NCBI GenBank assembly: GCA_964035545.1
Contig: OZ037770.1
Span: forward strand, 11,366,463 to 11,430,462
DNA: 64,000 nt
From: Bugula neritina
Lineage: Eukaryota > Animalia > Bryozoa
Direction of reading: 5' to 3'
In this document: positions 1 to 64,000 of the stretch, piece after piece
How the letters are laid out: each line of letters opens with the position of its first letter
How positions within the stretch are numbered: position 1 is the stretch's first letter
Translations under genes and position numbers: made by a program
The notes under the pieces: model-generated
What the model was told of the DNA's origin: nothing
The model's input: only the letters and a program-made list of their open reading frames with translations
The model's database searches: none

Positions 1-355
1 AATCGGAGAGAGGAGCTGCTCTTCTTGGTTGACTTTTGTTGATCTCTGATATCAATTGATCTTTGGCCAATGGGAGAGGAGAAGCTGTCGTGTAGGCAGC
101 AGGCTTCCCGTGCCAGCAGGCACCGGCACATCCGCAGTCATTCCATGTCCAGCTTTTAATTTTGCCACATATTTGTGTATTAGCTTGAGTAGTCTTACAG
201 GAACCCAATTCTCTACACACCCGGTTTTCACTCGGTTTTACAGCTGTTATGACCTTGTTTGGTATGATGTCACATGAGTGTAAAGGGGCATAAGTTGAAA
301 GAACCTCTGCCTTCTTTAAGTATCTCTCCTGTTTGTCTTTGCTGCTACCAAACAT
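1..355 (-). CDS. 5' part of a second copy of the orphan gene (paralog of 4655-7346); the rest lies left of the window
   Basis: 1-355 reads identical to 6992-7346 (offset 6991), the N-terminal part of the large first coding exon. Confidence 0.6.
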   Translation of the reverse strand, partial: MFGSSKDKQERYLKKAEVLSTYAPLHSCDIIPNKVITAVKPSENRVCRELGSCKTTQANTQICGKIKSWTWNDCGCAGACWHGKPAAYTTASPLPLAKDQLISEINKSQPRRAAPLSD

Positions 356-1278
356 TCAATAAGCACACATTTAGTATGTAAAGAAACAGTTGATGTTGCA
401 TTTATCTGTACTACAATCTTATAACACTTAATATGTAGATCGACGTCCTAAAAATCCAACTTTTTATTTGAAATATACCAACATCTCAATGTTATTAAAT
501 TCATAGAAAACATGTCTTCATAAAACTTCTTCTTACCCCTGAGCCCTGCCTTGTCTGCTTACAGCTCGACGATTTGACCAAAAAAACTCTTTGAAAACGA
601 GTCTAAATGCAGCACAATCATAGCAAATTACCTCCCACTTGCTGTAACAAATAATTATCACACTTGAAGTAAATCTTTTCCTAATTTGAAGGTGGTAAAA
701 TCTTAACAAATCAAAGCAAAAGCATCATAAAAGTGTCAAATAATGAAGATAACAGAGAATAACAATAAATATTAATATATATTATATTCATTGAAAAACT
801 ATTACTTACTGATACACCTTGGCTGCCATGACAATGGATGCTAGCAGGAGAATTAGAGAAACCAGTATAAGCGAGAACATATTGAAGTTTATATTGTGAA
901 CAGTTGCATGAAAGATTTACATTTTGTAGAAGCAATAATTAAACTGTCAATCTACAAACTCTGTAAACGCGCAATTAAGGTATCATTGTGTCACTCATTG
1001 TGTCATCCTTTATTATTGAACATTTTTTAAATATTTTGTTTTACTTATTCAATAATTTATTTAGATAATGATAGCAATTGTTTGTTTTGTTTTGAATTAT
1101 TTTTATAGTGTACTTTGTAATAATTTGTGAGGCATTTATGATGTAAACCATTTACTAGTTTGTTAGGTTGAATCCTTTATCCTATAAAACACAGTATTTA
1201 TATATAGATATAAGAAGTGGGAGGAGCTTCCTTAATAAAAAAAAATAATAATTTGTGACATCAGTTGAATGCTTAGGG

Positions 1279-1415
1279 CAGGGGTGTCCAATCTTTACAG
1301 ATAGAGGGCCACTGAAAGGAAATATTTCATGACGAGAGCTACACTGCGGAAACTTTATGTTGAGCTGGGGGCCACAGCATTAGTATTTTCAAATAACTTT
1401 CTTTCAAATTCTTAT
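1279..1415 (+). mobile_element. hAT-like MITE, 3'-truncated
   Basis: Starts CAGGGGTGTCCAA and is homologous to the full copies at 3298 and 8269. Similarity ends where the pogo-like element fragment begins. Confidence 0.7.
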
Positions 1416-1419
1416 AAGT

Positions 1420-2607
1420 ATAAAAAAGTATTGACATAAATGTTCAGCCATTGTAGTTTTAACACTTGCGGAACATACGTGTTGAAAGGGCGAGTAAAAA
1501 ACTGTTTTTACCTACTTTTTGCAAATTTTTTAGGATGTCGTTAAAGCTTTATAATGTTTTACACTCAAAGGCAAAAAGCCTAGATTTTACTGATATTGTT
1601 GCCATTGCTTGTCTCTACATTGCTTAACTAATATATAACAGCAAACTTTAAAATAAATTTTCCTTGAGGCACATTTATTTTCAATTTGGCCACACGGGGT
1701 ACAATGGGCCACCTGATTATTGCACCCTGATCACTGTTATTAATTTGTTTGACCAAAAGGTTGGTTGAAATGTTACTAAAATTTACAGATATAGCCATTT
1801 TTAACCGTTTTTTGTAAATTGGTGAAGCTCCCCTAATACATACATCCGGTGAGGTTGAAGCTTTGCCATTTTATGCATAATACAAAACACTCTGCTAGCT
1901 GTTGCTACTAGTAGATAGCCATGATATTCATTATATATTATATCATTGAGGGAATATACATGTATTTTACTAAAATGAATTGTGATTTGCTCATTTGCTC
2001 CCCCCTCTCTCTTCCGTACTCCAGCCACAAACCGAAGCCATGCACCTTAGCTACAATTCATAAAAAAAGTTCACTCGGAATTTTGTAGTACATGTTACTA
2101 ATATTTTTTTCTGATAAAATTTCCTCTAAAGTGAAAATAAAAAAACATTTTTAGTTCTAAATAGTAATGATAATGGCACCGTAGAACCGAGTGATGTGCG
2201 TTTGATTTTGCCTTCCTCTGCTATCAGTGGTGGTACAAACTGTACAGCTAAAACATGAATTTCGCTGTAGATCTGAAAGAATATTTTTATTTATTTGTAA
2301 TATTAAATAAATAAAGATCAGATCCAACAAAATCCGCAAAGTTTCAATATATTTGTTGTGTCCCACCCAGTAGCCCATTGTACCCCGGTACCATGGGCAC
2401 AATGGGCCGATTTTTTCGTCATGAAAATTTCATTATTCTGAAAGTTGTGAGAGAGGTAGAAGCAACAAACTGATACCTATAATAGACAACAGATGCAGCA
2501 TGAAGACTAGAGATTATTGAACTAGTAACTTGAAAAACAGACAAATGAGAGCAAAAAATGCAAAATTCGACCCAATGTGCCCCCCCCCCCCCCCCCGTTA
2601 CCCCTAC
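1420..2607 (+). mobile_element. Non-autonomous DNA transposon (Tc1/pogo-like), 5'-truncated copy of 61441-62658
   Basis: Colinear similarity to 61545-62658; ends GTTACCCCTAC; internal GGTACAATGGGCC / GCCCATTGTACC subterminal repeats. Confidence 0.8.
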
Positions 2608-3297
2608 TGCTATGTTGCTCTTATAGTCAGTTAAAGTTTTTCTACATAAAATATAATAATTATACGTACAAAGTATAAATGTTTGGAGTCTATCACACCA
2701 GCTCATGTATGCATATTGACATTAGTTGTGTGAAATAGATGAATATCAAAATACTATTCATAGTGTCAAACTATTTTGAGATGAGATAGTGCTCAATACT
2801 TTCTTATCTCCCAATTCAAAGTCTTTGTGATAAAATACTAACAGTTCTTATAGACTAGTTAGTAAGTACTCTACCTCAAGGTACATCCACCTGCTGTAAC
2901 AAACTAAACAAGTGCTGCTTCATCTTACTCTCTGTACAACAAACCTGGCTAATACGTGAGTTGTACTATGAGAGTTGTTGTATTATCATTGTAAATGGAT
3001 TCGTAGTAATACAGTGTGGTGTCATAGATCCAGGGCACCTTGCACTACTGACCTGCATTCACAAGTAAGCTCAGCCCTTGTCACTAAGTTGGAATGCAGT
3101 ATCACAGTTCTGTTAGAAATATCTGCTGTATGCAAAATGTCTCTTTTTACCAGAATTATGTAAAGATGCCTTGTCGTGTGATATAATAATAGTTTTAAAT
3201 TGTTAAGCTGTGTGGTTTTTAAAAGCTTTATTATCAAACTTAGCTGCATAAATAAAGCATCTGCTTTTACACTCTTGGTACAATGGTCTATATAGAA

Positions 3298-3613
3298 CAG
3301 GGTGTCTAACCTTTTCGGAAGGAGGGATACTGAATAGGAATATTTCATGGTGAGGGTCACATTGTGAAATTTAGCTTAGGCTGAGGGCCACACTGTCAGT
3401 AATTCTAAATTCTTATGAATAATCGCACAATGAAGTTCCAAGAATTACTGCAGGCTGCATGTTTTAGCATATATATAATATAAAAATAAGACATTTAAAA
3501 TGTGTATTTCCCACTTTAAATCATATACATGTACAAAATAATGTTATTGAGGGCCACATAAATGTAGGCTGGGGGCCACATCTGACCCTGGGGCTGCCTG
3601 TTGGACAGCCCTG
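3298..3613 (+). mobile_element. hAT-like MITE (~315 bp)
   Basis: TIRs CAGGGTGTCTAA...TTGGACAGCCCTG. Flanks atatagaa / ctttagat resemble the NTCTAGAN target of Charlie-type hATs (degenerate 8-bp TSD). Confidence 0.75.
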
Positions 3614-4654
3614 CTTTAGATGGTAGCCATACTTAACTATAACTTCAGGTTAATTATATTGTGTTTATCAAACATAATGATGTCATATGTTTACAGATTC
3701 AATTTTTCTTCTAGTAAAGTGGTTTCTAATATGATTACCCAGCCAACAGTTTATACCAACAGTCTGCAGAGAGTAGACAACTCTAGAGGAAAACAATTTG
3801 TAAAGAATGTAGAATGCCATGTAGGCAGAAATTGTGTGGTTGTGAAAACTATGATATGTTCGACTAAATTGTTTAAAGTAGAGACAGGGGAATGTATGTG
3901 TTAGAATTAAACATGTGATATGTTTGCGTAATAATTATTTAGGATTTTTTATGAGCAGTAGATTGTTGTCTAAATATACACGCATATAACAGCTTGTATA
4001 GCAATGTATATAAATAATTATGGGCCAGTTTAATAAGTTTTATAAATTTTATTTAATAGGATATTTTGAAGTGAAAAACTCACAAGGTAGACGTATAATT
4101 TTTAGTTATTCTTTGAATTGTTTTTATACTCTCTAATTATTCATTCCTTGCTAAGCTACTAGATTTACTAAATAATGATCAATATTAACTAAGTGAATGA
4201 ATAATTAAGAGAACAAAAAAGCCAAATAATTTAAAAATTCTTTTAGAAGAATTTTCAAGCAACTAGAGCAAACTACATAAAGTTCAATAAAGAAAGCAAT
4301 AAGGCATTTATATTCCTATGCTCTGGTCTCTGAGGAATCCGCATTAAGAGGTTTCCAATAAGCAAAACGGATCCAGAGAATAGGTTATGAGCATCTGTTG
4401 ACTGAGTAATTCATCTACACATCAGATAACATAAGCTGTAGTGTTGAATGGTTCATGTAGAAGATCTATAAATAATAAACAGAAACATAAAGCAAAGTGA
4501 AGTAATGGAGTATATGAAACGAGAAGACATGCAAGAATAAACAGAACAAGTGACTAATAACTGTTGTAAAAGTCTGATATGAATCTAAACATACCGATAA
4601 ATTAACAGCTTCTTTAATATTTTTAAGAAAATATATTTATATTGAGCTTTAACC

Positions 4655-7346
4655 TCATTCGTTGTCTTGAACACAGCAACAGAAAAACTTTAAGATTCGA
4701 TTTCTGCGATTCTGCTGTGTGGCTGGTTCTTGAACTGCTCTAAGCTCTACAAAATATTATAGTGCTTCTCTTGACATATACTGAGTGATGTATTATAGCA
4801 ACATGATCAATAATCATTCTTATTAGTTATATTTTATAATTGGCTACTTCACAATGCTATAGCCAATAAGAGTGAGTTTCTTTAAAGGTTTGACAGCCTG
4901 ATTCTAACTAATTTTTTTATAATTCACTCCTGTTTATTAGAAACTAGCTTCTTAATGTCTTAAGTAATTTTTCTGTTTGTTTGATATTATAAAACCCTAA
5001 ATGTGTGGTTTCGAAAGATTGGTTTGGTTTTATCTGGGGTTTGCTCATCAACATGCATAAAAGTATCCACTAATAATAAATATTTGGCTGACTTAAGAAT
5101 ACTTACCATTCTGAACTTCATTAGGTGCATTAGAAGGAGCTAGGAGTTGCGTCTCCTTGACTGATTGTTGGAGAATATTTAGAGAAAGAGTCTTGCATGA
5201 GTCTCCACCAGCTTCTGTTGTAAAATATATCAAATTTTTTGCAACTTAAAACTGTTGGTTTAAGACTAATATAATATTTGTTTCTAGTTGGCTAATTGCT
5301 TATAAGGAGAAAAATCTGTCTTTCCATTATATAGATTTGTAATAATTATTAGTTAGTATTGCCAATTTTGTAAATGAAAGTAGCTGATATGGCTTAATAA
5401 AAATTTACATATGGATCAAAATTTTTGATTGACATAATATTTTGTATATATCGACTGCACAATTGCAAGCTTTTAGAATAATATTTATCTCAAATGACAT
5501 CCTTAAGTGATTTAAATTTTGCTTCTTTGCAGATGTTTCCTAGCTTTAATATTTACCAGATAATTTGGAAGGTGTTGGGGGATTTTCCTCGGCAATTTCT
5601 TGATTTGAGTTAACATCCTGTTTCATAGACGTGTTTTCTTCATTACCGGTAGCATCTTCTTCCTGTTGTGGTGTGTATTCCATTCTCATTCCACCTATTG
5701 AAATAATGTTGTTTCAAATTATATTTTTTATATAAAAGGGCATAACCATATATGATTTTGTGAAGTATTAAAAAATAATGTCGTTTCAACTTACTCTTTT
5801 TATATAAAAGGGTATAATTATCTGAGATTTTTGTAAAGTGTTGATTAGTTTGACTGATAGTAAGTTATTAGTGCGCAGTTAAAACTCATTCATTCACTTT
5901 CTTTCATAGAGGCTATGTTTCCTTAAACTGTTGGATTATTCAAGCAATAAAATACATCATTTAGGAATCAAAAATTTGATATAATTTGATCAAGTGATAC
6001 AGTATATGGAAAAGTGACAGTTTTGGAAGATATTTACTAGCACCTGAATTTTGTTACCTTCTTTACAAATATGTAAAAAAAACAATTTATATTAAAATGT
6101 AGTTGAATATAAAATAAATACTTTAACAGCTTTCATTTTCTTACAAGAATAAATATTGACATGTTTTCTCACCAGGTGAAATCTGAGGTTTAATGGCAGC
6201 TCTTTGATTGGCCTTTTGTGCTTTTAGGGGTACTTCACTGAGTTGTTCAACAGCCTTTTTGATAATGTCATCAGCTTCCATCTGTTTGACTCCCAACTCC
6301 TTAATATCCCACTTGAGAGTGGCTATATCCTTCTTCAACTCATCTATTGAAATAACAGTAATTTGATTTTAAATTTTTTTGTTGCAATAAAAGGAAAAGT
6401 GTTGCTAATCTAATTTTGCAAAATTTATACACTGTTCAAACAAAATGAATGAATAATGTACCATCACAATCGGTGATTTTCTTATTCATATGATCCTTAG
6501 AGAAAAGTGGCAATGATTTCCATTCCATTCCATCCACTGAAGTGAATGTTTTTTTTATTTGCTTCTCCACTTGTCTGGGTGCAGTAATATGTTGTCCTGA
6601 TGTGCTCGTTTTATTTTGAGGGGATTGTCTTCTCTCCTTGTTCAAACCTTGCATTTGGCTTCTGGATAAGTTTGTGGCGGGTTTGAGATTTGGGTAGAGA
6701 ACAGTATCAGCATTTGCTGTAATGTTGCAATACAAATGTTTTTATTCTGAGACAAATTTGTGTTAAATATAGAATAAAACGACATCATAGATTTACAGTT
6801 TAGACTATCTGATGAACTGAAAAATTTAATGTAGATAAAAAACAAGCTGAAACAGAAAAAAGTGAGTAATTTTTTGAACTTACGCATCATGATTTCTGGC
6901 CAAAGGTGCAGCTTGTGAGTTTTGGGGCGTGTGCCACTTCCTTCAAATTTCTTTAGGAAGTCCTCCAACTTGATTGGCTCTGAAACTGGAGAATCGGAGA
7001 GAGGAGCTGCTCTTCTTGGTTGACTTTTGTTGATCTCTGATATCAATTGATCTTTGGCCAATGGGAGAGGAGAAGCTGTCGTGTAGGCAGCAGGCTTCCC
7101 GTGCCAGCAGGCACCGGCACATCCGCAGTCATTCCATGTCCAGCTTTTAATTTTGCCACATATTTGTGTATTAGCTTGAGTAGTCTTACAGGAACCCAAT
7201 TCTCTACACACCCGGTTTTCACTCGGTTTTACAGCTGTTATGACCTTGTTTGGTATGATGTCACATGAGTGTAAAGGGGCATAAGTTGAAAGAACCTCTG
7301 CCTTCTTTAAGTATCTCTCCTGTTTGTCTTTGCTGCTACCAAACAT
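4655..7346 (-). CDS. Uncharacterised (orphan) multi-exon protein, ~408 aa, mostly polar/low complexity, C-terminus RRNRILKFFCCCVQDNE
   Basis: Exons 7346-6884, 6716-6462, 6343-6173, 5694-5557, 5214-5107, 4746-4655. All five introns are GT-AG phase 1 and the joined frame is open for 1227 nt to TGA. The true start may lie in upstream micro-exons (~7528-7820). No family recognised. Confidence 0.7.
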
Positions 7347-8375
7347 TCAATAAGCACACATTTAGTATGTAAAGAAACAGTTGATGTTGCATTTATCTGT
7401 ACTACAATCTTATAACACTTAATATGTAGATCGACGTCCTAAAAATCCAACTTTTTATTTGAAATATACCAACATCTCAATGTTATTAAATTCATAGAAA
7501 ACATGTCTTCATAAAACTTCTTCTTACCCCTGAGCCCTGCCTTGTCTGCTTACAGCTCGACGATTTGACCAAAAAAACTCTTTGAAAACGAGTCTAAATG
7601 CAGCACAATCATAGCAAATTACCTCCCACTTGCTGTAACAAATAATTATCACACTTGAAGTAAATCTTTTCCTAATTTGAAGGTGGTAAAATCTTAACAA
7701 ATCAAAGCAAAAGCATCATAAAAGTGTCAAATAATGAAGATAACAGAGAATAACAATAAATATTAATATATATTATATTCATTGAAAAACTATTACTTAC
7801 TGATACACCTTGGCTGCCATGACAATGGATGCTAGCAGGAGAATTAGAGAAACCAGTATAAGCGAGAACATATTGAAGTTTATATTGTGAACAGTTGCAT
7901 GAAAGATTTACATTTTGTAGAAGCAATAATTAAACTGTCAATCTACAAACTCTGTAAACGCGCAATTAAGGTACCATTGTGTCACTCATTGAGTCATCCT
8001 TCATTATTGCACATTTTTTGAATATTTTGTTTTACTTATTTAATAATTTATTTAGATAATGATAGCAATTGTTTGTTTTGTTTTGAATTATTTTTATAGT
8101 GTACTTTGTAATAATTTGTGAGGCATTTATGATGTAAACCATTTACTAGTTTGTTAGGTTGAATCCTTTATCCTATAAAACACAGTATTTATATATAGAT
8201 ATAATAAGTGGGAGGAGCTTCTTTAATAAAAAAAATAACAATTTGTGACATCAGTTGAATGCTTAGGACAGGGGTATCCAATCCTTACAGAGCGAGGGCT
8301 ACACTGGAAACTTTATGTTGAGCTGGGGTCCACAGCATTAGCATTTTTAAATAACTTTCTTACAAATTCTTATGA
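6992..8375. repeat. Segmental/tandem duplication copy B
   Basis: Direct repeat of 1-~1415. Confidence 0.95.
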
Positions 8376-8579
8376 ATCATTGCACAATAAAGTCCGAATA
8401 GTTACTGCAGGCTCCATGTTTTGTAGCACGTGTATAAATAAGACATTTAAAATGTAATTTTTCACTCTAACTCATGCATTACACCTGTGAAAAATTAATT
8501 TAGTTTTATGCTTTTGAGGGCTACATTAATATAAGCTGGGGACCGGATTTGGCCCTGGAGCTGCCGGTTAGACACCCTG
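8269..8579 (+). mobile_element. hAT-like MITE
   Basis: CAGGGGTATCCAA...TTAGACACCCTG followed by gtctagaa; same family as 3298-3613. Confidence 0.75.
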
Positions 8580-9163
8580 GTCTAGAAAGTTCTCTTGCAT
8601 CAATTACAAAAGCCCATTAACTATTTGGAACTGTCATTATTCATATGATATTATTCTAAAGTATAATTACATCACTAATCAACGTAAACAGGTTTTGAGC
8701 TATATTATATTGTCATAAATTGTCATGCCTTACTAATATAAGGAATAAAAGTGCAGGGTAACATTAAAGAGTACAATATCTTTTAAAGTACCAATTGTGA
8801 CAGCCTTGTAGTAATTAAAAGCATTAGCTCTAGAAAGCATTTGTAGTATATGAAATTATCTACCCAAATCAAAACTAGAACTTAAGCTATGTGGAACTTG
8901 CTAATTCCACACAAGATGGGCATTTTTAATTTGAACTCAAACTACTGAAATTTTTCATTTCAGAGTTTATTGAGAGAAGATTGGTTGGTTTACTCGGAAC
9001 TGACACTGTTTGTCAGACTTCGGTAGTCGTTATGTCCGACACACTTTGAGAGTTCATAGTTCAAGTTGAAACATTTATATTTCTTGTTGTAGAGAATATA
9101 CAGACATTTGAGCTCTACCATGTCTTTTGAGTTGGTTACATTACATAATATTATATAATAGTG

Positions 9164-12100
9164 ATGTCATATGTGAAAGCATCACCATTACTGGGTGACA
9201 GAACTCTGCCAGATTCAGAGAGTAAGGATAAAGACAGGAAAGTTACCCAGACGGCTACATCTGGTGAGCAGGTCAGCCATGGCGGCAGACAGGAAGTTGA
9301 TGTGCCAGTAGGTTTGAATTGTTTATTTCCTGTGTGTATATCTGCACTAGTGCTGGGCTGTACTATTGCTTTATTTTCTAACTTTGTGCTACGCCTATTA
9401 CTTTGTATTTAGCGAATTTGAGCAAAAATATGGCAATTTTTTGTTTAAAGTAGCAATTTTGAAAGTTAAAAGCTGGATATAGTTTTCATCATTCAAATTA
9501 AAAAAGGTTGTTTACTTATTTTACAGGTGGCCAGTGGTTGGCTGTATTTCTCTATTATCTCTTGTGTTATTGGAACATCTTTCTCATTTGGATATTCTAT
9601 GGGCTGTGTCAACACGCCTGCTGTGGTAAATAAGGGTTAATTTGCATTTATACAAGTTTGTTGGGTCTTATAGTGTATGAAGTTTATTACAATACAGAAA
9701 GAATAGATACGGTCTGCATAATTTTATTCTAATAAGAGGCTTTATTTCTACCTATAAGGTTTATAAGTAGCAAGTTTGTTGCACTCTACCACCCTAACAA
9801 ACTTTACCACTTATATTGGAAATGTGCTAAACTTGAGAAATTTTCAAATTTCAAATGAAACCAGATCATAGCAAAAAATGCAAAAGAATCTCTAATGACC
9901 AGCTTCATAATACTTAATTTAACAATAAAATTTAAAGAATACGTATTCTATTTAAAGGTAAATAACTTTTTAATAACCAGCTATGTAAAATTAATTTCCA
10001 GCTTTAACCTGCCTCGGTGCAAGCCAGATTGGGCAGGCATGTGTAATTATTCATTATGGCTGTTGTTTTAACAGGTGATGCAAGGTGTCTTTTCTCATTG
10101 GTATAAGGATACTTATAACTTGGAGGTCTCGGCATCTGAGTTGACATTTCTCTGGGCAGTTACTGTCAGTATCTACATATTTGGTGGTATGATAAGCGCA
10201 GCTATTGCAGGAGCTTTAGCTGACAAGTTTGGCAGGTGAGCGCTGGTAGGTGATGTCATATTTTTACATGAAACAACTTTTCAAGTAGAGTTGCATGTCA
10301 ACCATCAGAGAAGTTGACATTTTTGACAAGTACATGATAGTGCTGCCTAAATATTATGCTTTATAGTAGATGTGATATTTTGGTATTAAGATGTATTTAC
10401 ACATTCCTGGAATTTCTTTTAATTGAAAAAAAAAATCGGATAAAATATTTTATTAAATTTCTTTTTTAGAAAAAAGGTGATGATGGCTGGAAATATTTTA
10501 CAAGTTGTGGCCGCTCTCCTAATGTTTTCTAGTATATGGATACAGCGTTATGAAGTTATCATAATTGGTAGACTGATAATGGGCTTTTATGGAGGTATTT
10601 ACATATACTCTTATTATATGTTGAACATATCATTCTGTCTGTCTGTTTGTCTGTTTCTCTTCATCACTGATACAATTATGGTAATCCTAATGTATACCTT
10701 CTGCTTGAATATCTGAAAGTATACATATAAAACTGCAATAATTTGTGTGCATGGTTGGATAGAAACTACATGGCAATGCAAGAAAGTGCTTGTATGAAAA
10801 GTAGCATTATTAATTTCATCCATTTTTATCAACCAATGTCCGCTAATTACCAACATACCAATTTTGGCTGCGTTAACTTTCAGCATAATTATGTGAAATT
10901 ATAACTATTCCTAATGAGCTTTTTTAAATTAGCACAGGTATTTATTGAGATATTCAGGAATAATATTGTCCCAGTAAATTTGAAGCAATTGACATGCCTC
11001 CCAAACACCTATTATATAGACATCAGCATGAGTTTCTAATGGGAGCTGAGGGTTGTTGTTTCACCAAAACTTATTGATAAATAGTGATAACATTATTGCC
11101 CCTGACTTGAAAAGAATGTGCTAAATCTGCCTCTTTTGATCAGCACATACAAGCCACTAGGTGTTTTGAAATGAGAAAATGTTCACTACACCTCAACCAA
11201 TTAAATGCTACAAGAGTTCAATACTGATTAATAGTCATACGCTCAACATTTCTCATGCAAATATTTCGCACTTACCACCCTTAATAGGTCTCATCACAGT
11301 TGCCACGCCTCTGTATCTCAATGAGATCTCACCTCCTCACCTCAGAGGCAAAGTTGGGACGGTACATCCAATCATGCTTATGGTTGCCCTGTCTCTCTCA
11401 CAAGTTTTCGGGCTACCTCAGATACTTGGAACTAATACTAGGTTTTACTATCTTTTAGGTTTGTGAACTGTGGTATTTTATAAGGGTTTTGAGACCTTTT
11501 GGATAGTACATATTTTTAAGCTAAAGTTGTTTTTATTTAACAATGTTATTTGGTTTAAGTTTAGAGTGCAGAAACTTAGATTTTCACCTCATGAGTTGGT
11601 ATTCCGGTTTAAATCTAGCTTAATTTATGCTACAGAGAATGTTTATAACAAATATGTTTTGCAAAATTAGAGTAGCAAGAAAAGCCATGTGTCTACTTTT
11701 TCCTTTCTAGTCACACACAGTGATATAAACTCAAATCGATTCCTGCAGATATATTTCTTTCTACAAGAAACTCTGGCAAATCAAACTGTATGTTTGTGCT
11801 TTGTACTGCTATTATAACTCTGTAAAGAGTTAGTAACTTTTATAATACATCTGACAGCATTACCGGTGGTAACTGGAGTACTTCATTGGCTGATGTTTGC
11901 TTCCTGTCCAGAGAGTCCATCTTGGTTGTATCTGTTTAAGAAGGATAAAGAAGGTGCCAGAGCTGGTCAGTACTAATTGCTGATTCCTATTAAAATCTAT
12001 AGTGTTATATATATTCACTTGTGTTCAAAGATTCCATTCCTGCAAGACAAATTCAGTGGTGAACAGTTTTTAGGCTGAGGACTGTGAGCTCAAAAATATA

Positions 12101-12634
12101 AAACTTTTAAAAATCCTTAATGACACTCGATTATTTTATTTCCCATTAATGTCGCATCTTAATGTTCAATTTCCTATATTGCAAACTTTTTAAAGAGATC
12201 AACTGCATATCTATTTGTAACTGCACATCTAATTGTGACAGCTCTTGAGAAACTCAGAGACATGGATGTGATGTCAACAGTAGACTTTGAACTGGCCGAG
12301 TATCACAAACAGGAAGTACAGTCTTCATCAGTGTCATGGGTTTGTTGCTTTGTTTTGTAAGATACGCGGTACGCCAGAGTATTGTTATATAATGAGCCGT
12401 GTTTTACAACACCCAATAGAGCACAGCGGGTTTTTTCTGATTTGATTGAGCATAGGAGATAAATACGCTACTTCACTTTATAACCTTATTCAAAGTTTTA
12501 ATGCTTTATTTTATTTGTTTTGGTATGCAGTTAAAAGCGCAGCATAATTAATTTTAATTGATGGTCTAGTTTACTCGATACAGTAATACTGAAAAATTTC
12601 TAGTTAGATATGAAGATTTGAAGGTGTACTGCTG

Positions 12635-12690
<56 letters not shown>

Positions 12691-12727
12691 AATCTGTGGA
12701 CAGCAGCTGTTTCGGGATTTGTCCCCT

Positions 12728-12813
<86 letters not shown>

Positions 12814-15800
12814 TACTAGTGTACTGTTTTCTTACTATTTACAGTATTTATTCCCTTTTCAGGTCTCTCTAAAGACAATACTTACTTCCTACAGAAAGCG
12901 CCCTTTGATCATAGCTTGTATAATGCAAATTTCTTCCCAGTTCAGTGGAATAAATGCAGTTAGTATACACACATTAGATCTGGTATGGCCTATGTTTAGT
13001 TCTGTACTATATTTGCCATGATACAATGTGTTGTTATTTTATGGCAATGTTTTATGCTATGTTGTATTTTACACTAGTTGCAGTCAAAGATGTATTGCTA
13101 ATGCATAAGACCTTATATACATTTCTAAATTTGGACTCATTTTCAATAATCAGTATTTCAAATTGCCACTAGATAAGTTAATTAGCATTTAATAGAGCAA
13201 AATTTACTATTAAAATTTCTAATCATAAATACTGATTTTATGATTTTAAAGCATTTTCCTTTATGTAGGAAGCTAAAAATTGCTTACAAAAGGCATTAAT
13301 AATTATTAAATTTATAAAAATTGTTAGACTCACCCAATTAGTTTAGGATCCTAAGTTAGATGCTTTACTCATGCAAAAATTATAGTCTACATATTATTGT
13401 TCATCGTTCAAACTGAGTTATATGAAATGGCAGGTGATATCCTATTCGACATCTATATTTATTGCTGCCAACTTGTCCGTCGCTGCTGCTCAGTACTCTA
13501 CCCTCGGACTCGGAGGCGTCATGATCATAGGAACTTTCCTTAGTTTCAGTTTGATAGAGAGGCTGGGAAGACGAACCTTACTTTTACATGGTCTCGGTGG
13601 ATGCTTCATCTCTTTGTGTTTGCTCACTGCATTCCACGTGCTGCAGGTGAGAGGATAGTATTACATTGCCGTGGTGATATTGTATTACATTGCCGTGGTG
13701 ATACTGTATTACATTGTTATGATAATGCTGTATATTATAATGTTATGGTAGTGCTACTGTATTACAGCGCTATGTTAATATATTGTATTACAGTGTTGGG
13801 GGTAATATACAGTATTATAGAGTTATGCGGGGAATACAGTATTGCAATTTTATGATATAATATATTATTACAATGTTATCGTGATACAGCATAATGGTAG
13901 GCTATAGTAGACTACAATATTACAGTACTTGTAGTCTATGATCTCAAAGCAGACTCACACACACAATGTGTAGTAAATATACTTTTTTCACTTTGTGTTA
14001 ATATTTGACATACTTTTATATTCTGAGTTTTCTCCCCCACAAATAATTTCTCATATCTCCGCATATCATATCTACAGAACGTTCCAGAGTTGAAGTGGAT
14101 GAGCTACCTGTGTATTGTGGCTGTCATCACATTCCTAATTCCATTTAACATCGGGCCAGGTAAGACTGAGGGTCTTAACATTGAGCAGCAGGTAAAACTA
14201 CATAATATGTATTAACATTGAAGCGCAGGTAAATTTCTGCATTATAAAAATCATCTAGCACTCTTTAATAGCCCGTACCAGTTTTGCTTTTTATGTTAGT
14301 TTTAAAAAACGCTATCAAAACTATTGATTCGTGTTAATTTTGACTCTAAATATCTGTAAGAATTATACTAAAGTTTTTAAGCATGCTGTAACCTGCATTG
14401 CCCCAAACCATACTGGCAAGCATAGCTTGAGAACTTTTTAAAGTATGGCACAAAAGCAACAACTACAAGACGCTTTCTCGGCAAATTATCAATGAATTGG
14501 CTGGCTTGCTCCAATGCTCAACCGGTATCTCTATGAACTAGATTATGGCTGTTTCTTTTAGCAAAATATTGACATCAATGATTATACAAAATTAAATTCT
14601 GGTATCTGTAATTATCAAACTAGCTGACTGTTTTTCTTGGTTGCCACCAACGTCTAATATACGAGTTTAAAACACAACAACCAAGTTTAATCAATACATT
14701 GTTTACACAAATAGCATAGTTTTATTTTTTACATACTTTTGATGTTATTTTCTCTATATTTTGTAATTTAGTTTGTAACTTCGAATCAATAGCTACGTAC
14801 TCATTTTTCATAGTTTCTACTTTTTCATTATGTACGGATGCAGGTTCCATTCCCTGGTTCTACACCACTGAGATAACAGAACCCAGCGCTGCCAAATGGA
14901 CCGTGAGTGCTGCCGTAGTCATCAGTTGGCTGTGTAATTTTATTGTTGGAATTACCTTCCCCTTTCTTCAGGTAAAGTAGTATATAAAAATATAGTTGTT
15001 CATAAATAAATTAGGAAATAATATAGAGTTAAAAGTATCTTTTTTTAGTTTAAATTATATGTCATCTTCCGGTTAAATTTGTTGTTAGAAGATATTTTTA
15101 TCCTGCTAATAATCTGCATGTGGGAGCACTTTACCAGCAAGAATAAGGTCGTCACCATTGAACTAAATAACTTTTCAGTTTTAGTTCATTGGTCATTCCT
15201 TTTGTATTTTGTGGCCTTAGAATTTAGATTATTACCTAATCTGCACTATGGGTGGCTTTTCAATAAGTCTCGGAGCACTTTATGGCCAAGTTGTAACAAA
15301 AGAAGTCTAACTGTAGTAGAGCTGTTTTATTTTTAATTACGTTAGTGACCAAACCAGTGAAAAACATAATTTTAAAAATACATCTCAATCCCGTGAACTG
15401 CCACAACGTAAGTGTGTCAAAAGAAAATCCGTCACAATGAAAAATGTACCATAAAAAGTTCGAAGGCAAATAATTAAAGTTGCTAATTGCAGTATTATGT
15501 TTGTTGGTAGTTTACATAGAAGCTTCATCATTACAATTTGAATTTTGTAAAAATAATTTTATATAATAAAAATTGCAACACATAATGTTTTGTAATAATA
15601 TTATTTGCCAATAATAAAGTGTGTTTTTGTAACTATGAGTATAATGCCAATAAGAAAAGTTGAAAACTATCAAGTGAAGCTAAAACATTATTATTTTACC
15701 ATTTTAATGCTAAACACAAAAATAGTAAAGGAAAGACAACTCCAGAAGCCCTGTAGACTGAGTTTTTTTAACTTAATTTTGTTACACAGTGTAGATGCAG

Positions 15801-16039
15801 CCTCTCAAACTTTGAGCTAGCTTCACAGTTGTACCTATTTTATGTTGTAGACTGCTCTAAAAGACTACGTATTTCTACCATTTCTTCTTATACTAGCAGT
15901 AACATGGGTGTACCTGTATTTTCGAGCACCAGAAACTAAAGGAAAGACAATTCTAGAAATAACTGCAAAATTTGAACAATTGGAGAGTATATCGAAATTA
16001 CCCATTCGGGAAAGAGAATGTTACGAGACCTTTAAGTAA
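9164..16039 (+). CDS. SLC2A: Facilitated glucose transporter (SLC2A/GLUT class I-like, MFS sugar porter), paralog A, ~537 aa
   Basis: 12 exons: 9164-9307, 9527-9625, 10075-10235, 10470-10594, 11288-11458, 11858-11965, 12242-12339, 12863-12958, 13434-13646, 14078-14159, 14844-14971, 15851-16039. Motifs [50 protein letters not shown]. Confidence 0.93.
12637..12812. repeat. Two (TA)n microsatellites separated by ~45 bp
   Basis: Direct inspection; intron 7 of GLUT paralog A. Confidence 0.95.
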
Positions 16040-17106
16040 GTGTCACAGTATGACAGGAGAGAGTAGGTGGTAGCAGGTGGAAATTGAAGAATTAAATTTT
16101 CTCAATAAACCTTTGTTAAAACGATCATCTTGTTAGTTATGATAGACTATTGTTCTCATATCCTGTTATGTAAACTGCTACTTATTGTATTTTTTAAAAC
16201 CAGTTCATCTTTCAATTTGACAGTTATTTTTGCACAGGTTGGTTTTTAATTAGATGTGTGTAAAGCAATGTGTTTCGTTTCTTATCTTCTGATGTACTTA
16301 TGTAACAATTAAACTAATGTGTATATATTATTAGACATAAAGGGATATTAATAAAATATACAATATAAAATTACCCCTGGTTCTTAGCATTTTATAAAAA
16401 TGATTACATATGTTAGTAAAATATAGTCTTTTTTACTTTGTAGATGCTTTGAACATGCTTCCTTTTATCATACAGTACCCATGTAGTAATTTCTGTGCTG
16501 AAAATGAAAATCCAATAATCTGACAAAATATTTGTAACATGGTTTAGACTTTAGATGTTCCTGCATAGAAATTGTTAGATTTTTGTGTTACCTATTCTAA
16601 AGTTTTCCAACATATAAGAAAATAACTCTTTATTATGTATGAAATGTGCAACATATAATGAGAAGATAATTCTTAACATGCAATGTACATTGGTGTGTAT
16701 AATATGAAAGAATAGATCATGACAGAGAAGACAACTCTTGTTAATTTATATAAGTTCATCCATGCACACATTCTATAATATTTACATAATATTCTACTTC
16801 TTGACTTTGTTTACTGTGGTACTAGAAGTAAAGCAGGATCAGCCAATCATATCAGTTCTATCATTCCTTATCTGCAGTAGCAAAGTGCACTTATCTACCT
16901 CATGACTAGTTGGTATTGTGTTTGGTGTGCAAACACATTCTTGGCAGTCAGCCTTCTGCTGCATTTCTAGTTGCCATTTCATTCTCCGTGTTGCTTCTTT
17001 TGAACTATAATGTCAACTGAGCAATAGAGGTGAGAAGGTTTTATGATTTTTTCTATAAGTTAACTAATATCAGCTATTCTGTTCAACATTAAACCTAAAG
17101 GCCATT

Positions 17107-17270
17107 GCTTAGTTATAGCTTACAGTTATAGGTTATAGTTATAGCTTACAGTTATAGCTTATACTTATAGTTATAGTTATAGCTTTTAGCTATAGCTTAC
17201 AGTTAGAGTTCATAGTTTATATACTTATACTTGTAGCTTTTAGCCTATAGCCTATAGCTATAGCTATGAG
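17107..17270. repeat. Degenerate hexamer microsatellite (TATAGC/TATAGT)n
   Basis: Direct inspection. Confidence 0.85.
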
Positions 17271-17626
17271 CAAAACATCTAATAAACATTATCATTATGA
17301 ATGTATACTTTATGATTAGGTTTTGGGGATTTTGTATTATACTTATCTTGAGTTAAATGTTTCAGTATGTTAGATAAACAGGTATGTTTAGTCTCATTCA
17401 GATGCTAAGAGGGATGTTGTTAACTCCCCAGTCATTATCCCTTCACAACTAATATTTGCTGCTCCAGTTCCATGAATAGCCATGAAGTTACAAAAATGGC
17501 CACCATCTGTTTTAGTTCTTTTTTCACTGAGTTCATGTATGCAGAATAATCAGAATGTTGTCCTGAATCAGGTACAAGAAAATTGAGTGAAAACAGAGTA
17601 GAGTTTGAGTATTTCGTAGTGAAAAC

Positions 17627-26910
<9,284 letters not shown>

Positions 26911-27739
26911 GTTATTGCATCAATAGTCGTTCAAATCATTACATTCTCATAAAGTTGCTCAAGTTGTGTTATATATTAATTTTTTAGATGAATTATGGTT
27001 GCAGAGCATGTGTGTACAAACTGTATTGGTCTAGTCTCCAAACTCTGTACTACAATCAATTATGCAATGCAGTAATTCAAACAGTAAACTCAGTTCGAGT
27101 TGCATAATTAATGTTATAAATGCCCTTACAGTTAGTCTAATAGTTATAATAATTGTTACCATTATTAAAAATCAGCTTTACTAGCAGTGGAGTTGTGTGC
27201 CCTATGAAATAGTCTATCACAATCGGTGCTCTGTTCTAAGTTACACTCGGAACTATTTGGCCTACGAAGTAAGATTTTTAATGAACATCTATTTGTAATC
27301 AATTACTTATTTTTTATTCTTTACTACACTTGTATTTTTATTATAATGCAAAATAAATGCAGTATATAATATATATAAGAAATATTGAAGATGCTACTAA
27401 GAAAATGCTACTGTATGTAGAATAGAGAAGGTTCCAGAAATACAATTCGACATTTCACTATGAATCTGCTTATTTATATTACTTTATATTTTTTTAAATA
27501 AAATAAACAGAAATCATGAAAATATTTTAATATCATTCATCACACTACATCATTATAATTTTCACATTGATAAATTCAACAACCTTTCGTCACAAGCATA
27601 ATATACATTTCAACATCATGATAAAGTTTTTTAAAACTACATCCTTCTGGAATACATAGAAACTTTGTTTATATTTTTAATAATAAATTTTTAATAAATG
27701 CTCCAAAGTGGTATAAGTTGACGGAAGAATACAGCGTGT

Positions 27740-30700
27740 TTAGAACAAGTTGATTCGCTTAGTGATGGGCTTCCTGCACATGTGACACTGCCGCAGCCCC
27801 TGCGCACACTCCGAGCAGGCCGAGTGGCCACACAGGAAGGCAGCATTCTTCTTCCTGTCCAGACATATTCCACAAGTCACCGAATCCTCCATTTCCTGTG
27901 AGACAAAAGTTGAGATGACATCATTGCATGACGAGTTGTAATACTACATTATTGTATAGTATTACTATATATGACGGGTTGTTATACTACATTACTGTGT
28001 AGTATCGCTATATATGATGGGTTGTAATACTATATTATTGTATAGTATTGCTATATATGACGGGTTGTAATACTATATTACTGTATAGTATTGCTATATA
28101 TGACAGGTTGCAATACTATATTACTGTATAATAGTACTATGTACGACAGGTTATAATACTACATTACTGTATGGTAGTACTATATGACGACAATAAGGAA
28201 CTTTAGTGGTGTCACAGTGGTGGACACACAGACAGAATAATATTCAACTGACCTGTAGTTTCTTGTGCATATCTTTAATGTTTATACCTTCTCCACTCTT
28301 GGGCCGTGACAGTTCAGTACCATCTAAAACACACGCGTAGCTCTGAGTATAATATACAACCAAGTTATCCACCTGTACACTTGGATATCAACAAACCAGC
28401 CAAAATTAAAGCTTTTGTGTCAAAATAATGATGGGAGTTTTGTGACTTTTAAATTACTAGATAGCCAAATAGTTGAAGATTTAACAATTAGACATGATTT
28501 TAGAATTATATATATTTGATTAAAAGATGTGGCTTATAGCCAAAGTTCCTGAGAATAAACATGATGGGGGAGGCGCATGGCCTCCCTCTGTGCTGGAACA
28601 AAAATTAAAAGCTTTCAATAAAAGATAGCATTTTTACTGAATCCCCTTTTATTAATAATCTCCATTATGTGCATTAAATATATACAAGTTATATTATGGG
28701 GAAAACCCACAATAATATGGGAAAACCCGAGACTAGACAGTTGACAGACCTGGAAATATTTTCCGTTCTATAAGAATTGAACAGGACAAGCATTTCTTCA
28801 TCTTAATGCAGCAGTCACCACAGGAAATCTTGTGTCCGCAGGGTTTAAACAGCACTAGCAGTGTTTCCTCATCGCATACTATACACTGAGGGATAGCTCT
28901 GTAAAAGTATCACGCACACTGCAGTTGAAAATAGTACACTACATGACATGGCAATACCAATTCTAACATCACGCACTGCAGTTAAAAATAGTATGCCATT
29001 AGAGAAGAAAGCATGGTACTGAGTAAAATACAGTACGTGACTTGGCAATACCGATTTTAGTACTACACACACTGCAGCTAAAAATAGAAAGGAAATCGGG
29101 ATACCTAAATAACGAAAATTAGGTAACCTGGCAATACCGATTTTAGAATAAAACCTACTCGACAATTTTAAATCGCTCTAATTCTTCTTTAAGTTTTGCA
29201 TCTGTGACCAGATCCAGTGGGGTCCTGCTTTTGTTGTCTAAGTGCATCACGTCTGCGCCGTGCTCAGCCAGATATTTGGCAATAGCTGCAGCAGAACACT
29301 GGAAGGTCGCATCGTCTCCCGACCCACTTGCCTGCAATGCATAAGATCTCAGGCTAGAGAAAGAGATGTAGGAGCACAGTCTATTAGTTGTTCTAACCTA
29401 CCCATGGTGCAGTAGTGATAGGTTCTGTGTGTAGCATAGAGATGGGTGAATCGTAAAAGAACGAGAATTGTGTTACAAGAGATATTTAAAAGCTAAATTC
29501 TTGAACATCGAAGCTATTAAGGAAAAAAATTACAGGCTTTGTTTAATGTCATTCAAAACTATCTCCCATTCATTAATGTGGTAAATAAGACAAGAACTGT
29601 AGGCTTTATAATTTTCGTTACAAGGCCATTAAGTTGATGGTAGTGCTTTAAACCTTCTATTATTTATCATTACCCAATCTATACAAGTTACGAGCTTTTC
29701 CAGCTTTCTCTGAACACTACCAGTTATACTCACTAACTCTACCAGTTATCTGGTTACCTGGTCGCGACTGCCTCTGCCGTGAGACGTCTCGCTGTGAGGT
29801 CGAAGGAAGGTGAGATGCAGAGGTGTGTGCCCGTCCTCATCTTCGGCCAGCACACTCGCTCCACTCTCCACGAGTAGCTGCACGACCGGCAGATGACCTT
29901 GAGTACCGGCTAACATCAGTGGCGTCTGCTGGCGGTTGTTTTTGATTTCGATGTCGGCTTCACCCTAAAGAGAGATATTATTGTAAACAGTAAGTCATCC
30001 CTATCTGATTCTTATAAAATTAGTATTACTTACCCCTGGCCGACAGATTACACTTACAGAGTTACTTACCTTAAAAGAGCATTCTCATCTAAATAACTAA
30101 ACCAACAAAAGTAGCATTACTTTTAGTCTTCTTATATCACAGCGTCTTACCTCAAGGTAAAATAACTAACGCTAGGAGCAGCTTTAATACAAGGGAAATC
30201 AGTTTCAAACCACGTAGACTAATACAGCATATCGTATAAAAAGGTATGTAACAAACTAGTCTGATACTCACTGCAGGTGAATTGTAATTAAAGTCACAAT
30301 AATTAAAAGACATGTGTTTACCTGTCGCAGCAAAACTTGGGCCACGGTAGAGTGTCCATTGAGAGAGGCTAGATGTAGGGCGGCGAACCCGTCGTCCTTC
30401 CGCAGGTCCACCATGGAAGCAACTCGGGCTAATATCCTTTCAGTAGCACTAAACATTAGAGGACTTTAGTTTAGTCTGTGAGTCACGACTTTGAATGAAT
30501 ATACATTATAAATTCTCCATTTTACGACATAATGTTTGGAAAAACCCACACTATTAGGTATTATTAATCAAGTTGATTGTGTTTTCACAAGTTTTACTGA
30601 ATTGATATATTGTTACACAGTTTGTTTTGTGTGACATGCAATGACATCACTGCTTGTTGTTGTGATGTAACAATTCAATAAGAGATGACATAACTACTTG

Positions 30701-33700
30701 TTGCTGTGATATAACAACTTACTATGCGTTTCCCTTCAGAGCTGCATGGTGAAGTGCGTTAAATCCACGAGTATTTTTAAGTGAAAAATCAACGTCAGGA
30801 TGATCCATGAGAATAGTGACTATTTCTTTATTATCTTTACCTAAATCAATACAGTCAATACAATCAATACAGTCAATATAATCAATACAGCCAATAATAT
30901 AATCAATACAATCAATAAAATCAATACAGTCAATATAATAACTCAAAACTAGTTCAATTATAATATTTTAATGTTATAGCTTGTGCATAAATCCTACCCA
31001 AACTCATACGCAGGCTATCAATACTCCGCCCACAACAATGTAAGTACCACTCACAATCACACAAGCTCCACCCACCTATGGCGTCATGCTGCGCAGTGTC
31101 CCCATACGTATCCTGGATGTTGACGTCACACTTATGAGAGATGAGAACCTTGACACAGTCTAGGTGCTGTTTATTGACCGCCACGTGCAGGGTGCTGCAG
31201 CCACCGTCGTTGATAGCGTTGACGTTGGCTCCGTGTTCCAGCAGCACTTTCATTATGTCAGGTTGATTGCTACAAGATGAGGCATTGAACACGTGTATCT
31301 AGTTGAGTGTTGGTATAACTAGAACTAGAAGTAGAAGATAGAAGTAGAAAATATAACTAAAATAAAAAAGTAAAATGTAGAACTAGAAGCTATGGGTTTT
31401 GCAATTCTATATTACAGCTGTATAAATATTTCAAAATACATAAAATATTTTCACTAATAGAAACATTTCGCCGCTTATGAAATGAATACACAACTAGTTT
31501 GAAAAAACAAAAGGTTTTTAACAACATAACATACAATAGTAATGGGTAATGTAAACACTTGAATGAGCTACATGCAAACACCGCCCTGTTAGAGCTAATC
31601 TCAATATAACACACTCTGTTATACACACTTTAAAAAACAAGCGCTCTAACAAGCAGACTTACCCAAAAGCTGAGTAGTGAAGTGCGGTATCACCGTCATT
31701 GTCTTTCAGCTCAATATCAGCGTGTGCATTCAGAAGAAGAGTCACCATGTCCATACCTCCCTGATGACTGGCCACCTGCAGAGCCGTTTTACCAGCACTC
31801 TTGGCATTCACCTGTGAATGTCAGTAGTACACAGTCAAACTATGTCACACCATGTCAAACTGTGTCACACTGAGTCAAACAAAGTCACAACGAGTCAAAC
31901 TATGTCACAGTGTGTCAAACTGAGTCACAATATGTCAAACTATGTAACTCTGAGTCAAACTGTGTAACTCTGAGTCAAACTATGTCACAGTGTGTCAAAC
32001 TATGTCACAATGAATAAGTAAAACCATGTCGGAATGAAGTCGAACAGTATAAATTCAAGTGATTAAAACACTGTTACATTGAACCGCTAGGCTTAAAATT
32101 AATAAACTTTGAAATTAGAAAAAAATAATTCAATATAAATAAACAAATCTAGACGTGTTCACACCATCAAAATTAGTCGAGCCACCGATTAACATCATAC
32201 CTGGTCAGGATGTCTGTTTATAATTTCTCTGACAACATCTAAATGACCTTGAGCTGCCTCTTTCACCAAAGAGTCGGGGTTAGCAGGGTCATTCTCCACC
32301 TGCATTATATGATCCAACATCGCCACGCTCTCTTCCACGGCAGCAGCTGTTAAATTCACAATATTTTGAATTGAACTCACGTATATGTTCTCAAATATAT
32401 ATCGAGTAATTTAGTGCAACACTAGACACTGTGAGAATATTGCCATACCAAAACACAAGCAAGATCTGAAACCCATCAGCATTTATTACAGGAGGGGGGG
32501 GAGAGGGGGCTCACCATTAGCAGTGTTGGTAGGAAGAGTGTCACTGGCTTTGCTGTGACCCAGAGTGTCCTCGGCACACTTGGTGTTGTCAACCTGCAGC
32601 TGGTCCTGGGGTCTGGGAACGCAGCACTGAATGTTGAACGTCCAAGTCTGTCCGTTGATACAAACCCTCATGTCTCCGTCGGAATACACCTTCACCACCT
32701 TGCCAACCTGGCCAAGCACCTGTCAGAGAGTGACAACATGAGTAAATATACCTTCATTTAACTGACCAAGCACCTGTCAGAGAGTGACAGCATGGGTACA
32801 TATACCTTCAAGTACCTGGTTACCAAGCCAAGCACCTGAGGGATAGTGACACAAGTAAAAATGTCATGTAGTGCTTTAGTAAATACTCGGCAAAACAAAG
32901 CTAGATTTTAAGCCACACAAAAATGGCTGCATTAAATAATTTTTTTAAAAGCAAGCGGAAACAGCAAAAAGTTGTTCAATTATTTAAGTTGTTTTCAAGT
33001 TACATAGCAATATAGAGTAAACTGGCTGTAGAGGAGTGCATTTCCTATGAACAGCTGCAGCAATACAATACAGATACAATTCTAAACACAACAAAATGAC
33101 ATCCCAATAAATATTTTCTACATTAATACAATGCCTCCCTATTGCAATACCAATCGGAAACAATGAACACTAATTATAGATTGATAGAAAAAGAGAAAAT
33201 AACTCCTGATGTAAAGTTGATGCTATTGATTGCCAATTCTGCAGACAAAACCAACAAAACAAAAATACCTGCCGAAGACAAATATAGATAATGAATGTGT
33301 AAATATAGCATGTACTGAGGGTATATAAACACAGTCCTGCACAAACACTGCAGCTACACTGTAAGTTAGACAGAAGAGAGGTCAAGGGGGTAATTAGGAG
33401 GATGTAGGACGGCCAGGCATAAGAAAAGTTGCAATTCTTGTCAAAATAGAGTGACATGTGAAATTGGAAACATATCTATCTGCCCATCTGTTCCTACAGA
33501 GAAATGGAAGACAATGGCAGAATTTAAACTCTGTTGAATACTTTACCCAATGGACTGTGAAATAGTGTACATTCACAAAAACTAATGATATTTATCCACT
33601 GGGCAGGAGGGAAGGAGGGAGGGAAGGAGGGAGGGAAGGAGGGAGGGAAGGAGGGAGAGAAGGAGGGAAAGATGGAGGGAAGGAGGAAAGGAGGGAGGGA

Positions 33701-36700
33701 AGGAGGAAGGGAAGGAGGGAGGGAAAGAGGGAGGGAAGGAGGGAGAGGGTCAAACCAATGTTATAGTGCAGAGCTAATGTCGGGTGTCAAAAGATATTAA
33801 TCCAAATTACCTCCCTCGGATATACACAGCAACTTGGAGTTGAAGGTTATCAAGTACAATTTAGTGTAGGCTAGGGATAGTTGGCAATAAGTGTGTGACA
33901 GCTAGCAACAAGTGTGTGACAGCTAGCAACAAGTGTTTGACAGCTAGCAACAAGTGTTTGACAGCTAGCAACAAGTGTGTGACATTGTAATATGCCAGAT
34001 AACTCACACTACTCATGCAGTCTGTCCATTCACCGTGACCTTTCTGCAGCTCCTTCACCTTCTCAAGGTCACTGACCACCATGACAGCGTCACCAACACT
34101 GTACACTTGGATCTGTGAAACAATTTATGTGGCATGACTTGATGGTATTACAGTATTGCATAATGAAATGCGACATTGTGTAGCACAGTTTAATACAATG
34201 AACTACAATTTAGTATTATACAACATTGTGTGTAAAAAAATATAATATACCATAACCTAGCACACTGTAATACAATATAATATAAGAAGATAATTTCTCA
34301 ATGTAACATCTTATGTATGCATACGGCACACAATTACACATGTGAATATACATTTCATCTATTATTTGTAGATTACACCTGAGAGGTAAAGTTGTTCTGC
34401 AGAAAACTGCAAACATTGAGTATGAAAAGACAACTCTGAATAAAGCACCTTAGTCAGGGCTCCGGGGTGAAAGGTCCAGCGGTTGAGACAGCCTTCGTAC
34501 TGAACTCTGATGTCACCCTTGTCGGTGATCCGGTGCACCGTGCCAATCTTCCCCACATACTACAAGCGAAGTAGAGTTGGTATTATATGGTAACACAGCA
34601 CAGTAGAGTTGGTGCTGCATGGTAACACATCATAGTAAAGTGTAATACTACGTGGGAACACAGCACAGTAGAGCTGGTACCATGTGTTAACACATGAAGT
34701 AGAGTTGGTACTACGTGGTAACACAACAAAATTATTCTAAAGAAAACATACATGGCTCACAAACCCAACACTTAAATTCACCGCAATACAGTTTTGGGGA
34801 TCCTATATTTTACATTGAAATAAACAAACAGAACTATAATGATACAGCAGGTCAATGTATATTAACCCCTTAAAGCCCCTACAATGGCAGCAGCTGTTTC
34901 ACCAGTCAGCTAGAATCAAAAGTCAGGGTCATTAAATATCAAGTAGAAACACTCCAGCCATCCACATTAATTATAGTTGAGGGAATGAATTGCACTATTA
35001 CGTAATAACGCTGACCGACTTCTTCAATATACTCTACAATTGTCTCAGGAGTTTGAGTCTCTAGTGAAATGCTTTGATGATACTTTTATATGAATACGAT
35101 AGAGCTATAACTCAACCTAAATGATGGCAAGCTGCTAGAAGTTTAGTCTCTAATAAAAATTAGTATTACTTCATTTCCAGTGATTCACATTACACAAATG
35201 GATGCCCTACTGATGAATTTGTAGTTGCGTTTCATTAGATGCAACTGTTTTCAAAGATTTAATAAAAAATCCATTCGGATACTTTGGAAACTTGGAAATG
35301 TAGTGGAAGTGAAAAAAGAGAGAAAAAAGCATCACTGTAAGCTTGTAAGTTGGTGTTGAGAGGACGAAATAGCAAGACCAAGTGATTTATATACTTTCCA
35401 CTTACACTGTAATTTATATACAGCACATGATTATATACCTTTTAGTTTCGATTGAACTCACAGTAACTAACTAAAAGCACACAACATAATGCTTTATATT
35501 TCCACTTATAAGTAACCAATACAACATACCTCGGCCATCTTGGCATTCCATCCACCGTGACCTTCTTGCATCCCTTTCAAGATTTCAGGGTCCATGTCAA
35601 CCTTGACCTTGTTGCCGACCTTGAAAGGACAAGGGGGCAAGGCGTGGATTTGCTCCGTCGGCTCACCTAAAATAACGGAATTGATGACTCACAGGAAACT
35701 GGTTTACTGAGGAGTTTCGGATGCAAGAGATAGAATAAGAAGCACTGTTAATAAAAAAATTTTAATAGAGTAATTTCAAGCTGTAGCTAAGCATAAGTTA
35801 AAAACATTTATTGGTTAACAATTTATTTTTTATTTTACATGAAGTTGAAAAGATAACTCCTCATTGCAGAATATTTTTAGGTCTATCAGTTTCTACAAAA
35901 TGGGAATCCTATCAACAATTATTGGAACTCATCACAATAAGAATTTTTCTATGAAACAACAAAAGTGTGGGAAGATTTTTGAGAGAGCTAAGAAAAAAAG
36001 TTGAATGCTTTATGATAATTGAAGACATAACAAGCTCCGGAGTTAAACAAACATATTATTTTCATCAAGTACGAAATATTCCATCAGCTGGCCAGGTGAC
36101 CAGGCAAAGTCTCATTATATTATTTATAAAAATAACTTCTCCCTCTCCCAATACTTATATGGCTCAGAATAATATAAATAACTCTCAGTGCAGTAAAAGG
36201 GAGGCAGTAAACTAAACTATAATTGATTATTGGACAGAAAACTGCAGCAAGATTACAAAAAAATTAAAATAATTTTCAAGTTTTTTCAGTCATATACATA
36301 CATGGACCAAAAGACATGGTTAAAACGTGAGGAAAATAGAATAATAAAAGCACAATAAGAGTTATGAAGTGAAAGAGTATGAGTAATGAAGAGTGTATGA
36401 GTTACGAAGAGTAAGTATAAAGTAGCCAATGTACCCAGGACAGGCAGATGGTCACGGTAGTAGTTCCCTCCACTTGCAGCGGTCTTGTACTTGAGATCAG
36501 CTTTACCCTTGTGACCGAGACGGTAGACATTGGCCGAGCCCGAGTGCCACATGATGTTAGCCACTGATCTCTCCGTCTCCACATCCCAACCTCTGATGTC
36601 TAGAACCTTTCCCAGTTTACCATCTCCACCTGAAAGAGAGAGACAAACAGATAAGACTAAAAATTATCAACACAGTTGAATATAGCCAATTGATTAGCTG

Positions 36701-39700
36701 TTAGATACTACAGTGTAAAGAAAGGTTGGTGAGATTCCGCCATATTGAGTGTCAGAAAATACCAGTTTTTAGTGTTACATTAGGTTTTTCCTTAAAGCAG
36801 GGGTGTGGAACCGAGGGTCACTGAAATGGAATATTCTGGTGGCGAGGGGCACATTGTAAAATTTAGCTTGAACTGGGGCTACAGCATCCGTTTTTTTCAA
36901 ATAACTTTATTCTAAATTCCTATGAATCATTACATAATGAAGTCCCAATAATTACTGCAGGCTGCATGTTTTAGCATGCAAATAAAGAAGACATCTAAAG
37001 AGGTGGTTTTTCTACTATAATTCACATACTGTGAAAAATAACTCTATGCGTTTATGTTGAATCTTTTCTGGGACAATCAGCTGACGTGAGTTTACCTATT
37101 ACGAAATACCTGCATATATCTTGCAATGTGAAGCATACTTTCCACGTGAGTTGATGCTAATAAATTTGAAACACGTGTTGCAACATGTAGTAGTTACACA
37201 AAACACCCTTATTTTTCAGGGCTGCCTTCACTTTTCAACGAGGAATGACATCACGAATGACACGGATCACGTATTGCAGATAATACAAAAGGATATTGAT
37301 GGAAGTTCCGTCAAGTAGTCGAGAGAAAGAGGAGTATTATTTACTGTAAACTCAGAAATAGAATAAAACAAAAATATATTTGCAGATTCTCATAGCGCGA
37401 CGCGAACCAATGTTACCGACAGGAAGCAACTAAGTTGACACATATTTGGGTGTTGTGTTTTGTTGTGATTGTCAATTTCTAATAATAGAACTTGGATGCT
37501 GAATGCAGTGGTATATTTATACAACATAAGCTTGCAACACTTTAACTGGTGGTTTATTCGAACTTCGAGACTGAAACATCCACTGTTCAAGGAAAAACAC
37601 ACTATAGAATATGTTGGTTGGTCTAACAGTTGTGGTACATGAAAGCCTGGAGCCTTTAATGCAGGTTTGTGGTAAGAGCTAGAGAGATTTTTGTGACCAG
37701 CTAACATTGCCAAGTTGTGCAACTTTCAGCAAATTTCATGAGTGATTAAAATACATTCTCCAAACAAAGATATGGAGACTCCCAGTTGATAAAATTGTAA
37801 ACAAATCAACAAAGAATTCGCAGGATCACAGATAAAAGACAAAAAAGTGCCAAGAAGTAAATCTTTGTATTTGGTTACGAAATATTATAAACTGCAGCAT
37901 AATATAACATAATATCTTTACAGTTCTACAGAGCAATTACTTGTCCAAGTTTTCCCATGGTAGAATGATACAACTTTTTATATGAGGATGATAATTAAAC
38001 AAATAAACACAAAGTGATGTAATAGATTATGCCCACTACACTCCCAATTTTAGAAACTATGATAGAATAAATATAAATATATATGTTTGCACATAGACAA
38101 ATCTAAGAGTGGGCAAGAAATCAAAGACAGGCTTTTTGATAACAGAGCTTTTATAGAATATTGTAGCACATGAAATTTTTTGAATATAAAATAAATCAAA
38201 CCCAAACAAACTGAAAGTTATGAACCCCAGCTGAGCTCAACTCTCACAGCTAACATCTCTCCAACCTTCTGGACATATTAAGAACTACATTTATTGGTGC
38301 ACTAAGTTTTGGCTAAAAAGTGTAGGCCTATGCTTTACTTTCTATTGTGTAACAAAAGTGTGCAGTGATAAACCAGATGTCCAGTTGACTAATGCAGTAA
38401 CATGGAGGCTTAAGAAATGCAACTTGCTAAAGCAGATTTCCCCATATAAATTCATGATCACGCACACCTAAATAACAGACATCTTAGAATGGATGAGTAG
38501 TGTAAAGTTGGGAGAGAGGCAGCCAATACACGGGGAAACTACAGAGGGTGCTGCTACCAACGCATCTTACTAATCAGACTCTTAACATGTTAAAAGTTAG
38601 ATTATTAGGTAAGTGAAGCTAAATAACCAGAGACTTATAGTAGACTGAACAAACAGTTAAAAATAACAGCAGAAATCTGGTAAAACCCCTCCAAATCCTC
38701 AACACCTACACCCCTGACTCCAGCTAGTAGCTTAATGAAGAGATAGTAGCCGAATTATAACAAGAACCTCTCCAAACATTGACAATGTGAAATATCAACA
38801 CCCCAGCTAGTAGTTCAATAAAGAGATCAATGCCTACTACTTACTACTACACTCATGTTTTGACTGAGCTCTCCCCAAAGACTGAGTACTAGGATATCTA
38901 CGGAGATTCTGTTTCTTATCTCCCCTGGGCGGGTGAGGCAGTGTAGCCGTGCTGTGTCTTCGCTTCACAGTTGAATTCTTTGGAGATCCGTCACCGTGAT
39001 GTCTAAATCGGAACGAATAGATATCCACCGGCTCGGGGATTCCCTGTTTCTTAAACTCGTAGGTGATGCCAACGAGGGTGTGTACGACATCCGTCACGGC
39101 GTCAGCGATGCTTGGCATAGTCCGGTTAGTATCTTGTTGCACAGATCATGAATAAACTCGACCAGAATCAACATCTGCGAACACGTTTCCAGCAACTAAT
39201 GTTAGCTTAGCAATACCTCTCAATACTTCACTAATCTACAGTAACAGTTCACCTTCTGCTGACTTGCAGTATTGATTGCTGTCTCTACTTATAGTTTACT
39301 GACCCACTGAAGCAGCAGCAATGGCATGTCACTATACCATGTGACTAGTGACACGGAGTACATGTGCTTGTAGCTAGATGGCAGGTAGTTGAATGTGCTC
39401 AGTCTACCTATTGGTCTATGGCAATGATACCAGCAAACATTGTTACTACCAGCATGTGTTTAGTAATGATATTACAACCATTCTAACCACTCATCTTACA
39501 GCTAAACATTGTCACACCCTTTCAACTCCTGCTTTTTAGTTTTCTCCATCATAATCTTGAAGGCAAATTCTGGGACATTTGGCCACAGCAAAGAAGATCT
39601 GAGAAATATTGGGAGATTATTTGGCACACCATTATCCAGATGACTCACAGCTATCGCTGACCCACGCTGCCTTGTGTTTGACTGATCCGAGAACCCCTTG

Positions 39701-42700
39701 ACCAGTGCACCGCCTCGTAAACAGAACGTTACTAGTCAGAGTCTATCCAACCACAAACACTAATGAGAGGTTGTGTCCTCGCTTGATGAATGTCACCAAC
39801 TAGGGGTTGAAGACGCTCATGTGGGTAGCAGCAGCATCATTTTCACGTTAGTCATACACAATCTAAACGCAGCATTTATTGTTAGCAACACAATTATTGG
39901 TGATACATGTGCACGGCCTAAAATAGATTTTTGACACTTTACAAAAGTTGACGGAGACTTAACATTGCGTGACGCTGTCCCGGCATCATTCAACATTTAA
40001 CTGGTGATGCTGCTGGCATAGACAACTTGAATTGACATTTGTATTTGACCCCTGCTGCTCATCCGTATGTCAACAAGTAGTATAGTCGACAGACGTGGGG
40101 AGATAATTAAGATATTAGAGATATATTAGACTTTTACATATAGTCTATACTCCTCCCTTGTACATGTCATGCACATTTCATCAAACACACCCCAATCAAA
40201 TCAGAGCGAACCCAAAACTCTATTCATTTGTGAGCACTTAACTTTTCTATAGTTTCTTTGCTTATATGATGTTAATTTTATTAGAACCAACACAAATACA
40301 ATTTTAGTGGAGAGGATGGTGATGATAATCCCGCAACATTAATACAGGCCAACTTGAATAGATCTAGTGATATTTCAACAAGCAATTATTAGTAACTAAC
40401 AGTGACTGAGAGTAGTGAGTAACAGTGAGTAACAGTGACTAGTAGTGAGTAACAGTGACTAGTAGTAACTAGTAGTAACTAACAGTAACTAGCAGTAACT
40501 AGTAGTAGCTAACAGTAACTAATAGTAGCTAGTAGTACTAATAGTAACTAGTAGTAACTAGTAGTAAGTAGTAGTAACTAGTAGTAAGTAGTAACTAACA
40601 GTAGCAGTAGTAACTGACAGTAACTCATTAACTAACAGCAGCTAGTAGTAATTAACAGTAGCTAATAGCTAGTAGTAACTAGTAGTCTGATTAAATGAAG
40701 ACTCAGCCAGTATAGATTTAATACTGTTGGGAAACTGGGGGTAACTGAGCAATTAAGAAGACAACTCTAATATAAGAAATAATAACCTGATAACATCAAC
40801 ATACAGGTAAAAATGAGGGGGGGAGTGATTTACTTACCGTCCTGATTGCCCCATTCCCAGGCAGGTCCTCGCTCTACTTTAGCTCCTGGGAAGATACCCT
40901 TAGCCTCTATTGTGCTGCTACCTTGTCGCTTACCAACTTTAACTCCCTGGAAACACAATCACTATAGTAAAATTATAATACAATAAATATAATACAATAT
41001 AATATAATAAAAGTTTATAGAAAATTTAGGAATATATTGACATTCACATAGTTTGACTGTGCAGTGCATTATGAGACACAAAACTCAATACTATAGCAAC
41101 TGTGTAGAACAAACATCACCATAATATATTATAGTGTGAAGCATCAGGAGTTATGCTCTCCCCAACTTACATCTTTATTATGATGACTTAATTAAAACAA
41201 ACTTCAATAAAACACCTGGAAATTCTTAGCATGACAAAATTGCAGAATGACAGACCTGATTTAATTCAAAATTTGAACATTTTTGTTGAAAACAATAATA
41301 AAATTTAAACAACAAAATATTTCGTAGTTGTCTGTTCATACACAGTGGATCAGTTAAGTAGACAAGACAACTCCGAAATTTTCCTTCGTCACCAGGAACT
41401 CAAACCTGTGATAAGTTTAGGCTTAGTGTATATTATATAAATTGTTTTGCAATCATTTTAAAACAATTTCTCTGTAAACTTTACACTCTAAACAACTTGT
41501 ATAAAATAGTAGAAACACTGTGTAACCTTAGAGTTGGCCGTGATGAACCTGAGGAAGGGGTGGTTGTTGTCATGTTTCCCAGCCATGTAGCACGGTGTGC
41601 ATAGATCATAGTCTTTACACTTGACACAGCTCCACTTGACCCCAGCAATGCCCTGCTGGTTGCAGGCATCACACACTACGTCCACGTGCTTCACACCTAC
41701 AGTCAACAACCAGCCGTGTGTATAGCCTTCTAACTACTACATACTGTATAGCCTTCTAACTAATATATACTGTATAGCCTTCTAACTAATATATACTGTA
41801 TAGCCTTCTAACTAATATATACTCTAACTACTATATACTGTAACTACTACATACTGTAACTACTATATACTGTAACTACTATATACTCTAACTACTATAT
41901 ACTCTAACTACTGTATACTCTAACTACTATATACTCTAACTACTATACACTTTAACTACTATATACTCTAACTACTATATACTCTAACTACTATATACTC
42001 TAACTACTATATACTCTAACTACTATATACTGTAACTACTACATACTCTAACTACTATATACTGTAACTACTATATACTCTAGGTACTATATACTCTAAC
42101 TACTGTATACTCTAACTACTATATACTCTAACTACTATACACTTTAACTACTATATACTCTAACTACTATATACTCTAACTACTATATACTCTAACTACT
42201 ATATACTGTAACTACTACATACTCTAACTACTATATACTCTAACTACTACATACTCTAACTACTATATACTCTAGCTACTATATACTCTAACTAATATAC
42301 ACTCTAACTACTATATACTCTAACTACTACATACTCTAACTAATATATACTCTAACAACTACATACTCTAACTACTACATACTCTAACTACTATATACTC
42401 TAACTACTATATACTATAACTACTATATACTATAACTACTATATACTCTAACTTCTACATACTGTAACTACTATATACTCTAGGTACTATATAGTCAAAC
42501 TACTTTATACTCTAGGTACTCTACAGTCAAGCTATTGCAGGCCATAGCTGTGATATATTCTACTTGACAAGGATTACAACATCAATACATTCAATCAACT
42601 GCGAGACTGCCAGTCTAGGGACTTGAAGGGAATATTGCTAAGTCTGGGATACTAGCAAATTCCCAACTTAGTAATCAATAGCATTACCAGCATGTCTCTC

Positions 42701-45571
42701 TCACACACTAATCTAACACAACTTAGCAATGCAGTCATAGCCAGATAGAAAATATTCTAGCGATTAGCAGTTATTAATTGCCTTTAGAAGACTGAACACT
42801 CACTGTGCTGTGACCTGTTCATAAGTTCACAGGGCAATATTTACAACTTACTTACTCTGAGTATACATGAACTTATATTGCCCCTCTACTTACATTACAT
42901 GTACCTTTTTACCCTTCCAACACATTCGAATCAACTTCTTTTTCCAATTGTACTTTTTGAATAAAAAAAATATTATTTGTTTTTCTTTGAAGTTGTATCA
43001 GAAATTAGAGAGCTCATTGTCATAAATTATATTCTTGATTCAGTATTCAGATAAACATCCCTGCGTTTCCAAGCAAATGGAATTTTCATTAGATGTTAGG
43101 AAACAGTTGCATTGAATAAAACCACAGCCAAAAGTTCATGTAAATTGTAAACAGTAGCTACAAATTCATCCCTATGAGCATAATTCGAAGTAACGGAATG
43201 CAGGGTATAAAGAGAATACAACTTCAATACCACATTCCATTCCAAAATAGAAACTGGCTGAGGTCTACTGAACACCAGCGTGTAGCTTAGACTGAGGATA
43301 TATACACTAGACTCACCTGCCGGGAATTTTCATTAGATGTTAGGAAACAGTTGCATTGAATAAAACCACAGCCAAAAGTTCATGTAAATTGTAAACAGTA
43401 ACTACAAATTCATCCCTATGAGCATAATTCGAAGTAACGGAATGCAGGGTATAAAGAGAATACAACTTCAATACCACATTCCATTCCAAAATAGAAACTG
43501 GCTGAGGTCTACTGAACACCAGCGTGTAGCTTAGACTGAGGATATATACACTAGACTCACCTGCCGGGGCGTTGTCGAATAGCCTGAGGTCATAGGACCC
43601 CTGATAGCCCACCCGGTAGTTAGTCTTGTTGCCAGAATCCCATTGAACAACCACAGTCTTATCAGGGGAGGTTTTGCTACCCGGCCTACCAATCTCAATG
43701 ACCGTCCCCACATGACCTGCAAGATTCAACACACCGCTGAGTAACCAATAGATATTAGAGAGTAACCTAATAAAACATGAAGCGGCGTGAGCTAACAGAT
43801 ATAAGAGAGAGGTGCAGTAATGGAGAAATTGAGGAAAAGACTGTGTTCTAGATTATAAATGTAGCAAATAAAGTTATGCTCTCAACCCACGCCCCAAACC
43901 AAAATCTATGAAGAAATTTAAAGAACTTAATCTATCTCAATTTCCCTACTACTGCTCCTAGAAGGAAATATAAGAGAGAGAAGTACGAGTTCTTATTAAA
44001 TGATAAGCCAGTGTCATGAGCTAAAGAAAGATGGAAGGAATTTTTTCCTCACTGCAGCCAACTGTAAAAATGATGACTGAAAGTGGAATTTGACCTTTGG
44101 CAATCCCAGAGTTGCTAAAAATACTTTTTTGATCTTGGATTGTGTTTATAGTGACTTGCGAGTGATGAGTGAATGAATACCATGCAACCACTGGCACTGC
44201 TATTCATTTATCAATATGACAATGAGACTAAATAAAGTATCAGCTATAGTGGTTATAATGATGAAGAGTTCGTGTTTACTTAGACAATATCATCATTGAT
44301 ATTATGTAGCCTAATAGCTGTTAGCTGATCAGCTAGTAACACGGGGAGGGAGAGAAATGCCCGTAACACCAGCAAATGCATATAAAATAGGTGTGGTTAT
44401 TTGCTATATTTTTATGTGAAGTTTATGTCTAGCAGTTTGAAAGCTGTTGTCCATTTTTTATTAGACACAAATTTTCACACAGATACAAACCTAAATCACA
44501 GTTCATGGCTAAAGGGATCATTACCCTTTCAGTCAGTAGAAAGGTTTACAGATGGGATTGACAAGCAAGTTGGAAACTTGTATACCGCTGTGAACTTTCC
44601 TATCAGTCAAAGCGACTATGACTGAATAATGTTTCATGTTCTCACCACACCATACTAGCATGCCCTCACTCTCACCTTAGCTATCACATAAGGCAAGCAA
44701 TCTTAGTTTGAAAACTCCACATTATATTACACATTAATAGAGTTCTACATTCTCAATTGAGGATACCAGCCTAAAGTTATCAGATCTATTGACATGAATT
44801 TAATAGACATTTGAAATCTAAATAGGGAGCAGCCGTGGTCTAGGAGTTAGAGTGTTTGGCTTAGTAAACACGAAGTCATAAGTTCGAGCCCTAACAAAGG
44901 CCATTGGTGATGTTAGGAAGAGCATCCAGTCATAATTGCTCCTTTGCCCCATATAAATAAGTCCTCAGCCTGATTTAACAAAAACCTTTTCTATCAGCGA
45001 TTTTCTCACAGAGATAGTGACTATAAACTTGCGTGAGTTTTTTATCTGAAATCTATATACATTACAACTTAAATTTATAAACAAATATTTCCAGAAATTG
45101 AATCAACAGCAAACCAAACATAAGAGTTATGAGCTATGTTGACTGGTGCCAATACCAACAGTACTAGCTGTTCATAACTAGTAGCTCCCAATTATTGTTT
45201 TAAAAAACACCATTTATTACAGAGGAAGTGAGACCAGACACTTGGATACAGAGTCCAAATTAAAAGAACCTTGATTATTTAGGTGTATCTATTGATATTT
45301 TACTAGTTTTGGGCGAAAACGCCTGTTCATTAGCAGCTAAATTGTATAAAATAGCTAAAAACTGGAGATTTCCAGTGTGGACTAAATTAAGTAAAATGAC
45401 CCAATTATTGTTCTAAAAAACACCATTTACTACACAGGAAGTGAGACCAGACACTTGGATACAGAGTCGACACACACCTTCCCCATCATCTTGAGTGCTC
45501 CACTTCCAATCTGGCCCTCTCACGACTCGAACTCCAACAGAAAGACCGGCAGCGGCTGTCACTGCGGCCAT
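27740..45571 (-). CDS. MIB2: E3 ubiquitin-protein ligase mind bomb 2, ~923 aa (Mib-Herc2, ZZ, Mib-Herc2, two Mib repeats, ankyrin repeats, two RINGs)
   Basis: 19 exons: 45571-45478, 43716-43561, 41696-41527, 40946-40838, 36629-36435, 35666-35530, 34559-34449, 34112-34008, 32719-32515, 32346-32201, 31811-31663, 31269-31076, 30840-30723, 30448-30322, 29964-29758, 29331-29159, 28898-28750, 28323-28253, 27895-27740. Motifs VRVVRGPDWKW, TNYRVGYQGSYDL, CDAC..C..CKDYDLC..CY, GDTALHYSAFG. Two rather than three RINGs favours MIB2 over MIB1. Confidence 0.95.
27925..28190. repeat. 43-bp minisatellite, ~6 copies
   Basis: GAC(G/A)GGTTGTAATACTA... recurs every 43 nt in the last MIB2 intron. Confidence 0.85.
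30843..30940. repeat. 9-bp repeat (ATCAATACA) abutting a MIB2 acceptor
   Basis: Direct inspection; gives the CIDYID tract in ORF 30722..30946. Confidence 0.85.
31830..32010. repeat. 20-bp minisatellite (GTCAAACTATGTCACA...)
   Basis: Direct inspection. Confidence 0.85.
33604..33749. repeat. (GGGA/GGAA)n purine microsatellite
   Basis: Direct inspection. Confidence 0.9.
33885..33985. repeat. 21-bp minisatellite (CAACAAGTGTGTGACAGCTAG)
   Basis: Direct inspection. Confidence 0.9.
36798..37040 (+). mobile_element. hAT-like MITE, 3'-truncated
   Basis: CAGGGGTGTGGAA start and internal similarity to 3298-3540. Confidence 0.7.
38845..39174 (-). other. Probable alternative MIB2 exon in intron 4 (alternative first coding exon, ATG 39118, or poison cassette)
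   Basis: Acceptor ttcgcag| at 39175 and donor |GTAAGT at 38844; 330 nt, phase 1-1, in frame with exon 5; GC-richer than the flanking intron. Confidence 0.55.
40392..40685. repeat. Degenerate (AGTAACT/AGT)n tandem repeat
   Basis: Direct inspection. Confidence 0.85.
41718..42520. repeat. ~800-bp 16-bp minisatellite (TATACTCTAACTACTA), starting with 26-bp variant units
   Basis: Direct inspection; begins ~20 nt from the MIB2 exon 3 acceptor. Confidence 0.95.
43079..43566. repeat. 244-bp near-perfect tandem duplication including the MIB2 exon 2 donor
   Basis: 43079-43322 matches 43323-43566 with one substitution seen; both units end ...CTAGACTCACCTGCCG. Confidence 0.95.
43809..43958 (+). mobile_element. 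~150-bp MITE with TIR G(G)TGCAGTAATGGAGAAATTGAG
   Basis: Imperfect TIRs; further copies at 54594-54755 (inverted) and 63758-63911. Confidence 0.7.
44825..45038 (+). mobile_element. tRNA-derived SINE
   Basis: A-box-like TGGTCTAGGAGTT, B-box-like GTTCGAGCC, then central GGTGATGTTAGGAAGAGCATCCAG; second copy at 23985-24217. Confidence 0.7.
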
Positions 45572-47841
45572 GGTGACTACAGAGAGCTGAAATCACAAGT
45601 GAGCGCTTTTACTACCAACTAATTAGTGACAGACATAGACAGCTGTCTGCATACTCTGTAGTCACTATGATTACATCATATGGGACAATAATTACTAGCA
45701 GTGACTTCAACTTACAGAGCACTACACTAAATGTAGAATGGCATTAGCAGTTTAGTATCTGGCTTTAAGTTTAGCAGTAATAAACTATCTGATGAGCTAC
45801 ATATATTTAATGCCCTCTATAGAATTTATCTCTCTCCACTCAACTGTTTTGATTTCTTAAAAAGCAATCAGCTATCTTACTACAGCATTAAAGGCGTTAG
45901 AAACAGTAAAGTACATTTGCATTGTATATAGATGCAATTTCCAGATTGCCTGGTGTTATTTATAGTTTTAAGTAGTTGGAGGTTTAATTTTCTTGCATTT
46001 GACAAGTATTCTACACATCATTTGTGTACATTTCTGCGTATAACAAGCAATTTTCCAATGGCATGCAGATGCACAAATTAATGCTAAAATGGGGAAGCTA
46101 GATTGGCTGAGGGTTGAATGTGTCTGTCTAGACTCTAGGATACCAACGTGAATAGATCTCCAACTTATTCAGGTCACACTCTAATTGGGTTCTTTATATT
46201 TTAGCTTAAACTTAAAAAAAAATGTGAAGATTTACCAACAGCTACCCTTGAATTAGAAAACTAGGGGAGATTTAAGACCAGCAAAACACAGACAGGTGAA
46301 TCTGATAGTATACGGAATATTTACTATGAAATCACAAGTAGTACAGTCATTCTGACTTATTGCCAACAAAGCTTGTCAATAACATGAAACACTTACAACA
46401 GTATTTATATTATTTACAATGATGTATAAATCATTGCAACATATTATAACTGTTATATCACCACTCAAAATTACATTTCCATTCTGTTAAATTATCATGC
46501 AATAACACATTTGAACCAAGAGTCTATTTCCTTCCGCTTTTCAATCCAAAACAAGCAGACGATCGGAACTCATTGTTTATAAAGATAAGCTATTTCAGAT
46601 GCTACGACATGACCAAGAACTATAACATACAAGAGAATGAATTTACTACAAAATTTTGAGCTGAGGCAATTTCCAATTTTAAATTTGAAAAATATTGAAA
46701 ATTGAAAATTATTTCTTAAATCATAAACGGTGATTTCAAAATTTACGTTTTATAAAATGAACAAATAGCTTAACTTTAATACTATGAATATATGATTTAT
46801 TTCAAGTTAACTTACAACTAAAATTAAATAATTAGAAACATAAGGTCACATAAATAGAGGTATTACTTATTTCCCCTTATGACCTATACTAAAAATCATT
46901 CAGTAGAAATACTATATATTACTATATTATTATATGTTATTTTATAGAAAAATCACTTATATTCCTTTGCAAAGACTGGCAATTTCATTTTGGTTCGTCA
47001 ATTGAAATTGTTCAAGTTGCTAACTTATAAAATCAACGTTAGAATGACTAAAAGTGGCTACTAAAACTAAACTCTAATCTCTATGTTAGGCAATAAAGAC
47101 TAGACATCCTCTGTGGCTACTGCAAAATTAAGCGCAAGTATTGCAACTATCAATTAAAAACAGGCAATAAAAGTAAAACAACTATAATAGTTATATTATT
47201 ATCACAATTTGCTTTTTCTAATTATTTAGTATTATTAGCCGTTTTATAATCTCAATCTATTTTTAGAATCATGGACATCAGAAACGTCTTCATTACCATA
47301 ATCAGAAATGATATTGGCTATCATAACTGAATGGTAGATATTTATACTTTCATGGAAAATAAATACAATTATGATATATACAGTTTATATTCAGATTATA
47401 CTCTTATAGTCATGAATATTTATTTAGTTTTACATTGCATTTGACTTTTAATCTATAATTATACCAATCATGTTAATCACTTTAATGCTAATTTAATACT
47501 TACAGCTGATGGTTATACTGATACTTCATAAAATTAATTGGCTATGGTTTATTTCTATGGTAGTGATACCAACTATAATCATAACTTTGTGTTTATCATA
47601 ACAGCTAATAACAGATATTGTTAATGTTATCAGTATCACTTTCACTCATGTTCAAAGTAACAGGATGAGTAAAATAACAATTACTCACTAAACTGTGAGA
47701 ATAATAATAATACCAATATTATTGCGTTATATTAACATAATGACAGTGACTACAACTAGTAAAAGATTAAGTACATTTATTAGTATTAGATTAGATCTGA
47801 AAAGGTCAAGTCCAATAGGCATTGTGATTGTATTCTGATTC

Positions 47842-48403
47842 GGGTGCAAGTCATTTCCACACAAGGCGTTTTGTACTCACTTTTTCACGCAGTTTCGTAC
47901 ACATCAATATAAATCAACTTGAGCACATACTTTTTGACATTTATGTGTTATTTGGGGTTAATTCCTTATTTATTTTGTGTACAGTAGTTTGTGTACAAAA
48001 CGACCATTTTGTGTGCGAATCAACAGGAACTCTGTCATTCTGATTGCCATAAATATATATTTATATTAGTTTAAAAGCAGTAGGAGCCATGAGTATTATC
48101 ATGGTTATCACCAGGTTGAGCATCGTGCTCATGGGAAAAAACTATAAACACCAGTATCACTGAGAGCAAGAGTATCACTTTCAGAGGTTCCTGTCATTTC
48201 GAACACCACTCGTTTCTTACACAAATTCAAAATGGTTGTTTCATACAAAAACTGTTGTACACACGGTAAATAATGAATTAACCCCAAACCCACATAATAA
48301 ATAAATACCAAAAAATATGTATTTTACTTTCACTTTCAGCTCTAATTATTTTATGTGTATGAGGTAATCTGAAAACGTGGGTACAAAAGGACTTGTGCAT
48401 CCC
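47842..48403. mobile_element. Foldback MITE with long degenerate inverted repeats
   Basis: 47925-48015 is an imperfect reverse complement of ~48225-48320 (TTTGGGGTTAATTC / GAATTAACCCCAAA); ends GGGTGCAAGTC ... GACTTGTGCATCCC. Confidence 0.65.
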
Positions 48404-48639
48404 ACTATCAGTATCAGTCATACTGTCAGTGTGAGTATGTGACATCAAGCTCAACATGGATATGAGCCCGAATCTATGATTATCAGCATCATTAAACTTA
48501 ACCATGGTAATACTAAAAACTATAAGCTATCTACTCCTAGCAACACTAATACTAATAGTAATAGCCATAGACCTACTCATAATCATAGTAATACTTTAAC
48601 AGTAGATTAACGTAAAGAATAAGATTAATATATATTATC

Positions 48640-48930
48640 ATTAGCCTTAGGATTAAGATCGAGGATTAGAAACAAATGGAAACACAATTTGAATACTTAT
48701 AATTTTAATAATCAGTTTATAATATTATATAACCATAATCACATTACCTCAAACTTTAAGTTTATTGTTAGCTTTAGGATTAAGATTGAAGATTAGATTA
48801 ACTATGATATTGATTAATCATTAAGGTACAAATTGAAATACAATTCAAATAATTATAATTTCAATTATATTAATCAGTTTATAATATTAAATAATAATAA
48901 TTACATGACCTCAAGCTTTAAGTTTATCGC
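48640..48930. repeat. Degenerate ~130-150-bp tandem duplication
   Basis: TTAGGATTAAGAT...ACCTCAA.CTTTAAGTTTAT occurs twice. Confidence 0.7.
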
Positions 48931-49239
48931 AATGATATTGATATATTGATAATCATATTAATATTCATAAATTCATAATCATAATGATAATATTAATATA
49001 AATATAAAATTAAATATTATGATAATAATTCTTATTAATCATAATCATAATCATAATGTCAATATGAGAGACGGATGGAATAGAAATTTACCCAAGATAA
49101 ATTCAATAATTCAACATTTAGGTAAAATTATAGCTATAACACAATCTTGTAGTTACTATTGGTATTAGCTATAAATATTAGTAATAAGATAAAGAGTAGG
49201 GATAAATATTACACATAAACCTAAACTTAAAACTGAGGT

Positions 49240-49340
49240 GTTTGATTGCTTGTCCCGAGAGGTCGCTGCGAACTATAGCCCAAGAACCTGGTTATCGATA
49301 ACAACTTTTATGAGCGTATAATTATATTTGAAGTACGTAA
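49240..49340. promoter_or_regulatory. Candidate bidirectional promoter between MIB2 and the folate-receptor-like gene, with DRE palindrome GTTATCGATAAC (49291-49302)
   Basis: Short CpG-containing patch within very AT-rich DNA between two divergent genes; TATCGATA is the DRE core-promoter motif. Inference only. Confidence 0.35.
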
Positions 49341-50818
49341 TCATGCCAGTGATGTTGTTGAAAAAATCTCATGATTTATATCTATCCCATATAGTGTTTC
49401 GGTTTTATCATTTTCTATGGATATTTTCCCCAATCGAATACTTTTGTAGATAAAGTTTGTAGATTAACTTTAAGTATTAACTGTTTACTACTAGTAGTAG
49501 TGCTGTACTTATAGTTATAGTAATGATAAGTCTATAAGCATAACCATTTCTAGCACAAACTTGATGCCACACGTCAAGTTTTTGCTTTAATCTTTGAATG
49601 CAATCTGTACTAAAAGTAAAAGTAAATATTTTTAAAATTTCTGGCCTTCAGTTTTACAGGCTGAGTTTTAGTTTAAGTTTAACTAATAACTTAAAGTGTA
49701 AGTCTTGAAGTTTAAGATTAGCATCTACATCTAGTTCTACAAATCAAAATGACAATCAATATTGTATCAAAAATTATAAACATAGTCATAATGATAATGA
49801 TACTGATAGTAATGATGATTATTTGATAAGAAAATAATCTTAATGATTTTTATTATAGGGCATTATGATTATTGAATACTTTCAATCATTATGATTTTCA
49901 TAATGATTGTTTTTATCATATTATTATTCATAATGATAATCAATAATTATGATGATAATCATTAAAATTTAATTATAAACAAATCTAGATAGACTTATAG
50001 ACTATAGTTATACTTATACTTATTATTATTATAGTAATAAAAATCTGAAATCCAGCTCACCAGTTAGGGTATAACATTAATTACATCAACATGTCAGGTA
50101 TAAAATTCAATATGTGCATTAGTACTAGTAGGCATGAGGCACTTTGTCAAAGGCATTCTTGAAGTTGAGAACTACAATGTAACTTTCAATGCGTGTTGTT
50201 TTTGTTGTTTCTTAGTCAATCAGTAGCTGTTGGTGTGTTACTATGTCGTTAAAAAATACTGAAACTGAAAAGTATAACCGATTTTAAAAGATTTAACTAA
50301 AACTTAGTCTATCGACCTCAAAGTAAATTGGTATTAATATTACAATACAATACTTAAAGTTAATAGGATATACTTAATCTTATAAAGGGGCAATATATGA
50401 TTTTAGTCTTAAATTGAGTTGCCTTTGGTCATTAGTGTTTTACTAAGTAGTCATAATCATATTGATGGCACTTCTTTTTCAGTATCTTTAACTGTAAGTC
50501 ATATATTTAATTGCAATTATAACTTTGGATCCAAGTCTAATCTTATTGGAATATTGGAAAAAGAGCAGCTGCAGATATTACTATAACAAGTAGTTTTACA
50601 GTTACTAATATTCTGTCTGTTACATATACTCTAACTCTATCTTCTGCTAAAAGTTTTGTCTTATACAAAAAGACAGTAGAATTAGTAGTATAACCGAGTG
50701 AATGATAACAATTATGCTGATCACAACAAGTTTCGTGTCCACAATATGTTTTTATTTAAACCAATTGTAATTGCAGTTGATGTTTGAATCAAGTTGAGGA
50801 TTTACCTAAAACAAAGAA

Positions 50819-53586
50819 ATGAATCTTTTGATGCCGAAAGCCAAGTTACCTGCCTGTTACCTGCTGTACTTGTTTGTGCTCGCGGCTGTTCAAAACAATG
50901 TCGACGGTGTTGACTCCTCCGACATTGCTATTTTGCGGACAGTAGGAGTGGGTATGCCACACTCTTGTCCATTTGTATGTAAGTCACCTTATAGATTCTT
51001 AATTTTTAAGTTTTCATGTCTTCAATTTCTGTCCTCTGCTGCATGCATCACTCAATTTAGTTTTAAACAGTTACTAACTAGTAAACTATGTTTTGCCTGT
51101 ATTTATTTATGATATCTTATAATAATTCTGAATACATTGTTATATGCTGGTATGCAACAATTGGCCTAAAATTAAATAATGCTATATACATTTATTTGTG
51201 ATTCAGTCATTCGCTTAAATAGTCCTCATTATTTCTTGTGATAGTTCAAAGCAGCTATGAACTCTGAGTTTAACCGCAATTAATTTTTCAATCACGCTCA
51301 CACTAACAGATTTTGTTAGTAAAAATCATTATCTTTATTTATTGATGTATTTCACTGATGATTAAATCATCTACAACAGTAGAAATAAACTTCATAGTTA
51401 CCAGCTCTTAGAGCAAATAATTTTATACTAATGTTTTTCTTGTCTTACAAAAAAATATACTGCATGTCTTCATTCACTGTAACTAAAATATATATTTGTT
51501 GTGAGTTATTTTTGCGCTTACTTTTAGATAAAGCAAGAATGCCTTCAGCCCAGGATGGGCTCATCAACTGCACTTGGTATAGTAGTAATGCCTGCTGTAA
51601 AAGAACTGAGGTAATCCTGACTTGTATTTAGAAATTATATATTCTCTGTACACCTCGGAACAATCTAGAATAATTATTCTATGTCTTCCTAGAGTCTGTT
51701 TACAAAACCATTTAGCACTTAAAAATGAAGTTTGGCACCTTTTATATTAATTTTTTTTTAAATTTTTGTTTCGACATGTTATTTAACTGTCTGGAGCAAA
51801 TATAAAGAATACATACTTGTAGCATTATTTTTTTGTGCGTGTTCATATCTGATTGGCTTGTTTTGGTCTGCAATTTGTAAGCCCGGCTATGATTGGTTTG
51901 CTATATATGTAGGTAACTTCAGTGTTCTCTGGAATGTTGCCTCTAGACACACCATCCACTATGGATAAGACCACCGCCAAGCACTGTAGAAACCTAATGA
52001 ACTACATGATGTGTTATTTCTGTGATCCCAATCAGGCTAGCTGGTATAACAGGTGGGTGTTGATGTCCTTGCCATGGCAGGTATTACAGGTGCTTTCAGT
52101 GTAGCAGGTATGAAAGGTGCTTTCAGCGTAGCAGGTTTTACAGGTGCTTTCAGTGTAGCAGGTATGAAAGGTGCTTTCAGCGTAGCAGGTTTTACAGGTG
52201 CTTTCAGTGTAGCAGGTATGAAAGGTGCTTTCAGCATAGCAGGTATGAAAGGTGCTTTTCTTGTAGCAGGTGTGCAAGGTGCTTTCAGTTTAACAGGTGT
52301 GCAAGGTGCTTTCAGTGTAGCAGGTGTGCAAGGTGCTTTCAGTTTAACATGTCTAGCATCTAACTCATTATTATGATGTGTCATAGACTATATGTACTGT
52401 TGTGAAATGATGTGAGCTATAAGTTGAGAATTATTGATTAAAATGGAGTTTATAATTTAAGGATGTCTATAGCATAGTCTGTCCTGTTGTTTATTTCTCT
52501 GCAGGATATTTTTTAGCTTTTCAGTCTTACCATAAATGCGGGCACAATCTATTTTTTTGGCAGCTTTGGTAATTTGTTATTCACAACTTCATCTAATATG
52601 ACTCATAACTCGATCTAATCTAACTTGTAGATCTATCTAACCTAACTCATAACTCTATATAATATGACTCATAACTCTATCTAATATGACTCATAACTCT
52701 ATCTAATATGACTCATAACTCTATGTAATATAACTAATAGGTCTATATAATATGACTCATAACTCTATCTAATATAACTCATAACTCTATCTAATATAAC
52801 TCATAACTCTATATAATATGACTCATAACTCTATCTAATATAACTCATAACTCTATCTAATATAACTCATAACTCTATCTAATATAACTCATAACTCTAT
52901 ATAATATGACTCATAACTCTATATAATATAACTATATAATAGGACTAATAACTCCAATATATATCATAACTCTTCCTGATAAAACTTGTGTTTTGTGTTG
53001 TAGAACTCTACATGTCTGTGAAGGATTTTGTGATGATGTCTACAGTTATTGTGGTAAAGCGGGATACAGTGGTAAAACTATAGGTCAGTTGCAAAACAAT
53101 GTAATATCTCACACAATTGTATTATTTTTGTAATGTTGATCAATAATATCAAATAATATTGGAAATGGCCTACAAAACTAAACATAAGATCCGATTACTG
53201 TTCATTGAATTCGCTGCTAAGCCTATCATGCTGTCTTTTACTGATAGCCTTGTTGTCGCTTTGATATATGGAAATACAGGATCGTTACTGTATATCATCA
53301 TGGGAGCATAGGATAGTATTATGTAGTGCTAATGAGTACCACCATGCATCTCCACCCGCTTTATGTTGATGAATTCTGCTAGGTTGTCCTTTACCTGATG
53401 TGATTTGTCTGTGCAGGTGAACAGTTCGCATCTGGTGCGGAGTTCTGTGAAGCTCAGACATTTAGAGTGATTCCAGGAGACCAGCAGTGCTTCAAGTTTG
53501 ATCCAACAGTGTTTGATGCAAGTGAAAGGGTTGCGCAAAGTTTCTTACTGATGATTTTTTGTGTTTTAGTGTTTATTCTGCACTAG
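50819..53586 (+). CDS. Folate receptor / riboflavin-binding-protein-like Cys-rich protein, ~210 aa, signal peptide and GPI-type hydrophobic tail
   Basis: Exons 50819-50978, 51528-51610, 51913-52052, 53004-53083, 53417-53586 join in frame. Cys pattern C.WY...ACC / C...M..MMC.FC.P.Q / VC..FCD..Y..C / FC / CF is typical of the Folate_rec fold; C-terminal FLLMIFCVLVFILH. Confidence 0.8.
52078..52350. repeat. 27-bp minisatellite (GCAGGTATGAAAGGTGCTTTCAGTGTA), ~10 copies
   Basis: Intronic, directly after the exon 3 donor; explains the repeat ORFs at 52032-52384. Confidence 0.92.
52590..52960. repeat. 22-bp minisatellite (ATAACTCTATCTAATATGACTC)
   Basis: Direct inspection. Confidence 0.9.
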
Positions 53587-54593
53587 TAGAATATTGCTAC
53601 TCTTATGCTTACCATTTCTACCTACTAGTTCTGTGTCGGTGTTTTATTTTTTTATTTCTGTATATTTTAAGTGTTTTCCATGCGTGCCAATCTCAGAATT
53701 TTACTAGTTGAAGCTGCCATATTTAGTGTAAAACTGGGTATAGCTTTTAAAGTCAGTGAACCTAATGGTATTGTTATTTATTTAGGATTTAACCCTTTTT
53801 TGAAATCTCTAAAGAATGTGTCTAACTTTTAAGCTTGCAGTATTTTGTACAATACAGGCAAAAGTTCTATAGTCATAATTCATATACATTTTCTGTATTG
53901 TTTTGTATTTATTTTTTTTAAATATAGTTTTTTAGTTCAATAGTTTTGACTTCTTGGTAAGGAGTCTACCCTTTTTGTTGTGAACTCACTATTTCTGTAT
54001 TTTTGTAGTTACTATTTTGTATAGAGTTGTAATGAAACTTCATTCCTAGTCTGAATACTACTTTATTTTGTTATAACATTATATATTTTCATCTCCAAGT
54101 GTTGGGTTTTATTTCAATTTTAGACTGTGGTCCCACCTTTTACTTGTTTTATTATAAAGCAGCTATTTTGTGTAAGCTTATTTCTCTATGTTTCTGATTT
54201 GCATTTCAAGTATAATTACTTATATAATAATATATATTACATATATATTACATATGTATAGCTTAATTTAACACTATTGTCAAAACTATATAATATTAGG
54301 AAAAAAAGTTCTCAATCATTCTATTATTAAAGAAGCATTTAATTTTTTTGATGTTTTAGTGTTAAAAGGTTTGCTGTAAGATCATTGTGATTCCATCAAA
54401 TGACTAAATTTGGTGCCACAACATGTTTTAGATATATTCAGCTCCGAGTATAAGGTATCATAACCTGAGTAGAAATTACAAAATTTGAATTCAAATAGAT
54501 ATAACTTGTGAAGTAGTTGCAACTAATTTTTGCATTAGTAAATTTTGATATAAAAACTGGCTTGGGACTTTTGCCATTAAATGGTCAACATTA

Positions 54594-54755
54594 GAGCAGT
54601 AGTGGAGAAATTAAGATAGCCTAAGTTGCTTAATTAATTTATTATTAAATTTTGGTTTGGAGTGCAAGTTAAAATTCTTGCAATAACATAACTTCCTATG
54701 CTACACTTTTAATCTAGAACACAAGTTTTTCTCCATTTCTCCATTACTGCACCTC
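54594..54755 (-). mobile_element. MITE, same family as 43809-43958
   Basis: GAGCAGTAGTGGAGAAATT...ATTTCTCCATTACTGCACCTC; interior is the reverse complement of the 43809 copy. Confidence 0.7.
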
Positions 54756-55309
54756 CAATGGCCATACTTGATAATTAATTAAGTTGTTATATTAAGATTC
54801 AGTATGCTAATAAATAGCTTCATAAACTCAATTTTGTAATTTTTGCACTGCAATTTATCTTAGTAGACAAAGCTAGTAATATATAATATTAGCATCTGCA
54901 TCCTACAACAAAAGTTGAACCTATTTTATATTATATTTTACAATATTCAGTTTTAAATATTTCATATCACCACTTATCAGGTAAAGCCACCTGCCATATC
55001 TATACCGCTAGATTATGGTGGGTGGGTTTATTTGTTAGACATAAAATCTGTGTGCATTGCTAGATAAGCCAGTACAAAAGGGCAAACTGACAAAAATCAA
55101 CTCAAAGGTTATTTAAACTAATTAACTGGAGTATATAATTTAAAGAACCTGTTTATGGGCTGTTGGCTCAGGGTTTGAAATGAATCAGACGATGAACCTT
55201 CGTAACATAGACCATAGTATACATGCACCTTCCTCTATATGTTGTGGTAGCTTGTAGCGCAGAACACAGCTATTTGCACCTGTATTATTGAAAGGGCCTC
55301 CGACACCTG

Positions 55310-55662
55310 TGTAGTGAGTAGTGCAAAGTACAAATACGGGAATCGCCCTCTCCCTACTCTTGGAATACTTAGACCCTTATGTAGCAACCAATTAGCAGCT
55401 CCGGAAGATATGCTTCCGATTCACGTGACACTTCCCGGGTTATTAACATTATACCATGTTGTTGTAAGCGGAGGCTTGTAGTAGTAACATGTGTTAGTAG
55501 TTGACTCTTGTATAGGATAATTTGATGTGATGTTTGGTTTATGCTTTATTGTGGATAATAAATATAATTACTCGACAGCTACCCTAGTAATTGATAACAG
55601 AATAACCAGCTAACTATACGCAAGTAAATAACTCACGCTCAGTAATTGCACAAATTACTACA
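55310..55662 (+). repeat. 5' LTR (353 bp)
   Basis: Identical by eye to the 3' LTR; AATAAA at 55557-55562. Confidence 0.97.
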
Positions 55663-55663
55663 G

Positions 55664-55681
55664 TGGTGGCAGCAGTGGGAT
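55664..55681 (+). other. Primer-binding site, complementary to a tRNA-Leu 3' end
   Basis: TGGTGGCAGCAGTGGGAT one base after the LTR; matches the known tRNA-Leu type PBS TGGTGGCAGCGGTGGGAT. Confidence 0.8.
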
Positions 55682-55697
55682 CTTGCGTATAGCAGTC

Positions 55698-56648
55698 ATG
55701 GCAGAAGACGGCACGGAGCTACCCATTCCACTGAATGAAGGTGAGAGAGATAATGTTGATATACCGGTGGAACCAGTGGTGTTAGATGAAGAAGTGAGAA
55801 TTCTTAGAGAGCATGGTGAAAATAGATACCGGCTGAAGGCACCCACCTTCACCGGCGAAGAAGCAGTGGAGCAGTTTATCCAAGAATTCCAGGATGTGAC
55901 GGAGATTGCAGAATGGCCGCCAAGGGTGGCGTTGCTAAAGCTCAGGATGGCGCTGACGGGCAAAGCTAAGCCGTACGGAGCGGGACCTGACATAGACGGA
56001 ATCTTTGCTTCCCTGCGGGCCCGTTTTGGCATCTCTCCCATAGATGCGCGGGCCCGTCTACAGAGGATGCGGCGTGATCCTCACACGTCACTAGAAGAGC
56101 ACGCTGCCACGGTGTACCCACTAGCGCAGATTGCATTCCGCGATCTGCCTCCGGTACACCGTGAGAGGTATACTTATGATGCCTTCGTGCAGTCCATCAA
56201 CGACTTGGGGCTCCACCATCAACTCCAAGCGAGGGGAGTCACCACAGTCGAAGATGCACTTGCGGTGGGAGAAGCCTACCTCTTGGCGACTCATATGCAC
56301 CGCAACCGCGTGGCCTCCCGCCAGGTGACCACGGAGCACTCTACTGCTCACGCCGAATTAGATGCGGAACCCTCCGCGGTGGCTAATGTGAACCAGATGT
56401 CACTAGCGTCAAAAATCTCACAGATGACTGACATGCTAGATAAACTGGTCACCACATTAGCTTCCCCAAGCCAGGTAGATACTGCCCGTGAGCCTAGCGG
56501 GCCGCAGGTACAATCACCAGGCATGGGGCACCATTTCTGCTGGGAATGCGGAAGGCCAGGACATTTCCAGAGAGACTGCCCTCAGCTCCCACAAGGGTTA
56601 AACTACCACGGCCCGCAGATGTTCCCACCTCCTGCGGGCCGTCTGTGA
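55698..56648 (+). CDS. gag: Gag (capsid-like region plus CCHC zinc knuckle), 316 aa
   Basis: ATG 55698; KAPTFTGEEAVEQFIQEF...W retrotransposon gag signature; CWECGRPGHFQRDC knuckle. Confidence 0.92.
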   Translation: MAEDGTELPIPLNEGERDNVDIPVEPVVLDEEVRILREHGENRYRLKAPTFTGEEAVEQFIQEFQDVTEIAEWPPRVALLKLRMALTGKAKPYGAGPDIDGIFASLRARFGISPIDARARLQRMRRDPHTSLEEHAATVYPLAQIAFRDLPPVHRERYTYDAFVQSINDLGLHHQLQARGVTTVEDALAVGEAYLLATHMHRNRVASRQVTTEHSTAHAELDAEPSAVANVNQMSLASKISQMTDMLDKLVTTLASPSQVDTAREPSGPQVQSPGMGHHFCWECGRPGHFQRDCPQLPQGLNYHGPQMFPPPAGRL

Positions 56649-58855
56649 ATTACCCAGGGAGGCCCGCGCGTCTGTCGCCCCGCTGGGCGCCGCGCGGAGA
56701 TGCTGTGAAGTGGCGACCCCCGCGGCAAGTAGGCTCCAGCCACTCGCCACCTGGGTCCTCTACGCCACTCCGGCACCAACACGAAGCCGGCAGACGGTTG
56801 ACCACAGAGCCTGCGAGGGAAACGGTACAGGCGCCGCAAGGCGTACCGCCCCAACCTCGGCAGCTGGTCAATAGTCGCCGCCAACCGTGGACCCCTCGAC
56901 CCACAGCGAGGGAGGTGCAACCACGGCACACACAATTGCAGCCACACGGAAGTAGCTACTTCCTACCAGGAAAGCTAGCCGGCAAGCCTGCCAACTTCCT
57001 CCTGGACTCAGGCTGCACCACCAACCTCCTTAGCCGTCAGTTCTTTGACACCCTCAGCGCTAAGGTCAAGGACAGGTTGGCACCGTATGAGGGGGATCAT
57101 GGCACCCTGGCAGACGGGTCCTGCATTCCCTTCTACGGCATTATTGAGCTAACTGGTTACGTCCGTAACCAGGCCATCCAAGAGACGTTTATCGTCGGGC
57201 AGCTCAACGAGGATGCTATCCTCGGGATGCCATTCTTACAATGACACGGTTGTCGCATCGATTTCAGTAAATCTGCGATGATCATGGGCGACAAGGAGCT
57301 CGCTTGTGTCGATAAGTTTGGTCGTCCTCTAGCGGGAGCAGTGCAGGTAGTACGGAGCTGTACTATACCAGGCCACTCCCGGGCTACCGTCCGCTGCAAG
57401 GTAGACGGTGGCCAAACCTCTAAGTTGGGAGTTGTCGAAAGTACGCACTCGAGAGTCCAACTTGCCCATAGCTTTAGCCGGCTTACGGGACAAGGAGAGA
57501 TCTCAGTGCAGTGTGTCAATCCCTTCTCAGAGACAGTAGACCTACCACCCAGATCCATGCTGGGTCGCTTTCATCCTGTCCAGGAGGAAGCCATTGGGCC
57601 GTCGTCGGGAGCTACGACGGAAGGTCCTCAGCAGAGCCCGTCTCGAGGGCGGAGGACCGTCCCAACCCACGCCTCCCCTCCTCCAGGGACGCGTGGCTGC
57701 ACAGGCAACGGGAAGCGCCAGGCTATGGCTAGGTTGCCACATGGGTACAGTGAGGCGTTCAGCCACACAGACCACGGAGCCCGCCTAAATAGAGCAGGCT
57801 GCCGTGAGGTACCACGGGCGGCGAGGACCGCCCCTGCTCAGCTACTCCAACAGAGGGCTGACACGCCCCCGGAGGCTGCCCAGAGCCTCCGCGCCAAACC
57901 TGTATGGGCTGGTAACGTTAGGGAGCTGCCGAAGCTCCAGGAATGCCTTCCTGGGGTGGTAGCCGACGTGTACCGAGCGAAACAGGAGGGGCGACGACCC
58001 AGTAGTACACAACGGCGACAGGGATGCGCCGAGTTACGGCTGTACTGTCAACGTTGGAGCTCTCTGCGGGTCGGGCCAGATGGTCTGCTAACCATGACCT
58101 TGGCCGCCAACAGCAGACAGCCAGCCAGGAAGAGGGTTGTCTGCCCAGTTGCCATCCGCCGGAAGTTGATACAAGACACCCACGAGGAGACTCACGGAGG
58201 AGTCCAAGGGGTGGTCACCAAGCTACAACTCCGGTGGTACTGGCCTAACATGGAACTGGATATCCGACGCAGAGTGAGACGGTGCAAAGTCTGCCAGACC
58301 AACAAGCATAGCCATCTCCCTGGTGAAGCGGGGCGGCAGACGCATTGTGCGAGAAGGTCTCGGCAGGCGGAGACTGTCAACCTGGCCGGAAACACCTCCA
58401 TGACACGTCAGGAAGACTTGGCGAGGCGAGAAAGGCCACTTCCGTCCTTGAAAGTGCGCTCACCGCCCCCAACGTCAAGCCTGCCATCATCACCACTTCC
58501 GGAACCAGAAACAGGTCCGGAAGTGCAAAAACCCCCCGTGGGAGGGGCTCCGCAAGGAGATACCAACATAGGACCAGGACCACACACTAGGCAACTTCCA
58601 GCGTGTCTCAGAGACTGTGTACGTGACCGCGGTATAAGCGGCAGTAACAAAAGTCTAAAGAGGCCTCGCATGGGAAAACAGGCAAAGAGCCGTGGGAGTT
58701 GTGATCACCACGAGAATCTCAACTTTTGCCTCGGCGGAATCTCACACGAGATTCATCCGCTGGAAGTGAAAAGCCCTAGTCACGTTTCACAACCACGCTG
58801 TCCGATCTTTTCCTATGTTGATGCAGTCGAGAGTAGACGTGCCAGTAAACAGTAA
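56597..58855 (+). pseudogene. pol: Pol remnant: aspartic protease, in-frame TGA (57242-57244), linker, integrase HHCC zinc domain and C-terminal tail; RT, RNase H and rve core deleted
   Basis: -1 frame relative to gag with a slippery-like G_TTA_AAC near 56597; FLLDSGC and AILGMPFL protease motifs; THEETHGG...WYWPNM...CKVC; no YXDD or DDE region. Confidence 0.85.
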
Positions 58856-58878
58856 TCATTTACCACTCTCATTCCAAA

Positions 58879-59931
58879 ATGTCTTACTATTCTGGATCGA
58901 AGGGTGAGTTAATTATGTTTTTGGTACGATAACTAGACTGCATCAGTCAGCTTAGCTACACTAGCTAGCTGGAGATTCGATAATGATAAACAGTGGTGGG
59001 AATACACGTCGACTTTGATTTTAAATAATCTGTCATAGCGAGTGTGTTCTCCATCAACTATTCATTAGCCTGAATCTCATGAGTGTAACTGAACAGAGTA
59101 CCGGTCAGGCTGTACACGCCGACGGTGCCTCAGTGTATAATCTTTAACACTGCTACTCTTTCAGATCACACTCGAGTGACCACCTCCCGGTCACGGGACC
59201 AGCCAACCTCTCTGTCTATGGAAGAAGAGCCTGTAATGGAGAATGGCATACCTGTAGTGCTCCGCCGACGACACCATTGGGTGTCACCCACAACAGAGAG
59301 GAGAATTGAAGAAGCCTGGGGACCCAGTGGACCACACCGAACCTGCCAGGTCTGCTTTGAGGAGTGCCCGTCACACCGCTCCCTGCGTTTACATGTAGAC
59401 GCCCATTTCCTGCTCCACTTCTGTCCCTGCGGGTTCCACGACGTCTACCCGTATCCCGTGACAGTACATAAGCTAAGCTGCTTCGACGGAGAGAACCACA
59501 CTGTTGATGAAGACAGTTTCCCCCTATACCTGGATGCCATCAAGCCAGTCATCAGGAAGGCTATCACCCTGGCCGCACTAACGTCAGGGTTTCACGTACT
59601 GCTACTATCTGCCCGCCATAAGTCCCCTATGGTTCAGGGCCCACCTCCTACCCCCGTCAACCCTAGCAACACCCCAGAAGTAGAAGAAACAACAATATCC
59701 CCTCTAACGGAGACCACTACAACCCCACCAAGGCCTAGCCAGCTGGCTAACGTAGAAGAGCGGCTTATGAGACTACAAGCCGAGTTCACACAACTTGCCC
59801 CTGACCTGCTGGATACGACGACAGGTCTATACCAGTTGAAGGACTCAGTGGGGCGACTGAAGAGGCGGCTACGGGCCCGACAGGCTCGACACAGAGCACG
59901 GTCGCTACAAGAATCAGAGTCCAACCAATGA
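58879..59931 (+). CDS. ORF3 accessory gene of the LTR element: C2H2 + C2HC zinc fingers, Pro/Thr linker, coiled coil, Arg-rich tail (~263 aa, predicted exons 58879-58903 + 59165-59931)
   Basis: Open frame 59125-59931 with CQVC-x12-HVDAH and CPC-x12-HKLSC; acceptor ctctttcag| at 59164; upstream ATG mini-exon ending G|GTGAGT in matching phase 1. Confidence 0.75.
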
Positions 59932-60213
59932 GAATGCCTGGGGTAGGCACCTTCGTTGAGCGATACTCGTTTGGAATGTGACGAGCGCTCCGACATTGGC
60001 CCGCGTGCTGGTAAGCACCCTCTCTCTTAATAGCTGACTAGATGTGTGTGATCGATCACCCTGTTGTCTTCTAATGTAAATGTTGTCGTGTTTAACTATT
60101 TCTCTTCTTACTCTTTGTGGGTTTACTTATGTATGTTTTTCTTTTTGGATTATTGTATAGTTTTTCATTATGTGTTTTTTTTATTGTGTTATCAGAAAGT
60201 AGGGCTTTCTGCT

Positions 60214-60224
60214 GGGGGGGACGG
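60214..60224 (+). other. Polypurine tract
   Basis: GGGGGGGACGG immediately before the 3' LTR. Confidence 0.85.
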
Positions 60225-60577
60225 TGTAGTGAGTAGTGCAAAGTACAAATACGGGAATCGCCCTCTCCCTACTCTTGGAATACTTAGACCCTTATGTAGC
60301 AACCAATTAGCAGCTCCGGAAGATATGCTTCCGATTCACGTGACACTTCCCGGGTTATTAACATTATACCATGTTGTTGTAAGCGGAGGCTTGTAGTAGT
60401 AACATGTGTTAGTAGTTGACTCTTGTATAGGATAATTTGATGTGATGTTTGGTTTATGCTTTATTGTGGATAATAAATATAATTACTCGACAGCTACCCT
60501 AGTAATTGATAACAGAATAACCAGCTAACTATACGCAAGTAAATAACTCACGCTCAGTAATTGCACAAATTACTACA
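60225..60577 (+). repeat. 3' LTR (353 bp)
   Basis: Direct repeat of 55310-55662. Confidence 0.97.
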
Positions 60578-60719
60578 CCTGATCAGGGCATGGGACTGAA
60601 AGGTGCACAACATTATTGTAAGCACTGAGCTGGAATAGATATTATTGAGTTCATTGATTTTAAGGGTCTATTCACAAGTTAACAAATTCATAGATCTCAA
60701 TTATATCTCTGAGAACATT

Positions 60720-60900
60720 AAAATAGTCACGTGACACTGGAAAACCGCAAACGACCGTGCCACCAGATGAACTTATTCTGCAAGATAAAACGTATGAAAC
60801 TAGGATCGAAATGTGCAAGTGGGAGTAACCGGAAGACAAGAGCGTGATTAGGTATTTACGTCATGTCCGGAAAAGGCGTTGCCCCATCTCGTGCAAAGTT
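60720..60900 (+). promoter_or_regulatory. Candidate promoter of the TRIM-like gene
   Basis: CpG-containing patch with GTCACGTGAC (60726-60735), ACCGGAAG (60828-60835) and TTACGTCA (60856-60863); candidate 5'UTR donor ag|GTTAGT near 61027. Confidence 0.45.
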
Positions 60901-61440
60901 CTACATTCACATTGACTGCTAACAGTAACAGTCTGGAGTTCTTACCTGAAAAGCAGGGTCTCAATTGAGGCTTCTTCTTTTTGAAGTGGTGAAATCTGTT
61001 GAACTGGAAATTTGAGCAACACATAGGTTAGTATATTCTGTAAATTTTAGAATTAAATCACAGCTGTAAAGGTGTCATTCACCAAATAAATTTAAAACTA
61101 AATATTTAAAAGTACCTTGATCTTGAAACTAAAAGTAAAGTTTTACTTATTGAAGTTAAACAGAACTTGTTGAAGTGCTTGACTGCATTTTGAATATTTT
61201 CTACAATTACTCGAAGTTTGCTAACTAACCCACATGCTGGTGTCAATAATGTCATGGTGATATTTGGTCATTACGTGCATAGTGCATACTGGTTATTATA
61301 AATATTAAATTTAATCACTCACAATCACAATGATTAAGGCATCCTTATTTTCTATAACTCCATGTCTACAGACAATCGCTGCACATATTTATGAATGTAA
61401 ACTCTAGTTTTGTAACTGTACTAGCTAACTACTATTACTA

Positions 61441-62658
61441 GTAAGGATAAGGGGGGGGGGGGGGAGCACAACGGTCATAGGCGTACAAAAAGCCGGCCAA
61501 CTTGTGAGAGAACTTATTGACTTAGAGTTGTGATTTTTTTTCATAAAAAGGCATTGAAATAATTATTCAGCCATTATAGTTTCAACACTTGAGGAACAGT
61601 CGTGTTGAAGAAGTGGGTAAAAAACTGTTTTTACCTACCTTTTGTAAATGTTTTAAGATTTCATTAAAGCTTTATAACTTTTTACATTCAAAGGCAACAA
61701 GCCTAGATTTTACTGATGTTGTTGCCATTGCTTGTCTCTATATTGCTTAACTAGTACCATTGTACCCTAATCACTGTTATAAATTTGTTTGCCCAAAAGC
61801 TGGTTGAAATGTTACTAAAGTCTATAGATATAGTCATTTCTGACCTTTTTATAAAATATCAAAGACATCATGGTAAGACTACAAAACTACAAGGTGAAGC
61901 TCCCCTAATATATATACATCTGGTGAGGTTAAAGTTTTGCCATTTTATACGTAATACTAGTAGTAGATAGTCATGATATTCATTATGTATTAAATCATTG
62001 AGGGAATATACATGTATTTGACTATAAACTGCGTTTTGTTCGTTTGCTCCCGCCCCCCCCCTCCCTTCCGTACTCCAGCCACAAACCGAAGCCATGCACC
62101 TTAGCTACAAATCATAGAAAAAAATCCACTCGAATTTTTGTAATACATGTTACTAAAGTTTTTTCTGATAAAAGTTTTTCTGAAGTGAAATTAAAAACAC
62201 ATTTTTAGTTCTGAACAGTAATGATAATGGCACCGTAGAACTGAGTAATGTGCGTTTGATTTTGTCTTCCTCTGCTATCCGTGGTGGCACAAACTGTACA
62301 GCTAAAACATGAATGTCGCTGAAGGCCTGAAAGAATATTTTTATTTATTTGTAATATTAAATAAATAAAGATCAGATGCAACAAAATTTGCAAAGTTTCA
62401 ATATATTTGCTGTGTCCCACTCAGTGGCCCATTGTACCTCGGTACCAAGGCACAATGGGCCGATTTTTTCGTCATGAAAATTTCATTATTTTGAAAGTTG
62501 TGAGAGAGATAGTAACAACAAACTGATACCTGTAATAGACAACAGATGCAGCATTAAGACTAGAAATTATTGCACTAGTAACTTCAAAAACAGACGAATG
62601 AGAGCAAAAAATTCAAAATTCGGCCCTTTGTGCCCACCCCCCCCTCGGTTACCCCTAC
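61441..62658 (+). mobile_element. Non-autonomous DNA transposon (Tc1/mariner-pogo-like), full length ~1.2 kb
   Basis: TA flanks on both sides; imperfect TIRs GTAAGGATAAG(n)AGCACAA / TTGTGCCCAC(n)TCGGTTACCCCTAC; second copy at 1420-2607; no transposase ORF. Confidence 0.8.
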
Positions 62659-62875
62659 TAACAGTTTAACATAACATGCAGTCTAACCAATATGTACTAG
62701 CATGTAGTACAGGCTGTACTAATTATTGCAAGTACCAAAGAGTGAATTTTGTACTTTTTATGTTACAGTACCATGTAACAACTTCTTTACTATGCAAATC
62801 ATATTTTAACAATCTATTGTAGTAAGTCAGAAAATAACACAAACACAAAATACTAAATGCTCTCATTACAGTGAA

Positions 62876-63674
62876 ATGGCTGCAGCAAAAGAAGTTGAGT
62901 GTGGATTCTGTTTACTAAAAGAAGGTTTAGAGAATCCCAAGTGCCTACCATGTGGTCATGTACACTGTTTACTATGTCTTACTCGTAATGTTGATGTGAA
63001 TGACATGATCAGGTGTCCCTGGTGTAGGTAAGTTAGTTTTGTATAGGCAGAGCTGAGACATACTATTTGTAAAGAGTTGATGATTTACATCATATGTTTT
63101 ACCTTCCTCTAAATTATTGCATTCCATTATATATAGTTTCAATTATTACTAAATAATTATGGGTCTTGTCACAGGGAAGTGTTTGATGTGAGAGTGGAAA
63201 GTCTTCCATCTGCTGATGTAGTAGACAACTCCGTATCATGTGACGTCTGCACTAAGAAAGGGATAGAAAAAGTACCAGCAGTCATATACTGTACTGTGTG
63301 CCGGAAACTTCTCTGCAGAAAACATGATGAGGTGATACTTTCATTAAATATTTCTTCAGTTGATGTTCAACACTGCATACACTAACTCAGCCTCTGATTA
63401 CATGAATGTTGGTTTGTCAGAAAACATTTAGAACTCATATTTTACTTTTGTTTTTTGTTTTTCAATAAATGTATATTCTGCTATATTCAGTCACATGATG
63501 ACACCAATGATGACCACCAAAAGATGACCATCTCGGACTACAGAATACAAGCCAAGAGACTGGAGAAAAGAGTTTGTCCCAAACACACAGCATATCCTTA
63601 CTCGCTGGGGTGCAGAGTTTGTGTACAGCTGTTTTGTTTGAAGTGTGCTTCTTCGGGCAACTTGTGTGTTGGAG
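62876..63674 (+). CDS. TRIM-like RING / B-box / B-box E3 ligase, first three coding exons (3' partial)
   Basis: Exons 62876-63027, 63175-63331, 63491-63674 in frame. RING CGFC...PKCLPCGHVHCLLC...CPWCR; B-box1 CDVC...YCTVC...LC..H; B-box2 CPKH...C..C....C..C. Confidence 0.88.
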
Positions 63675-63757
63675 GTAAGAAAGTTCTGCTGAAGGTTAAT
63701 TCATATTTAGTTTAGTATATCTAATAAACTATATAACCTCTTCAGTGCGGGAGAAGT

Positions 63758-63911
63758 GGGTGCAGTGTTGGAGAAATTGAGAATAGCCTGTGTTCTATAT
63801 TAGAAATATATCAGGAGAAGTTACGCTCTAGCGAGAATTTCAACCCGCGCCCTAAACCAAAGTTTAGCAGCAAAATTAAAGAGTTTAGTTTGTCTCAATT
63901 TCTCTACTACT
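63758..63911 (+). mobile_element. MITE, same family as 43809-43958
   Basis: GGTGCAGTGTTGGAGAAATTGAG...CTCAATTTCTCTACTACT with a shared interior. Confidence 0.65.
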
Positions 63912-64000
63912 AAATGATGTGCAAGCAGCTGTGGTGGTTAGAGCACTGATATTAGTTTGAATCTCAGACATAGTCAGTGGTTGAATTCCGAAGGTTATGA

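Follow-up and report, generated by a model that had tools for sequence, protein, structure and literature searches.

Our analyses suggest that the third open reading frame (ORF3) of a Gypsy-type LTR retrotransposon from the bryozoan Bugula neritina is a real, spliced and conserved accessory gene of an apparently undescribed family, for which we infer a function by analogy. ORF3 lies in a stretch of DNA of 64,000 nt, the whole of which was analysed and is referred to here as the window; all parts of the element described below are on the + strand.

Results

ORF3 is carried by a non-autonomous, Gypsy-type element of 5,268 bp (55310-60577), in which we found the hallmarks of LTR elements, i.e. 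TG..CA LTR ends, a target-site duplication, a primer-binding site and a polypurine tract. The 5' LTR of 353 bp (55310..55662; ends TGTAGT...ACTACA) is identical to the 3' LTR (60225..60577), the target-site duplication is CCTG (55306..55309 on the left and 60578-60581 on the right), the primer-binding site of 18 nt (55664..55681), which we take to be tRNA-Leu-like, begins with TGG, and the polypurine tract spans 60214..60224. The gag gene is an open frame (55698..56648) with a CCHC knuckle at the C-terminus (Pfam zf-CCHC, E=7.8e-6), and its end is overlapped by the frame of an aspartyl protease (56498..57244; Pfam Asp_protease_2, E=1.3e-5). Downstream of the protease, a pol remnant is open for 536 codons (57245..58855) and includes the zinc-binding H2C2 domain of an integrase (about 58145-58312; Pfam Integrase_H2C2), giving the order of domains seen in Gypsy elements. 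In this copy, a single stop terminates the protease frame and divides it from the pol remnant; most of the depth differs there in X1, the one public run in which the element was found and whose kind is not on record. Pfam gave no match for RT, RNase H or the integrase core in the element. A reading made earlier from the sequence only had all of RT, RNase H and integrase lost, and this holds for the three domains just named but not for the integrase as a whole, since its H2C2 domain is still present, as is the protease. A weak Pfam match of Gag to catalase (E 0.001, under the cut-off) was taken as noise. The region after the protease (57245-57640) is without a Pfam match and is presumably akin to the dUTPase-like insert known from some animal Gypsy elements; with this region in an open frame together with the integrase zinc domain, the RT-less family may retain a functional truncated Pol. 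Neither a full-length pol relative nor an autonomous partner was found among the 7,987 scored candidates of a search for pol relatives, which was a weak one, and there is no second copy of the element inside the window.

The depth in X1 is 108-126 in the flanks and 8,600-37,700 in the element, values that by the tool's own warning are no copy number. One contig joins both flanks, skipping 5272 bases, and thus represents the empty site, its joint supporting the target-site duplication. Judging from the depths and the empty-site contig, X1 would be genomic DNA, and its depth suggests that the element family is abundant; the insertion itself appears to be recent and polymorphic, and the identity of its LTRs indicates that it is very young. 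With identical LTRs, and with gag and the pol remnant likewise open, the survival of ORF3 in this copy carries little weight. The sequence-only reading had ORF3 surviving while RT, RNase H and integrase were lost and took this survival as an argument for a benefit to the element; ORF3 is not the one surviving frame, however, and the argument is not supported in this form. The evidence for selection on ORF3 derives from its relatives and not from this copy.

Elsewhere in the window, an exon with a RING-type Cys/His pattern (62876-63028) is followed by Cys-rich frames (~63180-63680), a region that by eye, without Pfam confirmation, looks like a host TRIM-type gene. A 1.3-kb direct repeat (1-1317 and 6992-8310; 98.6% identity, 7 kb apart) may be either the ends of another element or the product of a recent duplication, and a 0.7-kb dispersed repeat (1905-2608 and 61957-62659; 89% identity) lies outside X1 coverage. 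The tandem arrays at 41679-42400, 20848-21500 and 52023-52998, with periods of 16, 8, 27 and 22 nt, are ordinary satellites.

The frame of ORF3, which occupies the place that env has in retroviruses, is free of stops over 280 codons (59089-59931) and, read from 59128, encodes 267 aa followed by a stop. Its exon 2 (59165..59931), delimited from the ORF list, a splice-site scan and the boundary residues of relatives, has an acceptor that is shared between two candidate first exons. The predicted protein consists of a compact core (59233..59628), in which AlphaFold2 and the conservation of the ligands place helices, two fingers and further helices; a variable, Pro/Thr-rich linker that is predicted to be disordered (59620..59739; pLDDT <50); and a C-terminal heptad helix, a predicted coiled coil, with a basic tail at its end (59740..59931). 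Finger 1 (59344-59406) has the pattern C-x2-C-x12-H-x3-H (C2H2) and finger 2 (59422-59481) the pattern C-x-C-x12-H-x3-C. The frame, both fingers, the linker, the heptad helix and the Arg-rich tail had all been described in the sequence-only reading and were recovered here. Its verdict that ORF3 is not an env was upheld as well: the hydropathy maximum over 19 residues is 1.43, with the peak segment sitting in the core helices of the model, and values above 1.6 are reached in 10 of the 120 close relatives; ORF3 has no convincing TM segment and no Pfam env match, and the TM anchor and glycoprotein ectodomain by which an env is recognised are not found in it.

One candidate first exon is an ATG mini-exon of 25 nt (58879..58903; phase 1, A at -3, donor G/GTGAGT), which is followed by a GT..AG intron of 261 nt (58904..59164) with a branch-point-like TTAAC at 59144 and a pyrimidine tract. 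Mini-exon and exon 2 are in frame at the acceptor (59164/59165) and together would encode 263 aa; when the intron is read through, the ATG of the mini-exon opens a frame that ends after 17 codons. The GC content is 41% in the intron, 56% in exon 2 and 58% in the pol remnant, and in a strict pattern scan of the element the acceptor is among the 4 sites that pass and the donor among 6. In agreement with this intron, which had been predicted from the sequence, one X1 contig lacks exactly 58904-59164 (joint 58902^59164, GT..AG; depth 843), the junction resting on 28 letters on the short side where the tool's bar is 30-31. The joint is one of two in X1 at 94% likeness and among the 15 displayed of 49 at 80% likeness. 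Because both ends of the junction were predicted beforehand, a random deletion would rarely match them. If X1 is DNA, the loss of the intron reflects reverse-transcribed spliced RNA, and if X1 is RNA, it is the splice itself. In the intron bins of X1, the summed depth is 8,600-8,700 versus 843 for the joined form, a rough figure of ~10x, and by this measure, with depth being no copy number, most copies in X1 retain the intron.

Further observations concern the two boundaries. A diverged X1 contig, read by hand, departs from the window upstream of 58896, where it has an ATG seven codons and one base before the same donor. Among relatives that cover the acceptor, the boundary residues are S in 29 and L in 5 of 34, followed by D in 33 and G in 2 of 35, a pattern compatible with what a conserved yAG acceptor would give. 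The relative P0003 matches the intron sequence from 58908 on and therefore retains the intron. Separately, X1 has deletions inside the intron that end just short of the acceptor (59067-59155), namely 59067^59154 at depth 1478 and 59086^59155 at depth 294. A third possible start is an in-frame Met inside exon 2 (59218), which 65 of 89 relatives share.

The other candidate first exon is a Gag leader of 14 codons plus 1 nt (55698..55740) with the phase-1 donor AAG/GTGAGA; splicing from this donor (55740/55741) to 59165 would yield 269 aa. The earlier splice model had the mini-exon junction right and overlooked this in-phase donor, which is used in the same way in a relative, P0011. This protein, 63% identical to ORF3, starts with 14 residues, 12 of which are as in the Gag of the window, and continues as ORF3 exactly from the acceptor residue. 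The joining of the Gag leader to ORF3, present in P0011 and in that one protein among the 121 screened, would thus be a classic env-type subgenomic splice. It also solves a problem posed by the mini-exon, because the mini-exon ATG is >3 kb into an LTR-initiated RNA. The mini-exon might otherwise be supplied by an internal promoter or by splicing further upstream, where a candidate acceptor ends at 58826. X1 has no gag-donor joint at 94% likeness; at 80% likeness, 15 of the 49 joints were displayed in this check. In P0092, a pol-tail sequence is fused to ORF3, and P0011 and P0092 together link ORF3 with gag or pol in two further subfamilies. The intron loss in X1 and the P0011 fusion indirectly place ORF3 on a spliced mRNA, as for a Rev- or CERV-like factor.

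A word-indexed search identified 126 ORF3 relatives among 692 candidates, and the 120 listed of these 126, nearly all from JGI, have identities of 45-97%. When 50%-identity representatives were searched exhaustively, 85 matched at E up to 0.001, with identities down to 25-38%, and a profile search with the family alignment A2 yielded almost only close relatives among the matches listed. Over 119 close relatives, the region ahead of the fingers is 67% identical; the two fingers reach 69% and 75%, the stretch behind them 60%, the linker 36% and the coil 82%, and gaps are concentrated in the linker (6.5 per 100). The eight finger ligands are kept in 73/85 to 97/99 rows, and 8 of the 17 exon 2 variants listed for X1 are synonymous versus an expectation of 26-30% (in the core, 4 of 5), in what is a small, tool-selected set. 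In a core tree with few columns (unrooted; 74 of 76 sequences, P0095 and P0118 having been dropped as short), the 38 close rows are all on one side of a 100/99 branch. Together with the X1 junction, such comparisons support ORF3 as a genuine third gene of the element that is spliced, differs from env and has long been under constraint.

These data bear on the idea that ORF3 is a captured host gene travelling as a passenger without benefit, its open frame reflecting the youth of the family. The identical LTRs, the other open frames, the existence of host-annotated relatives and the many database relatives that are truncated or frameshifted could all be accommodated by this idea, the last being as expected of individual dead copies; it is nevertheless very improbable given that 38 of 38 close rows form one clade at 45-97% identity with constraint differing by domain, that gaps concentrate in the linker while the acceptor is conserved, and that synonymous variants exceed expectation in the small X1 set. 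The one-off neutral capture that the sequence-only reading had named among the cases that would overturn it is thus at odds with domain-specific constraint across the relatives. The coil being the most conserved part, the N-terminus that the Gag-leader form has in common with Gag in P0011, and the retention of gag, protease and integrase zinc domain as open frames would fit an ORF3 protein that assists the particle in its structure or trafficking, binding Gag or the integration complex via its coil or fingers. We regard this as unlikely: the shared leader is just 14 residues long, and the basic tail and the fingers suggest nucleic acid or the nucleus as the target.

Modelling of full-length ORF3 gave a poor result (pLDDT 62.5), in which the C-terminal region is one long helix, and this model was replaced by an AlphaFold2 model of the core (132 residues, 76-sequence alignment; pLDDT 92.7, pTM 0.85). 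A prediction of the coil as a homodimer scored 0.03 and gave no answer in either direction. Structure prediction and fold comparison, which had been suggested along with the first description of ORF3, returned a confident core that no solved fold covers: the fold search had no match at E 0.001 in the PDB or the viral library, and structural comparison found no Z of at least 5 among 48,161 chains, a lack of matches that does not show a new fold. The best structural neighbours among finger proteins are tandem C2H2 pairs with Z at most 4.0 over 51-59 residues, which is below the meaningful level; they include the DNA-binding pairs of Kaiso (Z 4.0, rmsd 3.5, 59 aligned) and SALL4 (Z 3.7). No Pfam family covers the ORF3 of the window; of the 33 alignment members, 12 match zf-C2H2_4 (E up to 0.05), the window's own protein not among them. 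Sequence matches in the PDB are generic C2H2 fingers only, plus weak coiled coils, and those in the ESM Atlas are unnamed clusters and generic C2H2 clusters only.

Classical C2H2 proteins read DNA with tandem fingers joined by TGEKP-type linkers. Finger 1 of ORF3 has the classical C2H2 pattern, and its profile matches are to fingers of HIC2, SALL and ZBTB proteins with E down to 2.8e-8. The pair as a whole departs from a TGEKP-linked tandem in that five mostly hydrophobic residues link the fingers and finger 2 is of the C-x-C...H...C type. Moreover, the core is net acidic (12 K+R, 17 D+E), and this acidity together with the Tyr/Pro segment of finger 2 makes for a poor fit to a canonical DNA-reading finger pair. 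Of the 121 close proteins, 68 carry the Arg-rich motif of the tail, many of the others being truncated, as against none of the 35 distant ones. The likeness to HIV Rev that had been seen in this tail is therefore reduced to a resemblance of four residues limited to the close clade, and the motif appears to be a clade-specific basic end of the coil with no sign of Rev kinship. Rev is not known to have zinc fingers.

The distant relatives include annotated bryozoan genes (Watersipora subatra XP_067940963/4 and XP_067944745; Bugula neritina KAF6037488), and among 30 proteins looked up by cluster, the named clusters were Watersipora subatra twice and Bugula neritina once. These bryozoan C2H2 proteins are about 20-30% identical to ORF3 and, like ORF3, have a module in which a W-x4-T helix, a C2H2 finger, a C-x-C...H...C finger and VD follow each other; one of them carries this module twice. 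Most end in a heptad helix as ORF3 does, and this C-terminal helix is present in distant relatives too. Unlike in ORF3, their N-termini are longer, acidic and bear [IVL]KxE motifs, and the helix of finger 2 is basic. These SUMO-type motifs are present in 7 of 35 distant versus 2 of 121 close proteins, and finger 2 has a conserved Tyr/Pro-rich segment in the element clade where the distant relatives have the basic helix. Scans of metagenome, viral and genome contigs gave nothing on the DNA flanking the relatives. Two distant relatives, P0203 and P0230, are homologous in their N-terminal part (307 residues; 36% identity), which is acidic and contains VKxE motifs, and their cluster-mates from other contigs start differently; these differing starts hint at a spliced, multi-exon paralog family.

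With such relatives, the ORF3 protein might act on chromatin, either as an activator of the LTR or as a decoy for the parental host zinc-finger family that relieves silencing. This would be in line with the canonical finger 1 and its HIC2, SALL and ZBTB matches, with the weak alignment of the finger pair to DNA-bound tandem fingers, with annotated Watersipora subatra and Bugula neritina genes being among the relatives, and with an element version that is without the SUMO-type motif of the host-like proteins and has kept the coil. We nevertheless find an action on chromatin somewhat unlikely, considering that the core is net acidic, that the basic helix of finger 2 is lost in the element clade, and that the bryozoan relatives may be cellular genes or ORF3s of other elements, either being possible.

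Discussion

According to the Cer1 study, CERV is produced from a spliced Cer1 mRNA, includes the env-position ORF, is needed for the export of genomic RNA, and contains a Cys finger as well as a predicted leucine zipper (PMC10309623). By analogy, we tentatively favour the possibility that the ORF3 protein is a CERV-like nuclear regulator that would favour intron-retaining genomic RNA. In this model, the ORF3 mRNA would arise by default splicing, with the donor being either that of gag or that of the mini-exon; the basic tail would take the protein into the nucleus, the coil would multimerise it, and the finger module would bind either element RNA or a host factor for export or splicing. ORF3 would then favour intron-retaining genomic RNA, which would be exported and packaged, a feedback on element RNA as that of CERV for Cer1, and RT and integrase would be supplied in trans by an autonomous partner. 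That most copies retain the intron implies that the packaged RNA would be mostly unspliced, which is the problem solved by Rev and CERV. Counting against this regulator, the intron-less form at depth 843 shows that intron retention is not required for spread, and a cis-acting RNA signal could explain intron retention without the ORF3 protein; the DNA-binding C2H2 proteins among the predicted structural neighbours, being weak, would count against it weakly.

The known systems differ from ORF3 in several respects. CERV is a protein of 517 aa in which H, M and G-protein-like domains and possibly a C4 finger are described, whereas ORF3 has 263-269 aa with a C2H2 and a C2HC finger; the CERV ORF is reported to have no obvious homology outside Caenorhabditis; and the function of CERV was shown, whereas that of ORF3 is predicted by analogy (PMC10309623). 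Features that ORF3 would have in common with Rev are the origin from a spliced RNA, a basic Arg-rich helix and possible multimerisation. The mechanism of Rev is summarised in the Cer1 study (PMC10309623). Neither CERV nor Rev appears in the database lists of matches for ORF3, i.e. Pfam, PDB sequence, Foldseek and VIA, an absence that would be compatible with undetected homology. Taking the RNA switch and the chromatin reading together, a nuclear regulator of one or the other type is probable.

A preprint is reportedly counted with the literature on extra, spliced ORF3s. As a kind, such ORF3s are already known, as passages of several sources indicate (PMC5408684, PMC7264820, PMC13524379, PMC8220671). 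LTR retrotransposons of bdelloid rotifers are described in such passages as having non-env ORF3s that encode a GDSL esterase or a DEDDy exonuclease (PMC5408684). Unlike ORF3, the extra ORFs of rotifers and plants are enzymes, TM proteins or antisense ORFs (PMC5408684, PMC7264820), and the terms 'zinc finger', 'Zn finger' and 'C2H2' do not occur in the text of the rotifer study (PMC5408684), nor 'zinc' in that of the plant review (PMC7264820). The env genes of errantiviruses, including the bryozoan gB-type, are, like ORF3, third ORFs of Gypsy elements according to passages of their description, and the joining of ORF3 to a short Gag-region leader in P0011 is a further likeness to errantivirus env (PMC13524379). 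By the same passages, errantivirus env has a glycoprotein ectodomain, whereas ORF3 has a zinc-finger core and no convincing TM segment, and the bryozoan env elements are ordered GAG-ENV-POL (PMC13524379). In the open full-text literature, as covered by titles, abstract starts and passages, we found no C2H2-type ORF3 described for an animal Gypsy element, which may nevertheless already be annotated, e.g. in Repbase, Dfam or GyDB, and full-text literature gave no match for bryozoan, LTR retrotransposon and Gypsy combined.

How such a gene arose is open to speculation. In a scenario that we consider doubtful as a whole, a Gypsy lineage would have acquired a gene from a host zinc-finger family, altered its finger 2, lost its SUMO-type N-terminus and connected it to two alternative first exons, the Gag leader and the mini-exon, giving rise to an independently evolved Rev-like switch or a decoy against the parental host family, of enough value that RT-less elements keep it. 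With the host-annotated bryozoan relatives, one may ask whether genes pass between a zinc-finger family and the elements that it possibly regulates. More generally, the export of genomic RNA and the roles of non-env third ORFs are settled for very few LTR retrotransposons, CERV being the worked case. With a small protein that has a confidently modelled core, two splice routes and natural intron-less copies, the ORF3 element would make retrovirus-like 'complex' regulation testable in an invertebrate retrotransposon.
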